Shown: positions 1 through 64,000 of the stretch, one piece after another | Numbering within the stretch: the stretch's first letter is position 1 | Layout: each line of letters begins with the position of its first letter | NCBI GenBank assembly: GCA_048264005.1 | Contig: JBLXDP010000014.1 | Span: 3,565-67,564 of the forward strand | Length of the DNA stretch: 64,000 bases | Source: Marinobacterium sp. | Lineage (GTDB): Bacteria > Pseudomonadota > Gammaproteobacteria > Pseudomonadales > Balneatricaceae | Reading direction: 5' to 3' | The notes under the pieces: model-generated | What the model was told of the DNA's origin: nothing | Databases searched by the model: none | Seen by the model: only the letters and a program-made list of their open reading frames with translations | Translations under genes and position numbers: made by a program

Positions 1-258
1 CAGCGTGAGATGAACGAATGGTACGTTAGATACGCTGACTCAATTACGGAGTGCGAACTTGCAGAGGCTGTTGAGTTTGAGTTCATTGGTGGAGGTTCGG
101 GGTGCATGAGTCGGCGGGACATACTTTTGCACGTTGTTAACCACAATACTTATCATCGGGGTCATGCGGCAGACATGCTGTACCACCTCAATATTTCTCC
201 TCCAACCACGGATCTGCCGGTGTTTCTTCAGCTGCAACCTGCAGGTTCCAGCAAGTGA
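1..258 (+). CDS. DinB/YfiT-family metal-dependent protein (5' truncated by window edge)
   Basis: Frame open from base 1; C-terminal HVVNHNTYHRGH His motif typical of DinB-like four-helix proteins. Confidence 0.75.
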   Translation, partial: QREMNEWYVRYADSITECELAEAVEFEFIGGGSGCMSRRDILLHVVNHNTYHRGHAADMLYHLNISPPTTDLPVFLQLQPAGSSK

Positions 259-343
259 TGCAAATTGGCTTATATGCTCCTGGAGCGTTGCGGTGACGGT
301 GCTTGGACTTTTTGGTGGGCTGAAAGGTATTTAGGAGAGTCGA

Positions 344-748
344 ATGGACAAGGCAGTCAAAGAGCGCTTTGATGAATATCCCGAGAATGCTCGTGCGCGG
401 TTAAGAGAGCTTAGAGATCTCGTCTTTAAAATTGCTTCAGATTTGGAGCTAGGCGAAGTCGAAGAATCTCTTAAGTGGGGTGAGCCTAGCTACAGTGTCA
501 AAAGAGGAAGTCCGCTTAGAATGGACTGGAAACTAAAGTCTCCCAATAACTATTATCTCTTCTTTCATTGCCAAACTAAGTTGGTCGATACATTCCGAGA
601 ATTGTATGGTGAAGATCTAGCGTTCGAAGGGAATAGAGCAATAGTGTTGTCGTTATCAGAGCCATTACCCAAAGCGACTATAAAGCGTTGTTTAGTGCTA
701 GCATTAACCTATCAGCAGCGGAAGCATTTACCTCTTCTTGGAGCCTGA
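344..748 (+). CDS. DUF1801 (YdhG-like) domain protein
   Basis: RLRELRDLVF...EESLKWGEPSY motif; GGAG RBS upstream. Confidence 0.8.
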   Translation: MDKAVKERFDEYPENARARLRELRDLVFKIASDLELGEVEESLKWGEPSYSVKRGSPLRMDWKLKSPNNYYLFFHCQTKLVDTFRELYGEDLAFEGNRAIVLSLSEPLPKATIKRCLVLALTYQQRKHLPLLGA

Positions 749-843
749 AGCTCTTATTCCATCCAGCCACGGATAGAAGAAGTAAAGCTGATTAAAAGCC
801 TTAAGCTACCTGGTTTTACCTCATATCTTCTACAGGGAAAGTT

Positions 844-1128
844 GTGAAAAAGCATCAAAGGAATGAAAAAACGGATGGGCCAATTGTTGGCTTTCTAATG
901 GGGCAGCTGGCCGCTGCTTTCTTTGCTGTTCCTACCGCAGCCTTATTGTGGCTCTCCACGAACAAGCATCTGGCCATATGGGGCCCAGCGGGTGCTTTTA
1001 TTGGGTCTTCAGGGTTTTGGCTAATCCTTGGTCTGTTTGCACTTATTTCTGTTTTTCTCCCTGATTTTTTCCCACATCTTCTGGGTAAAGTTTGGCGTGG
1101 GTTGGTCAAGTTTGAAAATTGGCTTTAA
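844..1128 (+). CDS. Hypothetical membrane protein (2 TM)
   Basis: 94-aa ORF, GTG start, two hydrophobic segments; no family recognised. Confidence 0.55.
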   Translation: MKKHQRNEKTDGPIVGFLMGQLAAAFFAVPTAALLWLSTNKHLAIWGPAGAFIGSSGFWLILGLFALISVFLPDFFPHLLGKVWRGLVKFENWL

Positions 1129-1267
1129 GTAATGGTTCTTGTTCTTTAACGAGTGTCAGAGCTGCATGTTGTTTACCTAAGGTAGAGAGGATTCAAACAT
1201 TGAATCGAACCGTATAGAGGTTATCAATGTGCGTTGAGTTCCTCTCCAAAATGGCTTGAAGCACTAA

Positions 1268-1804
1268 TCAGCGCTTAGGGGCCAGTAAGAAATCGTTAAT
1301 CTGAATTCTGCTACACGCATCTCCATATCCCAGTGTGTACTTCAAGGCAGGGTATACCTGCGCTGAACTTATACTGTATGCAATCGCGATGAGTCCCTTG
1401 GTTCCCCATAGGGCTCGTATTTTTTTACGTATCTCTTCTGCTTCCGGGTTGTGTGCAAGGCACATATCTGTGAATTGAGTCACTAAAGCGGTCGTTTCGG
1501 TCAATGCATCTAAATCAAGGTCAACAATTGCGCGGACAGTGCCGGGATCTACCTTCGCCTCAAGCGCCAGGTTTACAGCCAGTTGGGCGCATGGGCCGCA
1601 ATCGCCCCAAATGATTGCGCGTATTCTTGCAGCGGCAAGGGCCTCAGCCGGTACTTTGCTCGAATGTGATGCCATTAACTGGAATCCCATGTATTTCATG
1701 AATGCCAGCAGGTCGGCTGTCAGAATTTCCTGCATATAACGTACATCGTAGTCGTAGCGTTTTTTCATGCTGAGCAGCATTTTGTTCAGTAGGTATCTAA
1801 GCAT
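1268..1804 (-). CDS. AhpD/CMD-like protein with CxxC motif
   Basis: GDCGPCAQL motif in helical protein; lies downstream of the MFS gene on the same strand. Confidence 0.6.
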   Translation of the reverse strand: MLRYLLNKMLLSMKKRYDYDVRYMQEILTADLLAFMKYMGFQLMASHSSKVPAEALAAARIRAIIWGDCGPCAQLAVNLALEAKVDPGTVRAIVDLDLDALTETTALVTQFTDMCLAHNPEAEEIRKKIRALWGTKGLIAIAYSISSAQVYPALKYTLGYGDACSRIQINDFLLAPKR

Positions 1805-1854
1805 AAGAGTTCTCTGGTTCTTTTAATGGATTGTTTAATGAATGGTTGAGCTTT

Positions 1855-3048
1855 TCACTCATTCAGGGGAAGGCGTTCAGTGGCGTAACCAGAACCTTGT
1901 TCCAGCACTGGTTTTAGCAAGCACAGCAGGCTTGCAATAAAGACGGCGGCCAAGGCGAACAGCATCAGGGTATAGCTGCCCTCTTTAAGTAGAAGTGATG
2001 CGAGTAGTGGGCCTGTGGCCAGGCCTACATAGGCAGCGAGACCTGCTGTGGCGGAAAGGCGGCCACTGCCGTCCAGTTCAGCCGTCGTCGCCATTAGCCA
2101 GGCTTGTACGGCGGGCCAGACAAGAAACAGCAAAGCCATGGCCAGTACATACAGGGTGGTGAGGTGTGAATAGATCAACAGCAGTGGGGCGGTGACTGAT
2201 ATTACAATGCCTGCAATGATCCAGTTCAGGTGTTTAGTCTGGGTGCCGAGAATAACGGGGAGCATGGCGCCGCAGAGTCCGAGTAGACCTGTAGACGCAA
2301 TGTATTCGCTGGTCGTATTGGCCGCTAATCCTGCGTCGAGGCCGATCAAGCCTACATATGCCCAGATTCCACTCGCCGCTGTTTGATAACAGAAGATGGA
2401 GAGCAGAATGAATACCCCTGACATTGTGAGTGGACTTGATGCGTGCTTTGCCACGGCTTTTGCGGGCAGTGAAGGCAGAAGTGGCAGCAGCATTAAGCTT
2501 ACGCCGGACAGGCCTGCCATGAGGTAAAACACTGCATAGGGTCCCAGCATGCTTTCCAGGTGGGGCAATAGATAAATCACGAATGAGCCGAGGCAAAACT
2601 GGACCAGCAACAGCAGTCCGAAGGCTCGGTCTGCATTGTAAAAGCGTGCCAGTACAGCCAAACCAATGCCTACACATATACCGCCGCACACCCCGGCTAT
2701 AAAGCGCCCAGCGACCATGTCTATGTAGCTGCTCAGAAGAGGCGTGCATAGGTCAATTCCAGCCAGCAGGCAGAAGGAGAGCGCGAGTATCCGTTGCCAT
2801 TTGATGCGCTGAATCAGCAATATCGCAATGGTGCTGCCCAGAATGCCACCATAGCCATTGAAGGCCACAATGTGACCGGCCTGGGTATCGCTAAAGCCAA
2901 TGCCGCCAGCCAATGCCGTTATCACACCGGGCAGGAAGTTAATGTATGCCAAGCCGGCCATTGCCACGAATGCCATCAGGCAATAGGCCAGAGTGCTTTG
3001 TTGGGAAGGGTGGCAGGGTGTTGGGTTGAAGGGCGAAGTCGTATCCAT
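1855..3048 (-). CDS. MFS transporter
   Basis: 397 aa, about 12 hydrophobic segments, GRFIAG motif. Confidence 0.85.
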   Translation of the reverse strand: MDTTSPFNPTPCHPSQQSTLAYCLMAFVAMAGLAYINFLPGVITALAGGIGFSDTQAGHIVAFNGYGGILGSTIAILLIQRIKWQRILALSFCLLAGIDLCTPLLSSYIDMVAGRFIAGVCGGICVGIGLAVLARFYNADRAFGLLLLVQFCLGSFVIYLLPHLESMLGPYAVFYLMAGLSGVSLMLLPLLPSLPAKAVAKHASSPLTMSGVFILLSIFCYQTAASGIWAYVGLIGLDAGLAANTTSEYIASTGLLGLCGAMLPVILGTQTKHLNWIIAGIVISVTAPLLLIYSHLTTLYVLAMALLFLVWPAVQAWLMATTAELDGSGRLSATAGLAAYVGLATGPLLASLLLKEGSYTLMLFALAAVFIASLLCLLKPVLEQGSGYATERLPLNE

Positions 3049-3130
3049 AACTATCCATTCATTGTGAAGATTTGCCCCAATTCTATTGACCTGCCAGTCG
3101 GGGTGAATCTGGGTGATATCCCAAATAGTC

Positions 3131-3145
3131 GTGAATACTCTTCAT
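3131..3145. promoter_or_regulatory. Candidate LysR-type recognition site (T-N11-A with TGAA-N5-TTCA dyad)
   Basis: GTGAATACTCTTCAT between the divergent MFS and LysR genes. Confidence 0.45.
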
Positions 3146-3169
3146 GAATCTTGTTGCTATACTCGCCCA

Positions 3170-4162
3170 ATGGATAAATTACGGTCACTGGACATTTTTT
3201 TAGCTGCCTGCGATGCAGGCAGTTTTGCGGCCGCTGCCAGGCAATGCGGCAGTGATCCTTCAACCGTCAGCAAAGCGGTGAGTCGACTGGAAGCAGATCT
3301 GGGTCTCACGCTGTTTCAGCGTTCTACTCGCCAATTGCGAGTGACGGCAGCGGGCCAGCGCTATGCGGAAACAGTCCGCAAAATGATGCAGGATCTGTCC
3401 TGTTGTGAAGAGGAATTAAAGCAATCAAATAGTGCGCCCAGTGGCATTTTGCGGATCAACTCTGCGGTTTGTTACGGCCATCTTTACTTGCGCCCCTTGT
3501 TGCGAGCGTTTTGTCTTCGTTACCCGGATATCACGCTTGATTTGCAGATCAGTGATCTGCATGCGGATATCATCGACAACGAAATCGATGTGGCGCTTCG
3601 CACCGGTTTTGTTAAGGACAGCCGTTTGGTTGCACGACGCCTGAGCCCCATGGATTTTCTTGTTTGTGCGTCACCGAATTATCTCAATGAGCAAGGTATA
3701 CCCAGCTGTCCCGAAGATTTTCACGCGCATGCCTGGATAGGGTTTCGCATCAAAGAAACTCAACAGCTGCAACCGATCTATTTGCCAGATACCTCGGGGG
3801 ACTATAAGCCCTTTGATCTCGACCGTCGTTTTATCACTGACGATGGTGAGGCGATGGCGCACATGTGTATTGATGGTATGGGGTTTGCCCAGTTACCCCA
3901 CTTCCTGGCGAAAGAGGGGTTGGAAAGTGGTGCGCTCGTTTCACTTTATCCCAGCTTCAGGCCTTCAGATCCGGCCAGTGGTGTGTTTGCCATTTACCCT
4001 AAACGCGAATACTTGCCGGCAAAAGTCCGAGTCTTTATCAACTTTCTGGCAGAAGCCCTGGAAGAGAGGGGTGAGGGAGCAAATCATACTTGGGCAGAGG
4101 AGTGGCCGTCGTTAGCCTGTACGACATTGCCAGCAGCCTGCAAGGCCAATCTGTCATCATGA
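3170..4162 (+). CDS. LysR-family transcriptional regulator (CrgA/DmlR-like)
   Basis: N-terminal HTH GSFAAAARQ...STVSKAVSRLEADLG...LFQRSTR; substrate-binding domain; ATG 3170 chosen. Confidence 0.92.
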   Translation: MDKLRSLDIFLAACDAGSFAAAARQCGSDPSTVSKAVSRLEADLGLTLFQRSTRQLRVTAAGQRYAETVRKMMQDLSCCEEELKQSNSAPSGILRINSAVCYGHLYLRPLLRAFCLRYPDITLDLQISDLHADIIDNEIDVALRTGFVKDSRLVARRLSPMDFLVCASPNYLNEQGIPSCPEDFHAHAWIGFRIKETQQLQPIYLPDTSGDYKPFDLDRRFITDDGEAMAHMCIDGMGFAQLPHFLAKEGLESGALVSLYPSFRPSDPASGVFAIYPKREYLPAKVRVFINFLAEALEERGEGANHTWAEEWPSLACTTLPAACKANLSS

Positions 4163-4240
4163 AAGGATCTGTGCTTTTTGTAGTGCTGTTTCAGGTTTCA
4201 TTAGTACGTTAAACCTGTGTTATCGAGTCAGGAGGTGTGG

Positions 4241-5185
4241 GTGAAAATTGCGATATTGGATGACTATCAAAACGCTGTAAATGGGCTGGAGTGCTATGAG
4301 CTTTTGGCCGAACATGAAGTAAGTGTATTCACGGAGACCTTTTCAGAGTCTGAGCTGATTTCCAGGCTTGCAGACTTTGAAGCGCTTGTTTTGATTCGTG
4401 AGCGAACTGTCATCACGGAATCACTGCTGGCGAATCTGCCGAAGTTAAAGCTGATCAGCCAAACCGGGAAGGTCAGTAACCATATCGATCCTGCAGTATG
4501 TAAGCGATATGGTGTTGAGGTTCTGGAGGGTGTTGGCTCGCCTGTTGCGCCTTCGGAGCTGTGTTGGGCGTTGCTGATGGCTGCCATGCGTCATATTCCT
4601 GCTTATGCTGCCAACTTACACAATGACCGTTGGCAAGACTCTGGTGAGTTGGGGCTAGGTCGTACGCTGAGTGGCCTGAAGCTGGGTATTTGGGGGTACG
4701 GCAAAATTGGGCAGCGCATTGCTCAATACGCACGAGCTTTTGATATGCAGGTTTTAGTCTGGGGTAGTGAAGGCTCCCGAGAAAAAGCTCTGGCTGATGG
4801 CTTTGAAGCAGCCGCTACCCGGCAAGCTTTCTTTGCGGACTCGGATATCGTTTCTTTGCACTTGCGTTTGAATGACGTCACGCATGCCTGTGTTACCGCT
4901 CAAGACCTTCAATTGATGAAGACGGACTCTCTTTTTCTGAATATCAGCCGTGCCGAACTGGTCGAATCATCAGCTTTGTATAATGAATTGGTCAGGGTGC
5001 CAACTAAACGAGCGGCACTTGATGTGTTTGATGTTGAACCGGCCAGCTCCAGCAATGAGCCTTTGCTGTCTTTGCCTAACGTTATCGCTACGCCTCATCT
5101 GGGTTACGTTGAAAAGAACAGTTATGAGCTGTACTTCAGGGTCGCATTTGAAAATATTCTGAATTTTTGTGAAACCTCCCAGTAA
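4241..5185 (+). CDS. D-2-hydroxyacid dehydrogenase family protein
   Basis: GIWGYGKIG Rossmann motif, NISRAELV, ALDVF, TPHLGY; GTG start after GGAGG. Confidence 0.9.
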   Translation: MKIAILDDYQNAVNGLECYELLAEHEVSVFTETFSESELISRLADFEALVLIRERTVITESLLANLPKLKLISQTGKVSNHIDPAVCKRYGVEVLEGVGSPVAPSELCWALLMAAMRHIPAYAANLHNDRWQDSGELGLGRTLSGLKLGIWGYGKIGQRIAQYARAFDMQVLVWGSEGSREKALADGFEAAATRQAFFADSDIVSLHLRLNDVTHACVTAQDLQLMKTDSLFLNISRAELVESSALYNELVRVPTKRAALDVFDVEPASSSNEPLLSLPNVIATPHLGYVEKNSYELYFRVAFENILNFCETSQ

Positions 5186-5232
5186 GGATAGCTGCACACT
5201 GACCTGCTGGTGCCCAATATAAGGATATACGG

Positions 5233-5631
5233 ATGAAGCATTATGAAGGATCCTGCTTGTGTGGTGCTGTTGCTTATCAGGTTCAGGGAGCGTTTGACTG
5301 CTTTTATCTTTGTCATTGCCAACACTGTCAAAAGGATACGGGGTCGGCGCATGCGGCCAATCTTTTTGCTCAATCTGCCAAGCTTATCTGGAAACAGGGG
5401 GAGGCTCTGGTTACGACTTTCTCTTTGCCGGGAACTCGTCACCGCAAAAGCTTTTGCAGCTGCTGCGGTTCTGCTTTACCGGTAATGGACGGTGGTTGTC
5501 TTGTTGTCCCGGCAGGCAGTTTGGATACCCCGTTATCACTGCAACCTACGGCACACATCTTTAACTCGAGTCGCGCTGAGTGGGATGCTGCATTGGAGAA
5601 GGTTGTCAGCTTTGAAGGCCTTCCTGAATAA
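5233..5631 (+). CDS. GFA (CENP-V) family Zn protein
   Basis: GSCLCG...CHCQHCQK...FCSCCGS. Confidence 0.88.
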   Translation: MKHYEGSCLCGAVAYQVQGAFDCFYLCHCQHCQKDTGSAHAANLFAQSAKLIWKQGEALVTTFSLPGTRHRKSFCSCCGSALPVMDGGCLVVPAGSLDTPLSLQPTAHIFNSSRAEWDAALEKVVSFEGLPE

Positions 5632-5711
5632 CAGTGATTGAGGGTGATGCTCGAAATAGAGGTTTTCAGGGCCTATGATGTCACTTTTAGTTTGCTGAAG
5701 AAGTTTGTCTT

Positions 5712-6047
5712 ATGTCTTTACCGCCTTGCCCGTTGTGCCAGTCAGAATATGTTTATCAGGATCAGGTGAATTTTGTGTGCCCGGAGTGTGGCCATGAATG
5801 GAATCCTGCTGAGGTTGAGGTGGATGACTCACCAACGGTTAAAGATGCCAACGGCACGCTGCTACGTGAAGGCGATAAGGTTACCCTGGCGAAAGATCTT
5901 AAAGTGAAAGGGAGTTCGTTGGTGCTGAAAATCGGTACTAAGGCCTTGATTCGTCGTATCGTGGTTGGCAAAGACCATCAGCTGGATTGCAAGGTAGATG
6001 GTGCAGGTGAAATGATGGTCACGGCCCAGTTTGTGAAAAAGGCATGA
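5712..6047 (+). CDS. yjdM: PhnA/YjdM zinc-ribbon protein
   Basis: PPCPLC...CPECGHEW...VKDANG...GDKVTLAKDLKVKGSS. Confidence 0.88.
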   Translation: MSLPPCPLCQSEYVYQDQVNFVCPECGHEWNPAEVEVDDSPTVKDANGTLLREGDKVTLAKDLKVKGSSLVLKIGTKALIRRIVVGKDHQLDCKVDGAGEMMVTAQFVKKA

Positions 6048-6081
6048 TGCAAGACATGCAAGGCCAAAACAGGGATTGAAT

Positions 6082-7140
6082 ATGAACGTTCGTGTTACTG
6101 CTTTTGCGGTGCTAGTGATGGGAACCGCGGTACCAGTTCTCGCTGAAAACCCTGAAGAGAGGGCCTCTGGGGTGTCACCCTGGCTGGTAGTACCGATGGT
6201 AAGCAGCAACCCCAAGGTAGGGACTTCATCGGGCGGCATGACAGGCTATCTGTTCAAGCTGGACCCTGAATCGACCTCCTCCATGGTAGGGGTGGGTGGA
6301 ACCTTCAGTACCACCGATTCCTTTGGCCTTGGCGTTTTTCTGCGGACGTTTTGGGACCAGGATCGCAAGCGTTTAACAATCTTTGGGGGCGGGGGCAAGA
6401 TTAATAATGACTACGAAGACTTTCTGGGGTCCGGTCTTTCTGCTCAAACCACGGATAGCTTGAAAGCGTTCCAGCTCAAATACATGCAGCAAGTTCAGGG
6501 TGATTGGTATGCCGGTTTCCAGGCGACATATACCAACTACCTGATTTTCTCTGAAAATGGCAGCGTGAACGATTACCTTAATCTGATGGGCTTAACCGGC
6601 TTCGATTCCGTGGGTGTCGGCCTGGTCGGTATGTACGACTCGCGCAACAACAAAAATACGCCTACATCGGGTATCAAGTTTCAGGTCGATAACTTTGCCT
6701 ATCGGGAATCCCTGGGCGGTGAAGAAAGCTTCGATGTGTACAAAGCAAAGTTCCGTCATTACCTTCCTCAGAAGAATGGCCATGTTCTGGCGTATCGAGT
6801 GGATGGTCGCTGGACTGATGATGCCAGTACAGGGGCATACTCCAGCGTCGATCTGCGTGGCTATACACAAGGTCAATATCTATCGCCCCATGCCTCACTG
6901 GTCGAGGTTGAACAACGCTGGCGCCTGCGTGAACGCTTTGGGGTGAATCTGTTTGCCGGCCTTGCCTGTCTTTATGGTGGTGGCAACTCCTGCACTGACT
7001 CCAATAACCTCTATCCCTCAGTGGGTGTGGGTGGCCAATTCCTGATCAATAAAGCAGAGCAGATGTCGATGAGCTTCGACTTTGCGGTCGGGAAAGAGGG
7101 CAACAACGGTTTGTATATGCGCTTTGGGCAGGCATTTTGA
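6082..7140 (+). CDS. BamA/TamA (Omp85)-family outer-membrane beta-barrel without POTRA domains
   Basis: Signal peptide, amphipathic beta pattern, DLRGY loop motif, C-terminal YMRFGQAF beta-signal. Confidence 0.7.
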   Translation: MNVRVTAFAVLVMGTAVPVLAENPEERASGVSPWLVVPMVSSNPKVGTSSGGMTGYLFKLDPESTSSMVGVGGTFSTTDSFGLGVFLRTFWDQDRKRLTIFGGGGKINNDYEDFLGSGLSAQTTDSLKAFQLKYMQQVQGDWYAGFQATYTNYLIFSENGSVNDYLNLMGLTGFDSVGVGLVGMYDSRNNKNTPTSGIKFQVDNFAYRESLGGEESFDVYKAKFRHYLPQKNGHVLAYRVDGRWTDDASTGAYSSVDLRGYTQGQYLSPHASLVEVEQRWRLRERFGVNLFAGLACLYGGGNSCTDSNNLYPSVGVGGQFLINKAEQMSMSFDFAVGKEGNNGLYMRFGQAF

Positions 7141-7571
7141 AGGACATTAACTTGAAAGAGAGTACCTATTCGGGGTCCTGTTTATGTGGTGGCGTGAGGT
7201 TTTCAGTAACCGGTTTTAGCCCCAAAGCCGCTAACTGTCATTGTTCCATGTGCCGGAAATTTCACGGTGCAGCCTTCGGGACGCTTGTCGAAGTGGACGG
7301 TTTGCTTTGGCAATCTGGCAAGTCTCTTCTACAGGACTATGTTGCTCCGAACGGTACGACACGAACGTTCTGTAAAGCCTGTGGTTCGAGTATTGGCTTC
7401 AGGGTTAAGGGCGCTCCAATGGACGCTATGGAATTGGCGATTGCTACTTTTGATACTGTCATTCCAGTCACCATTGATGCGCAAATCTACACCCGCTACA
7501 AAGCAAACTGGTGCGCGCTCCAATCCGATATTCCAGCTTTTCAAGACGGGCGTGACGATCAGCATGGATGA
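7137..7571 (+). CDS. GFA (CENP-V) family Zn protein
   Basis: GSCLCG...CHCSMCRK...FCKACGS; TTG start overlaps the previous stop. Confidence 0.88.
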   Translation: MKDINLKESTYSGSCLCGGVRFSVTGFSPKAANCHCSMCRKFHGAAFGTLVEVDGLLWQSGKSLLQDYVAPNGTTRTFCKACGSSIGFRVKGAPMDAMELAIATFDTVIPVTIDAQIYTRYKANWCALQSDIPAFQDGRDDQHG

Positions 7572-7593
7572 CATACTCAGGTGACGGCTAAAA

Positions 7594-8343
7594 ATGGATA
7601 GAAGACTTAGGGTGAGCCTGCCACAAGTGCCTGTGTTCAAGGGGGATTTTCAACGCAACCTTGAGCTACACGTTGAGATGTTGCGACGTTCTGCACAAGT
7701 TGGCGCAGATTTGGTCGTGTTTCCTGAGTTGTCATTGACGGGATATGAGCTGGAGTTGTTGAAGGCTCTTGCCGTTCCCCCATCAGCTGAACACTTTGCT
7801 GAACTCTCCAATGCGGCAGTGGAGCATAACACCGTGGTGATTGCGGGCTGTCCACTGGTGCAAGATGGCGAAAGCATGCCTGCGATTGGTGCTGTGATCT
7901 GCTATCCCGATGCGCGGGTTGAGTGCTATTTCAAACAGTACTTGCATGAGGGCGAAGGGAACCATTGTTCAGCAGGCCGTTCAGATTATGTGTTCGAATT
8001 GAATGGATATCGTCTTGCGCTGGCAATATGTGCTGATTTTGCAAATCCTTTGCATGCTCGGGACGCTGCAGAGCAGGGTGCCGATCTATATCTGGTCAGC
8101 GCCTTGATCTCGGAAACGGGCTACGAGCCGGATAGTGAGATTTTGTCTCGCTTGGCACAGCACCATCAAATGCCTGTGATGCTCAGTAATCACATCTCCC
8201 GAACGGGTGGTTGGGATACGTTTGGCCACAATGCAGTCTGGGATGCGACGGGCAAGAGGGCACTCAGCACAAACTCCAGAGACAGCTGTATGTTGTTATG
8301 CACCCTCGAAGGACAGAACATTCAGGCAGAGGTCTACCCATAA
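7594..8343 (+). CDS. Carbon-nitrogen hydrolase (nitrilase superfamily)
   Basis: Catalytic triad contexts FPELSL, YFKQYL, ICADF. Confidence 0.88.
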   Translation: MDRRLRVSLPQVPVFKGDFQRNLELHVEMLRRSAQVGADLVVFPELSLTGYELELLKALAVPPSAEHFAELSNAAVEHNTVVIAGCPLVQDGESMPAIGAVICYPDARVECYFKQYLHEGEGNHCSAGRSDYVFELNGYRLALAICADFANPLHARDAAEQGADLYLVSALISETGYEPDSEILSRLAQHHQMPVMLSNHISRTGGWDTFGHNAVWDATGKRALSTNSRDSCMLLCTLEGQNIQAEVYP

Positions 8344-8522
8344 TCCTGAGTAGCAAGAAGCGCTCATGTTTCCTCTAGCCTGGCTGTTGCGTTAATGAAG
8401 CCGCGATAAAGTGCGCTTGTTGGGTGAAGCGTTTGGGGTTTTCGTCTATGGTTTTTGCTGGGCTGCTGACTTTCGAAAGACTGCAACCTTTACAGATCAA
8501 ACCAAAACCAGGGCAGGTATTC

Positions 8523-9359
8523 ATGAACAGTATTTCCAAGGCTACAACGTTTAGCAGAACCGTTTTCCTGTGCGCGGGTATTGTCGCTGTTTCAGGTTGT
8601 GCCAACCTGAGCTCGGGTAGCAAGCCTGAGCCGGTTGCAGAGATTCATCCCGGATATCTGATGGGCTATTTGTCAGAATCTGAACTACCCAATAGTTTGG
8701 CGTTGTTACCCAGTGCGCCTGATGAAGGATCAGCGACGTTTCAGTTAGATAAGAGTTTCGCGCAGGAGATGCTTGGCCTGAGAGGGACGCCTCGTTGGGA
8801 ACTGGCTGCTCTGGATGCGGATCTGAGCTTCCCCAATGCGGCAGGTACGTATTCCTGTGCTCTGGATGCTCCTGTTAGTGAAGAATTAACACCTCATTTG
8901 TACCAGTTACTGCGTCGCACGCTTACGGATGCGGGGCTCTCTACCTATTCGGCCAAAAATCATTACAACCGTACCCGTCCATTTATGATGAACGGCGAGC
9001 CTACTTGCAGCCCGGGAGATGAAGCCGCTTTGAGAAAAGACGGCTCTTATCCATCGGGTCACACGTCAATCGGCTGGAGCTGGGCGCTGGTGCTGGCAGA
9101 GCTGGCGCCGGAAAAAGCAGATGCAATATTGGCACGGGGTCTGGCGTTTGGTGAAAGCCGAAATGTGTGCAATGTGCATTGGCACAGTGATGTGGTGCAG
9201 GGCCGAATAGTTGCAACCGCTACGGTCGCACGTTTGCATGCGGACTCAGAATTCCAGGCCGATATGAAAGCTGCAAAAGCTGAGTTGGACGCCGTACGAG
9301 CGCAAGGGATTGCTCCGACGAGAGATTGTTCAGTGGAGTCGGCGGCACTGGCTCAATAA
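8523..9359 (+). CDS. phoC: Class A non-specific acid phosphatase (PAP2), lipoprotein
   Basis: Lipobox VSGC; KNHYNRTRP, SYPSGH and SRNVCNVHWHSD PAP2 motifs. Confidence 0.88.
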   Translation: MNSISKATTFSRTVFLCAGIVAVSGCANLSSGSKPEPVAEIHPGYLMGYLSESELPNSLALLPSAPDEGSATFQLDKSFAQEMLGLRGTPRWELAALDADLSFPNAAGTYSCALDAPVSEELTPHLYQLLRRTLTDAGLSTYSAKNHYNRTRPFMMNGEPTCSPGDEAALRKDGSYPSGHTSIGWSWALVLAELAPEKADAILARGLAFGESRNVCNVHWHSDVVQGRIVATATVARLHADSEFQADMKAAKAELDAVRAQGIAPTRDCSVESAALAQ

Positions 9360-9437
9360 TTGGTATAGCTAAATAGATGGAGGCGAGCCAGCAGGTGGTC
9401 GGCTGCTGGCTGCTTGAGGTGAAGACAGGAGTCCCTG

Positions 9438-10454
9438 ATGAAAGACGATGCCAAGGATGAGTTTACCCAATTCAGGGAAAACGCGATGGCAAAATCCTCT
9501 AAAGACGTATTGGACGGTCTGAAAGAGCAGCTACGCGAAGATATGGAAAGGCGCAGCGAGGATATTCAGCCATCTCATAGCTTTTGGTACCACCGCCCAA
9601 CTCGCGACTTCCCGCCCAAGTCCATTCGTTACCCTGAAGAATATGATGGTGGTGACCGAATCAATATTGTCTGTACCCAAACAGAGCTGAAACCTACTGA
9701 ACAGAAAAAACTGGTGCAGGCCTGGTGTGAGGCTTTGCCCGGTATGGATAAAGTCGAATACGTCTGGTTCTCCTCTCGAGTGAATCAGCAGCTGTTCGAT
9801 GCTGTTTGCCAGATGAAGTCACTTAAGGGACTCTATGTTAAGTGGAGTGGCATTAAGTCGATTGAGTCCATTGAGCAAGCCCAAACATTGAAGTATCTCC
9901 ACATCGGAAGCTCACCTGCGATCTCACCGCTTACACCACTGGCTTCATTGCCCCTACTTGAGTGGCTTGAACTGGAAAATATTCGAGCTGCCTCGGACCT
10001 CACTTTTGCTGCTGATTTGATTGGTCTCAAGGGACTCTCGATCGCAGGGGATGGTCATAGTCCCAAATACCTGAATGTCGATAGTTTGGAGCCATTACAG
10101 TCGCTGCAAAATTTGCATTGGTTGGCCTTAAACACGGTCAGGGTGCAGCGAGGTGGGTTGCTGCCTTTAGCTAAGTTAAACCAGCTCAAATATCTGTTCC
10201 TGAGTAACAAGTACCAAATGGAAGAGGTTGCTGCGCTCGCCGGTTCGCGTCCAGACATTGAGTGTGATCTTTTTCAGCCTGTCGATGGCCCTTGCAGTTT
10301 TCTTGCCTGCAAGACGTGTGGGGAGCGATCGTTGATGCAGCTCACAGGGAAAGGAATACCATGGATGTGCCAATATTGTGATACAGAAAAAATTCAAAAT
10401 CATGTAGAAAAGTTTAACTTTATTGCTTCAGGTTATGGTGTTTTTCGAGCGTAG
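9438..10454 (+). CDS. Leucine-rich repeat protein with C-terminal Cys4 motif
   Basis: About 6 LxxLxL repeats; CKTC...CQYC near the C-terminus. Confidence 0.75.
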   Translation: MKDDAKDEFTQFRENAMAKSSKDVLDGLKEQLREDMERRSEDIQPSHSFWYHRPTRDFPPKSIRYPEEYDGGDRINIVCTQTELKPTEQKKLVQAWCEALPGMDKVEYVWFSSRVNQQLFDAVCQMKSLKGLYVKWSGIKSIESIEQAQTLKYLHIGSSPAISPLTPLASLPLLEWLELENIRAASDLTFAADLIGLKGLSIAGDGHSPKYLNVDSLEPLQSLQNLHWLALNTVRVQRGGLLPLAKLNQLKYLFLSNKYQMEEVAALAGSRPDIECDLFQPVDGPCSFLACKTCGERSLMQLTGKGIPWMCQYCDTEKIQNHVEKFNFIASGYGVFRA

Positions 10455-10744
10455 GCATAAAGTAACCGCTCATAAAGTAAGGTTAAATACTGCTGGATCT
10501 TGATAATCATTACTATTTAGTAGTGCATTTATTGTTCAGTCTGTGTTAATCTTGGGCTGCTTTTAAGTCAAGCTAAGATTTAGAAAGGACTCAAAAGGTA
10601 GCTGGACGTTTACCGCTTGATTAATGTCATTACATCAATGTTACAAGCGGAGTTAGACTTTTGGCTTAGGCGGAAGGGTGTGGAAACCTGGATTCCAAGT
10701 GCTAGCAGTCAGCTTGAAGCTCATCTCCAGTCAGATGAAGGATC

Positions 10745-11131
10745 ATGGAAATGCTGTCGCAATACTCAAGGGGCTTTACGCTCATAGAATTAATGGTGGT
10801 TGTGGTAATAGTTGGCATTCTGGCCAGTATTGCTTACCCGTCCTATATACAAGCCGTTCAGGCATCGCACCGTTCTGATGCTCAAGCACGTTTGCTTGAG
10901 GTTTCCCAGGACATGAAACGTTGTTTTACTGAACAAAATGTGTACAATTCCGGCTCCTGTCCTACCAATCCTGATGATACCGAACGCTACTCTGTAACCC
11001 TTGTGGCTACAGCGTCCGGCTATACCCTGACGGCTACGCCGCAAGCTACAGGCGGACAGAATTCGGACCGTTGCGGGACGATGTCGGTAAATCACTTGGG
11101 CATCCAGTTGCCTGCGAACTGTTGGGACTAA
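10745..11131 (+). CDS. pilE: Type IV minor pilin PilE-like
   Basis: Class III signal SRG|FTLIELMVVVVIVGILASIAYPSY; C-terminal Cys pairs. Confidence 0.88.
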   Translation: MEMLSQYSRGFTLIELMVVVVIVGILASIAYPSYIQAVQASHRSDAQARLLEVSQDMKRCFTEQNVYNSGSCPTNPDDTERYSVTLVATASGYTLTATPQATGGQNSDRCGTMSVNHLGIQLPANCWD

Positions 11132-11134
11132 ATC

Positions 11135-11635
11135 ATGCGATCTATTTCATTCAAGGCGGGCTTCACGCTGATAGAAGTTCTTGTCGCTATGGTGGTGTTA
11201 ACAATTGTATTGGGAATAGGTATTCCTCAGTTCAACGGCATCATGCATACAAATCGTGTCTCCGGCGCGAGTACCAACTTGCATTCATTGCTTCAGCTTA
11301 CGCGAAGTGAAGCCGTAAAAAGGGCCAAGACCGTCACGCTCTGTCCCTCTAGTGGACGTGACGCCACAGCAACCTGTGCAGACTCGACTGACTGGACGTT
11401 GGGGTGGTTGGTTGTCGACGCTGACGGAGAAGTTATCCGTATTGAGGGAGACTTTAATGACAGCATTAGTGTGGCACTTTCCACGGCAGCGAAAACCTTT
11501 GAATTCAATTCGGTAGGGGCCTTGGATGGTGGGGCTAAAAATCTGTTTACCCTGACGTCGGATGGGCACTCTCGCTTTGTCTGTACTTTGGTCAGTGGCA
11601 AATCTTTCAGCGTAACCAAAGCTTCAGATTGTTGA
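11135..11635 (+). CDS. fimT: FimT/FimU (GspH-like) minor pilin
   Basis: KAG|FTLIEVLV; LQLTRSEAVKR...VTLCPS. Confidence 0.85.
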   Translation: MRSISFKAGFTLIEVLVAMVVLTIVLGIGIPQFNGIMHTNRVSGASTNLHSLLQLTRSEAVKRAKTVTLCPSSGRDATATCADSTDWTLGWLVVDADGEVIRIEGDFNDSISVALSTAAKTFEFNSVGALDGGAKNLFTLTSDGHSRFVCTLVSGKSFSVTKASDC

Positions 11636-11644
11636 GGTGATGAT

Positions 11645-12073
11645 ATGCACTATATGAAAAGTCAGAGATACTCAGCGGGCTTCAGTCTTATAGAAGCGAT
11701 GATCGCGCTGGTGGTGACAACGATTGGTCTATTGGCTGTTGCCAATTTGTTGACCCGGTCGCTGCAGTATTCCCACTCCAGTTATCAGCGTAGTGTGGCA
11801 GTCAGCCAGGCGGTCGATTTGTCGGAAAGAATGTGGGCAGGTGCCTGTGCTTTGGACAGCTCTCTTAACTCCATTGTGACTGACTGGAAGACGGACCATC
11901 AGTCTACCCAGGGCATGGCTCAATGGGATGCAACAGTAACGACTGATACGTCGGTTACGCCCGCGCGATACACTATTGATATCAAGTGGGAAGATGCCAG
12001 TTTCGAAAGAACGGGCGGTGATGCTTATAGCTTTAGTTATGTTATATCAGTGCCGGAGTTTCCATGCAGTTAA
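11645..12073 (+). CDS. pilV: PilV-like minor pilin
   Basis: SAG|FSLIEAMIALVV; SYQRSVAVSQAVDLSERM. Confidence 0.82.
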   Translation: MHYMKSQRYSAGFSLIEAMIALVVTTIGLLAVANLLTRSLQYSHSSYQRSVAVSQAVDLSERMWAGACALDSSLNSIVTDWKTDHQSTQGMAQWDATVTTDTSVTPARYTIDIKWEDASFERTGGDAYSFSYVISVPEFPCS

Positions 12074-12102
12074 TCAATCTACACAAGAGCAGGAGTGTTG
12101 TT

Positions 12103-12678
12103 ATGAATGTACCAGCACGTCAGCAGGGGCTAACGCTTGTTGAGTTGATGATTGCGCTGCTGATTGGCTTGATCATCATGGGCGGTGTATACACCGTCAC
12201 AATCTCCAGCATCAAGGCGATAAAGGCCAAGAATGAACTGGATGATGCGCAGGATTCCTTCCGCTTCTTATCCAGCACCTTGGGCCGCATTATTCGAAAT
12301 GCAGAAAACGTAGATGCCGCCAGCACTGATTCGTCATTGAAAATCGTGATGTCCCGAGGCAGTGAGCGTCCCGATTGCCTGGGTAATGAAGGGGCTGCGA
12401 CAGTTAACAACACCTTTGTCATCGTTGATGGGAAGTTGATGTGTGACAACGGTGGTGGCAATACCGAACTGGTCCGTAACCTGGATAGCATCAGCTTTTC
12501 ATACGGAGCACCCAGTGCCAATAAGTGGGTTGAATCCTACAAAGCGGCTGCCGATGTTTCGGACTGGGCAGATATCACCAGTGTGAAAGTGACTGTTTCA
12601 ACTGAAACGGGGCTCAGCACGCAATTTACGACCGCCATCCGTGAAAAGGTGGTCGAGCAAGCCGGATCGGGCAGTTAA
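12103..12678 (+). CDS. pilW: PilW-like minor pilin
   Basis: RQQG|LTLVELMIALLIGL; ATG 12103 follows AGGAG. Confidence 0.8.
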   Translation: MNVPARQQGLTLVELMIALLIGLIIMGGVYTVTISSIKAIKAKNELDDAQDSFRFLSSTLGRIIRNAENVDAASTDSSLKIVMSRGSERPDCLGNEGAATVNNTFVIVDGKLMCDNGGGNTELVRNLDSISFSYGAPSANKWVESYKAAADVSDWADITSVKVTVSTETGLSTQFTTAIREKVVEQAGSGS

Positions 12679-12725
12679 GAGCGGTACTGTTTGATTCGTA
12701 TGAAACTCTAAGTTTGAGGTACACC

Positions 12726-14408
12726 ATGATGTACAGGAAGAAGGAGCAGGGTGCCGTTCTAATCGTCAGCATGATCATGCTGGTGCTGGTTACTGCATTG
12801 GTTGTTACTGCGCTGAAAAGCAGCAACATTCAGGAAATGATGACATCCAATAGTAATAACCATGTGACCGCAATGATGGCCGCAGAGGCGGGTGCTGCTG
12901 ATTTCGCGACTTGGCTTGCCACCAACTATGACTCTGATGATTCAGCGGATGATATCAAGACCAAATTTGGCTCTAAAGCGTTGGCCAGTGCCAAGCAGGT
13001 CGGTTCTGGGGATGGCTATTATTATCTCGACAAAGTGACTACAGGTGCTGTTGTCGAAGCCACTATAACCGGACTTGCGACTGCCAATACTACGCCATTG
13101 ACCGTATTGTCTCAGTATCATGTAAGGCTGCAGCTTACTGGCGCACCAGGCACGGTTAAGCCTTTTGAGAATGCGGTAATTGGCTGTGAGGGTGTCAGTA
13201 CTCAGGGTAGCGGTCAGATCGACAGTTTTGATTCGCGCATCGCGCCTTATGACTCCTCCAAGCCGGGTAAAAACGCTGATGTCATCACGACAGAGCCCGG
13301 TGCAGACGTAGAGTTGACCGGTAATGCGCCCATTTACGGCAATGTGTACTCAACGGGTGATGTGTACGCCCAGGGTTCTTCACCGGTTTATGGCGAGACG
13401 CGCGCTGATAATGACATCACTCTCAAGGGTGGCGGTGTTAACTTCTATGGCGATATTTTTAGTGGCAACAACCTGTATTTTGAGAGCAGTGCTGCTGCGC
13501 GTTCAAATGTTTATGCCAATGGCAATATCGAATTCAATAACTACAGCGCATCTGTTGATGGGAATGCTCAGGCGGGTGGCACCATTACAGGGAAGAACAA
13601 GAACAAGCCTGTGTCTGACTATGTTGGTGGCTCAGTAGATCCGGGTGTTAGCCCCAATAACCCATCTGTAGCGGGTGTTCCCTGTGATCCTCTGGATGTC
13701 GATGCAATTGTCGATGAGTTTAGTGGTTTAACCAGTACCGGTGACTTCACAGTCGGCTCTTATCCGAAGAATGATTGGAAACTGACCCCAACAGGCGCTT
13801 CTTATTACGATGAGACCTGGAACGTTAAAGCTTGGGTAGATGATAGCAGCAAATCTATGGTGAACATGGATGTGATGGGTACTGAGCGTCCCGTTTTGGT
13901 GGTGGATAACATGTCACTGCAAAACGGCAATGGTGAGCTTCATATCAGTGGTGGTGACGTAGTGATCTTTGTTGATGGCGACTTCAACCTGGGTGGCAGT
14001 AACGAAATCAGGATTGATGATGACAGTAGTCTGACCGTTATTACGACTGGTACTTTTGACCTGGGTGGCAGCGTTGATGTGGCAAATGGGTCCACTTTGA
14101 ATACAAATGGCAACCCACGTTTCTCCCTGTACTCAAACTATGACCAATCTCAGGCAGGTAAAAATGCTAAAGCTGGAGTGAAAATTGGTGCTAATGACGA
14201 TATGACGGCCGTTGTGTACGCACCAAAGTCAGATGTTGATGTTACGGGCAGTGGTGAGTTGTTTGGTTCTGTTCGTGGTCGCACTGTTGATGTTACCGGT
14301 AATGGTGGTATGCATTACGATGAAGCCTTGGGTGATGCCGATCTTGGCAGCGGCAAGAATTCAGGTGTGCTGGGTATTACCCAATGGAAGGCGGTCTGGC
14401 CTGACTAA
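12726..14408 (+). CDS. pilX: PilX N-terminal domain fused to a large beta-solenoid (DUF7305-like) domain; putative tip adhesin
   Basis: KEQG|AVLIVSMIML (no Glu5, as in PilX), AMMAAEAGA; about 5 internal 18-19-aa repeats; C-terminal VYAPKS...FGSV...HYDEAL. Confidence 0.7.
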   Translation: MMYRKKEQGAVLIVSMIMLVLVTALVVTALKSSNIQEMMTSNSNNHVTAMMAAEAGAADFATWLATNYDSDDSADDIKTKFGSKALASAKQVGSGDGYYYLDKVTTGAVVEATITGLATANTTPLTVLSQYHVRLQLTGAPGTVKPFENAVIGCEGVSTQGSGQIDSFDSRIAPYDSSKPGKNADVITTEPGADVELTGNAPIYGNVYSTGDVYAQGSSPVYGETRADNDITLKGGGVNFYGDIFSGNNLYFESSAAARSNVYANGNIEFNNYSASVDGNAQAGGTITGKNKNKPVSDYVGGSVDPGVSPNNPSVAGVPCDPLDVDAIVDEFSGLTSTGDFTVGSYPKNDWKLTPTGASYYDETWNVKAWVDDSSKSMVNMDVMGTERPVLVVDNMSLQNGNGELHISGGDVVIFVDGDFNLGGSNEIRIDDDSSLTVITTGTFDLGGSVDVANGSTLNTNGNPRFSLYSNYDQSQAGKNAKAGVKIGANDDMTAVVYAPKSDVDVTGSGELFGSVRGRTVDVTGNGGMHYDEALGDADLGSGKNSGVLGITQWKAVWPD

Positions 14409-14480
14409 TCTGGTACTGTTTGCCTGATTAACAGGCTTGCCGGTGTGGCGTGATTAGCCTCTCACAAATATCTAGGAGCA

Positions 14481-14521
14481 AGGCCTCGGGCAGTTTGAAC
14501 TGACCGGGGCCTTTTTTTTTT
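14481..14521 (+). terminator. Rho-independent terminator of the pilin operon
   Basis: GGCCTCGG-GCAGTT/AACTG-ACCGGGGCC hairpin followed by a long T run. Confidence 0.85.
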
Positions 14522-14528
14522 GCAGGGT

Positions 14529-15188
14529 TCAGGGCTTTGGCAGGTTTGTCATGTCGACCCTGAGCATGCAGCCAAACTCTTCAGGGAAATCCACGGATAC
14601 GCGGGCATGTACGGCACCCTGCTTATCAAAAAACCGTTGGGCACCGGAAATGGAGAACACGCCTTCGTGCCAGATATTAGGGTGGATGTAGAGACCCTGA
14701 GTACCGTCACACCAGAAGCAGACAAAGTGTTCGGGCTTAATGTCATCGCCGGGAAGGGCAACCGGTACCAGGAAGGGCTTACGTTGCTCAGGGAAGAACA
14801 GTTGGCCGCCATCAGGGTGATAGTTGGCGTGCCAGAGTAGCAGCTCCTGCGGCGGATTATTATGTCCGCGCTGTGCCTGTTCGGGGCGTTTTGAATAGCC
14901 CAGAATGTACTCGCCATCTACTGCGCTGTTGTTGCCAATCAGTACATCACCATCCCATTGAGACAGGAAGCTGCCTTCTTTCGTACCTCCCTCATTGCCA
15001 GTGTCCTCATCGATATGACGCCAGCCCTGCGCAGGCCAGCGAACAATTTCGATTTCCATCTCATCCGGGTGGTCAACAAGATAGCCGTAGGGTTTAACAG
15101 ACTCAGGCGTGGCCACAATGACGGGCACGTCATGCACGGGCAAATCGGCCGGTATGCTGGGGTTCATATAGTCAGGTGCAGGCTTCAT
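14529..15188 (-). CDS. Ureidoglycolate lyase/hydrolase-like cupin protein
   Basis: WHANYHPDGGQLFFP...GLYIHPNIWHEGVF; start placed at MKPAPDY. Confidence 0.7.
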   Translation of the reverse strand: MKPAPDYMNPSIPADLPVHDVPVIVATPESVKPYGYLVDHPDEMEIEIVRWPAQGWRHIDEDTGNEGGTKEGSFLSQWDGDVLIGNNSAVDGEYILGYSKRPEQAQRGHNNPPQELLLWHANYHPDGGQLFFPEQRKPFLVPVALPGDDIKPEHFVCFWCDGTQGLYIHPNIWHEGVFSISGAQRFFDKQGAVHARVSVDFPEEFGCMLRVDMTNLPKP

Positions 15189-15346
15189 GGGTACGACTCG
15201 GATGTAAAAGGTAAGGGATGCTAGGGCTTTGAGATGACATTCGGGTGACTGCAATATGACAGTTTGCATGTGCTGTAATCAATGTAATATGGAGCAGGTT
15301 GGTTGGCACGGTTTGCTGAACCTAAAGGCTGTTATTCGGGGGATAA

Positions 15347-15943
15347 ATGAAAATATATGGCGATACCCTATCGGGTAACTGTTACAAGGTTCAGCTGGTG
15401 TGTGGCTTACTGCAGACGCCGCATACCTGGATCGATATTGACATTCTGGCTGGGGGTACCCAGACGGAAGCATTTCTGTGTAAGAACCCGAATGGAAAAA
15501 TCCCGTTGGTGGAGTTTGATGATGGAAGGGTTCTGGCTGAATCTAATGCCATTATCAATTATTTGGCACGGGGTACTTCCTTGTATCCGGATGATCCCTG
15601 GCTGCAGGCGCAAATCCAGCAGTGGCAGTTCTTCGAGCAATACAGCCACGAGCCGTATATTGCTGTGGCGCGCTTTATCAATAAATACCTCGGCATGCCA
15701 GATGATAGGCGGGCCGAGTACGAGGCCAAGCAAGCCGGTGGGCATAAAGCGTTGCAGGTGATGGAGGCTCAACTGAAACAGTCTCGGTTTTTGGTCGCAG
15801 AGCAATGTACGACAGCCGATATTGCGTTGTTTGCCTACACCCAGGTTGCCCATGAAGGTGGATTTGATTTGGGAGAGTATCCAGCAATAAGCGCCTGGCT
15901 GGAACGTGTGGCGGCTCTTCCCGCATTTGTCCCCATGCGCTGA
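15347..15943 (+). CDS. Glutathione S-transferase family protein
   Basis: SGNCYKV, NPNGKIPL, LAESNAII. Confidence 0.92.
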   Translation: MKIYGDTLSGNCYKVQLVCGLLQTPHTWIDIDILAGGTQTEAFLCKNPNGKIPLVEFDDGRVLAESNAIINYLARGTSLYPDDPWLQAQIQQWQFFEQYSHEPYIAVARFINKYLGMPDDRRAEYEAKQAGGHKALQVMEAQLKQSRFLVAEQCTTADIALFAYTQVAHEGGFDLGEYPAISAWLERVAALPAFVPMR

Positions 15944-15981
15944 CGCACCAGTATGACGTCGTGCTTTGTAATTGATGGCGT

Positions 15982-17436
15982 ATGAGAACAGGGCGCCTAT
16001 ACTTTAGTGAGCGGATAAGCCGGTTCCTGTCTTCGGAGACCATTATGGTTTGGCGTACCCAGGCAAAAAATTTGTTGCTCTGGGGTGTGGGATATTTCCT
16101 GCTGGCAAAGCTCAGCATGCTGTTTTTTGCCACCCAGCCTGACAATATCGCCTTGCTTTGGCTTCCTGCGGGGCTTGGTCCCTATCTTTATTATCGTCGT
16201 GGTCCCTGGGTCTTACCTGCTGTTTTCATCGCCAGTTTTTGCGCCAATTTCCCGGGGCTGGAGCAGGATTCGACGCTAACACAGGCTCTTCACACCAGTG
16301 TCAGTGCGCTTGCCGATACACTGTTTGTCCTTTTGGCAGGCAATGTTGCGCGTCAATATATGTTGGGAGGGATTAATAGAACCGAGCAGTTATTCATACT
16401 GCTAACATTGGGGTGCCTGCTCCCGACCGCTATAACCGCCGCGCTTCTTTCTGCCAATCTCTGGTGGGGAGGGTATCTGGAATCTGGAATGACACTGGCG
16501 ATGGGGGTGTCGATCTGGCTTGCCGATTTGCTGGGTATCCTGCTGGTAATGCCACTACTGGTCGCATTTGAGCGTCGCCGGGAAGAGATGCAGGGCGTGT
16601 CTGTCAGCTGGTTTCTGGCCACGCTTTTTACGCTTGGATTCATGTTGGCGTCTTTCCATTACGGGCACTGGTTGCTGTACTTCTCGCTGCCAACGCTGAT
16701 GTATATCGTGTTTGGTTCCACCCCCTTGTACAGCTATGGTGCGCTGACAGCCACGATTCTTATCTATAATGCGCTGAATGTGCGCCTCTACCATCTAGAA
16801 GTGGTGGACCAGCGTTGGCTGGAGGCCCTGGCATTCTCTATCTCTGTTTCATTCAGCGTGATTGCGTTGAGTGTTCAGCAGCGTGTGCTGCGAAGAGAAG
16901 CTGTTCTGCGCAAGAAATGGGAAGTCAGAGCCAGCCATGATCACTTGACGGGGTTGGTAAACCGCGGTGTTCTGATGTCGCTACTGGCGCATGAAATCGA
17001 GCGTTTTCAAAGGTTTAGCGGCTCATTCAGTATTGCCATGTTGGATATTGATCACTTCAAGGCCGTGAATGATTCCTACGGACATGTTGTTGGAGATCAG
17101 GTGTTGGTTGAATTCAGCAAGCGCTTGAAAACACTCACTCGGGGGGCTGATGTGGTCGGCAGGATGGGGGGGGAAGAATTCCTGTTACTCTTGCCCGATA
17201 CTGATGCAGTCAGTGCCCATCATGTGCTGGACAATCTTAGAGCCAAAGCGGTAGCCGAGCCTTTTTGTGTTGGTGATGAGGAATTAAGGGTGACCTTCAG
17301 TGCGGGAATCGCAGGCTGCTTTCGCGGGGCAACACCTGAGTCTCTGCTTGAGGAGGCAGACCGTAACCTTTACTACGCAAAGCAGGCGGGCCGCAACCGG
17401 GTATCGGCTTCGGCCAGGCCTGCCTGCGAATCCTGA
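15982..17436 (+). CDS. MASE1-GGDEF diguanylate cyclase
   Basis: Multi-TM N-terminus; DHLTGL, DIDHFKAVNDSYGH, RGAD I-site, intact GGEEF; true start may be ATG 16045. Confidence 0.88.
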   Translation: MRTGRLYFSERISRFLSSETIMVWRTQAKNLLLWGVGYFLLAKLSMLFFATQPDNIALLWLPAGLGPYLYYRRGPWVLPAVFIASFCANFPGLEQDSTLTQALHTSVSALADTLFVLLAGNVARQYMLGGINRTEQLFILLTLGCLLPTAITAALLSANLWWGGYLESGMTLAMGVSIWLADLLGILLVMPLLVAFERRREEMQGVSVSWFLATLFTLGFMLASFHYGHWLLYFSLPTLMYIVFGSTPLYSYGALTATILIYNALNVRLYHLEVVDQRWLEALAFSISVSFSVIALSVQQRVLRREAVLRKKWEVRASHDHLTGLVNRGVLMSLLAHEIERFQRFSGSFSIAMLDIDHFKAVNDSYGHVVGDQVLVEFSKRLKTLTRGADVVGRMGGEEFLLLLPDTDAVSAHHVLDNLRAKAVAEPFCVGDEELRVTFSAGIAGCFRGATPESLLEEADRNLYYAKQAGRNRVSASARPACES

Positions 17437-17437
17437 A

Positions 17438-18165
17438 TCAGGCGCTCAACTTGAAGCGGCTGGCCAGTTTGTTCAGGTTCTGGCTTTCCATTTGCAGCGC
17501 ATCACAGGCTTGATGTGTATCCTTGGCACTATGTGCAATCAGAATTGACGCTTGGTGTATTGCGCCCACGCTTTCGTTCAGGTTGCGTGAGACGGAGGTT
17601 TGCTGTTCTGTGGCTGCTGCAATCTGAGCACTCATATCTGCAATATGGACAGATGCATCAAGGGAGCCAGCATGGGGCCAAGCATATTCTGGCGTGCCTG
17701 CTCCATGCGTCCGGCATCAATCAGGCTGATGTAGGTTTCCTGCATCTGACGATAATCGTCCACACGTGTCTGGTATTCGCGGATCGTGGTACGCAACTCT
17801 GGACTGTCCGCCAGGCGTTGCATGTTTGACATGGCCACGGCCACTTTTTCGTCATTAAAGCGGATGGTTTGGACGATTTTTCGATGCTCGATCGGGTCGG
17901 TAGTGAGTCCGTAGTCGAGGGCAAAGCGCCGATAGGTGACGGTGTAATAGCGCAGGTCAGAGACGGTGGAGAGCAGGCTCACATTGCGGTCCACCACGGT
18001 GACGAACTGGTGCTTGATACCGTGAATTGAAAACAGCAGGTGCAAGCTCAGCAGCACAATGGCCAGAATAGCAGCGCCAAAGACCAACTGCAGGGCTCTT
18101 GGAATGGATGTACGGTTTAACGTGGCTGGTCTCCGGAAAACATCTTGGCTCGGGCTGCCGATCAA
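17438..18165 (-). pseudogene. Methyl-accepting chemotaxis protein with internal deletion and frameshift
   Basis: TM1 plus four-helix sensor domain (to ...MLGPMLAP) joined out of frame to the extreme MCP C-terminus (IADMSAQIAAATEQQ...LASRFKL); TM2, HAMP and the signalling hairpin are absent. Confidence 0.85.
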
Positions 18166-18409
18166 CAGCGTCCGCTCTTGTCTGATTAGCGAAGTCTATT
18201 TTGCGGACTATCTTTGATAGTTTTAAGTTATATATATTTATCTGATGTATAGGCTGCTTTTATCGCTAGGCCCTTTAAGGCGCCGCTTTATACTCAACAC
18301 CGCGGCAACAGAGAGGCTGGAATTGCGCAATAATGTCCAAGTCGTTTGCAGTTGCAGGCGTTAACCTTGAGAGCATAGAAAGACAGCCGCAGCTGTATGG
18401 GTGAAACCA

Positions 18410-19237
18410 ATGCCAGACAATCTTTTTCATTACTGCAAGAGTCAGCACCTCGAAGGGTTAACGCTACTGAATGCGCGTATGCACGACTTCTCTTACAGTC
18501 GCCATGCCCATGAAGAGTTTTCCTTTGGTTTGACATTGTCAGGCCGGCAGGACTTCTGTTGTGAAGGACGCTTTTATAGCAGCGCGCCTGGCAACATCAT
18601 CGTGTTTAACCCGGGTGATGTTCATGATGGGCATCCAGGGACCGATGATTCGTTGTTGTATCGAATGGTGTATATCCATCCTGAGCAGATACTGCCTCTA
18701 CTGGAGGCGGCGGGCATGCGTCACGCGGCAGATTTCCGATGTTCTGAAACGCTGTTGAAAGACTCCCTGTTGCGAAACCGGCTTCTTCAGCTTGCGAACA
18801 TGACGGAGCAGGGGGCTATTGAAGGGCTGGCACATGAGCAACAGCTGTTTGCGGTTGCTGAGCGCTTGGCTCAACTTCACCGTGGCTTTGAGCCGGTGCA
18901 GCGTAATAGCCATATTGATCGTCTGCTGCTCAAGGCGCGCGAGTTTATTCACGAAAATATGCAGCAGGAGCTGTCACTGGAGCAGATCAGTGAGCAGGCG
19001 GCCATGTCGAAATATCATTTCTTACGTCTGTTTCGGCAGCAGTTTGGCATGACTCCACATCAGTATGTGCTCAACAGTCGGCTGAACAGGGCCCGAGAGG
19101 CGTTGGCTGCGGGTCAGCCATTACAGGATGTCGTGTACGCCTCGGGCTTTTCCGATCTGAGTCATTTTAACCGGCGCTTTAAGCCGGTCTTCGGCATGAC
19201 GCCGCGTCAGTATCAGCAAGTGGTACTGAACGGCTGA
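18410..19237 (+). CDS. AraC-family transcriptional regulator
   Basis: RHAHEE cupin arm; MSKYHFLRLF...GFSDLSHFNRRFK. Confidence 0.92.
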   Translation: MPDNLFHYCKSQHLEGLTLLNARMHDFSYSRHAHEEFSFGLTLSGRQDFCCEGRFYSSAPGNIIVFNPGDVHDGHPGTDDSLLYRMVYIHPEQILPLLEAAGMRHAADFRCSETLLKDSLLRNRLLQLANMTEQGAIEGLAHEQQLFAVAERLAQLHRGFEPVQRNSHIDRLLLKAREFIHENMQQELSLEQISEQAAMSKYHFLRLFRQQFGMTPHQYVLNSRLNRAREALAAGQPLQDVVYASGFSDLSHFNRRFKPVFGMTPRQYQQVVLNG

Positions 19238-19273
19238 CACCCTTGTCGTTCTGTCATTGCTGGAGATATTCAA

Positions 19274-19897
19274 ATGTTTGAGATTCTGGTGTACGCCATC
19301 GGCGTAATGTATACCCCTGGGCCGGTAAACCTGCTGAGTCTTGGTTGTGGCCTGAATGGTCAGGCTTCGCGTGGGCTGATGTTCTGCGTGGGAGTTGGGT
19401 TGGCCATGTTATTGCTGTTTCTGCTCTTTGGTTACACGGGGGCCTGGTTATTGGTGCCAGAATATCAACTTGTAATCAGTGTGCTGGGAGCAATGTACAT
19501 TCTGTGGCTGGCCTGGAAGGTTGGCCGTTCGGTATTGCAAGGCGGCGCCGTTCAAGTGGATCAGTCTGGGCATTCTCAGACTGAGCGGACACTCAGCTTC
19601 AAGGCCGGGCTAATCATGCAGTTGTGTAACCCCAAGGCGCCTTTGGCGGTCTTGCCCATAAGTACGGTTCAATTTCCTGCTGCGGGAATTGAAGGTGCTG
19701 GCATCTTGTTCTGGTCACTTTTGTTGGGTGTATTGGCGTTTGGGGCCCCGGCAAGTTACATGCTGATGGGCGCCCGCATGGGACGAATGGTTAGCTCTCC
19801 GATATTCTTCAGAGCTTTCAACGCTGTGATGTCACTTATGCTGGTATACGTGGCGGTTGAGATCATCTATGGGCAGGTGATCGAACCTTTGGTCTGA
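19274..19897 (+). CDS. LysE/RhtB-family exporter
   Basis: YTPGPVN and NPKA motifs, about 6 TM. Confidence 0.85.
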   Translation: MFEILVYAIGVMYTPGPVNLLSLGCGLNGQASRGLMFCVGVGLAMLLLFLLFGYTGAWLLVPEYQLVISVLGAMYILWLAWKVGRSVLQGGAVQVDQSGHSQTERTLSFKAGLIMQLCNPKAPLAVLPISTVQFPAAGIEGAGILFWSLLLGVLAFGAPASYMLMGARMGRMVSSPIFFRAFNAVMSLMLVYVAVEIIYGQVIEPLV

Positions 19898-19977
19898 GTC
19901 TTTCACTTAGGGCTATGGCGATCCGTCTGTGCTGGGTACAATCTGCGCCAAAATGTTAACGGGTTTTTGAGGGTAAG

Positions 19978-20433
19978 ATGACGTTAAGCTGGCAGCAACA
20001 CCAGGACCAACATCCATTTCTGACAACTGAAAGCACTCAAGGCCATCGTTATTTGGCCGCAGAGTCTGCAGTCACTCTTGAGAACGATGTCAAAGACGCG
20101 GTTGAGGCAGCACTGGAACAAGCTGAAAGCCTGCTGGATAGCAACGTGGTCAACAGTTCCTTGTTCTTCCTGGCGACTTGGGACAAGACTGAGTCAGTTC
20201 TCACTCTGAGTGTGACTGATGCCACCAAAAAAGAAGATGCTCCGGATCTGGTTACCTGCCGTTTCACTGCGCTTTCAGAACAGCTCGGTGCTGATGCCGC
20301 TGCATATGATGACTTGATCGCTAAGCTACAGTTCTGGATCAAGGATTACCTGTCCACATCAACGCGATTCATGAACTACTCTCTGGTGGCAGTGTTTACC
20401 GATAGTGGACGTGACCGTTGCCAGATCGTGTGA
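19978..20433 (+). CDS. Hypothetical protein
   Basis: 151-aa ORF with RBS, followed by a terminator; family not recognised. Confidence 0.65.
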   Translation: MTLSWQQHQDQHPFLTTESTQGHRYLAAESAVTLENDVKDAVEAALEQAESLLDSNVVNSSLFFLATWDKTESVLTLSVTDATKKEDAPDLVTCRFTALSEQLGADAAAYDDLIAKLQFWIKDYLSTSTRFMNYSLVAVFTDSGRDRCQIV

Positions 20434-20452
20434 GGCATTAACTCTCGAAACG

Positions 20453-20481
20453 AAAAAGGCGGCCTTTTTGGCCGCCTTTTT
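20453..20481. terminator. Bidirectional Rho-independent terminator
   Basis: AAAAAGGCGGCC-TTTTT-GGCCGCCTTTTT perfect inverted repeat between convergent genes. Confidence 0.9.
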
Positions 20482-20500
20482 GTATCCGGTAAAACTCTGA

Positions 20501-22579
20501 TTAGACTTTGAACCGTCCTAGCTGCTGGTCGAGGTGAGCTGCGCTGCTGGAAACCTCTTCACCCAGTGCGGTTACCTGGCTGGCCGCCTGAGCCAAGGCT
20601 TCCGCAGCGTCCCCTATCTGAGTAATGTTGCGGTTGATCTCTTCGTTGACCATGCTCTGCTCTTCCGCCGCTGTAGCCACCTGGGTGGTGTTTTCAGAGA
20701 TGGAGGTGATGCGTACCGAGGTGCTCTCCAGACGGTCAAAACTGCTGCGACAGTCTTCAACAGAGCGGTTGGCCTGGTCACGGCATTTCTGCATCTGACC
20801 AACGCTGTTATCGACATCGCGTTTCAGTGCTGAAATCAGGTTGTCGATATCTCCCGTCGCTTCCTGAGTGCGGCCGGCCAGTGTACGCACTTCATCCGCA
20901 ACGACAGAGAAGCCGCGGCCCTGTTCACCTGCTCGAGCGGCTTCGATCGCTGCATTGAGTGCCAGCAGGTTGGTCTGGTCAGCGATGCCACGAATGGTCT
21001 CGATTATGGAGTAGATCTCATCGCTGCGCTTGGCCACGTTAGCGATACTGTTGGATGTTTCAGTCAGCTGGTTGGCCATACTGCCAACTTCGTCGACGGT
21101 TTGGCCAAGGGTTTGGCGCGTGCCACTCACTTCCGTATCTGCATCGTTGGAGTCCTGGGCTGTCTGGCCAGCCAGGTGGGCAACTTCGGTTGCGGTCGCG
21201 GCCATCTCGTTTGCGGCGGTCGCAACGCTCTGCAGCTGTTGTTGCTGGTCGTGGGTGGCTGCACGTGTCTGCTGGGCGGCAGCGGCCAGGCTGGTCGCGC
21301 TGTGCTGCAGGCCCGAAGACAGGTGAACCAGTTCAGTGATCAGTCCACGAATCTTACGCGCGAAACTGTTAAAGCCATCCGCCACATCATTCAGCTCGGT
21401 ATGGCTAGAAGGTTCCAGTTCATGGGTAAGATCACCATCGGTACCGCCCAGCGCTTTCATGCGTTCAGCCAGGGCCCGAATAGGCTTGGTAAGGCCGTGA
21501 ATAAACAGATTTACGACGACCAGTGTCAGGCCCAGGATGATCAGGCTGGTGATGATCAGCTCCCAGGTGGTGGACTGGCGATTATCGGCGACGTCAGCAC
21601 GCAACTGCTGAAGCTCGGACAAGGCGACAGAGTAGGGGACTTCTACAATAATTTTCCAGCTGGAGTTGGCCAGTGTCAGCGTGCGTTCGGCACGGATAAC
21701 CTCTTTTGGATCAGGGCGCTGCAACAATGACGCCGCGGCACTCTCGGCCGTTTTTCCAAGTGCATTCGGGTATTTGCTGGATGCGATGATGCGGTTACGG
21801 TTGCTCAAAATACTGATGCTGGATTGGCCTTCATGTAGCTCTTTGGCAAGCTCAGTGGCCAGTGTTTGCATGGCAGGCAGGCCTACGTCGGCCCCTGCAA
21901 CCCCGATGACCTTGTTCTCATGCATGATCGGAACGGTAAGAGAGGTCATCAGAATTTCTTGGCCAGGCTGAACCTCGAACAGGTAGGGCTCAATCAGGCA
22001 CTCCTGGCGGCTTTCCAGGGGGCAGAGGTACCATTCGGATTCACGAATACCGGTATTGGTCAGGGTGTCCGAGTACTTTACTCCAGGGTCTTCTATTGGA
22101 GCGGTAGCAGGCTTGCCGTCATTCCAGAACCAGTAGATCGCCATCTCGCCCGCTTTGTTGCTGTGGCCATTGCTGACATCAAACATGTAGTCCAGCCCGT
22201 CGTAGGCGTTAGGCTCGAACATGGCATAGAGCGTATCAATCTGCGTGTTCATGGACAGGGCAGAGTGAACCAGTTCACTGGCAGAATCGCGTGGAATATT
22301 CAGCGAGCTTTGGGCGGTATTGGACAGATAGCTACCCACCGTGCGGGCTGAGTCGAAGCCGCGATTGAGCCGCATTTCAATACCCAGCGCAATGTTGTCG
22401 ACGGTTTGGTCCAGCTGATGCGTGATCTCTTCTTCTACAAGGGCTTCGGTATCATTCATCACCGTGTCAATCGATGTCTGATAAGCCTTGAGTGCCATGA
22501 AGATGATGATGCCCAGTGACAGGATCACGGTTATGGCTGAGCCGGTCAGCAGCTTGAAACGAATCGAAAAGGATTTCAT
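20501..22579 (-). CDS. Methyl-accepting chemotaxis protein (dCache sensor, HAMP)
   Basis: Two TM, dCache with EWYLCP...[32 protein letters not shown]. Confidence 0.95.
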
Positions 22580-22749
22580 TGAAGAGGCCTGTGGGGTCTG
22601 TTGGGTTTGGACCTGCTACAAGAAGATCTTGCAGAATTTTATGAATGTATTAACGAAAGCTTTATAGATGAAACCCGCTCTGGTTTCAAATCTGTTGCTA
22701 AATGGTGGTGTCAGCTAACGAAAGGAGACGGTACCAGCATAGTACAGGC

Positions 22750-22781
22750 AAAAAAAAACGACCCCTAAGGGTCGTTCTTTT
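22750..22781 (-). terminator. Rho-independent terminator of the csp gene
   Basis: AACGACCC-CTAA-GGGTCGTT hairpin with an A9 tract (U tract on the minus strand). Confidence 0.85.
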
Positions 22782-22801
22782 GTCGCGGTCTAATTCAGAG
22801 A

Positions 22802-23008
22802 TTAGATAGCAACGATGTTCTCAGCCTGAGGACCTTTCTGGCCCTGAGTAACTGTAAACTGAACTTTCTGGCCTTCTTCCAGAGTTTTGAAACCAGAACC
22901 CTGGATAGCGCTGAAGTGAGCGAATACGTCAGGACCGTTTTCCTGAGCGATGAAACCGAAGCCTTTAGTTTCGTTGAACCATTTAACTGTGCCAGTAGTA
23001 GTAGACAT
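22802..23008 (-). CDS. cspA: Cold-shock protein (CspA family)
   Basis: [24 protein letters not shown]; long AT-rich leader; exact paralog name uncertain. Confidence 0.93.
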
Positions 23009-23169
23009 AATAATTCTCTCGATCTGAGTAAAAATTTAACCCGTTGGATAAGCCCATTGGGTTGGGTAATGCTTAGGTAATCTTGGTACTTATGAATACA
23101 GAACGAGGTACTTACTAGGTAGGACGTCGAAATGGTGCATAAATGCTTGTGTTACTCTTAAGCCTGTTC

Positions 23170-23197
23170 AGAATATATGAATTAGGCCGGCGTGCAA
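23170..23197 (-). promoter_or_regulatory. Candidate sigma70 promoter of csp giving a leader of about 150 nt
   Basis: TTGCAC-N16-TATTCT on the minus strand; long leaders are typical of cspA-type mRNAs. Confidence 0.35.
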
Positions 23198-23238
23198 AGC
23201 TTTTTTACGTTTTTTTCGTGTATAGCGGCACAAGAAGT

Positions 23239-23263
23239 AAAAAAGGGGCTGAAAAGCCCCTTT
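23239..23263 (-). terminator. Rho-independent terminator of the upstream MCP
   Basis: AAAGGGGCT-GAAA-AGCCCCTTT hairpin with A tract. Confidence 0.8.
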
Positions 23264-23284
23264 GAATAGCAGATATAGTCCAGC

Positions 23285-25378
23285 TCAGACCTTGAAGCGA
23301 CTTAACTGCTGATCCAGTCGGGCTGCACTGTCGGCGACCTCCTGGCCCAGGCTGGAGACCTGCCCGGCAGTCTGAGCCAGTACTTCGGCGGCATCACCGA
23401 TCAGGGTAATGTTCCGATTGATCTCTTCGTTCACCATGCTCTGCTCTTCAGCTGCAGTGGCAACCTGAGTGGTGTTTTCTGAGATCGACAAAATGCGCGA
23501 AGAGACGTTGTCCAGTCGATCATAGCTGGCCTGGCTCTCTTCTACGGTCATGGCAGCGCGATCACGGCAGTGCTGCATGCGGCCGACGCTGTCATCCACA
23601 TCGTGTTTAAGCGCCGAAATCAGGTTGTCGATCTCACCGGTTGCATCCTGCGTGCGACTGGCGAGGCTGCGGACCTCATCGGCTACAACCGCAAACCCGC
23701 GTCCCTGATCGCCTGCACGAGCGGCTTCGATGGCAGCATTCAGAGCCAGCAGGTTTGTTTGGTCCGCGATATTGCGAATGGTCTCGATGATGGAATAGAT
23801 GTCATCACTGCGCTTGGCAACGTTTCCGATACTGTCGGAGGCGCCTTCAAGGGCTTGTGACATGGTGCCGATCTCATCAACCGTCTGGCGGAGCGTTTCA
23901 CGTGTGGCGCCCAGTTCGTGGTTAGAGTCCCCGGCATCCTGTGCCGTTTGGCCAGCCAGGTTGGCAACCTCCGTTGCGGTAGACGACATTTCGTTCGCTG
24001 CCGTCGCAACGCTTTGAAGCTGTTGCTGCTGATCCTCGGTCGAAGCGCGGGTCTGGTGAGCATTGTTGGTGAGCGAAGCGGCGCTCTGCTGGAGCTGCGC
24101 TGATAGCCGGATCAGTTCCTGAATCACATCACGTATTTTATGGGTGAAGCTGTTAAAGCCATCGGCAACTGCATTTAGCTCTTTGTGACTGAACGTTTCC
24201 AGCTCTTGAGTGAGGTCGCCTTCAGCACCACCCAAAGCCTGCATGCGTTCACCCAGCTTGGCTAATGGTTTAGTAATGCCAGAGATAAACAGGTTCACGA
24301 CGATCAGAGTGGCAGCAAGAATTGCACCCGCAATCAGCAGTAACTCCCAGGTTGTGCTGCTACGGTTGGCTTCCATGTCTTCCTGCAACTGGTGCAGCTC
24401 TGCAAGGGCGACTGATTTGGGAATTTCAATGATGATGCGCCAGTTCGCATTGGCAACAGATAGATTCTGAGTGATCAAAAAAATATCGGACTCTGGACCA
24501 TAAGCGGCCAGGCGCGATAAAAAGTTCGGCGCGACAGAGGCTACTTGATCACCGGCCGCATCCGGAAAGCGATTGGATGCAATGATGCGGTTTTTCTCAC
24601 TCAGCAAGGTGATGCTGGCTTGCCCACCGTACAGCTGGTCGGCCAACTCTTCGACCATGTCCTGTAACACTGGCAGGTTGAGGTCGGTTCCGGATACCCC
24701 GATCACCTTGCCGTTGTTCAGGATGGGCACGGTCAGGGAGGTCATCAGGACAGCATTTCCTTCACTGATCTCGTACAGGTAAGGCTCGACCATACAGTTC
24801 TTTTGGGTTTCAAGCGGGCAGAGATACCACTCGGATTCACGGATACCGCTTTCCAAGATGGTCTGGTCATATTTGCTGTCGGTCGATTCGGTAGGGTAGA
24901 AGGTGAGTCCTCCGTCTTCGCGCACCCAGTAGACGTCCAGCGTACCCTCGTTGGAACTGTGGGCCATCTCACCACGGTAGATGCTGTCGAAATTGTCATA
25001 CCCGTTGGGCTCGAACTGAGCATACATGGAGCTAACGCCTGTATTAGCTGCCAATTGGGCTCTGGTTAATTCTTTGACAGCATGGCGTGAAATTAGATTG
25101 TCCGATTTGGCAGTGGCGCCCAGAAAGTTGGCCAGACCTGTGACTGAGTCAAAACCTCGCTCCAGGCGCTGGCGGATATCAATTGCTATTTGATCACCAA
25201 TAACCTCAAGTTCCGATTGCACATTCTCGCTGAACAGCACTGAGGTATCGTCAACGGCGATGTTGATGGAGTTTTGGTAAGAGTTGAGCGCAAGAAAAAT
25301 TACAACGCCCAACGAAAGCAAGATTGCGATTGCTGAACCCAGCAAAAGTTTGAAGCGGATGGACAGATTACTCATCAT
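23285..25378 (-). CDS. Methyl-accepting chemotaxis protein (dCache), paralog of 20501-22579
   Basis: Same architecture, EWYLCP...CMVEPY, ends [10 protein letters not shown]; start at MMSNLSIRF. Confidence 0.95.
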
Positions 25379-25680
25379 CCCTTCCTGAACGGAATAGCGG
25401 AGAAAATCAGGCATTCCTGTCTGAAAGTGGGCTCACGCTCGGGCTTAGGAGGCTGAAGAGTCCATTTTCAACCGCTTATAAGGCAAGTTATAGGGAACTT
25501 TGTGGGCTATGTCGACCCATGTGTCGCAATAAAGCAAGTCGGCGAGACTTTATCGCTTAGTCAACATGGTGGTATGGGAGCCGGCAAGCAGGTCAAAGTG
25601 ACTCCATCAAACTAGAGGTAAGTCTTAAATGTGCCTTGTATTCGATCGAGCACGAATTTGGAAACCTGCACAGTAGATCC

Positions 25681-25712
25681 ATAAAAAAACCACTCGGAGG
25701 TGTTTTTTTTAT
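25681..25712. terminator. Bidirectional terminator after the small ORF
   Basis: ATAAAAAAACCAC-TCGGA-GGTGTTTTTTTTAT inverted repeat. Confidence 0.75.
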
Positions 25713-25758
25713 GCCTGAGCTGACGCGAGCACAATAAAGGGGGGCAAAACTCGTTCGT

Positions 25759-25995
25759 TCAGTATGCTGCGTGTATCCAGCCCTGTTTGGCTAAGGCCTG
25801 TGCCTCATTGTGAGTTAGTTGGTAGGAAAGGTTATTGGAATGAAAGATGCTTTGATGCTCACTCAGCTGTGCTGAGGACGAACAGTTATCACACTTATTA
25901 TGAGACTTGTCCTGAACCAGGAGTCCTGAAATGAACAGTATGGCTAGTGCAGTTCCCAACGCTAAAACAGCGGGAGTATGTGCGTTTCGAATCAT
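25759..25995 (-). CDS. Small single-TM hypothetical protein (CxxC, His-rich C-terminus)
   Basis: 78 aa, AAGGGG RBS, own terminator, hydrophobic segment AVLALGTALAILFISGLLV, CDNC. Confidence 0.6.
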   Translation of the reverse strand: MIRNAHTPAVLALGTALAILFISGLLVQDKSHNKCDNCSSSAQLSEHQSIFHSNNLSYQLTHNEAQALAKQGWIHAAY

Positions 25996-26076
25996 GTGCT
26001 GCCCCTTTTATTGTTATTGGCAGGGAATAGCTTCAAGGCTATGCACTGAACGTAGAGGCTTTTGAGTGTTGGCGCA

Positions 26077-26113
26077 TAGTCCATTTGGACTAGATTGGAC
26101 TAGATTGGGATAG
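26077..26113. repeat. Array of TGGACTA(GAT) repeats: one inverted plus three direct copies at 10-bp period
   Basis: TAGTCCA-TT-TGGACTAGAT-TGGACTAGAT-TGGGATAG read directly. Confidence 0.8.
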
Positions 26114-26192
26114 CAGAGCGTAATGAGCAGGCTAGCGGGTAAACTCTGCGTGGTTAGGCTGGGTATTTGCGAAGCGCATTGAGCCAAGAATG

Positions 26193-26217
26193 AAACGGGG
26201 GCCTGGAGCCCCCGTTT
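26193..26217 (-). terminator. Terminator-like hairpin after minE
   Basis: AAACGGGGGC-CTGGA-GCCCCCGTTT. Confidence 0.75.
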
Positions 26218-26225
26218 GCGTGATG

Positions 26226-26474
26226 TCAGCTTTTTTCCGGAAGTGTGACGTTTAGCTCCAGAATGGAGCAGTCTTCATCCAGATTGATCTGTATATCGTC
26301 GGTGGATACGTCCACATACTTGGCGATCACAGCCAGAATCTCTTTCTGCATCTGCGGCAGGTAGTCCGGCTGAGTGCGCTGGTTACGTTCGTATGCGACC
26401 AGTACCTGCAGGCGTTCCTTGGCAACACTGGCCGAGGATGGCTGTTTCGATCGGAAATAACTCAGAATACCCAT
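26226..26474 (-). CDS. minE: Cell division topological specificity factor MinE
   Basis: [17 protein letters not shown]...[17 protein letters not shown]...LELNVTLP. Confidence 0.95.
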
Positions 26475-27286
26475 TAGCCCTTCCGTCCAAATACTCGGCT
26501 CAGGAACCCTTTGCGTTCCACGTTAAGGAAGCGATGGTCACGATCTTCTCCCAGGAAACGGGCGATCGCGTCATCGTATGCCTGGCCGGCATCGCTATCG
26601 TCATCCATGATGACCGGGATACCCTGGTTGGAAGCCTTGAGCACTGCCTGAGACTCAGGAATAACGCCCAGCAGAGGAATGGCCAGGATCTCTTTGACAT
26701 CCTCTACGCTCAGCATTTCGCCTGCTTCAACACGGCTGGGGTTGTAACGGGTCAGCAGCAGGTGCTCCTTGACCGATTCACCCTGTTCAGCCTTGCGGGA
26801 TTTGCTCTGCAGGACGCCCAGAATACGGTCAGAGTCACGTACGGAGCTGACTTCAGGGTTGGTCACAACAATCGCAGTATCGGCAAAATACAACGCCAGG
26901 TGGGCGCCTTTTTCGATACCGGCGGGTGAGTCACAGACGATGTAGTCAAAGCTTTCGGACAGCTCTTTCAAGACCGCTTCTACACCTTCTACGCTGAGTG
27001 CGTCCTTGTCGCGTGTTTGTGACGCGGGCAGGATGAACAGGTTTTCAGTGCGCTTGTCCTTGATCAGGGCCTGATTCAGCGTGGCTTCCTGATTGATGAC
27101 GTTTACAAAGTCGTAGACGACTCGGCGTTCACAGCCCATGATCAAATCCAGGTTGCGCAAGCCTACGTCGAAATCGATCAAAACGGTTTTAAAGCCGCGC
27201 AAGGCCAGTCCAGTACCGATAGCGGCGCTACTGGTCGTTTTGCCAACGCCCCCCTTGCCAGAGGTAACAACGATTATTTCAGCCAT
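26474..27286 (-). CDS. minD: Septum site-determining protein MinD
   Basis: [23 protein letters not shown]-terminal amphipathic KGFLSRVFG. Confidence 0.97.
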
Positions 27287-27319
27287 GCATGCATATCCAT
27301 TAAATGAAAAAGCGGTTCA

Positions 27320-28075
27320 TTAAAGTGAAACTGTATCCAGTCGAGACCCTCTGAGCAACGCCTGAGTGGGTTGTTGCCAACATTCGCTGTGCAGGTCTTC
27401 ACTGGTTTTGAAATAGCCGGCGATGGAAATCAGTTCGGCTTCCATGCTTTGGCAAAAAATTCGGGCTTCGGTATTGCCATTGACGCCTGCCATGGCGCGA
27501 CCACGCAAGGCACCGTAAACGTGAATATGGCCGTCGGCGATGATCTCGGCGCCGGCACTGACGGCTGAAAGTACGATCAGGTCGGTGCCGCGGGCATAAA
27601 TCTGCTGGCCGGAGCGCACAGGGGTTGTAATCACACGGGCCGCTACGGGCTCTGCCGGTTCTGGTTTGGCTTCCGGCTCTTGAGCATCTGTTGGCTCAGG
27701 AGTGGGCTCCGCTGCAATTTCAGGTGCCTGACTGCGACTGCGCTGCTGGCTGAAGTCGGCCAGCAGAAGAGCGCGGCAAAGCTCGGGGGCTGCGCTGATA
27801 TCGGCTTTCAAGCCAACAGGTACCAGAGACAAGCGGCGGCACAGCTCGAGCAGTTCACTGACCCGAGACTCGTCGGGGGTGTGCTCAAGGGCTTGCAGGT
27901 TCAGGATCACGGGCATGTGGCTGAACAGCATGGGGACTCGGGCGGCATGGGCTTCTAATTGGGGTTCCAGGCGCTGCACATCGTCGCAGCTCAGGATCAG
28001 TTCATTGAGCGAAGCTCGCGTACTCTTGAACTGGAATTCGTTTTCGGTCGCAACCTGTTGTGTGGCATCGGCCAT
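27320..28075 (-). CDS. minC: Septum site-determining protein MinC
   Basis: [33 protein letters not shown]. Confidence 0.95.
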
Positions 28076-28253
28076 GGTGTTTAGTTCTCGCTAAAACGCC
28101 GGTGAATGCGTGACTTATCGCTATGGAGACGCGCTGTACCTTAGCATGGAAGCCGGGTCTGCTGACAGGGCAGGGCAACGCCTGCGCTGTTTTTTGACCC
28201 GGGTCATTGTAGTACACTGCGCCATCGCGTTTTAACGGAAGCTGAAAGCAATT

Positions 28254-28625
28254 ATGAAAGTTGTTCGCTGGATACTGGGTCTGATTGTAATGGGCCTGCA
28301 CGGTCTTACCCTGCCTCGTCGTGGCAAGCGCTCACCGCAGCAGCTGCAGCAGCTGGAGGAGTCCCTGCAGGGGTTTTCGCTGTACCAACTGCCGACCTGT
28401 CCTTTTTGTGTCAAGGTACGCCGCAGCATGCGTCGCCTGAATCTGCCTTTGGAGCTGCGTGATGTGCGCAGTGATGCCCGTCATCGTCAGGACCTGATCG
28501 AAGGCGGTGGTCGTATGAAGGTGCCGTGCCTGCGCATCGACCATGAGGGCGGCCAGACCGAATGGATGTACGAGTCTGATGATATTGTTGCCTTCCTGAA
28601 GCAGCGTTTCCCACTGGAGCAGTAA
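28254..28625 (+). CDS. Glutaredoxin-like protein
   Basis: CPFC, GGGRMKVPCLRI, WMYESDDI. Confidence 0.88.
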   Translation: MKVVRWILGLIVMGLHGLTLPRRGKRSPQQLQQLEESLQGFSLYQLPTCPFCVKVRRSMRRLNLPLELRDVRSDARHRQDLIEGGGRMKVPCLRIDHEGGQTEWMYESDDIVAFLKQRFPLEQ

Positions 28626-28638
28626 ACCTGCCTTTCTG

Positions 28639-28674
28639 AACAGGTTATAAGAAAAAGTTTTTTTATAACCTGTT
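28639..28674. promoter_or_regulatory. 36-bp AT-rich near-perfect palindrome upstream of cysG
   Basis: AACAGGTTATAAGAAAAA-G-TTTTTTTATAACCTGTT; function (operator vs terminator) not established. Confidence 0.55.
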
Positions 28675-28738
28675 TTAAGATTCCTGTTTTTAAGGCTATA
28701 GTATGAGCATTCAAGGTGCTGTACTGGAGCCATCCCCG

Positions 28739-30139
28739 ATGGATTATCTGCCGCTTTTTTTCGATCTGAAACAACGCCCCGTTTTGCTGGTTGGTGGCGG
28801 TGATGTTGCCCTGCGCAAGGCAAGGCTGCTGTCCCGAGCCGGTGCTCGCATAACCTGCATTTCCCATGCAGTGCTACCTGAATTGCAGACGATGTTGGAG
28901 CTGCATCAGGGCCAGGTCGTGATTGGTGAATATCATGCGGCACTGATTGATGAAAAGGTGTTGGTAGTAGCAGCTACCGATGATGACACTCTCAATGAGC
29001 GTATTCACCATGACGCTATAGCACGTAATGTGCCGGTAAACGTGGTGGATAGCCCCGCACTCTGTACCTTTGTGTTCCCTGCTATTGTGGATCGTTCCCC
29101 CATCGTGATTGGTATTACCTCTGGTGGTCAGTCACCGGTCTTGGCGCGCTTGCTGCGTGCCAAGCTCGAAACGTTGATCCCCACTGGCTATAGCCGCTTG
29201 GGAGAGCTGGTAGGGCGCTTCCGTAACAAGGTTAAAGCCCGTTTTGGCAGTGTGAATGAGCGTCGTGTGTTCTGGGAATCGGTTCTTCAGGGGCAGGTCG
29301 CCGAGCGCGTCTTTGCTGGCCAGGAACGTGCCGCCGAGGCCCTGTTGGAGCAGCAAATTGAGCAGGGTAACCCGCGAGAGCAGGTGGGTGAGGTTTATCT
29401 GGTTGGCGCGGGTCCCGGTGATCCTGAGTTGCTTACCTTCAAGGCGCTGCGCCTGATGCAGCAGGCGGATGTCGTGCTGTATGACCGTTTGGTGTCACCG
29501 GAAGTGCTGGATCTGTGTCGCCGTGACGCCGACCTGGTGTTTGTCGGCAAGAAGCGAGATAACCATGCGGTACCTCAGGAGGGGATCAACCAGTTACTGG
29601 TTGATCATGCCTTGCAGGGCAAGCGAGTGGTGCGCCTGAAGGGCGGTGATCCCTTTATATTTGGCCGTGGTGGTGAAGAGCTGGCTGAGTTGAAAAAGGC
29701 CGGTGTTCCGTTTCAGGTGGTGCCGGGTATCACTGCAGCCAGTGCCTGTTCGACCTACGCGGGTATTCCGTTGACCCATCGTGATTACGCCCAGTCGGTC
29801 AAATTTATAACCGGTCAGTTGAAGCACCGTACCTCAGAGTTGAATTACGCTGAACTTACACACCCTAATCAGACCATTGTGTTTTACATGGGGCTGCACA
29901 CCCTGCGCCAGAATTGCGAAGGTTTGATTGCCCATGGCAAGCCGGCCAATACGCCTGCCGCAATTGTATCCAAGGGAACTGCACAGGATCAGCGGGTGTT
30001 GGTGGGTACGCTGGAAACGCTGGCGGATTTGCAGGATGAAGCCCAGTTACCCGCGCCTGCATTGGTGATTGTTGGTGAGGTGGTCAGTCTGCAGTCAGAT
30101 CTGTCCTGGTTTGGAGAGATGGCCCCCTCCGCCGAGTAG
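28739..30139 (+). CDS. cysG: Siroheme synthase
   Basis: [50 protein letters not shown]. Confidence 0.96.
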
Positions 30140-30215
30140 GGCGGAGAGGGCGTTTCTGGTGTTGGTCGTGCGCTCTGTTTTTGTTGAGCGCTTCGCCTTT
30201 AATTGAGCGCTTGGC

Positions 30216-31457
30216 TCAGTGCAGAGTGTGACCGACCAGGTAGCTGCCGGCGAAGCCGACGCTGTAGGCAACCAGAATATAAAGTGAGTAACGCATGAAG
30301 CTGAGGAAGGTGATCGCTTCAACTTTACTCATGGCGACGATACCGGCAGCGGAACCTACAACCAGCAATGAACCGCCAACGCCTACGGCATAGGTCAGGG
30401 TCAGCCAGCTTGCAGTATCCATGACGATGTTCGACTTCAGCAGCGCTGCGGTGAGGGGAACGTTGTCGACCAGAGAAGACAGCAAGCCCATTACAAAGTT
30501 GGCGCCAGTCGTTGGCAGGACATCATAGATTTTAACCAGTGAGTCCAGCACACCAATCTCTTTCAGCATGCCTACCAGCAATAGGATACCCAGAAAGAAC
30601 AGCAGGGTATCGAACTCGATCACACGAATGTAATCCAGCAGGTTTTCACGCTCGTCATTGCGATAGCACAGACGACCCACCAGGAACATGATCGACAGGC
30701 CGAACAGGAAGGTCAGCAGAGGCGGTACGCCAGCGATGACGTTGAGAATGATGGTGGAGAAAATGGTCATCAGGAAGATCATCGCGATTACCATGCCGAC
30801 CTTATCATCACGGCGCGGGGTGGGGTGGATGACCACCTCGCCTTTAAGCGGACGTGACAACATACCGGCCAGCAGCAAGACACTTACCAGTGAAGGCAGA
30901 CTGAGCCAGAGCAGGTCGTCGATAGCGACTTTTTCCTGCATGAAGATCATCAGCGTGGTTACGTCGCCGGTAATCAGTGCCACACCCCCGGAGTTGACAG
31001 CAAACACCACCAGAACCGCAAAGCGGCGGGTTTTACGCGCATCCAGTTTCAGTGATAAAACCAGCGCGACCGAGATCAATGTGGCGGTAATGTTGTCGGA
31101 GAGGGATGAGAAAAAGAACGCAAATCCTGCTACCAGGAACATGAGCTTACGTTCGCTGAGTCTTTGTGGCAGTACCTTGTAAATCATGGTTTCAACCAGA
31201 CCCTGATGGTTGAGGAACGCCACAAAGGTCATGGCGGCCATCAGGAAGAGCCAGAGGCTGGCGATTTCGAGGATGTTTTCGTTCAATTGTTCCTGTATAT
31301 CCCGGCTTTCAAGGCCGTGTTGGGGGAAGAGGAACATTAATAACCAGGCAAGGGTGCCGAGGAAGAGAGTGGTTTTCGCCTTGTTGATGTGGAACACATC
31401 TTCCAGAACGATCATCAGGAAGGCGATACCTGCAATCGTCAGTAATAGTATTTGCAT
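30216..31457 (-). CDS. nhaD: NhaD-family Na+/H+ antiporter (IT superfamily)
   Basis: SSLSDNITAT, VNSGGV...GDVTT, SSLVDNVPLT, GGSLLVVGSAAG. Confidence 0.85.
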   Translation of the reverse strand: MQILLLTIAGIAFLMIVLEDVFHINKAKTTLFLGTLAWLLMFLFPQHGLESRDIQEQLNENILEIASLWLFLMAAMTFVAFLNHQGLVETMIYKVLPQRLSERKLMFLVAGFAFFFSSLSDNITATLISVALVLSLKLDARKTRRFAVLVVFAVNSGGVALITGDVTTLMIFMQEKVAIDDLLWLSLPSLVSVLLLAGMLSRPLKGEVVIHPTPRRDDKVGMVIAMIFLMTIFSTIILNVIAGVPPLLTFLFGLSIMFLVGRLCYRNDERENLLDYIRVIEFDTLLFFLGILLLVGMLKEIGVLDSLVKIYDVLPTTGANFVMGLLSSLVDNVPLTAALLKSNIVMDTASWLTLTYAVGVGGSLLVVGSAAGIVAMSKVEAITFLSFMRYSLYILVAYSVGFAGSYLVGHTLH

Positions 31458-31530
31458 CGGTAGAACCGAGCCCCCAAAATTGTGTGGAAGCGCGATTTTA
31501 CGCCGGTTGTGGCAGCTAAGACAGAATAAA

Positions 31531-31812
31531 ATGGATCACAAAAGCAACACAGAATTGCAACAATGGTGGGTATACATGCTGCGGTGTGCAGATGATAGTC
31601 TGTACACAGGTGTTACCACTGATCTGGTTCGCCGCCTGGATGAGCATAATGGAAAACATGCAGGTCGCGGTGCACGTTATACGCGTGCTCGACGCCCAGT
31701 GAAGCTGGTATGGCAGGAGGCCGGACACGATCGGGGCAGTGCGTTAAAGCGTGAGTATGAACTCAAGCAACTAAGCCGTCGGGAAAAACTCTTGCTATGC
31801 ATCAATAGTTGA
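31531..31812 (+). CDS. GIY-YIG nuclease family protein (YhbQ-like)
   Basis: WVYMLRCADDSLYTGVTTDLVRRLDEHN...ARYTR...ALKREYELK. Confidence 0.88.
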   Translation: MDHKSNTELQQWWVYMLRCADDSLYTGVTTDLVRRLDEHNGKHAGRGARYTRARRPVKLVWQEAGHDRGSALKREYELKQLSRREKLLLCINS

Positions 31813-31887
31813 GATGACGCTGTTTGGTAACAAAATGTTATTATAGGCGCCGAAGATTTTTCCCCCACATATCGGTGAAGTTGCAGT

Positions 31888-32187
31888 ATGTTCGAAGTAG
31901 TAAAAGAACAGTATTTTCCCACCCACTCCCACCCCAATGGCCGAGGTTTCCAGCCCTGGTATGAGCAGGTCGGCCGCAAGGTATTCCGCAGTTTTGGACA
32001 TCCGGAAGGCAAGTCGTCTGAGCCCGAGTTCCTGGTCCAGCAGGATAAGCTTATTTCGCTAAGCAGCGAGCAGGAGCCAGGTTTGGCGGGTGCCCCCTGG
32101 TTTGTCATTCGAAATGGGTTGATTTACCCAGGCTATGGGCACCCTGCCGGTAGCAGCAAGGTGCCCTGGTTCGAACTGCGTCGCTGA
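31888..32187 (+). CDS. Hypothetical protein with four internal 23-24-aa repeats
   Basis: HPNG..PWY / HPEG..PEF / EPG..PWF / HPAG..PWF. Confidence 0.6.
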   Translation: MFEVVKEQYFPTHSHPNGRGFQPWYEQVGRKVFRSFGHPEGKSSEPEFLVQQDKLISLSSEQEPGLAGAPWFVIRNGLIYPGYGHPAGSSKVPWFELRR

Positions 32188-33369
32188 TCAGAACTTCACA
32201 TCAATCTTCTGAGCGCAGGTGCGAGCCTGCTCGCGCGCTTCGTCAATCGAGTCTGAAATAGCCAGGGCGACGCCCATGCGGCGACGGCCATGAATCTCCG
32301 GCTTGCCGAACAGGCGCAGGTCAGTATTCGGTGCGGCCAGGGCCTGCTGCAGATTGGCAAAACGGGTTTGATTCGACTCGCCTGTTGGCAGGATTACGGC
32401 AGATGCTGCAGGTCCGTGCTGGCGAATGGTCGGTACCGGCAGGTTCAGGATCGCACGTGCATGCAGTGCAAATTCAGACAGGTTCTGAGAAATCAGCGTC
32501 ACCATGCCGGTATCATGCGGGCGAGGTGATACTTCACTGAACAGCACTTCGTCACCCTTGATGAACAGCTCAACACCGAAGATGCCGTGACCACCCAAAG
32601 CACCGGTGACTTTCTCGGCAACGTCGCGTGCATTCTCGAGCGCTTTCGGTGTCATTGCCTGGGGTTGCCAGGATTCACGGTAGTCGCCGTCAACCTGGAT
32701 ATGGCCAATGGGATCGCAGAAGCTGGTGCCACCAATGTGACGCACCGTGAGCAGTGTGATTTCGTAATCGAAGTCAACAAAGCCTTCAACAATGACACGT
32801 CCGCCACCCGCGCGGCCACCTTCCTGTGCATAGCGCCAGGCCTGTTCCAGGTCGGCATCATTGCGCAGGGTGCTTTGTCCCTTGCCGGACGAACTCATAA
32901 TCGGTTTTACGATACAGGGGTAGCCGATCTCGGCAACAGCTGCGCGGAACTCGGCTTCATCGCCGGCAAAGCGGTAGGCAGAGGTGGTCAATCCCAGTTC
33001 TTCAGCCGCCAGACGTCGAATACCTTCGCGGTTCATTGTGAGCTGAGTCGCACGAGCGGTTGGAATGACGGTAAAGCCTTCCTGCTCAAGCTCAGCCAGG
33101 GTATCGGTCGCAATGGCTTCAATTTCTGGCACTATGTAATGAGGCTGTTCCAGTTCGACAACCTTGCGCAGGGCTTTGCCATCCAGCATGGAGATGACAT
33201 GTGAGCGATGGGCGACCTGCATGCCAGGGCTGTTTTCATACCGGTCTACGACAATCACTTCCACACCCAGGCGCTGCAGTTCAATCACCACTTCCTTGCC
33301 CAGTTCGCCGCCTCCACACATGAGTACGCGGGTGGCTGTAGAAGAGAGGGGGGTGCCCAGTGTGGTCAT
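32188..33369 (-). CDS. purT: Formate-dependent phosphoribosylglycinamide formyltransferase
   Basis: [49 protein letters not shown]. Confidence 0.97.
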
Positions 33370-33585
33370 GGATTCGCTTCCTGTTGAAAAAGTTTCACGC
33401 ATTATAGGGCGTGTGAGGGCAGGAAGACCAATGATGGCGACTATACTTAGGTCGCTTTGGGGATGATTTAGTACTTAAGACTCATACCCCCAGGTATGGT
33501 CCTTGGCCGGTTATTTGCGGCCTGATCGGGCTGCCCGTATTGGGCAGCCCGCTTTATATCGGGGTATGTGCTTTTAGAAGATCGC

Positions 33586-34212
33586 TTAGAAGTTGACGAT
33601 CAGGCTGATGGCAATGCCCCACATCATCAGGCAGATGAGGCCGTCCAAAACGCGCCAGGCACCGGGTTTACGGAACAGCGGAGCCAGCCAGCGTGCACCC
33701 AGGCAAAGACTACTGAACCAGATAACCGAGAAGCTGATTGCGCCGATGGCAAACCAGGTGCGCAGCTCAGGTTCATACTGACCACCGAGGCCGCCAATCA
33801 GCACGACAGTATCCAGATAGGCATGAGGGTTCAGCAGGGTTACGGCCGCAGTGGTAAGAAGTGCGCTGCGCAGGTTGCCAATGCGTTTGCCGCCCGTGAT
33901 CAGGCTCTGACTGTCCAGAGCACGGCGTGCGGCCTGAAGGCCAAACCAGAACAGGAACAGTGCACCGCCCCAGCGAGCCACTTCCATCAGGATGGGGGAC
34001 TGGTTAAACAGCACGCCGAGTCCTACAACACCCGCGGTAATCAAAAGACCATCAAACAGCATGCAGGCCAGTGCGATGGGCCAGTGGAACTCCCTTCTCA
34101 AGCTTTGGGTGAGCACGAAAGCATTTTGAGCACCTATGGCCATGATTAACCCTGCCGAGGTCGCCAGGCCTTTACTCCAAACGATCATTTCAAGGGGGAA
34201 AAGTGGGTTCAT
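33586..34212 (-). CDS. argO: Arginine/lysine exporter ArgO (LysE family)
   Basis: LIMAIGAQNAFVL, TLLNPHAYLDT; divergent from argP; start uncertain (34188/34212/34260). Confidence 0.88.
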   Translation of the reverse strand: MNPLFPLEMIVWSKGLATSAGLIMAIGAQNAFVLTQSLRREFHWPIALACMLFDGLLITAGVVGLGVLFNQSPILMEVARWGGALFLFWFGLQAARRALDSQSLITGGKRIGNLRSALLTTAAVTLLNPHAYLDTVVLIGGLGGQYEPELRTWFAIGAISFSVIWFSSLCLGARWLAPLFRKPGAWRVLDGLICLMMWGIAISLIVNF

Positions 34213-34308
34213 GGTCTTGCGGTACTCCAGCGGAAACAGGGGTTGAGTTGAGGCTGGCAATGTTGCGATGATTGTTGATGTAAGTAAAACTAATGTTTTT
34301 TATAACTG

Positions 34309-34323
34309 ATTAGAGTTGCTAAT
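34309..34323. promoter_or_regulatory. Candidate ArgP binding site
   Basis: ATTAG-AGTTG-CTAAT dyad (T-N11-A) in the argO/argP divergon; weaker copy TAAGTAAAACTAAT at about 34281. Confidence 0.6.
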
Positions 34324-34324
34324 A

Positions 34325-35248
34325 ATGTTCGATATGCGTCAGTTGTCAGCCCTTGCTGCGGTCGTTGAAGAGCAGAGTTTCGAGCGTGCTGCTCAGCGTC
34401 TGCATGTTACCCAGTCAGCGGTTTCACAGCGTGTAAAGCAGCTGGAAGAGCGCTTGGGTCAGGTGTTGGTCAAGCGCACTGTTCCTATCCAGGCGACGGA
34501 GGCGGGACAGATTATTCTGAAGCATTTTCGACAGGTCAGCTTGCTGGAAGATGAGTTGTTGCAAGCCCTGTCACAGCAAGATGCGCAGGGCTTTACCCGA
34601 GTCGCCATCGGATTGAATGCCGACAGTTTGGAAACCTGGTTTCCTGATGCGGTTGCACCATTGGTGACGCAGCAGCGACTGCTGCTGGATCTGAAAGTGG
34701 ATGACCAGGATGCGACGCATCAATTCTTGAAAGATGGGGAGGTGATCGGGTGTATTACGTCATCCGCCAAGGCGATGCCGGGTTGTCTGTGTGTGCCGCT
34801 GGGCGTAATGCCGTACCGATGCCTGGCCAATCGTGACTATTTGGAACGCTATTTTCCAGAGGGTGTTGTAGCAGATGGCTTTCGACGTGCGCCGGTGGCT
34901 GAGTTCAGTCACAAGGATCAGCTGCAGAACCGCTATTTGCAGCAGTTTTTTGGCTTGGGTGCGCATGAGTATCCACGTCATCGCATCCCCTCATCTCACA
35001 TGTTCTGTGGTGTCATTGAGCGTGGATTGGCCTGCGGCATGGTGCCGGATCAGCAGGGGCAACCGATGATAGAGCAGGGTACTGCCGTTGATATGACGCC
35101 GGGGCGGTATCTGGCTGTGCCGCTCTATTGGCATGTTTGGAATCTGGGATCTGAGCTGATTCGTCAGCTGACAGATGTGCTGGTCGTAGAGGCTGAACGG
35201 CAATTGGATGGCTTCACGCAGCATGAGCAGCTGACCCATTCGACCTAG
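34325..35248 (+). CDS. argP: LysR-family regulator ArgP (IciA)
   Basis: SFERAAQRLHVTQSAVSQRVKQLEE, IGLNADSLETW, PLYWHVW. Confidence 0.92.
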   Translation: MFDMRQLSALAAVVEEQSFERAAQRLHVTQSAVSQRVKQLEERLGQVLVKRTVPIQATEAGQIILKHFRQVSLLEDELLQALSQQDAQGFTRVAIGLNADSLETWFPDAVAPLVTQQRLLLDLKVDDQDATHQFLKDGEVIGCITSSAKAMPGCLCVPLGVMPYRCLANRDYLERYFPEGVVADGFRRAPVAEFSHKDQLQNRYLQQFFGLGAHEYPRHRIPSSHMFCGVIERGLACGMVPDQQGQPMIEQGTAVDMTPGRYLAVPLYWHVWNLGSELIRQLTDVLVVEAERQLDGFTQHEQLTHST

Positions 35249-35271
35249 CACCATGCATGCAAACTGCAGAT

Positions 35272-35312
35272 ATAAAAATGCCGCGCTCTGAAAACAGAGT
35301 GCGGCATTTTAT
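35272..35312. terminator. Bidirectional terminator argP/deaD
   Basis: ATAAAAATGCCGCGCTCTG-AAAA-CAGAGTGCGGCATTTTAT. Confidence 0.9.
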
Positions 35313-35333
35313 AAATGCTATAGCGTCAGGCGA

Positions 35334-37076
35334 TTAGTCGCGCGGACGACGCGGTGCCGGCTTGCTGGAGCGCGGGCGACGAGGAGCATCACCTTTTTCC
35401 ATCCAGAGACGGATATCCAGACGCTGACCGCATACGCGGGCACGCTTCAGTGTCTGCATCTGCTGGCTGTTCAGGCCGGACGGCAGATCTACACAGCTGA
35501 ACTCGTCAGCAATGTTGATGCGACCGATCTGACGGCTTTCAATACCGGCTTCGTTTGCGATAGCGCCAACGATATTACCCGGCTTAACACCGTGCAGGTG
35601 GCCAACACCGATCCAGTAACGTTCCATGCCATCAGCAACCGGCTCGTTGCGCTGGTTGCGACGCGGACGGTCGCCGCGATCACCACGGTCGCCGCGGTCA
35701 CCACGATCCTGACGTTCGCGCGGAGCAGGGCGGTTGGGATCTGGCTCGTTTTCGTTCATCCACAGCGGCTTGTCTTTGTGCATCAGCGCAATTGTAGCGG
35801 CAACCAGCTGCTCAGGCGTCAGCTCAGACTGTTCCTGCAGGGCGTTGATGACCGGCAGGTATTCTTCCAGCTTGGCAGACTCAGCGGCTTCCAGGATCTT
35901 CTTCTGCAGGCGCTCGGCACGCAGGGCGTTGATCTGCTTGGCAGTCGGCAACTCCAGAGTGTCCAGCGGCTGGCGCGTAGTGCGTTCGATCTGCTTCAGC
36001 AGGCGCTGTTCGCGGTTGGTCACGAACAGAATGGCATCACCCTGGCGTCCGGCACGACCGGTACGACCGATGCGGTGGATGTACGACTCGGTGTCGTAAG
36101 GGATGTCGTAGTTGATAACGTGACTGATGCGCTCAACGTCCAGGCCTCGGGCCACAACGTCGGTTGCGATCACAACGTCCAGTTCGCCCTTCTTCAGCCT
36201 GCTGACGATGCGCTCACGCTGAGCCTGGGCGATGTCGCCGTGCAGCGCAGCAGCGGGGAAGCCCGCCTGAGTCAGTTCTTCGGCAAGGGATTCGGTCGCT
36301 GTTTTGGTGCGAACGAATACCAGAGCCGCTTCGTGCTCGTGCAGTTCAAGAATGCGCGTCAGGGCTTGAGTCTTGCTCATGCCGCGAACGGTCCAGGTGC
36401 GCTGACGGATGGTGCTGGCAGTCGCTGTCTGGGCCTTGATTTTGATGACAGCCGGTTCCTGCAGGTAGTTTTCCGCAATGTTGCGAATGGCCTGAGGCAT
36501 AGTGGCTGAGAACAGGGCGATCTGACGCTGGGACGGCGTGTGCTGCAGGATCCACTCGACATCGTCGATGAAGCCCATGCGCAGCATTTCGTCAGCTTCG
36601 TCCAGTACGAGCGCCTGCAGACGGTCCAGCTGTAGGGTGCCACGACGGATGTGGTCCATCACTCGGCCCGGAGTACCGATGATAACCTGAGCACCGCGAC
36701 GCAGGCCGCGGATCTGGCTGTCGTAACCCTGGCCACCATAGATAGACAGAGTGCGCAGGCCGGGCAGGTGCTTGGAGTATTTCTCACAGGCAGTCGCAAC
36801 CTGAAGGGCCAGTTCGCGTGTGGGTGCCAGTACCAGCAGCTGCGGGTGGGTGGCGGTAGTATCAATACGCTGAAGCAAAGGCAGAGCGAAAGCGGCAGTT
36901 TTACCTGTGCCGGTCTGCGCCATACCTAGCAGATCCTGCCCTTCGAGCAGAGGCGGAATACTCCGGGCCTGAATCGGTGAAGGCGTTTCGTAGCCTACAT
37001 CGGCCAGTGCGTTGAGAATAGGAGTAGACAGTCCCAAATCGCCAAAGTTGGCGGGGCTGGTATCAGTTTCGGACAT
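35334..37076 (-). CDS. deaD: DEAD-box RNA helicase DeaD/CsdA
   Basis: AQTGTGKT, DEAD, SAT, HRIGRTGR; C-terminal DbpA domain (VKPGNIVGAIANE). Confidence 0.95.
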   Translation of the reverse strand: MSETDTSPANFGDLGLSTPILNALADVGYETPSPIQARSIPPLLEGQDLLGMAQTGTGKTAAFALPLLQRIDTTATHPQLLVLAPTRELALQVATACEKYSKHLPGLRTLSIYGGQGYDSQIRGLRRGAQVIIGTPGRVMDHIRRGTLQLDRLQALVLDEADEMLRMGFIDDVEWILQHTPSQRQIALFSATMPQAIRNIAENYLQEPAVIKIKAQTATASTIRQRTWTVRGMSKTQALTRILELHEHEAALVFVRTKTATESLAEELTQAGFPAAALHGDIAQAQRERIVSRLKKGELDVVIATDVVARGLDVERISHVINYDIPYDTESYIHRIGRTGRAGRQGDAILFVTNREQRLLKQIERTTRQPLDTLELPTAKQINALRAERLQKKILEAAESAKLEEYLPVINALQEQSELTPEQLVAATIALMHKDKPLWMNENEPDPNRPAPRERQDRGDRGDRGDRGDRPRRNQRNEPVADGMERYWIGVGHLHGVKPGNIVGAIANEAGIESRQIGRINIADEFSCVDLPSGLNSQQMQTLKRARVCGQRLDIRLWMEKGDAPRRPRSSKPAPRRPRD

Positions 37077-37243
37077 GCTGTGAGTTACACCTGGGTCTTT
37101 TTAAGAGGAGGCAACAGGAATGCGCGTGTCTGAATGATAAAAGCGCGTGCTGCCTGAAATAAGGCGCAAATTATAAGCGAAAGCTTGTGAAAGGTCCACT
37201 GAATTACTTCATCAGCGATGTGGACCTTTCAGAAATGATGGAT

Positions 37244-38026
37244 TTATTGCTGTTGAATGAAGTGGTTATAGATATTCACCAGCTCAGATTCATCAAAACG
37301 AACAATAATTAGTTGCTGCCCGGGGTGAATTACATCGGGGTTCTGGCCCAGTAAGCCATGTTCATAGTTGTAGACCCAGGTGGATTCCACCTTGTTCTTC
37401 AGCAGAGTACCCAACCAGGAGCTGCGTTTATCGGTCAGCGGCTCATCAGCATCCTCGGGGATGGAAACGCTCAGTAGACGCGAGCGATCGTCGACGCGGA
37501 TGCCACGCGTAAAGGTTTCGATCAGACCTTGGTGAATAATCCCCCAGAGGCCTTGACGGTCTGCGCCATCAACCGAGTGGATATAAAAAACTTCATTACT
37601 TGCCTGATCCGGATTGTTCAGCAACTCCTGCAGGCGCATTTTGTTCATACTGGAGAGCTGAACACTGCTGGATCCGAGCTGGTTTGGGGCACCGACTTTG
37701 GCTCTCTCAACGGCGAAGGCGACGGCGGTGGAGTCGGAGTCAACCTTGTCCAGCGCCAATGAGTCCTCAGCAGCCCCTTTTACTTCCGGCAATTCCAGTA
37801 ATTGATTGCCGCGGACGAAGTGATCGGCTTCATTCATTGCCAGTGTCTGCTCGGCAGCCTGTTGGGTCAGACTGTCGATATGGCTTTTGGCTTCCCGCTG
37901 GGCTTCTTCAGAAACAGGAGGAGGCGTGCTGCCATCCGACAGAACGGGCTCGGGTGTTGGCTGCAGAAACAGATATCCGGCAGCCACAAAAATAATGAGC
38001 GTGAAAACTACTATCAGACGCTGCAT
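37244..38026 (-). CDS. Membrane-anchored hypothetical protein with split LysM-like motif
   Basis: N-terminal TM; HSVDGADRQGLWGII...NPDVIHPGQQLII. Confidence 0.65.
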   Translation of the reverse strand: MQRLIVVFTLIIFVAAGYLFLQPTPEPVLSDGSTPPPVSEEAQREAKSHIDSLTQQAAEQTLAMNEADHFVRGNQLLELPEVKGAAEDSLALDKVDSDSTAVAFAVERAKVGAPNQLGSSSVQLSSMNKMRLQELLNNPDQASNEVFYIHSVDGADRQGLWGIIHQGLIETFTRGIRVDDRSRLLSVSIPEDADEPLTDKRSSWLGTLLKNKVESTWVYNYEHGLLGQNPDVIHPGQQLIIVRFDESELVNIYNHFIQQQ

Positions 38027-38154
38027 GACGGTCGATCACCTCTTCCATTGGTTGCTTACACTCTAATAGAGAATACGCCTGCTGCAAAACGTTCAATTCC
38101 GTTCTGACTGCTGTCACAATAGGAGTTGTAACATACGGATACGAGGAGAAGGCC

Positions 38155-38742
38155 ATGCAACCTGGGCACGATGACAGTTTTACCGAACTGATGCAGTCTG
38201 AGGGTGTTACGCGTATCCAGCCAGCTCGCCACGCTGGTGCGGCAGTACCGGCAGCCCGATCGCTGCGGGCAGATCCCTCCAAAAGCATTCGCCGGCGATT
38301 GGCACAGGGCTCACCTGAGGGGCTCTCTCTGGATCAGGTCGAGTGGTTGCACCCTGCGGATCCGATCAGCTGGAAGCGTGAAGGAGTACAGGAAGGGGTC
38401 TTCAGGAACCTGAGATTGGGCCGATACAACAGCGATGCCAACCTGAACCTGCAACATTTTGAGCCTTCACAAGCGCGGGATGAGTTGGTTGGCTTTATTC
38501 GCCAAAGCCACGAGTTCGGCATACGCACAGTGACCGTTCAAATTGGACGCGCTCGCGGTGTTGAGGATCCGGCTAACCGTCTCAAAAGCTATTTGGACCA
38601 ATGGCTGAAGCAGTTGGATCTGGTGCTGGCTTACCACTCCGGGCAGCCTCAGCACGGTGGATTGGCAGCAGTCTATATAATGTTGCGCAAGAATGCCCAG
38701 AACCGTCAGCAGAACTGGGAGCAACATCAGAAACGGCGTTAG
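38155..38742 (+). CDS. Smr-domain protein (SmrA-like) with degenerate motifs
   Basis: KREGVQEGVFRNLRLG, RLKSYLDQWL, HGGLAAVYIML; DLH and HGKG motifs altered. Confidence 0.8.
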   Translation: MQPGHDDSFTELMQSEGVTRIQPARHAGAAVPAARSLRADPSKSIRRRLAQGSPEGLSLDQVEWLHPADPISWKREGVQEGVFRNLRLGRYNSDANLNLQHFEPSQARDELVGFIRQSHEFGIRTVTVQIGRARGVEDPANRLKSYLDQWLKQLDLVLAYHSGQPQHGGLAAVYIMLRKNAQNRQQNWEQHQKRR

Positions 38743-38809
38743 GTCTGGCGCATTGAATTAAGTGGCGAAAGCCGCTTTACTGAACAGGGACAAAGGTGAG
38801 GATGCCTGC

Positions 38810-39514
38810 ATGGATTCGGTTTTTGTGGAACAGCTCAAACGCAGTCGTTACCTGGTAACCCTGTTGATGGTGCTGAACGCCTTGGTGTTGGCGTTGACTG
38901 CGAGTGGTGAGACGTCGCTGGGCCTTCGGCTTCTGGCGGGTTTGGCGCTGGTTGTGACGCTGTCATTGTTCATCATGTTGCGTAATCGCAGTATGAGCCA
39001 GGCGGCTTCCCAGGCGAACGAACCCTTGTTGGCTGTCGACCCCAATACCGGTATTGCGACAGAGCATTGGTACCGTCACATGCTGGCGCTTGAGTGCCGC
39101 AGGGCTGTACGCGAGTTCAGCCCCCTGACGGTCATGCGGATCAGTCTTGGCCGTGGGGTCAAGCGTGAACACCTGCTGCAAGTGGTCAGAGTTTTGAGTG
39201 AAGAGTTATCACGTCCTGGTGATCTTATAGGTTGGGACGGCGAGCATGAAATTGGGGCTGTTCTGCCGGCCACCAATGAACATGCAGGGGCACTCGCGAA
39301 ACGCTGCTACGATCAGATTCTTCAAAATACGTCTATCGGTGAGGACTCCCTCTGGTTGGCCGCCCAAACTTTCCAGCCCCGTGGCAGCCTGAATCTGGCG
39401 CGGGTGATGGAATACATGGGGGCGCGAATGCAGGCTCAGCCTGAGCCTGGCATGTACTATGAAGCCGAGCATGCAACCACACCTGACGACAACATGATGT
39501 ATTCTGAAGGATGA
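38810..39514 (+). CDS. Membrane protein with degenerate GGDEF domain
   Basis: Two TM; DPNTGI; RPGD I-site; WDGEHE replaces GG(D/E)EF. Confidence 0.75.
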   Translation: MDSVFVEQLKRSRYLVTLLMVLNALVLALTASGETSLGLRLLAGLALVVTLSLFIMLRNRSMSQAASQANEPLLAVDPNTGIATEHWYRHMLALECRRAVREFSPLTVMRISLGRGVKREHLLQVVRVLSEELSRPGDLIGWDGEHEIGAVLPATNEHAGALAKRCYDQILQNTSIGEDSLWLAAQTFQPRGSLNLARVMEYMGARMQAQPEPGMYYEAEHATTPDDNMMYSEG

Positions 39515-41580
39515 GTCTGGCGTCCTTTCTGCGGCGCCTGCAGTCCTCAAATCAGAGAGCTTTGATCTGGGCCCAAGGGGCTCGTCAGCCTGTTCGAGCA
39601 AAGCTTGAACAGGAGGTACTTCCCTTTCTGTGTGGCGAAGGCTTGCTGGTATCGGACCAGCCCTTGGGGGCACTTTCCCCACTCGATAGCCGTCAGGCGC
39701 ACCGTCATTTGGGCAGAACGCTGGACTTTCTCCTGTTCGATGCCTATGTCGGCTTCAACCCGAATGCGTTTGGTCAGTTGTGTGGCACCCTCAGGGGTGG
39801 CGGCGTACTGGTGCTGTTAACCCCGCCGGAAGATGATTGGCCTGCATACACCGACCCAGAGTATGCCTCTCTTTGTGTTGAGCCCTTTGAGCCGGAACAA
39901 TTGGAAGGGCATTTCCTGTCCTATCTGACAGATGAGCTTAAGGACTATTCCGCACAGGTCCGGTTAACACCTGATCAAATCTTTTTACCTGAACACTGGC
40001 CAGCTTCTCAGTCTCAATGGAGGCTCAATGGCCCTTGCCGTACTGAGGATCAAGCCCAGGCTGTTGATGCTGTGATGCAGACAGCCAAACGGCGCAGGCG
40101 TCCATTGGTTTTGACCGCGGACAGGGGAAGAGGAAAGAGCGCAGCCCTGGGTATTGCGGCGGCTCAATTGCTGCAACAGGAAAAGTCCGTATTGGTGACC
40201 GCGCCAGATCGAGCGGCCATCTCGGCACTGGAATCCCAGGTTGAGGTGTTGGCACCCAAGCAGGCATCAGTATTACGATTTTTACGTCCAGACGAATTGC
40301 TTAAGGCAAATCCTCAAGCCGATCTTCTGCTGGTGGATGAAGCTGCAGCCATCCCGGTTCCTGTTCTGTTGACGTTGCTTCAGCGCTATCCCCGAGTCGT
40401 CTTTGCGACCACCTTGCACGGTTATGAAGGTAATGGGCAGGGCTTTTCGCTGAGGTTTCTCAAGCGTTTGCGCCAGTTGGGGCAGTCATATGATCAGCTG
40501 CATCTTGATACTCCCATTCGTTGGGCATCGCCAGACCCGCTGGAATGTCTCTGTAATCGTCTGTTGATGCTCGATGCCGACCCGCCTGAGCCCGCCGAGA
40601 AGGGTGAGCTGAGATTCCAGCATCTGGAACGGGCCCGGTTGGCGGAAAACAGGCCGCTTTTGAATGCCCTTTTCGGCTTGCTGGTGTTAGCGCACTACCG
40701 CACCACGCCGGGGGATCTCCGTATTCTCCTGGATAGCCCTAACCTGGAAGTGTTCTCTGTCAGTCGCAAGGGTGAGCCGCTGGCCTGTGCTTTGGTGGCC
40801 CGAGAAGGTCCTCTGGAAGCAGAGCTAAGTAAGGCCGTCTGGGCCGGGCGCAGGCGCCCGCGTGGGCATTTGATGCCACAGACCTTGATAGCCCAGGAGG
40901 GATGGCAAGAGGCTGCCGAGTGGAGAGGCTGGCGCATTATTCGTATTGCAGTACATCCGGGTGTTCAGCAGCAGGGGATTGGTCAACAGCTGTTGGAGCA
41001 TATACAACAACAGGCACGTGCCGAAGGCGTGGACTACATGGGCGCCAGTTTTGCCTCCGAGCCGGGGCTGCTTCGTTTCTGGCAAAGTGCTGAATACTGG
41101 CCGGTTAGACTGGGTGAGCAGCGTGATCCTGTGGCGGGCAGTCATGCGCTGCTGGTGCTCAAGCCCTTGGTAGCTCGGCTGGAGCCCTGGTTCGCCGAAG
41201 CGCGGAATTGGTACAAACAGAGTCTGCTACTGCGTTTGTCGGGGCAATTGCAGGATTTGGAAGCCGAGTATCTGCCGGAATTGATGAAAGGGCTGCCGGT
41301 CGAGGCATTGGACACATCCGTGATACGAAGGCTGGAAGGTTTTGTCCATGACCAGCGCAACCTGGAGTCGAGCCTTGTGCCACTGACGGTATTACTCCAC
41401 ACAAGTTTGCCGCTTTGGCATCGTTTGGAGTTAACCGCTGATGATGTTCAGCTGCTTTGCCAGCGCATCTTGCGTCAGCAGTCGGCTTCTGGAGTAGAGA
41501 AGCCTCATGGGAAAAAGGCGCAACTGGAACGGTTACGCCTGCTCAGTGGTCAGCTGCTTAGTCTGGTCGACGCAAGATAA
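39511..41580 (+). CDS. tmcA: tRNA(Met) cytidine acetyltransferase
   Basis: TADRGRGKS, VDEAAAIP, TTLHGYEGNG, HYRTTPGDLR, GNAT RIAVHP. Confidence 0.93.
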   Translation: MSLASFLRRLQSSNQRALIWAQGARQPVRAKLEQEVLPFLCGEGLLVSDQPLGALSPLDSRQAHRHLGRTLDFLLFDAYVGFNPNAFGQLCGTLRGGGVLVLLTPPEDDWPAYTDPEYASLCVEPFEPEQLEGHFLSYLTDELKDYSAQVRLTPDQIFLPEHWPASQSQWRLNGPCRTEDQAQAVDAVMQTAKRRRRPLVLTADRGRGKSAALGIAAAQLLQQEKSVLVTAPDRAAISALESQVEVLAPKQASVLRFLRPDELLKANPQADLLLVDEAAAIPVPVLLTLLQRYPRVVFATTLHGYEGNGQGFSLRFLKRLRQLGQSYDQLHLDTPIRWASPDPLECLCNRLLMLDADPPEPAEKGELRFQHLERARLAENRPLLNALFGLLVLAHYRTTPGDLRILLDSPNLEVFSVSRKGEPLACALVAREGPLEAELSKAVWAGRRRPRGHLMPQTLIAQEGWQEAAEWRGWRIIRIAVHPGVQQQGIGQQLLEHIQQQARAEGVDYMGASFASEPGLLRFWQSAEYWPVRLGEQRDPVAGSHALLVLKPLVARLEPWFAEARNWYKQSLLLRLSGQLQDLEAEYLPELMKGLPVEALDTSVIRRLEGFVHDQRNLESSLVPLTVLLHTSLPLWHRLELTADDVQLLCQRILRQQSASGVEKPHGKKAQLERLRLLSGQLLSLVDAR

Positions 41581-42928
41581 TCAAAGCTCCCTCAAGCATC
41601 TCTCCATGCTCACGTCTGAGTGGGAATCCTTCCAGAAGGCTGATTTCATAGCCCAGTGCCTCAGCATCCACTTGGATGCCGGAAGGGTTGTGTCGGAAGC
41701 GACCCGATGCATCCAGCCTTACGCCACTTGGTTCTGAGCAGGTTTCGACGGTAAAGGCAAAATAGCCACCGGGCTTCAGTGCCTGAAAGGCTTCGGCCAT
41801 CACCGGCTTCAGCGCACCTGTGTAGATAAGTACATCGGTTGCGGTGATCAGATCCGCATTCCAGTCTGTCTCAAGCGCACTGAGCAGGTCGGTATGTAAC
41901 AGCTGAGTGTAGATAGACTTGGCTTCAGCATGTGCCAGCATGCGCTCGGAAAGATCGCAGCCGATAAGATGCTCAGGCTTCAGTATTTCGTATAAAGCCT
42001 GGCCGCAAAGTCCAGTGCCACACCCCAGATCAACAAGCGTATGAATCTCTTCCGGGATCAGTGTCTGTAGGCGTTCAGCCAACAAGGACGGGGCCTGATA
42101 TTCCAATTGCCCGGTTAGTCGGTCTTCAAAGGCGTCGGCGTGCTGGTCATATAAACCTTGCACATACCTGTCTGGTGCCTGAGCGGTACAAGTGCCAGCC
42201 GCCGCATCAAGCATATGGCGAATGCTCTCATTCTGAGGCTCCAGCTTCAGCGCTGCTTGATAAAGTGGTGTAGCGGCTTCAGGGTGCCCCTCTTCAGCCA
42301 TGTAGTCTGCTGTGTTTGCGAGCCAAATGGCAGGGTTGGGTTGTTGATGGCCAAACAGAATCACGTCTTCTGCTCGCTTATCCAGGCTTAGGTTAAGTGC
42401 CCACTCGGCTTGTATCTCAGCTTCAGACAGTAAGGGTGATAAAAGCGAGGCAGCCTGGTTGTATTGCTGACTGTGTCTCATGGCGACAGCCAGTGATAAC
42501 AAGGCGTCAGGGTGCTGTTGAAGCACGGGGAAGTGTTCAAAGTGATCCCTGATCTCTGCCCACTCGCGCTGTCTTTCCATAAGTCCAAGCAGGTTAAGGT
42601 GGATGGCGATTTCGTCCGGTTGCAGCTGCACGGCTTGACTGAGTGCTGTGCCGGCGTCTTCCTGTTTGCCTCTTTCCTGCAAAACCAGCGCAAGGTTACT
42701 CAGTGCCTGGGCTTTAAAACGAGCGGCTACCGGCAATCGGCTCGCCTTTTGCAAATCCTTGGTTGCGCCCAGCAGTTGTCCCGCTTTGAACTGAATCAAG
42801 CCCAGCAGGTGGCGTGCGTTGAAGTCATCAGGTCGGTCGGCCAGGTGTTGACGGCAAATAGCAGCAGCCGATGCAAAGGCCTGTTGGTTCATCAATGCCA
42901 GAGCTTCATTCAAAGAGGGTGTGGTCAT
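41558..42928 (-). CDS. TPR-repeat protein with C-terminal class I SAM methyltransferase
   Basis: TPR helices; YVQGLYDQHA, VDLGCGTGLCG, GRFRH; 3' end overlaps tmcA by 23 nt. Confidence 0.85.
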   Translation of the reverse strand: MTTPSLNEALALMNQQAFASAAAICRQHLADRPDDFNARHLLGLIQFKAGQLLGATKDLQKASRLPVAARFKAQALSNLALVLQERGKQEDAGTALSQAVQLQPDEIAIHLNLLGLMERQREWAEIRDHFEHFPVLQQHPDALLSLAVAMRHSQQYNQAASLLSPLLSEAEIQAEWALNLSLDKRAEDVILFGHQQPNPAIWLANTADYMAEEGHPEAATPLYQAALKLEPQNESIRHMLDAAAGTCTAQAPDRYVQGLYDQHADAFEDRLTGQLEYQAPSLLAERLQTLIPEEIHTLVDLGCGTGLCGQALYEILKPEHLIGCDLSERMLAHAEAKSIYTQLLHTDLLSALETDWNADLITATDVLIYTGALKPVMAEAFQALKPGGYFAFTVETCSEPSGVRLDASGRFRHNPSGIQVDAEALGYEISLLEGFPLRREHGEMLEGALIILRRPD

Positions 42929-43067
42929 GGAGCAGTCTTCCAATCAATCAGGACAACGGGCGCATCTTAGTAAAGCCGTTTGCAAAGTCCAAGTCTGTAA
43001 TGCAACGAGATGATAAATGCCTGGTCTTTTTCGAGGTGCAGGGGGAGTGCTTGATAGGTGGTGAAAC

Positions 43068-43103
43068 AAAAAAGGTGAGCCTCGTTAAAGACTCACCTTT
43101 TTT
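43068..43103 (-). terminator. Terminator after glrR
   Basis: AAAAAAGGTGAG...CTCACCTTTTTT inverted repeat. Confidence 0.8.
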
Positions 43104-43149
43104 AATGCTTCAGGTTTTGCGCTTTAGACGCACCTGAACAAGGTTAAAC

Positions 43150-44550
43150 TTAGCCCGCTTTGCGGGTTTTGCGTGCCTGTTTGAGAGCTTCTTTCTGAGC
43201 TGCGACGGCTGCTTTTGCATCAGCCTTGAACTGTGCCGCTTCTAGCTGGTGCTTGTTCAGCAGCTTGTAGAAGTCGGTACGGTTACGCTGGGCGATACGA
43301 GATGCGTGCGTCACATTGCCTTCAGTGATCTGCAGTACCTTGATCAGGTAGCGGCGTTCAAAGTCCGCGCGCGCTTCATTAAAAGACGGAATAACGCGTT
43401 CCTGATTAGCCAAGGCTTTGGAGACCAGGCCCTCAGGAATGATCGGAGATGGGCTCAGCGCTACGACCTGTTCGATCACGTTTTCCAGCTGGCGCACGTT
43501 GCCTGGCCAAGCGGCCTGGGCCAGCAGATGCAGGGCTCCGGGAGAGATGCCCTTAACCTTGCGGTTGTGCTTCTGGGATGCCAGTGTGAGGAAATGGCGT
43601 GCCAGCAGCGGAATATCTTCCGGACGCTCACGCAGCGGCGGCAGTTCCAGATTGACTACGTTGAGTCGGTAGTAGAGGTCCTCGCGGAACTCTTGGCTCA
43701 GCATGGCTGTTTCCAGGTCACGGTGAGTGGCTGAAACCACGCGTACATCAATGGCGACCGATTCGGTAGAGCCGACCGGGCGAATAACGCGTTCCTGCAG
43801 TGCGCGCAGCAGTTTGACCTGCAGCGCAAGTGGCATATCGCCGATTTCATCCAGGAACAGGGTGCCGCCTTCGGCTGCACGGAACAGGCCCGAGTGCTGG
43901 TTGATAGCGCCGGTAAATGCACCTTTGGTGTGACCAAAGAGTTCAGACTCGAGTAACTGCTCTGGCAGGGCGCCACAGTTGATTGCGACGAAAGGCTTGT
44001 CAGCGCGAGAGCTGGCCTTGTGGATTGCGCGGGCAACCAGTTCTTTACCACTGCCACTGGGGCCTGTGATGAGAACGCTGACATCAGATGCTGCAACACG
44101 ATGAGCCTGGTCCAGTACCTGTTCCATAGGGCCGCTGTGACTGATAATGCCTTCACGCCAGCTGTGATCCAGATTGCGCTGGGAGTTGTTCAGCGCAGCA
44201 CGGACAGTATCCAGCAGGTGCTGCTTATCAATCGGCTTGGACAGGAATCCGAAGACACCTTTTTGAGTGGCTTCAACTGCTTCAGGAATCGATCCGTGAG
44301 CGGTAATGATGATCACCGGCAGGTCAGGCTGTTCTTGCTGAATGCGGGTAAAAAGGGTCAAACCGTCCATGCCATCCATTTTCAGGTCGGTCAACACCAG
44401 GTCGAAATGCTGCTGGCGTACACGTGCGATAGCCTCTTCGCCACTTTCGGCGCAGTCTACCGTGTAGCCGGACGCTTCGAGGCGCATCTCCAGCAACTTC
44501 AGCAGAGCGGTATCATCATCAACCAGAAGAATGTGGGGGGTTGATGTCAT
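43150..44550 (-). CDS. glrR: Sigma54-dependent response regulator GlrR (QseF/YfhA)
   Basis: REC domain, [31 protein letters not shown]. Confidence 0.92.
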
Positions 44551-44553
44551 CTG

Positions 44554-45054
44554 TCAGTGCTCCTCACGCTGTTGCGTTATCTGTCGTTCCAAATCTGTCA
44601 GGGCGTCGACCTGACGTTCAAGTTCCATTTTCTGCTGCTCCAGATCCTGAATCTGTTGCAGCCTTTCCAACTGCTGTTTGATCTGAGCCTGGCGGTTAGC
44701 CAAGTACAATTCAGTAGCACAGCTTCCAGCCGACTTCGGTGAAATGCTGTCCATCAGCTTGGTGGCACGCTCCAGTTGTGCCTGCGACTGACCGGGGCTA
44801 CTCAGAAGTAGCGCATGAAGTGCGCTGCGCTGTCGTCTTTCAGCCTCTCCCAAAAGCGTCTGCCTGTCACTAATTGTAGACGAAATAAAACGATGTTCAT
44901 ATTTTATCCACTCCTCCAGCTGACTTTCGTCAAAGCGGCAGCTTGAACTTGTAGCAGCAACTGTTGGCTGGCTGGAGGTCTGTTTGGGCACAAGTGGCCA
45001 CTGGCAGCCAGCCAGTAGTACTAAGGGGATAAAAATCAGGGGCAAGCGATACAT
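44554..45054 (-). CDS. QseG/YfhG-like lipoprotein
   Basis: Lipobox LAGC; position between glrK and glrR; C-terminal coiled coil ALTDLERQI. Confidence 0.65.
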   Translation of the reverse strand: MYRLPLIFIPLVLLAGCQWPLVPKQTSSQPTVAATSSSCRFDESQLEEWIKYEHRFISSTISDRQTLLGEAERRQRSALHALLLSSPGQSQAQLERATKLMDSISPKSAGSCATELYLANRQAQIKQQLERLQQIQDLEQQKMELERQVDALTDLERQITQQREEH

Positions 45055-45057
45055 TGC

Positions 45058-46476
45058 TCAGGGCTCCAGGCTTGGCAGTTCAAGGGTGAAGGCGACCCAA
45101 CGATCATGATTCTGGCTGAGTTCCAGGTGGGCTTTCAGTGTCTGGCTTGCTTGAGCTGCAATGCTTAAGCCGATACCTGACCCCTTGAGCGGTCCCTTGC
45201 GCTTGTTTTGGCCCTGGTAGAAGGGTTCAAACAAACGCGCTAAGTCCTGTTCCGGGATTAATGGCCCGGTGTTGCCGACAGACAGTTTAAGGTTGTCCTG
45301 CTCCAAACTGCCTGTAATCTTGATGCGTCCTTCTTGATCCGCATAGTGTACCGCGTTAGATACCAGATTGCTGAGAATGCGTTGCAACATTTGTGAATCT
45401 GTAAACCAGTGATCCACATTGTTGAGGCAAAGCTCGACCTCCAGCTGCTTGCTTTCAATCTGCAGTTTGTGAGGCGCCAGTATGCGCTCCAGCATGGATT
45501 GCAGCGAAATCTTGTCGCGTTGCAGGCTGCTGGGCTGTTGCAGCCGGTTGTAGTCCAATAGCTGCTCGATCAGGGCCTGAAGGCTAATACTGTTTTGCTG
45601 TAACAGGCTGACGATTTCGTGTTGCTTGTCTGACAGTGGTCCAGCCAGTTCTTCGGCCAGCAGGTCAGCGCCTTCACGCAAGGTTGTCAGCGGTGTTTTC
45701 AGTTCATGGGATATATGACGCAGGAAGCGAACCTTGTCCTCTTCAAGTGCCTGTAACCTTTCGGCCAGCCAGTTCAGCTGGCTGTTGACTTCGACCAGTT
45801 CCGCAGGGCCTTTAAGTAATGGCGTTGGCGTACGATCACCTTCGCCCAGGCCGCGAATGCGCTCAATCAATTGCTGTACAGGGCGGTTGATTCGACCACT
45901 GAAGAACAGGATCAAGAGGGCTGTCGCCAGTACCAGAATCATGGCCTGCCAACCGCTTTTGCGTTGCTCGTCCAGCGTTTGATCTTCAAGTTCGGTCAGG
46001 CGCAGATCGAAATACTGGTCGACTTGAACAGTCAGTTGCTGGGTGTCAGCGATGAATTGCTCCAGCAGAGCCGGTTCAAAGCGGGGAGGTTCTTCACCCA
46101 GGGAAAGCTTGCTCAGGCTATCGAGCTGGCTCTCGAGTTTGGCAGAATGCGGTTGAAGCACCGGTGGCAGGCTGCTGTCGAGAAGGAGTGTATTGAAGTT
46201 GTCCAGTTGTCCAAGCAGTCGCTCGCGCAATTCGATGCGATTTACAATGTCATACTGTCGTGCGGAACGAACGATATCTTCGGCTTGCGTCAGAAGTTGC
46301 TCAGCTTGGCGGCGGCTTTGCAGCATTTCTCGGGCCAGAGTACGGGCGCGCTCTGACTGGTCGACAAGTGCATTGCCCGACTGGTACATGAGTACGGCCA
46401 AGGGCACCACTGCCAGTACAAATGCGAACAGCGTTAGCTGTTTCAATGAGTGTGTATGCCAGGGCAGCGAGAACAT
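45058..46476 (-). CDS. glrK: Sensor histidine kinase GlrK (QseE/YfhK)
   Basis: HAMP, FLRHISHELKTPL, NLVSNA, GSGIGLSI. Confidence 0.9.
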   Translation of the reverse strand: MFSLPWHTHSLKQLTLFAFVLAVVPLAVLMYQSGNALVDQSERARTLAREMLQSRRQAEQLLTQAEDIVRSARQYDIVNRIELRERLLGQLDNFNTLLLDSSLPPVLQPHSAKLESQLDSLSKLSLGEEPPRFEPALLEQFIADTQQLTVQVDQYFDLRLTELEDQTLDEQRKSGWQAMILVLATALLILFFSGRINRPVQQLIERIRGLGEGDRTPTPLLKGPAELVEVNSQLNWLAERLQALEEDKVRFLRHISHELKTPLTTLREGADLLAEELAGPLSDKQHEIVSLLQQNSISLQALIEQLLDYNRLQQPSSLQRDKISLQSMLERILAPHKLQIESKQLEVELCLNNVDHWFTDSQMLQRILSNLVSNAVHYADQEGRIKITGSLEQDNLKLSVGNTGPLIPEQDLARLFEPFYQGQNKRKGPLKGSGIGLSIAAQASQTLKAHLELSQNHDRWVAFTLELPSLEP

Positions 46477-46615
46477 GTGGTGCGGGTGGTATTCCGGTTA
46501 CCGGCTGAGGCGAGGGTCTCAGCATCAATGTCGCACCACTCTAGGGCGAGATGCATGAATATCAGATGAACCAAGCCTTAATTTTTACCCCAAGTGTAAC
46601 AATACGGATACAAGG

Positions 46616-46822
46616 TTATTCGAGTCTGAAGCCAATTCTGATCACAACCTGATAATGGGCGATTTTCCCGTCTTCGATATGTCCTCGCATCTCTTTCACT
46701 TCATACCAGTTGATATGCTCAATGCTCTCGGCGGCTTTGGCGACGGCCTTGCGAATAGCATCGTCGTGGCTGTCGGTAGATGAGCCGGCAACTTCGATTA
46801 ACTTATAGATATGGTCTGACAT
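46616..46822 (-). CDS. Dodecin (flavin-binding)
   Basis: SDHIYKLIEVAGSS...WYEV...RGHI...HYQV..RIGFRLE. Confidence 0.92.
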   Translation of the reverse strand: MSDHIYKLIEVAGSSTDSHDDAIRKAVAKAAESIEHINWYEVKEMRGHIEDGKIAHYQVVIRIGFRLE

Positions 46823-46942
46823 TCTCTGTTCCTCCTTTATCAATAGCTAACAGTGTAGAACAGGTTTTTAACGTCAATGTTTGGCTGCCGAGTAGGGGTT
46901 GGACATAATGTAAGAAGTTAATGGAACGACAGGACACAAAAC

Positions 46943-47944
46943 ATGGCGCGCCGAATCGGAATCTTTGCCGGGGTGGTTTTACCCGTACTGGTGCTATCGG
47001 GTTGTAGCTCCCAAGCGCCCAAACCTGGTGCTCAAGACCAAATCATGCGGGGCACGTTGATTCAAGGGGATGGGAAGTACTGGTTTGAAAGCTGTGTTGG
47101 CATGGAACGAGAACCGGTTGTAGACCTGCCCAAGTCGCTGCAGCAGGCTCATAAGAGCCAGAGTTTGGGTGATGACTGGCCCGTGTACATAGAGGGTACG
47201 GGGCGCCGCGAAGCTGAGGGCGTTGTCTTGAGCCAAGGGCTGTTGGCAGGTGGTACCCAGCGCGCCTGCGGGTTTGGACTCTCCGGCATTGAGTTGCGCG
47301 CTGCATCTGCCGATGAACAAGTGGTGTTTGATCTAACAGAGGAATACCTGCGGGTAAGCTTCGTTGATCGGTTTTTAACGCTGTCTTTTGAACGACCTGA
47401 GGTTGAGCGCGAAGGCATGATACGACGCTGGCAGCAGGAAATGCAGGGCAGTGGTCAGAGCCGCCATTCGGTTGCGCTGGATGTTAAGCCCGGCAGCTGT
47501 AAAGGGCTGCGAGGGGAGTGGTATGGGCTGACTATGGAGGCGGAACTGAACGAGCGTTACTACTATGGTTGTGCACGTTTGGGTGATTTTGCCAACTGGC
47601 CTTTGCACCAGCGTTACCAGACCCCTGACAGTATACAGACGCGACGTATTGATTTGGCACTTGCCCCGGATGGCAAAGTGCAGTGGCGGGAAGATTACCG
47701 TAATGATCAGCCATTGCTCGAATCGGAAGGGGCTTGGCAGAAGGTGGCGCCGGGTCTGATTCAAGTGCAATTGGCGCCTGCTGAAGATTCGCTTCAGGAC
47801 GCTTCAACCTTGATGTTCAAAGTAACCGAGAACGGAGCGCTCCAACTCCAGGGGTTCCATCCCGCCTATGGTCGAAATCTGGAGTTTGAAGCTGCTGCCG
47901 GTCTGTTGCGGCTGGAGTCCGGCGATCTGGATTGGTGGCCTTAA
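46943..47944 (+). CDS. Multi-domain hypothetical lipoprotein
   Basis: Lipobox LSGC; Cys pairs; C-terminal segment resembles the NlpE N-domain. Confidence 0.7.
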   Translation: MARRIGIFAGVVLPVLVLSGCSSQAPKPGAQDQIMRGTLIQGDGKYWFESCVGMEREPVVDLPKSLQQAHKSQSLGDDWPVYIEGTGRREAEGVVLSQGLLAGGTQRACGFGLSGIELRAASADEQVVFDLTEEYLRVSFVDRFLTLSFERPEVEREGMIRRWQQEMQGSGQSRHSVALDVKPGSCKGLRGEWYGLTMEAELNERYYYGCARLGDFANWPLHQRYQTPDSIQTRRIDLALAPDGKVQWREDYRNDQPLLESEGAWQKVAPGLIQVQLAPAEDSLQDASTLMFKVTENGALQLQGFHPAYGRNLEFEAAAGLLRLESGDLDWWP

Positions 47945-48447
47945 CTATCCAGTAAGGTATCCCGTGCGGCATTTACCTGTGCCGCCAAATACGCACTGCC
48001 TTCCCGGTCTGGATGAATCTTCTGCATCAGTCGACGGTGGGCAGCAAGCACCTCTTCCCTGCTGGCATTGGGCAAGAGCCCCAGCACCTCAAGTGCCTCC
48101 TCACGACTCATGCTGTTTTTATGGCTCTGCTGTCGCCCTGAGTTCTGGTTAGAACCCTTTCCGCTATGTCGTTTTGCGGCTTGCTGTGACTGCCACCAGC
48201 GGGCAAGGCCCGGGACAAAGCGTAAGATCAGCGGCAAGAGCTGTTTGAGGAATGGGAGCGTCAGGGCAATCAGGGCGCCGAGCCAGTGCATGCGTCCAGT
48301 GATCGCCAGCGCGAGCAGACCGATCACCAGGAAAATCAGGATCAGCTTCCAGCTGGCACTTCGGCGCTGTTCAGGTGGCTGTTTCTGCCACCAGTACCAG
48401 CTGCCCAACACAAGTATTGCAAAAAGTACCAATCCCAGAGGGTGCAT
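47941..48447 (-). CDS. Membrane protein with C-terminal DnaJ-like J domain
   Basis: N-terminal TMs; MSREEALEVLGL...HRRLMQKIHPDREGS. Confidence 0.85.
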   Translation of the reverse strand: MHPLGLVLFAILVLGSWYWWQKQPPEQRRSASWKLILIFLVIGLLALAITGRMHWLGALIALTLPFLKQLLPLILRFVPGLARWWQSQQAAKRHSGKGSNQNSGRQQSHKNSMSREEALEVLGLLPNASREEVLAAHRRLMQKIHPDREGSAYLAAQVNAARDTLLDS

Positions 48448-48497
48448 GTTGTCTCCCGTTGCCGCGGTCCATTTGGGCTCAGGGGGCACCCTCGTAT

Positions 48498-50216
48498 TCA
48501 GCCATCCGTGCCGATATAGCGTTCCCGCTTACGGGGCTTCACTTTGTGGGTGTCCACCAGAACCAGTCCGTCGATACAGTAATTGAAGTCGGCATCGACA
48601 CCAAAGTCGAGGAATGAGACGCCACCATCCTCACAGAGTTCACTGTACTGCTTATAAAGGGTGGGTACTGTGACTCCCAGGAAGTCGAGCTGCTCGCGCA
48701 GGCGGCTGAAATCTTCGCGGTAGTCGTTGCCGGTAAAAATGGAATTTATCACGGCTTCGGCATCTGCATCGAGTTGATAGGGGCTGAATGATCGAGCCAG
48801 TGCCTTGGGGTCCGGGAAATAATGGCGGTAGAACCAAACCAGCAGATCACGGGCGCGTTTGGGGTAGCTATGGCTCAGGCTCACTGGCCCAAACATGTAG
48901 CGAACTTCCGGGTGACGGCGCAGGTAGGCCCCGATGCCGTACCAAAGATAATCCAATGAGCGCTTGCCCCAGTAGCGGGGCTGGACAAAGCTGCGACCCA
49001 GTTCAATGCCTTCGGCAAACACCTGCTGCATGTTGTCGCTGTAGCTGAACAGGGACTCACTGTAGAGCGGTTGCTCAGGGTTTTGTGTACGTTCTTTCCC
49101 TTCGCCGATACGGTAGGCGCCGGCGATCTCAAGATCTTCCTCATCCCAGAGGATCAGATGGCGGTAATACTGGTCGTAGCGATCCAGATCGCGTTTCTCG
49201 CCGGTGCCTTCTCCAACGGTACGGAAAGCAACTTCACGCAGGCGGCCTATTTCGCGCATGACGGCAGAGTCAGGCTGGTAGTTAAACAGATAGATCTTTT
49301 TGCCATCCGTGGTCTCGCCCAATAGCTCTGCCTGCTTGAGCTCCTGTTTAAGAGCCTTGCGGTCTTGGGGGTGGGCGATGGTCTTTTCGGTAATGAAGAG
49401 TGGCTGTTTGTTGCGGGCAATACGGTACAGATGCTTCTTGAGCAACTTGGCCTTGTCGCGGTTGGATACAGGCAGGGCATCCAGCTGGCTAAAGGCGATG
49501 GTCTCACCCACTCGCACGGGCAGGGTAACCGAATGCTTGTTGAACATTTCCCGTGCCAGCATCAGGGTGGACGCTGACTTGTTCAGATAGGACAGCCCGT
49601 AAAACAGGGGAGAGTTACGACCGCCTAGGTAGACCGGCAATATGGGAGCATTAGCCTTGCGGGCAAAGTGAAGGAAGCCGCTGTTCCATTTGCCATCACG
49701 GATACCGGTCAAGCCTGCACGGGACACTTCGCCCGCCGGAAAAACGACGACTGCTTCATCGTTTTGCAGAGCATCTACGATACGTGCGATGTTCTGTTTA
49801 CGCGTGCTTTTGCCGAGGTTGTCGACCGGAAGAAACAGGTTCTGCAGGGCGTCAAAGTTCATCAGCAGATCATTGGCCACAATGCGAACGTCGCGACGCA
49901 CTTCGCCCACCAGTTTCAGCAGTGCCAGGCCATCCAGTGCACCCAGCGGGTGGTTAGCGATGATCACCACGCGGCCACTGGACGGAATATTCATCTGTTC
50001 CTTGTGGCTGAGGGCATAGCTGAAATTGAAGTAGTCCAGTACGGCATCGATAAACTCAAACCCCTGAATGCCCTGATGGGTATCCAGAAAACGGTTGATT
50101 TCATCTTCGCGGATCAGTCGACGAAGGCAAAAGAGAGTCGAGCGTTTAACCGGGGAGGGTTTTTGTGCAAAAGCGGGATATTTGTTGACCAGTACCTGTT
50201 CTACATTGATCTGCAT
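48498..50216 (-). CDS. olsF: Bifunctional acyltransferase (PlsC-like + GNAT), OlsF-type aminolipid synthase
   Basis: NHPLGALDG (HX4D), FPAGEVS; C-terminal LREVAFR..GEG..RDLDRYD, ELGRSFV. Confidence 0.75.
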   Translation of the reverse strand: MQINVEQVLVNKYPAFAQKPSPVKRSTLFCLRRLIREDEINRFLDTHQGIQGFEFIDAVLDYFNFSYALSHKEQMNIPSSGRVVIIANHPLGALDGLALLKLVGEVRRDVRIVANDLLMNFDALQNLFLPVDNLGKSTRKQNIARIVDALQNDEAVVVFPAGEVSRAGLTGIRDGKWNSGFLHFARKANAPILPVYLGGRNSPLFYGLSYLNKSASTLMLAREMFNKHSVTLPVRVGETIAFSQLDALPVSNRDKAKLLKKHLYRIARNKQPLFITEKTIAHPQDRKALKQELKQAELLGETTDGKKIYLFNYQPDSAVMREIGRLREVAFRTVGEGTGEKRDLDRYDQYYRHLILWDEEDLEIAGAYRIGEGKERTQNPEQPLYSESLFSYSDNMQQVFAEGIELGRSFVQPRYWGKRSLDYLWYGIGAYLRRHPEVRYMFGPVSLSHSYPKRARDLLVWFYRHYFPDPKALARSFSPYQLDADAEAVINSIFTGNDYREDFSRLREQLDFLGVTVPTLYKQYSELCEDGGVSFLDFGVDADFNYCIDGLVLVDTHKVKPRKRERYIGTDG

Positions 50217-50306
50217 GTTCAGTCACCTCTTTCACGTGCCGCTTTACACTATGGCGAACAGGTGACATTGAGGTGACTGGCAGATGACTGCTCCGTGACA
50301 ACTGGA

Positions 50307-50483
50307 TTAACTGTCTCTGTTTTTCATCCAGGGATCTTGCTCATCCTTGCGCCGACCACGGCTCTGTCTCCGATCCGATTTGCCGGGCTCGAAGCGGATA
50401 TCTTCGCGGCGGTCGGGCGTTTTGCGTCTGTCCTGGTTTTTTCGACGTTCGCGCCCTGTCCATTCTTGTTGTTCTTCTGACAT
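50307..50483 (-). CDS. 58-aa Arg-rich microprotein with WxGxERR and repeated DRR motifs (not in the ORF track)
   Basis: Hand translation MSEEQQEWTGRERRKNQDRRKTPDRREDIRFEPGKSDRRQSRGRRKDEQDPWMKNRDS; AGGAG RBS 8 nt upstream; fills the olsF-dinB gap. Confidence 0.8.
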   Translation of the reverse strand: MSEEQQEWTGRERRKNQDRRKTPDRREDIRFEPGKSDRRQSRGRRKDEQDPWMKNRDS

Positions 50484-50544
50484 TGGCTTGCTCCTGCGCG
50501 TGATTCATGCGTGAATAGCGTGCTCTGAAGTACAGTGTAAACCA

Positions 50545-51636
50545 ATGAATTCGAATGACCCTGCTTTGACAGCACCTTCCTTGCGCAAAATCATCCATCT
50601 GGATTGCGATTGTTTCTTTGCCGCCGTCGAGATGCTGGAGCACCCTGAATGGCGTGATATTCCACTGGCAGTCGGCGGTGCAGCCAGTCGCAGGGGCGTA
50701 ATTTCGACCTGCAATTATCCGGCTCGTGAGTTTGGCATTCATTCGGCCATGCCCAGCGCCCGAGCGATACAGCTTTGCCCGCAACTGAAGCTGGTATCCG
50801 GCAATATGGCCCGTTACCGTGAGGTGGCCGATCAGATTTTTGCCATTTACCGCCGCTTCAGCCCATTGATTGAGCCGGTGTCCATCGACGAAGCCTACCT
50901 GGATGTAACCGACAGTTCGGTCAAAGGGGGAAGTGCGACCCGTATTGCCGAGGAAATCCGTGCCCAGGTTAAGGCTGAAACCGGAATTACCGTCTCGGCG
51001 GGCGTGGCGCAGAACAAATTTCTGGCCAAAGTTGCCAGTGACTGGAACAAGCCTGATGGGCTTTGTGTAATAGCACCATCCGAACAAGCCGAGTTTGTCG
51101 CTCAGCTGCCGGTGAAAAAAATACCGGGTGTTGGCCCGCGTACTCAGGAAAAGCTGATGGGGCTCGGTGTCGGGACCTGTTCAGAGCTGCAATCACTGTC
51201 GTTGATCGAACTGAAAAACCACTTCGGCAAGTTCGGTGAACGCCTCTGGCAGTTGGCGCGCGGTGAAGATGAGCGAGAGGTCAGAACCCATCGTGAGCGC
51301 AAATCTGTCAGCGTTGAACACACCTTTAGCCAGGATCTGCCCGATCTTCAGACCTGTCTGGATCAGCTGGATACGTTGATGGAGGATCTGGAGCGCCGTT
51401 ACGAGCGCCATCGAGACTCACGTCAGATTCTGGGTGCCGTCGTGAAATTGAAGTTCAATGATTTTACCCAGACAACGGCAGAGTGCCGTATTGAGGGGCC
51501 TCAGAAAGCGACTTTCGCGTCTTTGTTGGAAGAAGCCTGGATGCGCAAGCGCAGTGCGGTGCGTTTGGTCGGCCTGGGGTATCGCCTGGGAGCTAAAGAG
51601 AATGCAGCGGAAACCGAGCAGCTTCCGCTGTTTTGA
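50545..51636 (+). CDS. dinB: DNA polymerase IV
   Basis: IIHLDCDCFFAAVE, STCNYPAR, SIDEAYLD, KVASDWNKPDG. Confidence 0.96.
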   Translation: MNSNDPALTAPSLRKIIHLDCDCFFAAVEMLEHPEWRDIPLAVGGAASRRGVISTCNYPAREFGIHSAMPSARAIQLCPQLKLVSGNMARYREVADQIFAIYRRFSPLIEPVSIDEAYLDVTDSSVKGGSATRIAEEIRAQVKAETGITVSAGVAQNKFLAKVASDWNKPDGLCVIAPSEQAEFVAQLPVKKIPGVGPRTQEKLMGLGVGTCSELQSLSLIELKNHFGKFGERLWQLARGEDEREVRTHRERKSVSVEHTFSQDLPDLQTCLDQLDTLMEDLERRYERHRDSRQILGAVVKLKFNDFTQTTAECRIEGPQKATFASLLEEAWMRKRSAVRLVGLGYRLGAKENAAETEQLPLF

Positions 51637-51978
51637 TCAGCCTTTACGCTGAAGGGGAGCGCCGTCAAATTTGATGCCGTCCCAGCCGCTGACCATAAAG
51701 TTGCGGATGTTGCCGTGGTCAGTACCTTCCGGTGTATTCAAAACGTCCTGATAGAAGCGGCCAAAGCAGGCTAGAGTCTGAGCCTGGTCAAGCTCAAGTA
51801 GCTGGCCCAGTGCAAAAATCTTGCAGGAGCCTTCGTTCTGCCCGGCGTCATTGGCGACTTCACCGTTACTGAACGCGCAGGGGGTGTAATCGAAATATTC
51901 ACTGATTACGGCCTGGGTATCTTCAAAATCCAGGTTGCTATCCTGGCCGATTTGCTTGGCAAACGCTTCCGGTGTCAT
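51637..51978 (-). CDS. HopJ-family protein
   Basis: FEDTQAVI...AGQNEGSCKIFA...FGRFY..VL..P.G.DH.NIRNF...GW. Confidence 0.85.
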   Translation of the reverse strand: MTPEAFAKQIGQDSNLDFEDTQAVISEYFDYTPCAFSNGEVANDAGQNEGSCKIFALGQLLELDQAQTLACFGRFYQDVLNTPEGTDHGNIRNFMVSGWDGIKFDGAPLQRKG

Positions 51979-52095
51979 TGCTGGGTCCTCTAAAAGTTCT
52001 GATTTCATGGCTCAAGGCGAGGCATTATGCCGCCAGAGGACCCTGATGCCCAGCTTCGATACCGGCTTCTAAACCCGCTTCGCGAGTGGCGGGTC

Positions 52096-52419
52096 TTACT
52101 CGACGATATCCGCGCTGCTGATTTCAATCTCGTGACCGGGGCCAGCGTCAAACATCACGGTGTACGGAGTGCCCGGTTTATCGAATTCGAACTCACTGTC
52201 CTCGTTCATGCTGCCTTCGAGCAGTACATTGCCGCTTTCGTCACGCACTTCAACACTGATCCCCGCGGCAGATGAGCCGTCCGAGAATCCACCTTCGCAC
52301 AATACTGAGCCATCACCGTTGTCATAGCATGCACAGATTGGGGTATGAGCCATTGCCAGGTTACTGGTGAGCAGGGCGGTCAGGGCAGTGGTGGCAATGC
52401 TGAATTTGATGCGCGGCAT
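52096..52419 (-). CDS. Periplasmic NikL/CbiL-like putative metal-binding protein
   Basis: Signal peptide AMA|H leaves an N-terminal His; CAC..C; GFSDGS; C-terminal DAGPGH. Confidence 0.6.
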   Translation of the reverse strand: MPRIKFSIATTALTALLTSNLAMAHTPICACYDNGDGSVLCEGGFSDGSSAAGISVEVRDESGNVLLEGSMNEDSEFEFDKPGTPYTVMFDAGPGHEIEISSADIVE

Positions 52420-52473
52420 GGTGCGAGTCCTTTTTTAAATTTGCTGCAGAGTGAGGGCTGGGAAAAAATCGTT

Positions 52474-52492
52474 GAGAATGAATATCGTTATT
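52474..52492. promoter_or_regulatory. Fur box
   Basis: GAGAATGAATATCGTTATT, 14/19 match to GATAATGATAATCATTATC, upstream of feoA. Confidence 0.75.
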
Positions 52493-52509
52493 TCCTTGAT
52501 TAAGAAATA

Positions 52510-52528
52510 TAGCATCACTATCATTTGC
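52510..52528. promoter_or_regulatory. Second, weaker Fur-like box
   Basis: Reverse complement GCAAATGATAGTGATGCTA, 12/19 match. Confidence 0.4.
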
Positions 52529-52589
52529 TGATCAATCAGGCCCTTAGCCATCCCAGCGCCAGGACCGCCCCCAGCAGGAATGCACGTAC

Positions 52590-52832
52590 ATGGAACACCT
52601 CTTTAAAACCCTTAATGATCTAATGCCGGGCAAGCGTGCCCGTATTCGTCGTCATCGCTCTGAGGGAGGGGTGCGTCAGCGTTTGCTGGACCTGGGTTTG
52701 ATGCCAGGCGTGGAGGTGACGCTGGTGCGCAGTGCTCCGCTGAATGACCCCATCGAACTTAAAGTGGATGCCAGCAGCATCTCATTGCGCCGTAAGGAAG
52801 CCGGGACGATCGAGATACATGATGAGCACTAA
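52590..52832 (+). CDS. feoA: Ferrous iron transport protein A
   Basis: RQRLLDLGLMPG..V...RSAPLNDPIEL....ISLRRKEA. Confidence 0.93.
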   Translation: MEHLFKTLNDLMPGKRARIRRHRSEGGVRQRLLDLGLMPGVEVTLVRSAPLNDPIELKVDASSISLRRKEAGTIEIHDEH

Positions 52833-55341
52833 GCTAAAGGATATTGCCGTTGCCCTGGCAGGGCAGCAGAACGCGGGTAAATCCACCACGTTCAATATGC
52901 TCACTGGCGCACGTCAGCATGTGGCGAATTACCCCGGTGTAACAGTCGACAAGAAGTACGGCTATTACCGTGATAATCAGGGCAGTGTTCAAACCATCGA
53001 CCTGCCTGGAACTTACAGCCTGACCGCGTTTTCCCTCGAGGAGCGTGTCGCGCGCGATTACCTCCTGAATGAAAAACCGGATGTGGTAGTGAATGTGGTG
53101 GACGCGTCCAATCTGCGTCGCTCACTCCACCTCACACTGCAAATCATGGAGATGCAGCTGCCCACGATTCTTGCGGTCAACATGATGGATATCGCCCGTG
53201 GCCGTGGTTTACAGATCGACTGCGAAACGCTGGGCCAGCGTCTTGGGTTTCCCGCTATCGCCACGGTGGGCCGCAAGGGCGAGGGGAAAAAAGAGCTGCA
53301 AAAGGCGATTCGAGGTGCCGTTGGCCAGCCTGTGGCGAAGACCATTCTCGACTATGGCGCGCTTGAGTCAGATCTGATCGCATTGGTATCGGTAATAACG
53401 TCCTGCGAGTCGCTGCAATCCTTCCCTCCGCGCTGGCTGGCACTGAAACTGTTGGAAGGAGACAGTGTTGCCATCGAGCTTGTTCAGACGGCACTGCAAC
53501 CGGAGCAGGCTGATGCACTGGTTTCTCAGGTACAGCAACGGGCTCAAGCCTTTCTGGATAAGTACCAGCTGGATGTAACCGATCATGTGGTTGCTTGCCG
53601 TGAACAGAAGGTGAGAACCCTGCTGGACGGTGTGCTGACTGGTGGTGATCACTCGCGCCCCACATTGACGGATCGCATCGACCGGGTGTTGCTGCATCGT
53701 TGGGGAGCGCCGCTGTTTCTGGTCGCCACCGTGTTCCTTATTTACCAGATTGCCATCGTCTGGGGGTACGAGCTGACCAAATACACTTGGCCATTCCTGG
53801 CCGGTTTCAGGGAGTTGGTAGCCGGTGTCCTGCCTGATGCAGGCTTCCTTGTTGATCCTTACACCCGCGCGTTGGGCTTGTGGCTGGTGGACTCGGCCAA
53901 CACGCTACTTAACTACGTGCCGATCTTCCTGATTCTGTTTGCATTGATCGCCATACTGGAAGACTCCGGTTACATGGCGCGTATCGCATTTATTCTCGAC
54001 AAAATTTTGCACCGCTTCGGCATGCATGGGCAGAGCACTCTGCCGCTGATATTGGGTGGCGTTTTCGCCGGTGGCTGTGCTGTACCCGGTGTAATGGCAA
54101 CCAAGGGTATTCCGGATAACCGGGCGCGCATGGCGACCATCTTGACCGTGCCCTTTATGAACTGCCTTGCGAAAGTGCCTTTGTACACTCTATTGCTGGG
54201 TATTTTCTTTGTAGAACACCGATCTTTGATGATGTTCTACATCGCGACCATGACCATTATCTTTGCCTTGCTGGTGTCCAAACTACTGACCAAAACCGTG
54301 CTGCGGGCGCAGGAGACTGCACCCTTCGTGATGGAGTTGCCGGCTTACCATGTGCCGACAGTCAGGGGCGTGCTGCAGCGATCGTTTGAGCGGACCTGGA
54401 TGTATATCAAAAAGGTGGGCTCTATCGTGGTGGCCGTAGCGGTGGTGGTGTTTACCCTGTTGCAGTTCCCGGGTTTGCCGGATGAACGCAAGGCTCACTT
54501 TGAGGCCAGTGGCCAGCAGGCGGTGCTGAGCTTCCAGCAAGCCATGGATGCTAATCCCTATGCTCAAGTGGCTCAGGGCCAGAATCTTGTGCCTCTGCTG
54601 AACTATTACAACGACTTTAAACGCGCCAAGCTCAATGCCTCGGGGGCTGACGCCTCGCTGGCAGTGAATGACGCATTCGAAGCTCGCAATCCGGAATTCT
54701 TCATTTTTGTGAAGGCACCCAAAGGCGACAAGGCGGCCCGTGAAGCGGGACGCGCGTTGAAGAAGCTGGCGTCCTCCAGCAAGTCGTTGCGCAGGGAAAT
54801 GAAAGAGGAGCGGATCACGTACTCCATTCTGGGCAACATTGGCCGCAGCCTGGAACCGGTAACCCAATATGCCGGTTTCGACTGGAAGATCAATGTGGCG
54901 CTGCTGTCCTCCTTTGCGGCGCGCGAAAGCAGCGTGGCGACGCTTGGCGTGCTGTTCCAGCAGGATGATGATCAGAACGCCACACTGGAAGAGCGCATGG
55001 GTGCTGAAACCATGGCCGGAGGTGCGACCTCCTTGCTGGCCGTTTCCATGATTCTGTTTTTTGCCCTCTATCCGCCTTGTCTGGCGACCACCGTGATGGT
55101 CAAAGTCCAGACCGGTTCATATAAGTGGATGCTGTTTTCCATCGTGTTTCCTACCGTTTTGGGGCTTGGCGTATCCAGTTTGGTCTTCACGCTGGGCACG
55201 CTAACCGGTGCCAGCGGTATTCAGGCGATAAGTCTGGTGTATTTCGGTGCTCTGGCCCTGCTGTTGTTGGTTGGGCTTGGGGGAAGGGAGAAGCGGCCGT
55301 CTTTTGATCCGGCCGATGCAGCCTTGGAGGTGAAGGGATGA
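52819..55341 (+). CDS. feoB: Ferrous iron transport protein B with extended extramembrane loop
   Basis: G1 GQQNAGKST, G2 NYPGVTVD, G3 DLPG, G4 NMMD; gate motifs LEDSGYMAR and LYPPC; 840 aa. Confidence 0.95.
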   Translation: MMSTKLKDIAVALAGQQNAGKSTTFNMLTGARQHVANYPGVTVDKKYGYYRDNQGSVQTIDLPGTYSLTAFSLEERVARDYLLNEKPDVVVNVVDASNLRRSLHLTLQIMEMQLPTILAVNMMDIARGRGLQIDCETLGQRLGFPAIATVGRKGEGKKELQKAIRGAVGQPVAKTILDYGALESDLIALVSVITSCESLQSFPPRWLALKLLEGDSVAIELVQTALQPEQADALVSQVQQRAQAFLDKYQLDVTDHVVACREQKVRTLLDGVLTGGDHSRPTLTDRIDRVLLHRWGAPLFLVATVFLIYQIAIVWGYELTKYTWPFLAGFRELVAGVLPDAGFLVDPYTRALGLWLVDSANTLLNYVPIFLILFALIAILEDSGYMARIAFILDKILHRFGMHGQSTLPLILGGVFAGGCAVPGVMATKGIPDNRARMATILTVPFMNCLAKVPLYTLLLGIFFVEHRSLMMFYIATMTIIFALLVSKLLTKTVLRAQETAPFVMELPAYHVPTVRGVLQRSFERTWMYIKKVGSIVVAVAVVVFTLLQFPGLPDERKAHFEASGQQAVLSFQQAMDANPYAQVAQGQNLVPLLNYYNDFKRAKLNASGADASLAVNDAFEARNPEFFIFVKAPKGDKAAREAGRALKKLASSSKSLRREMKEERITYSILGNIGRSLEPVTQYAGFDWKINVALLSSFAARESSVATLGVLFQQDDDQNATLEERMGAETMAGGATSLLAVSMILFFALYPPCLATTVMVKVQTGSYKWMLFSIVFPTVLGLGVSSLVFTLGTLTGASGIQAISLVYFGALALLLLVGLGGREKRPSFDPADAALEVKG

Positions 55342-55634
55342 ATGAATCAACTCACGCGCAAACGTTGGTGCAATCCGGGATTCAGGTCAGTGCCGAGCAG
55401 CCATTTTCACTGACGGATGTCGGCTTGGTCGCGGCGGTTGTGGTGGCTGCGTTCATCTATTTGTACTTCAAGCTTTGGCGCAATCGTGGTGCCTGCTCAT
55501 CCTGCAGCAGCAAGAAGGGCAGCTGTCAGAGCCAGCAGGCCTCTGCAAGCACGGGTTGTACGCAGCAGATCGAAATTGTCGAACTCAAATCAGAATCTAA
55601 CCCAGAGCCAAGCCGTCAGAATATTGCCCAATGA
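55338..55634 (+). CDS. FeoB-associated Cys-rich membrane protein
   Basis: Single TM then CSSCSSKKGSC...C; ATGA overlap with feoB. Confidence 0.8.
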   Translation: MNESTHAQTLVQSGIQVSAEQPFSLTDVGLVAAVVVAAFIYLYFKLWRNRGACSSCSSKKGSCQSQQASASTGCTQQIEIVELKSESNPEPSRQNIAQ

Positions 55635-56518
55635 GCTTAGCGATCGAAGTCAGTAATCTCACCCACCGCTACGGTGAGCGGTCGATATACGAGGGCTTGA
55701 GCTTCTCGGTACCGCAAAACCGAGTGGTGGCCTTATTGGGCAAGAATGGCGTTGGTAAAACGACGCTGATTAAAATCCTGATGGGCTTTTTGCGCCCAAG
55801 GGGCGGTAGCTGCAAGGTGCTGGGCGAAGACTCGCATCGTCTCTCACCTGGCACCCGCTCCCGTATCGGACTGCTGTTCGAAGGTCATTTGGCCTATGAG
55901 CTGATGAGCATTGCGGAAATAGAAGCCTTCTATTCTTCGTTCTATCCCGGCTGGCGCAGAGAGCTTTATTTCGACCTGGTTGATCGGTTGGGACTCCCTT
56001 ACAGCCACAAGATCGGCAATATGTCTTGCGGTCAGCGTTCACAGGTTGTGTTGGGGCTGATTTTTGCGCAAAGCCCGGAATTGATGATTCTCGATGATTA
56101 CTCTATGGGGCTTGATGCCGGGTATCGGCGTCTGTTTCTGGACTATCTACAGAACTTCATTGATGAGGGCGATAAAACCGTCTTTGTGACCTCGCATGTG
56201 GTGCAGGACATGGAGCAGCTGGTGGACGATGTGATTTTTCTGCAGCGCGGCGGCAAGGTCACGCAGATGCCTCTGGAGCGCTTTCGTTCCGATTTTCGCT
56301 GCTATCGCTTCGAGCTGGGCAGAAGTTCCCAAGCGCCGCGCCAGGACGAGGTGATCGCCAATGTCGATCTGGTTGGACGTCATCCGACTCTGTTTTCCTT
56401 TGCCCCTGTAGAACAGCTGGAGCAACACCTGAGGCTTAACTATCCCGGCGTTCGGTTGGTGTCTGAGGTCAGCCAGTCCCTGGAAGACGCCTTTATCGGA
56501 CTGACAGGGAAATATTGA
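55631..56518 (+). CDS. ABC transporter ATP-binding protein (exporter-like, non-canonical Walker B)
   Basis: GKNGVGKT, MSCGQ signature, ILDDYSMGLD, TSH switch. Confidence 0.9.
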   Translation: MSLAIEVSNLTHRYGERSIYEGLSFSVPQNRVVALLGKNGVGKTTLIKILMGFLRPRGGSCKVLGEDSHRLSPGTRSRIGLLFEGHLAYELMSIAEIEAFYSSFYPGWRRELYFDLVDRLGLPYSHKIGNMSCGQRSQVVLGLIFAQSPELMILDDYSMGLDAGYRRLFLDYLQNFIDEGDKTVFVTSHVVQDMEQLVDDVIFLQRGGKVTQMPLERFRSDFRCYRFELGRSSQAPRQDEVIANVDLVGRHPTLFSFAPVEQLEQHLRLNYPGVRLVSEVSQSLEDAFIGLTGKY

Positions 56519-57189
56519 CGATGATGTTAAGGTCCATCTTTCTCAAGGAGTGGCTCAAAGTCCGCTGGTTCTGGGTGTTGGCACTGGTGGTGAATCTTGG
56601 CACCCTGGTGTACCTCTATCTGGATTTGCGCCATCAGTTTCAGGTCGAGCACTCGGAAATGATCTGGTACTGGGCGTTCGAATTACGCCGTCTACTCTAT
56701 ACCCCGATTCAGTATATTCCAGTGTTGACCGGTGCTCTATTGGCGCTGGCCCAGTTTGCGCCCGAGATGATCAATGGCCGTTTCAGGCTCTCTTTGCATC
56801 TGCCTGTGCGTGAGGATCTGCTGGTGTGGAGCTGGGTGCTGTTTGGCGCTTTGATGGGGGGCGCCTTGATCCTGCTGGATCTGTTCGGGCTCTATCTGGT
56901 GGTTGCCGCCTGGTTCCCACATGAAGCGGCCCTGAGTGCGGTCTTGACTGTATTACCCTGGTGTTTGGGCGGCTGGGTGGCCTACTTTGGGATCACGCTG
57001 GCATTGCTTGAGCCTCAACCCATCCGGCGCCTGAGCTACCTGCTGATCGGCTTGGCCTTTATGGCGCTGCTGTATCAGGAAAAGGGCTATCAGGAATATG
57101 ACCAGATCCTGATCTGGCTCGGACTGATGGGGCTTCTCTTTGTTCCGGCAGTGATTCTGCCGGCCCACCGTTACCGTCACAGGAATTGA
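56515..57189 (+). CDS. ABC-2-type membrane protein
   Basis: IFLKEWLK start, about 6 TM, RFRLSLHLP loop; coupled to the ATPase stop. Confidence 0.75.
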   Translation: MTMMLRSIFLKEWLKVRWFWVLALVVNLGTLVYLYLDLRHQFQVEHSEMIWYWAFELRRLLYTPIQYIPVLTGALLALAQFAPEMINGRFRLSLHLPVREDLLVWSWVLFGALMGGALILLDLFGLYLVVAAWFPHEAALSAVLTVLPWCLGGWVAYFGITLALLEPQPIRRLSYLLIGLAFMALLYQEKGYQEYDQILIWLGLMGLLFVPAVILPAHRYRHRN

Positions 57190-58491
57190 GTGATGATTCC
57201 GGCTCGTATTGCACGTGGCAGTTTGTTGTTGCTCACCGTCCTGTTGTTGGCGATCTGGCTGCCTAAGGCCAAGGATGTGCTGTTTGAGTATCGTTTTGGC
57301 AAAACACATCTGTTCTACAGCCCGGTCGCGGAAACTTTTATCTATAAGGAACTGCTGGGTGAAGGGCATGACTTTATCTATCGTGACAGGGAAGGGCAGG
57401 ACTACACCCGCGAAGAGTTTGAAAGCCTGATCCCCTTTATTTATTACAAGAATATGGAAATCTGGGGCAAGTTACCGCTGACCATTGGTGATCGTACCTT
57501 TGACAAGGCGGCGATACGTGAAGCGCGTCAGGTGATGGAGCTAAAGCCTGACGAGTTGCCGGAGCATAACCCTCGCATTCAGCTATTCCCGTTGCTTGAA
57601 TCCAACCCTGGTCAGGCGCGGTTGAGCTTTCCGGAAAATGTGTTTCGTCCAGCCGAGCGACTGGAATTCATCGATTCGGATCACAACCACGCCACACCCA
57701 GGCATGGTAAGCCTGCTGATCACGATCACCCTGCGGAGCGCTTCAGTCAAACCTACACCGCTGCACTAACGGCGGCCGGTTTCAACTTTCCGGTGCAGGC
57801 AACCTTTGGCCGTGTATCCATTCTCAAGACCTTTGATGCCGGTTATTTCCTGCTGGATAACGCGGGCGAGCTGTTTCATCTCATGCGAGTGGATGGGGAG
57901 CCTGTGGTGAACGCGGTTGCGCTGCCTGAAGGTGTGGATGTGCGTTTTGTTAAAGTCACTGAAAACAAACGCAAGGAGCTGCTGGGCTTTCTGCTGGATC
58001 AGAACGGCAGGCTCTATCTGATGGAGTATGGCAGCTACCGTTTGATTCCATTGGCGCTGCCGGGTTACCGACCGGATCTGATGGAACTCAAGGTGATCTT
58101 CAATCCGCTTTACCGCACGGCGATCTATTCGGACAGTGAAACCATTACAGCCGTTGCGATGGACACTGAATACGAGGTCGTGGACCAGTACAGCCGAACC
58201 ATGGCAATGGCTGCGGAACGGACGTCTGACAGTGTCTGGGGCCTGCTGTCACCGTTCAGCCTGCGGTTACATGATCCGAATAGCCGTTATCTGTCGCTGC
58301 ACCCGGTTTGGCATGGCTGGGCCGCTATCGCAGGCAGCATCGGGGCGTTTGTGTTGGCTGTAGTCTGGATGCGATTGAAGGGATTTAAGCCCAGTGCTCA
58401 TCCGGCAGACTTGCTGCTGGTGTTGTGTACCGGGCTGTATGGCTTGCTGGCACTTCTATTGTTGCCGCCGGACAGGCCAAGGTATCGCTGA
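57190..58491 (+). CDS. DUF4857-like membrane-anchored periplasmic protein
   Basis: N-terminal TM, YSPV...G..YTREEFESLIPF.YY, FPLLES, two C-terminal TM; family recognised from memory. Confidence 0.65.
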   Translation: MMIPARIARGSLLLLTVLLLAIWLPKAKDVLFEYRFGKTHLFYSPVAETFIYKELLGEGHDFIYRDREGQDYTREEFESLIPFIYYKNMEIWGKLPLTIGDRTFDKAAIREARQVMELKPDELPEHNPRIQLFPLLESNPGQARLSFPENVFRPAERLEFIDSDHNHATPRHGKPADHDHPAERFSQTYTAALTAAGFNFPVQATFGRVSILKTFDAGYFLLDNAGELFHLMRVDGEPVVNAVALPEGVDVRFVKVTENKRKELLGFLLDQNGRLYLMEYGSYRLIPLALPGYRPDLMELKVIFNPLYRTAIYSDSETITAVAMDTEYEVVDQYSRTMAMAAERTSDSVWGLLSPFSLRLHDPNSRYLSLHPVWHGWAAIAGSIGAFVLAVVWMRLKGFKPSAHPADLLLVLCTGLYGLLALLLLPPDRPRYR

Positions 58492-58496
58492 AGCTG

Positions 58497-59453
58497 TCAG
58501 GCGATCAGCGGTTGCCATTGTTCTGGGCGAATATCCAGCTGCAGCAGTCGTTGCACCAGCTCGGTGTTAGGTGCTGATTGATCCTGCTGCTGGCAGCGAC
58601 GGATGACAGCGCCGCTGATATCGTCCAGCTCCAGCGGACGGCCTTTTTCACGGTCGACCAGCATGGATGTTTTAATCGCATCAAAGTTGCTGATCAGTGC
58701 GAACATCTCGTCCACGTCGGCTTGCGTCAGTTCGACCTCATCAGCACGTGCGGCCATTGCGGTTTCCTGCATCATGACATACACGGTTTTACCCAGCGTC
58801 GGGTCTGCTGTCAGGCTGCGGGTGTCCAGGCCTGTCAGCGCACTGAGAGGGTTTACCCCGTTATTAATCAGCAGCTTTTTCCAGAGTTCGTAACGAATAT
58901 TGTCGCTCACGCGGGTGGGAATCTGGGCGTCGTTAAGGGTGTCAGCAAGCTTGTTTAGCCAAGTATCCGCCGTATCGACACTGGGCCAGCGTCCCATCAC
59001 GACCTGGGCCGGGCCCTTGGCCTCGATATGGCCGGGGGCGATGATATGCCCGCCGATGCGCACAGCCAGTCCGCCGAGAGCTCGTTGCTGGCCGATAGCT
59101 GCAGCAATCAATGGCTCGTTATCCACGCCGTTTTGCAGGGATAGTACAGGGGTGTCTGCCTGGCTCAGCCATTCGGCAGATTGTGCGAGCCAGTCAGCCG
59201 TAGCGCCGGATTTGAGGGCCAGCATGATCAGGTCATAGTCTGAACATGCCTGTGACTGCATCAGGCTTTCCATGGCTTGGGCATCAACCGCTGCATTAAA
59301 GTGCAAAGCCTCATGCTCAACGCTCAAACCCTGTTTTTGCATCGCCTCAAGGTGAGGGCCGCGGGCAACAAAGGTGACCTGGTTCCCAGCTTCAAGCAGG
59401 CGCGCGCCATAGTAGCAACCGATACCACCGGCACCGACAATCAGAAACTTCAT
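58497..59453 (-). CDS. panE: 2-dehydropantoate 2-reductase (ketopantoate reductase family)
   Basis: VGAGGIG, LSLQNG, WKKLLIN, TSMLVD...GRPLELD. Confidence 0.88.
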   Translation of the reverse strand: MKFLIVGAGGIGCYYGARLLEAGNQVTFVARGPHLEAMQKQGLSVEHEALHFNAAVDAQAMESLMQSQACSDYDLIMLALKSGATADWLAQSAEWLSQADTPVLSLQNGVDNEPLIAAAIGQQRALGGLAVRIGGHIIAPGHIEAKGPAQVVMGRWPSVDTADTWLNKLADTLNDAQIPTRVSDNIRYELWKKLLINNGVNPLSALTGLDTRSLTADPTLGKTVYVMMQETAMAARADEVELTQADVDEMFALISNFDAIKTSMLVDREKGRPLELDDISGAVIRRCQQQDQSAPNTELVQRLLQLDIRPEQWQPLIA

Positions 59454-59560
59454 CCTGTATCTCCTTTCAGCAGGATATTTCTTTTACCGCAATCGGGTGC
59501 AGGATTAAACCGTGTAAAGCGGGACAACGTATACCCGTTAATGCAACGAAAGGGGTGAGT

Positions 59561-59881
59561 ATGAAAATTCTGCTGAATGACGCCAAAAAGCAGTACGGCT
59601 TAATCGATACCTTGGTCCTGAGGTCTTTTGAAAGCAGCATGTATCTGGTTCAGGTGCGGCTGAAGGGCGGCGAGGATCTACTCAATGTTTGCGACGATCA
59701 GGGAGCCATCATGCGTTTCACCAGTCAGTTGCATGCCAAGCTACCCTTTAAAGGCCTTGGGATTCAGCAAACTCTGTTGGTGCATGAAAGCCCCTACAAT
59801 GAGATGGTCGGTATGCCTGATGAGGAAAAAATAACCCCTTTGCAGGTCAAGGTGGCCAACCCGGATGATGATTACTCCTAA
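59561..59881 (+). CDS. DUF6482-like protein
   Basis: SFESSMYLV...HESPYNEMVG. Confidence 0.7.
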   Translation: MKILLNDAKKQYGLIDTLVLRSFESSMYLVQVRLKGGEDLLNVCDDQGAIMRFTSQLHAKLPFKGLGIQQTLLVHESPYNEMVGMPDEEKITPLQVKVANPDDDYS

Positions 59882-59921
59882 TGGACAGTCCTGACCATCA
59901 GACCTGATCCCAGTTCTCCAT

Positions 59922-60230
59922 TCAGAGCTGCCTGAAGAGGGCGGCAGCCAGTACGCCCGCTGCAATGGCTGGCAAGGGTTTCTTGATCGTCAGCATCATG
60001 ATGGCGGAGGTCAGCAGTGCCAGGCGTGCACCGTTATCACCCGCCACTGCCATGGGGGTGATAAGCGCAACCAGAACCGATCCCGACATGGCGTTGATAA
60101 ACTGTTTTACACGGTAGCTGATCGGGACGAACGACATGACGAACACACCACCCCAGCGCGTTGCCAAAGTAACCAGAGCCATGGCCAGCACTACGGCCAA
60201 TGAACCCATGCCAGCTGTTTCAATGCTCAT
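59922..60230 (-). CDS. azlD: AzlD-family membrane protein
   Basis: MALVTLATRWGG...SVLVALITP; coupled to azlC. Confidence 0.82.
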   Translation of the reverse strand: MSIETAGMGSLAVVLAMALVTLATRWGGVFVMSFVPISYRVKQFINAMSGSVLVALITPMAVAGDNGARLALLTSAIMMLTIKKPLPAIAAGVLAAALFRQL

Positions 60231-60936
60231 CGCCAGACTCCATCCAGAACGCACCCAGAATACCGCCGGCCAGTGCGCCGACAATCACATGACTGTTTTC
60301 CGGCAGGTACCAATACGCCAGCAGTGACGAAACTGCCGCCACTACCCAGATCACCAGCATGCGCAGATTCTTTTCACCACCGACCACCATGGCCAGCAGA
60401 AAACACCCCATCACCATATCCAGTCCCAGACTTTTGGGGTCTTGGATGGCACTGCCAAAATAGATGCCGAGCCAGGTTCCCAGAACCCAGAAAGACCAGA
60501 GCGCCAACCCGCCGCCGAACAACAGGCCCAGCCCAGGTTGTCCCCTGGTGAAGGCTTGCATGGCCATGGCCCAGTTGGCATCCGATGCCACCATCATTAC
60601 GGCATAACGCTGTCCAGTAGGCAGGTGTTGCAGCCAGGGGTAAAGCGTCGCGCCCATCAGCAGGTGTCGGGCGTTGATTGCAAAGACCGTCAGCAACACC
60701 GTCAACAGCGGGAGCTGAGGCCCCCAGAGCTCCAGCGTTGCAAACTGCGACGCGCCGGCAAACACCAGCGTGCTCATTAGAACCGTGATGGGTTCGCTCA
60801 GACCGGTTTGGGTAGCGGCGAGGCCAAAGGCGATGCCGAAGGCGACAACAAACATGGAGATGGGCACCAGTTGTTTGAAACCATCCCAAACAAGACGGCG
60901 GTCGAATTGATGCAATTCTGTGTGGGGGCTGGCCAT
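60220..60936 (-). CDS. azlC: AzlC-family permease
   Basis: FGIAFG, VFAGASQF, INARHLLMG, DANWA. Confidence 0.88.
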   Translation of the reverse strand: MASPHTELHQFDRRLVWDGFKQLVPISMFVVAFGIAFGLAATQTGLSEPITVLMSTLVFAGASQFATLELWGPQLPLLTVLLTVFAINARHLLMGATLYPWLQHLPTGQRYAVMMVASDANWAMAMQAFTRGQPGLGLLFGGGLALWSFWVLGTWLGIYFGSAIQDPKSLGLDMVMGCFLLAMVVGGEKNLRMLVIWVVAAVSSLLAYWYLPENSHVIVGALAGGILGAFWMESGDEH

Positions 60937-61210
60937 GTGGCGCTCCATGGAAAACGAATAACGATAAGTGGTCGAGCGAGGTGTCGGCTTGGACACAATT
61001 GCGGTTTGGACCCGAGACGGATGATAATACCGATTACACAAACAGGCGCAATGGCTTACCGGGTTTGGGTCTGATAAATACCTCATGCCGATTAGCGTTG
61101 GTGAATGTTGCCGGATCTGGTCATAATTAACAGATTAAATAACTGGCAAAGGGCTGGAAGCTGAAGTTTTTCAATAGCTTCTGCACTGCCGATGGAATTT
61201 TGACAGGAAG

Positions 61211-61858
61211 GTGATGGTGTTTGAGTCTGCTGATACAGCGTTTATCGGGTTTACGCGCGGGTATCTGGCTGCATTTTTTACCTTTGTGGCAGCGTTCTAT
61301 ACGGTGCGTATTCTTTGGCTGAATCATACCGAACATAGAAAATTTGTCTTTGCCGGGGAGCGCTACTGTGCGACCTGGTGGAACCATATGGCATTCAGGT
61401 TCTTCAGGGCGTTGATCTGGGGAATATGTGTTGGTCGCTGGCTCTATCCCGAGCTTGATCAATGGCTGGGACTGGTGCCGGGCTTGCAGAACGAGGTGCT
61501 CATTGCCTCGGGGATAGTGCTGCTGACCCTGAGCTTTGCCTACGTGCTGGTGGTGCATTTCAGCATGCGTCTTGGCTGGCGCTCGGGCATAGACCCTGAT
61601 GGCAACCCGAAACTGATTACCGATGGTTTCTATCGATTTTCCCGTAACCCGATGTTCCTGGGCGTAGCCCTGGCTCAGGTGGGGTTCTTTATGGCGTTAC
61701 CGTCGTTTTTTTCGCTTCTGTGCCTGGTGGTAGGACAGCTAGCGCTGCGTCGTCAGATTCAGGCCGAAGAGCGCCATCTGGCTGACGTTATCCCCCAGGA
61801 ATATTCGCACTACCGTGCCCGTGTTGGGCGCTGGTTGACGCTAGGGTCTCGCACCTGA
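61211..61858 (+). CDS. Isoprenylcysteine carboxylmethyltransferase/PEMT-family membrane protein
   Basis: LITDGFYRFSRNPMFLG, EERHL...YSHYRARVGRWL. Confidence 0.85.
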   Translation: MMVFESADTAFIGFTRGYLAAFFTFVAAFYTVRILWLNHTEHRKFVFAGERYCATWWNHMAFRFFRALIWGICVGRWLYPELDQWLGLVPGLQNEVLIASGIVLLTLSFAYVLVVHFSMRLGWRSGIDPDGNPKLITDGFYRFSRNPMFLGVALAQVGFFMALPSFFSLLCLVVGQLALRRQIQAEERHLADVIPQEYSHYRARVGRWLTLGSRT

Positions 61859-61881
61859 AGCCTTAACATACTGAGAAATAC

Positions 61882-62898
61882 ATGCTGAAAATCCTCTGGA
61901 CCCTGGCAACGGGGTTTGTCGGTGGCTGGCTTGCCAGTGTATTGGGCTTGCCATCGCCTTGGCTGCTGGGCGCTATTCTGGGTGTCTTGATGGCGCATGG
62001 TGCACGTATACCGGTACATATGCCTGGTAAGACTACCAGCCTGATCGCGCTTTTTATGGGCGTGTCCATCGCCTCGAGTATTGAAACCGACTTCTTTGCC
62101 CACCTACTGGAGTGGCTCCCCGCTGTCCTGCTTCTGAGCGTGATGCTGGCGATTTTGATGGCAGTGCTCTATGGCTTTTATCATCGCCGTTGTGGCTGGA
62201 GCAGCAGCGATGCACTGCTCAGTGCGGTGCCCGGTAATCTGGCAGTGGTGCTGATTTTCGCTTCAGAAGCAGGGCTGGACCCCAAGCGTATCGCGCTGGT
62301 CCATAGCGTTCGCCTGTTCTTTCTGGTTTCTGCGCTCCCGCTGCTGTTTCCGATAGTGGATCGCCCGCAAGCGGAGGTCCAGCTTGATATTCCCTATCTG
62401 GATCTTCTGCTGGTGTTCATTGTGGCGGCAGCAGCCGGGTGGTTGGCCAATCGACTGAAAGTACCGGCGGGCATGCTGGTGGGCGGCATGCTGGGAGCCT
62501 TGGTGATGAAGCTGGTGTTCGGCCTTCAGCTCAGTATTCCACCGGACTGGTTCCGAGTAGTGCTGGTTGTGTTGGGCACCGCCATCGCTGTGCGAATGAC
62601 CAAGCTCGACTTGGCATTGTTGCAGAAGACCCTGAAAGGAGCGACCGGTGGTCTGGCCCTGTCACTGCTGATCTGTGGTGCCTTCTCGCTAGTACTTCAT
62701 TTCGGCTTTGATGTGCCCTTGTTGCAGGCTGTACTGGCATATATGCCGGGCGGGTTGGAGGTGATGATCGCCATTGCGTTCAGCACCCATGTGGACCCGC
62801 TCTTTGTCGCAACGCACCAGTTGTTGCGGGTACTGATTATGTGTTTCGCGTTGCCTGCGTTGTTCAGCGTGCTTAACAGGACACGCCTGACTGATTAG
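61882..62898 (+). CDS. AbrB-family duplicated membrane protein
   Basis: Two repeats of LPSPWLLG/VPAGMLVG, PGGLEVM, HQLLRV. Confidence 0.82.
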   Translation: MLKILWTLATGFVGGWLASVLGLPSPWLLGAILGVLMAHGARIPVHMPGKTTSLIALFMGVSIASSIETDFFAHLLEWLPAVLLLSVMLAILMAVLYGFYHRRCGWSSSDALLSAVPGNLAVVLIFASEAGLDPKRIALVHSVRLFFLVSALPLLFPIVDRPQAEVQLDIPYLDLLLVFIVAAAAGWLANRLKVPAGMLVGGMLGALVMKLVFGLQLSIPPDWFRVVLVVLGTAIAVRMTKLDLALLQKTLKGATGGLALSLLICGAFSLVLHFGFDVPLLQAVLAYMPGGLEVMIAIAFSTHVDPLFVATHQLLRVLIMCFALPALFSVLNRTRLTD

Positions 62899-62924
62899 GC
62901 TAAGGCGCCAATACCTACCCCAGG

Positions 62925-63778
62925 CTATTGCGACTGAACAACGCCAACGGAGAGATCGAGGATGACTTGCCGCACGGTTTCCAGTGTCGGTTTGAGCTGA
63001 TCAAACTCGATGGAGCCTAAAGCAAGTCGAATGGCACGGGGAATATGCCGGGTAGTCGCAAAGGGCTCGGCGGTAGCAACCGCAATCTGCCGTCCCAGCA
63101 ATACCGAAACGACCTGCTCAGCGCGTACATCTTCCGGTAGTTGAAGCCATATAAAGGAGGAGACTTCATGACTGGTGTAGTCGATGTCGTGAAACACGCT
63201 ACGTGCGATTGATTGTCTGGCGAAGGCATCCTGACGTTTTGCCTGTTCAAGCTCGGCAAGGGTGCCATCTTCAATCCAGCGGCACACCAGAGCGGTCATC
63301 AGTGCGGGGGTATTCCAGGTTGTTGCACGGATAATACGTTCCAGCTGGGGTATCCATTGCGTTGGTGAAACGATATAGCCAACCCTAAGGCCCGTTGCGA
63401 TATTCTTGGAAAAGCCCGAAATATACAGTGTGCGTTCTGGTGCCAGTGCTGCCAGGGGCGGCGGTGCTTCAGTCGCGTGAAAGGCGTAAGCGGCGTCTTC
63501 AATGATGATCAAATCGTGCCTTCGCGCAATGTCGACCAATCGACACCATGGCCTCTGGGAATGCTGGTTGCTCTGACAAAGGTGCCGCGCCCTTTCTCGC
63601 CGCTGATCAGCCCCATGGATTCCAACTCGGAGTAGACTCTTGAAGCCGTGACCAGCGCAAAACCATGCTCCTGTGCGAGTTTGCGATGAGTCGGTAGTTG
63701 GGTGCCAGGTGGCAGGGCGCCTGAACGTATCTCCTCTGCAAAACGATCAACAAGGCTTTTATAACGAGCACGGGGCAT
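62925..63778 (-). pseudogene. MocR/GabR-family PLP-dependent regulator with internal deletion and frameshift
   Basis: wHTH (LPTHRKLA...GRGTFVR) joined out of frame to IIEDAAY...SGFSKN; the N-terminal half of the aminotransferase-like domain is missing. Confidence 0.85.
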
Positions 63779-63790
63779 GCGGATTGTATC

Positions 63791-63814
63791 CATGACAATA
63801 ATTGTATTGTCATG
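63791..63814. promoter_or_regulatory. Candidate MocR operator
   Basis: Perfect inverted repeat CATGACAATA-ATTG-TATTGTCATG in the MocR/DJ-1 divergon. Confidence 0.65.
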
Positions 63815-63865
63815 ATTTTAGGCTTTAGGCTGAGCTCCTAACAACCAATACAGAGGCTGAGCAAC

Positions 63866-64000
63866 ATGCATGTTTCAATTCTGACCTTTGAAGGTTTCAA
63901 CGAACTCGACTCTTTTATTGCTCTGGGCATTTTGAATCGAATGAAAGACAGGGGCTGGCGTATTTCAATTGCGTCGCCAGCCAAGCGGGTTACGTCGATG
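63866..64000 (+). CDS. DJ-1/PfpI-family protein (3' truncated by window edge)
   Basis: MHVSILTFEGFNELDSFIALGILNR... Confidence 0.75.
   Translation, partial: MHVSILTFEGFNELDSFIALGILNRMKDRGWRISIASPAKRVTSM

Follow-up and report, generated by a model that had tools for sequence, protein, structure and literature searches.

Effectors of c-di-GMP are hard to predict. Those of the Cle ARR/CSP class bind a c-di-GMP dimer in a 2:1 ratio, with affinities in the nM-uM range, and the CSP has been used as an engineered c-di-GMP sponge against biofilms. [quoted passage not shown] The Cle ARR is a tandem [Y/F]xGP[D/E][R/K]R motif described in 302 proteins, nearly all of which are alphaproteobacterial and CheY-like (PMC5677366). 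In the NMR structure of the CleD-derived peptide CSP1, an intercalated c-di-GMP dimer is held by the contact motif DRR-x11-[R/K]RxxD together with a pair of stacking tyrosines. Without its ligand CSP1 is unfolded, and it folds upon binding; residues Y163 and G165 of CleD were critical in an alanine scan (PMC7382256).

The window analysed here, i.e. the whole stretch of 64,000 nt from Marinobacterium sp., contains a short minus-strand ORF which a preliminary description had proposed as a stand-alone c-di-GMP binder, similar to the arginine-rich region of the Cle proteins and possibly co-transcribed with a downstream olsF-like gene. The features of the locus are the following:

48498..50216, minus strand: olsF, encoding a bifunctional ornithine lipid synthase (878 bits with NF052615, whose cut-off is 620)
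50253-50248, minus strand: -10-like element CATAGT of the olsF promoter, 3' of the Pho-box array
50262..50301, minus strand: four Pho-box heptamers with an 11-bp period, the PhoB-type promoter of olsF, in the 90-nt spacer
50307..50483, minus strand: CDS of the 58-aa Arg/Asp-rich microprotein, stop codon included (from its translation, orthologues, dN/dS and family membership)
50491..50495, minus strand: Shine-Dalgarno sequence AGGAG of the small gene, 7 nt ahead of the ATG
50514..50541, minus strand: putative sigma-70-type promoter of the small gene, TTTACA-N16-GCTATT, read by eye
50545..51636, plus strand: dinB, DNA polymerase IV, the divergent upstream neighbour (NF002677, 491 bits)

On re-reading, the ORF 50483..50307 (minus strand), its 58-aa translation and its AGGAG ribosome binding site (RBS) agreed exactly with the preliminary description, whose motif count (one WxGxERR, three DRR, one GRR) was also correct, and the downstream gene at 50216..48498 that it had called olsF-like scored as a bona fide OlsF. 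Further neighbours at the locus are hopJ and feoB. In the same region of the window, the plus-strand ORF at 46943-47944 (333 aa) has no Pfam or NCBIfam match, and the 182-aa protein at 47941-48489 (minus strand), whose place immediately downstream of olsF is conserved within the genus, shows only a C-terminal J-domain. The translation of the small ORF is MSEEQQEWTGRERRKNQDRRKTPDRREDIRFEPGKSDRRQSRGRRKDEQDPWMKNRDS*. It is polyampholytic and net basic, with 14 Arg, 5 Lys, 7 Asp and 7 Glu and a net charge of +5. The motif W8-T-G-R-E-R-R is followed by DRR at residues 18-20, 24-26 and 37-39 and by GRR at 43-45; the RR pairs start at residues 13, 19, 25, 38 and 44, and the core is I29-R30-F31-E32.

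An ORF that is so short, under the usual gene-calling cut-offs, and that several congeners do not have could be a chance open frame between dinB and olsF. We searched for the 58-aa frame in all six frames of 60 relatives and found it open and stop-free in 15 genomes of the bacterial family, all 15 orthologues having an ATG start and a GGAG-type RBS at the same distance. The median dN/dS between orthologues (pairwise Nei-Gojobori) was 0.20, with values of 0.06-0.17 for close pairs, and the column entropy at codon positions 1, 2 and 3 was 0.66, 0.51 and 1.36, i.e. the third positions are the most variable; conservation and synonymous-biased divergence, which the preliminary description had indicated as a check, are therefore both present. 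Because frame, ATG and RBS are kept in the 15 orthologues, with such a dN/dS and such a variation at third positions, the ORF 50483..50307 (minus strand) is, on these comparisons, a genuine gene under purifying selection at the protein level. With hundreds of relatives besides, the probability of a chance frame is close to nil and this explanation is effectively refuted. We likewise rejected the possibility that the region encodes an sRNA or a riboswitch and not a protein: a search of the region with Rfam gave no family, the sole match being a sub-threshold chance match to a miRNA, and the codon-position signal is clear.

The small gene probably has its own promoter besides its own RBS. The putative element TTTACA-N16-GCTATT shows TATATT in some congeners, and it was not picked up by a consensus promoter scan. 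On the opposite strand, the annotated ATG of dinB (50545-50585, plus strand) is not preceded by an obvious RBS, and the alignment with distant orthologues begins only at residue 14; the true start of dinB may lie downstream, which would leave more room for a divergent promoter of the small gene.

Searches of Pfam, NCBIfam, PHROG, PADLOC and PDB sequences with the 58-aa protein and its family gave no match, and we hence rejected homology to a curated family, a phage protein, a defence protein or a solved structure. The statement that the motif occurs with no other domain therefore stands: the protein is a stand-alone microprotein without any Pfam or NCBIfam domain. A family profile, built from ten close homologues and run against 1.84 billion representatives with E<=1e-3, retrieved 234 clusters; the best 150 of these 234 were all 51-160 aa in length, and the longer members among them carried the DRR module at the C-terminus. 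No fusion of the module to a signalling domain (REC included) was present among the family members examined. The family occurred in 49 of 400 evenly sampled Gammaproteobacteria genomes (~12%), belonging to 39 of 321 genera, with at most 4 copies per genome, and its named hosts include Marinobacterium, Neptuniibacter, Amphritea, Motiliproteus, Porticoccus/SAR92, Cycloclasticus and several Lysobacteraceae. Judged from these searches, it is a large, undescribed and uncurated family of stand-alone microproteins in the Gammaproteobacteria.

Conservation was computed for 210 unique members, anchored on the core aromatic residue. The residues R19, R20, R25, R26 and R30 were conserved at 99-100% and R38, R39, R44 and R45 at 93-96%, while the acidic residues ahead of or behind the RR pairs ranged from D24 (91%) to D37 (78%) and D48 (60%). 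F31 was found in 91% of the members, with W or Y in the others, and E32 in 88%; the best-conserved stretch was I29-R30-F31-E32 (72-100%). D or E also precedes the RR pairs at positions 12 and 18, and the flanking conserved aromatics are W/Y8, F31 and W52. The spacing of the RR pairs was (6,6,13,6) or (5,6,13,6) in 143 of 218 family members, the median net charge +6 and the Arg content ~22%. The 58-aa protein shows all the traits by which we defined the family, i.e. the 6(5)-6-13-6 spacing, the (I/V)RFE core and a stand-alone length of 50-70 aa.

Some members differ in copy number or architecture. One genome has two diverged paralogues 3.2 kb apart (L212:3992-4159 and 7385-7552). Members of ~90 aa (L225, L226, L228, L231, L234) start with an acidic N-terminal head, (L)SIMSDEELEAxL, which by eye is like the N-terminal CheY-binding motif LSQxEIDxLL of FliM, so that they may consist of a CheY-docking peptide plus a DRR module. 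The longer members L108:789-1220, L224, L015, P0108, P0112, P0114, P0127, P0142 and P0144 combine an N-terminal TM helix, an uncharacterised Cys-rich domain (…CC…LPLxxCxxxxCxCxY) and a C-terminal DRR tail, and none of them has a Pfam match.

The AlphaFold2 model, obtained with a 59-sequence alignment, was almost all coil (pLDDT 73.6, pTM 0.29) and gave no fold match in Foldseek; the 58-aa protein is predicted to be unfolded on its own. This coil of the apo model is compatible with folding on binding, and it is not diagnostic of it. As for CSP1, we are hence dealing with a short, Arg/Asp-rich peptide whose apo form is unfolded, in our case by prediction. The two also share the aromatic-x-G-x-(D/E)-R-R unit (as an exact YxGPERR in many family members), an identical DRR-x11-RR spacing, an [RK]RxxD-like element and a net charge of about +5. 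Precisely, the half-motif [YF]xGP[DE][RK]R was found in exact form in 62 of 218 members (e.g. YRGPERR) and in relaxed form in 130 of 218, the spacing of D24RR-x11-R38R39 is that of D154RR-x11-K168R169 in CleD, and R44R45xxD48 represents the [RK]RxxD element, with its D in 60% of the family.

However, the Cle ARR forms the tail of a REC-domain protein, whereas the 58-aa protein is free-standing and is no C-terminal extension of a CheY-like receiver domain; the CSP has two RR pairs and the 58-aa protein five; W and R take the places of the Y/F and P of Cle in the first motif of the 58-aa protein; the aromatic and the Gly between the Arg pairs are shifted in register with respect to Y163 and G165 of CleD; the new family has in addition the invariant (I/V)RFE core, outside the CSP binding chemistry; and it belongs to the Gammaproteobacteria, the Cle ARR to the Alphaproteobacteria. 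The literal CSP motif DRR-x11-[RK]RxxD is missing in the 58-aa protein (position +3 is R42, and G or K elsewhere in the family); it was present in 3 of 218 members, and in 10 of 218 when D/E was relaxed. The tandem Cle motif was present in 0 of 218, the 58-aa protein having one relaxed half, W-T-G-R-E-R-R. The alignment of the family with CSP1 (CleD 140-174) by hhalign had a probability of 0.35%, and a profile run against the sequences of all PDB chains had no match at E<=10. Because of the rarity of the literal CSP motif, the missing tandem, the shifted register and the hhalign probability, we do not place the family within the Cle ARR family, of which it would be at most an analogue. The resemblance seen in the preliminary description thus holds in part: the (D/E)RR grammar is shared, and the YxGPERR halves and the DRR-x11-RR spacing of the family add to it, but the CSP and tandem motifs are absent from the 58-aa protein and nearly so from the family, and there is no profile similarity.

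Other arginine motifs can be compared as well. In the RxxD I-site of GGDEF domains and in the RxxxR motif of PilZ, paired Arg and Asp act as guanine readers, and R25-R26-E-D28 and R44-R45-x-x-D48 of the 58-aa protein can be read as RxxD; unlike it, those sites are made of discontinuous segments of folded domains. Arginine-rich RNA-binding peptides (lambda N, Tat-type ARMs) and small basic ribosome-associated stress proteins are also small, basic, disordered and with many Arg; however, they have neither a regular acidic residue before their Arg pairs nor a fixed hexad spacing, and no sequence relation of the 58-aa protein to them was found.

The adjacent olsF has a clear PhoB-type promoter of its own. 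The array in the spacer (TTGTCAC ggag CAGTCAT ctgc CAGTCAC ctca ATGTCAC) had the top four-heptamer score, 24/28, among the 8.3 million positions of the 4.13-Mb genome, and it is conserved in the bacterial family, genomes without the small ORF included, always equally far from the start codon of olsF. The Pho box was validated against the promoters of the genome's own pstS, pstC and phoB, where the same type of box lies 54-57 nt ahead of the gene start; a simple two-heptamer score did not, by itself, single out the canonical pho genes genome-wide. In this bacterial family olsF carries one of the clearest Pho-box arrays of the genome, consistent with a control of ornithine lipid synthesis by phosphate starvation, as for Vibrio cholerae, in which the OlsF-made ornithine lipid is PhoB-dependent (PMC12186959). 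Elsewhere in the window, three Pho-box-like heptamers (CTGTCAT attg CAGTCAC ccga ATGTCAT; 15229-15262, minus strand) sit 56 nt ahead of the ORF 15188..14529 (minus strand, 219 aa), which encodes a cupin/ureidoglycolate-lyase-like protein (PF04115, 1.5e-10) and may be a member of the Pho regulon.

The small ORF is located directly upstream of olsF in all the Marinobacterium, Neptuniibacter and Amphritea loci holding both genes; in L010, L011 and related loci its upstream neighbour is hopJ instead of dinB, with the adjacency to olsF unchanged. In 7 of 16 congeners olsF and its Pho promoter are present without an intact small gene. The small ORF is cleanly excised with the RBS still there in L025, unrelated sequence takes its place in L026, L027 and L029, and L035 and L036 have lost the ORF together with its leader, with dinB nearer to olsF. 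In a further Marinobacterium congener (L034:1230-1396) the RBS, the ATG and the first motif, WNGRERR, are kept and the remaining frame is scrambled; this copy looks like a frameshifted, decaying one. Presence and absence of the small gene are scattered on the OlsF tree, with at least 3 changes forced by well-supported branches and about 9 on the ML tree. By this distribution the small gene is dispensable and has been repeatedly lost within the genus.

We also scanned the 160 nt upstream of the small gene for a Pho box, and the best pair scored at most 11/14 in 125 of 125 loci, the olsF promoters scoring 12-13; with no upstream Pho box in any lineage, membership of the small gene in the Pho regulon was rejected. 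Since olsF has its own Pho promoter, and this is retained in the congeners that lost the small gene, we conclude from the compared loci that the pairing is inherited synteny and not a functional unit, the small gene being neither co-regulated by PhoB nor needed for olsF. As to the suggested co-transcription, no intrinsic terminator was found between the small gene and olsF, so that read-through from one into the other is possible, but olsF has a conserved Pho-box promoter of its own, which persists without the small gene.

The arrangement recalls that of attenuator leader peptides, i.e. short ORFs rich in one amino acid and directly upstream of a gene for a related metabolite. A cis-acting uORF or leader peptide would here sense the arginine or ornithine supply through its 14 Arg codons and tune the transcription or translation of olsF; in fact, the ORF is Arg-rich, on the same strand and directly upstream of olsF with no terminator between, ornithine is consumed by OlsF, and the adjacency persists in the three genera despite the changed upstream neighbour. 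However, purifying selection acts on the amino-acid sequence beyond its Arg content, and the small gene encodes a conserved, widespread protein, whose family in most lineages occurs in unrelated settings away from olsF, as in Porticoccaceae, Lysobacteraceae and dozens of further families. The spacer holds a Pho-box promoter with no terminator/antiterminator and no Rfam match, and this promoter is kept in six congeners with the ORF deleted and in a seventh with the ORF degenerate. Neither an obligatory linkage to olsF nor a regulatory RNA structure in the spacer was thus found, and we rejected leader-peptide control of olsF as very improbable on account of the protein-level selection, the occurrence without olsF, the Pho promoter and the loss of the ORF with the promoter kept.

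Over ~170 loci the neighbours of the family vary by lineage: olsF and dinB in the Marinobacterium/Neptuniibacter/Amphritea group, and CorA, HemN-like, S9 peptidase, CstA, DUF819 and HlyIII genes in the Lysobacteraceae. In Porticoccaceae/SAR92 (L067-L083, L091, L094 and others) the family gene lies ~85 nt after a plsC-like lysophospholipid acyltransferase gene and is convergent with gyrB; this second lineage with a lipid acyltransferase as neighbour is probably a coincidence. The 74 immediate neighbours of 40 class-sampled loci contained 102 Pfam families, none of them more than 4 times, and neither a recurrent partner gene nor an enrichment of GGDEF, EAL or PilZ was found by neighbour clustering and Pfam tallies over the ~170 loci. 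A GGDEF gene was present within +-4 kb in 2 of 40 loci (285 kb), which is about the background rate because the hosts carry many of these genes: all 13 host genomes tested encode GGDEF proteins, with 7-80 genes each. The genome studied here, with ~76 GGDEF matches in 4.13 Mb, is very rich in c-di-GMP genes, and one MASE1-GGDEF diguanylate cyclase gene lies in the window itself (15982-17436, plus strand).

Some loci show operon-like links to c-di-GMP. In Cognatiluteimonas/Lysobacter (L093, 5974-7353; L100, L103, L169) the DRR gene precedes, on one strand and with a gap of 10-15 nt, a gene for a multi-pass membrane GGDEF (GGEEF) cyclase. In L218:3980-6249 a gene for a REC-domain protein comes after the DRR gene in the same orientation and, 10 nt on, one for a PAS-GGDEF cyclase. 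In two genomes of one low-GC genus (L235:2556-4512 and L241:2573-4518) flgN, a ycgR-like gene (PilZN+PilZ) and two tandem DRR genes follow each other on one strand, i.e. in a flagellar, c-di-GMP-linked setting. These three links are anecdotal and represent leads with no statistical support.

We tentatively consider the 58-aa protein as a binder of a guanine nucleotide, with c-di-GMP as prime candidate, which would fold on binding, and by analogy with the systems above we give this reading a probability of about one in three. The unfolded protein would undergo ligand-induced folding around the guanine-based nucleotide, whose guanine edges would be read by the Asp-Arg-Arg triads, with Asp on N1/N2, Arg on the Hoogsteen face and cation-pi stacking, while the conserved aromatics would cap the stack as in CSP1. 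In an organism with ~76 GGDEF genes it could then serve as a minimal receptor, as a buffer or as an adaptor. The heterogeneous genomic context, the lack of fusions to signalling domains among the members and the missing literal CSP motif argue against a role in c-di-GMP signalling, and the frequent loss of the small gene argues against a central role.

The same composition could belong to a generic disordered basic peptide that binds polyanions, for instance an RNA chaperone induced under stress, a ribosome-associated factor or a nucleoid protein, in which 14 Arg would contact RNA, ribosome, DNA or polyphosphate by electrostatics, with no second-messenger specificity. The net basic charge and high Arg content of the protein and of its family, the predicted unfolded state, the occurrence as a monocistronic stand-alone gene in many unrelated settings, as is usual for small stress proteins, its dispensability and the absence of c-di-GMP gene enrichment nearby would all be in line with it. 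However, classical Arg-rich nucleic-acid-binding peptides do not have a near-invariant acidic residue before every RR, as here with D24 and D37, and it is because of this Asp, which would be counterproductive in a polyanion binder, that we favour a guanine reader. The strict spacing and the invariant (I/V)RFE core point, moreover, to a specific folded complex and not to diffuse electrostatics, and genes for translation or the ribosome do not recur as neighbours; we regard generic polyanion binding as slightly less probable than the binding of a guanine nucleotide.

The (I/V)RFE core is also what a protein-binding adaptor or regulator would call for. In this case DRR-(E/D)-(I/V)-R-F-E-(P) would be a short linear docking motif for a conserved cellular protein, e.g. 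a protease, a polymerase or a motor component, with no small-molecule ligand. The best-conserved stretch of the family indeed falls outside the CSP binding chemistry, and the module behaves as docking tails do, being a C-terminal tail on unrelated N-termini (TM plus Cys-rich domain, acidic 'IMSDEELEAxL' heads, 50-aa WxW domains). Against this, no recurrent neighbour gene hints at a partner, and five regularly spaced RR pairs exceed the needs of one docking motif, so that an adaptor of this kind appears unlikely.

To return to guanine-nucleotide binding, the family could represent a natural c-di-GMP sponge or mini-receptor, present as free ~58-aa proteins in about one eighth of the gammaproteobacterial genomes, a proposal based on analogy that we regard as possible but on balance doubtful. 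The five Asp-Arg-Arg units would wrap one or two intercalated c-di-GMP dimers, and free c-di-GMP would be either buffered or handed to partners via the invariant (I/V)RFE core. If this is true, the family would represent a new class of second-messenger effectors without any domain, akin to the Cle ARR in chemistry and not in ancestry.

If the family binds c-di-GMP or another guanine nucleotide, it would represent a new effector class that was missed by both gene callers and curated libraries. It would then account in part for the "missing receptor" problem where an organism has dozens of cyclases, as the present one with its 76 GGDEF matches, and provide short natural scaffolds for c-di-GMP sensors and sequestration tools. 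Even with another ligand, this is a large and conserved microprotein family devoid of annotation.

Follow-up and report, generated by a model that had tools for sequence, protein, structure and literature searches.

A FeoAB gene cluster of Marinobacterium linked to a conserved periplasmic His/Cys protein and an optional ABC cassette: a candidate divalent-metal uptake system

The analysed window is a stretch of 64,000 nucleotides from Marinobacterium sp. (assembly GCA_048264005.1, contig JBLXDP010000014.1, positions 3,565 to 67,564). The locus under study contains seven genes: the divergently oriented peri107, feoA, feoB, p98, and the genes for an ABC ATPase, a membrane protein (mem224) and a DUF4857 protein, the last three together termed the trio. 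The features are as follows.

52096..52419, minus strand: peri107, an ORF for a predicted secreted 107-aa His/Cys protein with a beta-sandwich
52474..52492: Fur-box-like palindrome GAGAATGAATATCGTTATT, 14/19 on the plus strand, 15/19 on the minus strand
52496..52535: two facing sigma-70-like promoter matches from a consensus scan
52590..52832, plus strand: feoA, 80 aa, PF04023 (4.9e-21, 75 bits)
52819..55341, plus strand: feoB, about 840 aa, matching FeoB_N, Gate, FeoB_C and FeoB_Cyto
55338..55634, plus strand: p98, a 98-aa Cys-rich membrane peptide, PF12669 (FeoB_associated) below the gathering score
55631..56518, plus strand: ABC ATPase, 295 aa, PF00005 (71 bits)
56515..57189, plus strand: mem224, an orphan-family polytopic membrane protein, 224 aa
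57190..58491, plus strand: DUF4857 protein, 433 aa, PF16149 (1e-79)
55607..58494: 2.9-kb cassette of ATPase, mem224 and DUF4857 genes, present or absent among close congeners (blastn)

The co-oriented genes with overlapping or abutting codons that the initial annotation had described are all recovered, ORFs and junctions alike. The genes feoA and feoB overlap by 11–14 nt, ATGA motifs occur at the next two junctions (55338 and 55631), a TTGA at 56515 links the ATPase gene to mem224, and the GTG start of the DUF4857 gene at 57190 abuts the stop of mem224. No terminators were found at the gene junctions of feoAB, p98 and the trio. The locus is flanked by genes for HopJ, DinB, an acyltransferase, ApbA, DUF6482 and AzlCD and, in agreement with the earlier claim, the annotated genes of the flanks include neither a substrate-binding protein nor a TonB receptor. 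No NikM, NikQ or ECF-ATPase family scores above threshold among the annotated genes of the locus and its flanks.

The palindrome at 52474–52492 had been described as a 14/19 Fur box, which is correct for the plus strand; on the minus strand the match is 15/19, and the site is conserved among congeners. The surrounding ∼70-bp block hardly varies across four Marinobacterium genomes, and the palindrome is one of only two sites in the 64-kb window with at least 15/19 matches. Genome-wide, 15 such sites (that of the locus included) are present in 4.13 Mb, compared to ∼5–10 expected by chance. The sigma-70-like elements, of which one faces feoA (TTGATT-17-TATCAT) and the other peri107 (TTGATC-18-TATATT, with TG), are both conserved within the four-genome footprint; the consensus scan gave 3 matches, against 4 expected in shuffles. 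The box is a Fur-like, conserved candidate operator.

The feoB product scores 469 bits on TIGR00437 (cut-off 316) and matches PF02421 (the G domain, 2.7e-61), PF17910, PF07670 in two stretches, and PF07664. Both its domain content (G domain, helical domain, two Gate motifs and FeoB_C) and the adjoining FeoA gene place the locus among Feo systems, and the feoB gene is the sole true feoB of the genome. In the FeoB tree all linked proteins (80/80) fall in one clade, separated by a long branch from the generic FeoBs of relatives, and the locus-type FeoB is only ∼36% identical to generic FeoBs of the same genus. For p98, for which a search with PF12669 had been proposed, the FeoB-associated identity is favoured by a single transmembrane segment (residues 28–46), the Cys-rich tail that follows it (CSSCSSKKGSC...) and the neighbouring feoB, but the score of 23.2 bits (8e-5) stays below the gathering score of 27. 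The gene remains beside feoB in congeners that lack the trio, and its product is probably of the FeoB-associated type.

The peri107 protein has a signal peptide with a predicted cut between AMA and H, which leaves a His as the mature N-terminus (HTPICACYDNGDG...). An N-terminal His of the predicted mature protein is found in 23/23 peri107 sequences and in 38/39 of the DUF4198 proteins that accompany them; DUF4198 we take to be a NikK-type periplasmic protein. Homologues of peri107 are 42–62% identical across phyla (alignment A2, n = 23), with His25, Cys31, Cys41, His96 and a GGFSDGSSA motif invariant in all 23 sequences. The family comprises 1345 clusters, every one named 'hypothetical' and none containing a Pfam domain. 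The AF2 model (pLDDT 92.5) contains seven strands and retrieves only generic Ig/MG-like folds with Foldseek. A match to the NikL model NF058648 (1.7e-14, 54 bits, cut-off 100) is confined to model positions 2–90 of 180, i.e., the N-terminal half, and peri107 is accordingly best described as a putative partial homologue of the N-terminal domain of NikL.

A peri107-seeded set comprised 80 metagenome loci. Of these, 45 extend 3 kb or more upstream, and 42 of the 45 carry feoB; DUF4198 lies directly downstream in 52/59, and the ABC trio occurs in only 2 of the 11 loci with long flanks. No other component of the cluster is as closely tied to Feo or as well conserved as peri107, which is the main partner of FeoB, usually together with DUF4198. 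The initial annotation had listed a divergent periplasmic His/Cys protein in a side role; the protein is present as claimed, but the side role does not suit the most Feo-linked component. The tree and the gene neighbourhoods together indicate that a distinct FeoB clade travels with peri107. The DUF4198 gene, the usual companion of peri107 in relatives, is missing from the window, which has lost a protein present in most relatives' clusters.

The ATPase of the trio finds its best NCBIfam matches in PmtA, DrrA, GldA and NodI, and its best PDB matches in ABCA3/7/4/1, Rv1218c and NosF (69 bits), so that its closest kin are partners of ABC-2-type permeases (the DrrA/NodI/ABCA/NosF group). The protein keeps Walker A (GKNGVGKT), the SxGQ signature and the H-loop His. 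A canonical ABC active site is ruled out, as the Q-loop Gln is replaced by Glu (E84) and the catalytic Walker-B Glu by Asp (LDDY, D156), substitutions that are invariant in 61/61 module ATPases. Despite this odd active site, overall homology assigns the protein to the ABC superfamily. The second component, mem224, contains ∼5–6 transmembrane segments by hydropathy and a conserved loop QFxPEMxxxRFRLSLHLP, and its gene lies between those of the ATPase and the DUF4857 protein in nearly all loci. It has no match in Pfam or NCBIfam, none in the PDB by profile search, and a probability of at most 1% against ABC-2 permeases (PF12679-type) with hhalign, so that it falls into no ABC permease class on these searches, the ABC-2 family included. 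The ABC-2 or exporter-type label previously given to these two proteins thus stands for the ATPase, but not for the 224-aa protein, which is without detectable ABC-2 permease similarity.

The DUF4857 protein matches PF16149 with 267.9 bits (cut-off 25) over model positions 2–270 of 270; this identification and that of FeoB, both made in the initial annotation, hold at family thresholds. It consists of an N-terminal transmembrane helix, a beta-rich predicted periplasmic domain of ∼340 aa and C-terminal transmembrane helices, two by hydropathy and three in the AF2 model (pLDDT 84.5). A Foldseek search with this model gave no close structure, only partial beta-propeller-like matches with TM-scores of at most 0.24, and neither NosD nor a MacB/LolC periplasmic domain was matched in the PDB. 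A His-rich loop (residues ∼165–181) is lineage-specific, being found only in the window and in M. stanieri.

The kinship of the ATPase, mostly to exporters (PmtA, DrrA, NodI, ABCA), and the common occurrence of P-type efflux ATPases among the neighbours would be explained if the trio were an exporter or envelope-protection system that removes excess or mis-incorporated metal, a reductant or thiol compound, or a lipid or peptide, and guards against the effects of Fe(II) influx through Feo. This is quite improbable: the genes lie behind a Fur-like repressor site, they are tightly linked both with secreted proteins of metal-binding type and with uptake by FeoB or TonB receptors, and in Bacteroides thetaiotaomicron induction occurs on iron depletion, not on iron excess.

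The initial annotation had named a lack of synteny between the ABC/DUF4857 genes and feoAB elsewhere among the grounds for abandoning its reading. Across genomes the synteny is strong, and no such ground that could be checked here applied. A DUF4857-seeded set comprised 80 genome loci, in nearly all of which the trio is kept together (with one exception). Of these, 38 have flanks of 8 kb or more to either side, with feoB in 27 and peri107 in 32; as a random position in a 4-Mb genome with a single feoB has a probability of ∼0.5% of falling within 10 kb of that gene, the linkage of trio and Feo cannot be attributed to chance. Furthermore, feoB is upstream on the same strand in 41/51 DUF4857-seeded loci. 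In several loci (L040, L046, L049, L064, L140 and L149) peri107 lies directly upstream of the ATPase gene and no feoB was found nearby within the sequence examined, and peri107 is therefore linked to both modules.

These latter loci bear on the possibility that the trio is a self-sufficient importer of an iron chelate or another metal, with peri107/DUF4198 as a possible binding protein and feoAB as a neighbour through a shared iron-starvation regulon. Such an importer would account for the 11/38 full-flank loci in which the trio has no nearby feoB, for the frequent position of peri107 directly upstream of the trio, as is usual for a binding-protein gene, and for the B. thetaiotaomicron TonB-receptor locus, which has no other obvious inner-membrane importer. 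NikL, which peri107 resembles, and NikK, presumably the counterpart of DUF4198, are moreover accessory proteins of a true importer, and the cassette is gained and lost independently of feoAB. We nevertheless regard this explanation as rather unlikely, because the ATPase groups with the ABC-2/ABCA/NosF type instead of importer or ECF ATPases, mem224 resembles no importer permease, peri107 accompanies feoB alone far more often than it accompanies the trio, and the same-strand fusion to feoB-p98 with overlapping codons recurs across classes.

Within the genus, two sister Marinobacterium pairs differ by a clean presence or absence of the 2.9-kb segment (blastn comparisons: window with G007 and with G012; M. 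stanieri with G012). Two close congeners without the trio retain feoAB, peri107 and p98, which indicates that the trio is dispensable and possibly functionally independent; in G007 a hairpin follows p98 in its place. On the FeoB tree, trio presence and absence requires at least 13 changes. Alphaproteobacteria are nested in gammaproteobacteria and SAR324 in Desulfobacteraceae, a pattern indicative of cluster transfer. On these comparisons the trio is an optional cassette, repeatedly gained or lost and added as one unit to the core in a subset of lineages. It is not Feo-specific, as the Bacteroides copy sits with TonB receptors.

Fe(II) is most likely the substrate, with the Fur-like operator and the status of the gene as the sole feoB of the genome as indirect pointers. 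In B. thetaiotaomicron, BT3625-27 (DUF4857, hypothetical protein and ABC ATPase) are 37- to 65-fold up on iron depletion, and the whole BT3625-33 locus is induced up to 128-fold (PMC10434189). A Caulobacter DUF4198/PepSY locus is Fur-regulated and required under EDTA. The NikL likeness of peri107, the NicO, HMA-domain and P-type ATPase genes that frequently adjoin the loci, and the His-rich loop of the DUF4857 protein, typical of Ni/Zn binders, could also fit Ni, Co, Zn or Mn. The cluster could then serve such a metal through a 'Meo'-like FeoB clade with NikL/NikK-like periplasmic proteins; some FeoB paralogues carry Mn (PMC8749426), and orphan NikK/NikL pairs without NikMQO, function unassigned, have been noted before (PMC2667541). 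That the genome's only feoB would be devoted to another metal is unlikely, given that the trio homologues respond to iron depletion, that the Caulobacter DUF4198 loci matter under iron chelation, and that the NikL match is partial (54 vs 100 bits, N-terminal half only). The operator also appears closer to a Fur box, as weighed against what we take to be the consensus sequences of NikR, Zur and MntR operators.

Taken together, the locus may encode a composite system for the uptake of a divalent metal, most probably Fe(II), aided by an accessory, ATP-driven machine of the periplasm; we give this explanation about an even chance. Linkage and phylogeny show a dedicated FeoAB clade genetically coupled to peri107. 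Upon iron limitation, a Fur-type repressor would leave the shared divergent promoter region; peri107 would bind periplasmic metal and pass it to FeoB, which would import it at the expense of GTP. The trio would form an inner-membrane ABC complex in which the atypical ATPase moves the large periplasmic DUF4857 domain, and we infer, by analogy with NosDFY, that this is mechanotransmission instead of bulk transport. The movements might load or unload peri107, or release metal from a poorly available form, thereby increasing the supply to FeoB, and the trio would be conditionally useful and non-essential for Feo. A more specific version, possible but held tentatively, is that the whole FeoB clade is served by secreted chelators with a free N-terminal His (peri107 and DUF4198), and that a hitherto unrecognised ABC machine (atypical ATPase, orphan permease-like subunit, DUF4857) spends cytoplasmic ATP on mechanical work in the periplasm, done on these carriers or on bound iron, and likewise in Bacteroidota TonB systems; such work could draw Fe(II) out of complexes with sulfide or a chelator. 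If this is true, FeoB does not in every case work alone as an Fe(II) permease. A conserved yet unstudied cluster in which FeoAB travels with peri107 and an optional ABC machine suggests chaperoned, perhaps periplasm-energised, iron delivery to FeoB. The cluster had been called uncharacterised, and it is indeed undescribed in the Feo literature searched, where PMC8749426 mentions no ABC or periplasmic Feo partner.

Like the canonical Feo systems of E. coli and Vibrio cholerae, the locus encodes an SH3-like FeoA and a FeoB with G domain, helical domain, Gates and FeoB_C, with translational coupling of feoA and feoB behind a Fur-type candidate operator. Unlike FeoA-FeoB-FeoC it has no FeoC, and the canonical systems (PMC8749426) are without the peri107, DUF4198, Cys-rich peptide and optional trio found in the clade of the locus. 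In the NikKMLQO nickel/cobalt ECF transporters, NikK and NikL assist metal import as accessory proteins of the periplasm (PMC545781, PMC2667541). The similarity lies in the match of peri107 to the N-terminal, periplasmic half of NikL and in DUF4198, presumably the NikK-type protein. The other half of NikL is missing from peri107 and the 54 bits are far below the cut-off of 100; NikM, NikQ and an ECF-type NikO are lacking, which does not support membership of this transporter group, and peri107 and DUF4198 go with FeoB instead.

The copper/sulfur delivery machine NosDFY-NosL shares with the trio a NosF-type ATPase (69 bits), a small polytopic membrane protein and a large subunit in the periplasm. 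In NosDFY, ATP hydrolysis moves the periplasmic part and metal is passed from a small chaperone to its client, while no solute is pumped. The likeness is architectural only: DUF4857 is anchored in the membrane at both ends and has no match to the NosD beta-helix (Foldseek TM-scores at most 0.24), mem224 is not detectably NosY-like by hhalign, and the ATPase of the locus has neither the catalytic Glu nor the Q-loop Gln. B. thetaiotaomicron BT3625-BT3633 contains the same trio of DUF4857 protein, hypothetical membrane protein and ABC ATPase and is induced by iron starvation (PMC10434189), but there the trio lies beside a TonB-dependent receptor, DUF4876 and PepSY-TM proteins, not FeoAB. Finally, the Ftr1-P19 operon of C. 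jejuni (CJJ81176_1649-1656) likewise combines a Fur box, a non-ABC iron permease and a periplasmic metal-binding beta-sandwich protein with an ABC module that lacks an assigned substrate and is needed for iron acquisition (PMC6083913). The families are unrelated, with Ftr1 in place of FeoB, P19 in place of peri107, additional thioredoxins, and two annotated ABC permease genes where the locus has mem224 and DUF4857. By analogy, the C. jejuni operon and the present locus follow the same design logic.

The Marinobacterium locus comprises the following seven genes, as identified from the ORF list and by Pfam and NCBIfam scans.

52096-52419, minus strand: peri107, a secreted His/Cys protein of 107 aa, with a signal peptide ending AMA↓H
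52590-52832, plus strand: feoA
52819-55341, plus strand: feoB (TIGR00437, 469 bits against a cut-off of 316)
55338-55634, plus strand: p98, a single-pass peptide of 98 aa with a Cys-rich tail (PF12669 match of 23 bits, slightly below threshold)
55631-56518, plus strand: ABC ATPase
56515-57189, plus strand: mem224, a polytopic membrane protein of 224 aa, assigned to no family
57190-58491, plus strand: DUF4857 protein (PF16149, 1e-79)

Every gene named in the initial annotation is present, and the overlapping or abutting stop and start codons are those it described. No convincing terminator is seen at any junction within the locus. The flanking genes are unrelated (HopJ, DinB, ApbA and AzlCD) and include no binding-protein or TonB-receptor gene. 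The feoB gene of the locus is the sole true feoB in the 4.13-Mb genome. Among bacterial Fe(II) importers, Feo is the most widespread, with a mechanism that is not yet settled; to our knowledge, neither a periplasmic nor an ATP-driven partner figures in the accepted model. ABC and periplasmic partners go unmentioned in the main evolutionary study of Feo (PMC8749426).

The conservation of the locus was examined in 80 genome loci collected with DUF4857 as the seed, from Chromatiaceae, Hahella, Cohaesibacter, Pseudovibrio, Rhodospirillales, many Desulfobacterota and SAR324, in which the positions of homologues of all seven window proteins were determined. The genes for the ATPase, mem224 and DUF4857 (the trio) are kept together in nearly all 80 loci. 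In the 38 loci whose flanks extend 8 kb or more to either side, feoB is present in 27 (71%) and peri107 in 32 (84%). Where feoB is present, it lies upstream of the ATPase gene on the same strand, at a distance of 0.3-3.4 kb, in 41 of 51 loci. The chance of a random gene falling so near a single feoB is roughly 0.5%; therefore the trio is syntenic with feoAB in other genomes too, in keeping with the coupling that had been proposed. The usual order in gamma- and alphaproteobacteria is <DUF4198 <peri107 >feoA >feoB >p98 >ATPase >mem224 >DUF4857, and in Desulfobacterota >feoA >feoB >peri107 >DUF4198 >ATPase >mem224 >DUF4857. The single clear departure from the joint occurrence of the trio is in Thiobaca trueperi (L008, 7124-11251), where a DUF4857 protein 59% identical to that of the window is encoded after a TonB-dependent receptor and a 201-aa protein, with no ATPase, mem224, peri107 or feoB gene within 10 kb.

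Additional genes recur around these clusters. A conserved gene of ~228 aa without a Pfam match, c11, lies downstream of DUF4857 in Hahella and many Chromatiaceae (L001, L003-L005, L009-L011, L013-L015 and L028) and is missing from the window. The Desulfobacterota Feo/peri107/trio clusters have recurrent neighbours of P-type ATPase (with an HMA_2 partner), NicO-family, DUF2325 and porin-like types, forming larger metal-handling neighbourhoods (L023, L026, L035, L039, L042, L065-L071 and others).

The conservation of peri107, with identities of 42-62% across phyla, is above that of every other accessory part. In the alignment the Ala preceding the cleavage site and the His at mature residue 1 are invariant, as are two Cys residues, a C-terminal Gly-His and the motif GGFSDGSSA. 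The family consists of 1345 clusters, all annotated as 'hypothetical' and none with a Pfam domain. The peri107 model is a confident seven-stranded sandwich, for which a Foldseek search against the PDB returns only generic Ig/MG-like sandwich matches. A match of 1e-14 to the N-terminal half of NikL is far under the family cut-off. NikK and NikL have been proposed to be periplasmic metal-binding parts (PMC545781), and orphan NikK/NikL pairs without NikMQO were seen in comparative work, in which no function could be assigned to them (PMC2667541). CopC and the SdrD B-domain were rejected as homologues of peri107; the profile matches are weak (CopC E ~0.07, over a signal peptide and an N-terminal His), and both are taken as a design analogy only.

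In a metagenome search seeded on peri107, feoB is found in 42 of the 45 loci with enough upstream sequence, and in 30 of these 42 it ends less than 300 bp upstream of peri107 on the same strand. In 52 of 59 metagenome loci, peri107 is followed immediately by a DUF4198 gene; the trio occurs in only 2 of the 11 loci with long flanks. In several loci peri107 immediately precedes the ATPase gene and feoB is not found there. Such loci are pertinent to the rival explanation that the trio is an independent importer. Taken together, the peri107-seeded counts and the peri107-ATPase loci reveal a three-way genetic coupling, so that FeoAB, peri107 and DUF4198 form the core and the trio is an add-on, with peri107 as the component common to both. 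In the genome loci, 38 of 39 DUF4198 partners likewise have a predicted cleavage site that leaves His as the first mature residue (AxA↓HFQ). No DUF4198 gene is found near the window locus. The genome's only copy lies on another contig (C8, 115048-120360), in a divergent cluster of TonB-receptor, PepSY-like, DUF4198 and 203-aa protein genes; a 15/19 Fur-like site (C8:117938) is located between its two arms, and the cluster resembles the Fur-regulated Caulobacter locus CCNA_03155-59.

In a tree of 83 FeoB proteins, all 80 that are linked to peri107 or the trio form one clade, on a very long branch and separate from the generic FeoBs that relatives encode. The alphaproteobacterial and SAR324 proteins are nested within other classes. 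The trio label requires at least 13 changes on this tree, in which some contigs labelled 'peri107-only' are metagenomic and may be too short to include the trio, several long ones being secure. The identities of FeoB and DUF4857 to the window proteins are correlated (r = 0.88, n = 50), which is consistent with co-inheritance. A hydrophilic loop of FeoB (552-700) was considered as a periplasmic docking insert and rejected; most of it is also present in generic FeoBs, and it is probably cytoplasmic because it is rich in Lys and Arg.

Among 61 relatives, DUF4857 is found in the window's genome only. Two congeners (G007 and G012) hold the same FeoB type, 96% and 83% identical to that of the window, and have peri107, feoA, feoB and p98 in an unchanged chromosomal setting, with the three ABC genes missing. 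Window positions 55607-58494 correspond to ~100 bp in the loci of G007 (L096, 7521-7616) and G012 (L097, 7762-7869), and in G007 a hairpin after p98 takes the place of the trio. M. stanieri S30 contains the complete seven-gene cluster, in the same context as in the window. The FeoB identity is 96% between the window and G007 and 98.7% between M. stanieri and G012, against ~83% between the pairs; therefore each of two independent sister pairs is polymorphic for the clean presence or absence of a three-gene cassette. Its absence from congeners bearing feoAB means that the trio is dispensable for FeoAB. In the window and M. stanieri, the periplasmic domain of DUF4857 contains an insertion (residues ~165-181, window 57680-57735), a His-rich loop of 13 residues (HNHATPRHGKPADHDHP); the loop, modelled with low confidence and missing in 17 other relatives, may be a lineage-specific metal-binding loop. 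As a derived feature common to the two proteins, it argues for a cassette that would be ancestral and lost twice. The cassette-plus and cassette-minus sister genomes provide a ready natural comparison in marine bacteria that are harmless.

The best relatives of the ATPase (PmtA, DrrA, GldA, NodI, ABCA, Rv1218c and NosF) partner ABC-2-type permeases. In its active site the Q-loop Gln is replaced by Glu84 and the Walker-B catalytic Glu by Asp156, at positions confirmed by alignment with ABCA3. All 61 module ATPases compared share both swaps, an enzymological oddity by itself. The 'ABC-2-like' label originally given to mem224 finds no sequence support: no relative is detected in Pfam, NCBIfam or PDB profile searches, and hhalign comparison with PF12679 permeases is also negative, leading to its rejection as an ABC-2 permease. 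The rival view that the trio is an exporter has a parallel in the relatives of the ATPase. The DUF4857 model (pLDDT 84.5) consists of an N-terminal TM helix, a β-rich periplasmic region of ~340 residues and C-terminal TM helices; Foldseek finds no close structure in the PDB, only low-TM partial β-propeller matches.

A Fur-like box at 52474-52492 (GAGAATGAATATCGTTATT) agrees with the E. coli Fur consensus at 14/19 positions on one strand and at 15/19 on the opposite strand. Sites as good as this number 2 in the window and 15 in the genome, where 5-10 are expected by chance genome-wide and ~4e-4 in the 170-bp spacer, according to a simple estimate. Several of the other genomic sites of equal quality stand before TonB-receptor or PepSY/DUF4198 genes. 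When the spacers of four Marinobacterium genomes are aligned, a block of ~70 bp containing the box and both promoter-like elements is almost invariant and the remainder is divergent. The match and rarity of the box and the invariant block therefore make the Fur control claimed in the initial annotation plausible. Scanning the 80 loci with the delta-proteobacterial Fur-box consensus (PMC545781) yields 10 sites only, none consistently 5' of feoA. The window's only other 15/19 site, GATCTTGATAATCATTACT at 10496-10514, precedes a type IV pilin-like ORF by ~250 bp.

In the proposed mechanism, Fur would control the locus and Fe(II) would be the substrate; the N-terminal His of peri107 would bind metal, which peri107 would hand to FeoB, while the trio, by analogy with NosDFY, would have an ATP-driven periplasmic role. 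Conserved secreted partners for a dedicated FeoB clade would add a directly testable periplasmic delivery step to Feo. The rival explanation that the metal of the cluster is other than iron has to be weighed beside the NikL match of peri107 on the one hand and reports on iron-responsive homologues on the other. DUF4857 is seldom mentioned in the literature searched, although the trio has a wide distribution (Pseudomonadota, Desulfobacterota, SAR324 and Bacteroidota), and a homologue in Bacteroides is induced by iron starvation. Iron depletion induces BT3625-33 of B. thetaiotaomicron by 37- to 128-fold (PMC10434189); the products of this locus are DUF4857, a hypothetical protein, an ABC ATPase, two PepSY-TM proteins, DUF4876 proteins and a TonB receptor. 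In Caulobacter, a Fur-regulated DUF4198/DUF2271/PepSY locus is important under EDTA. As a design precedent, the Fur-boxed Ftr1-P19 operon of C. jejuni comes nearest to the window locus; its ABC genes, of unknown substrate, are needed for iron acquisition (PMC6083913).
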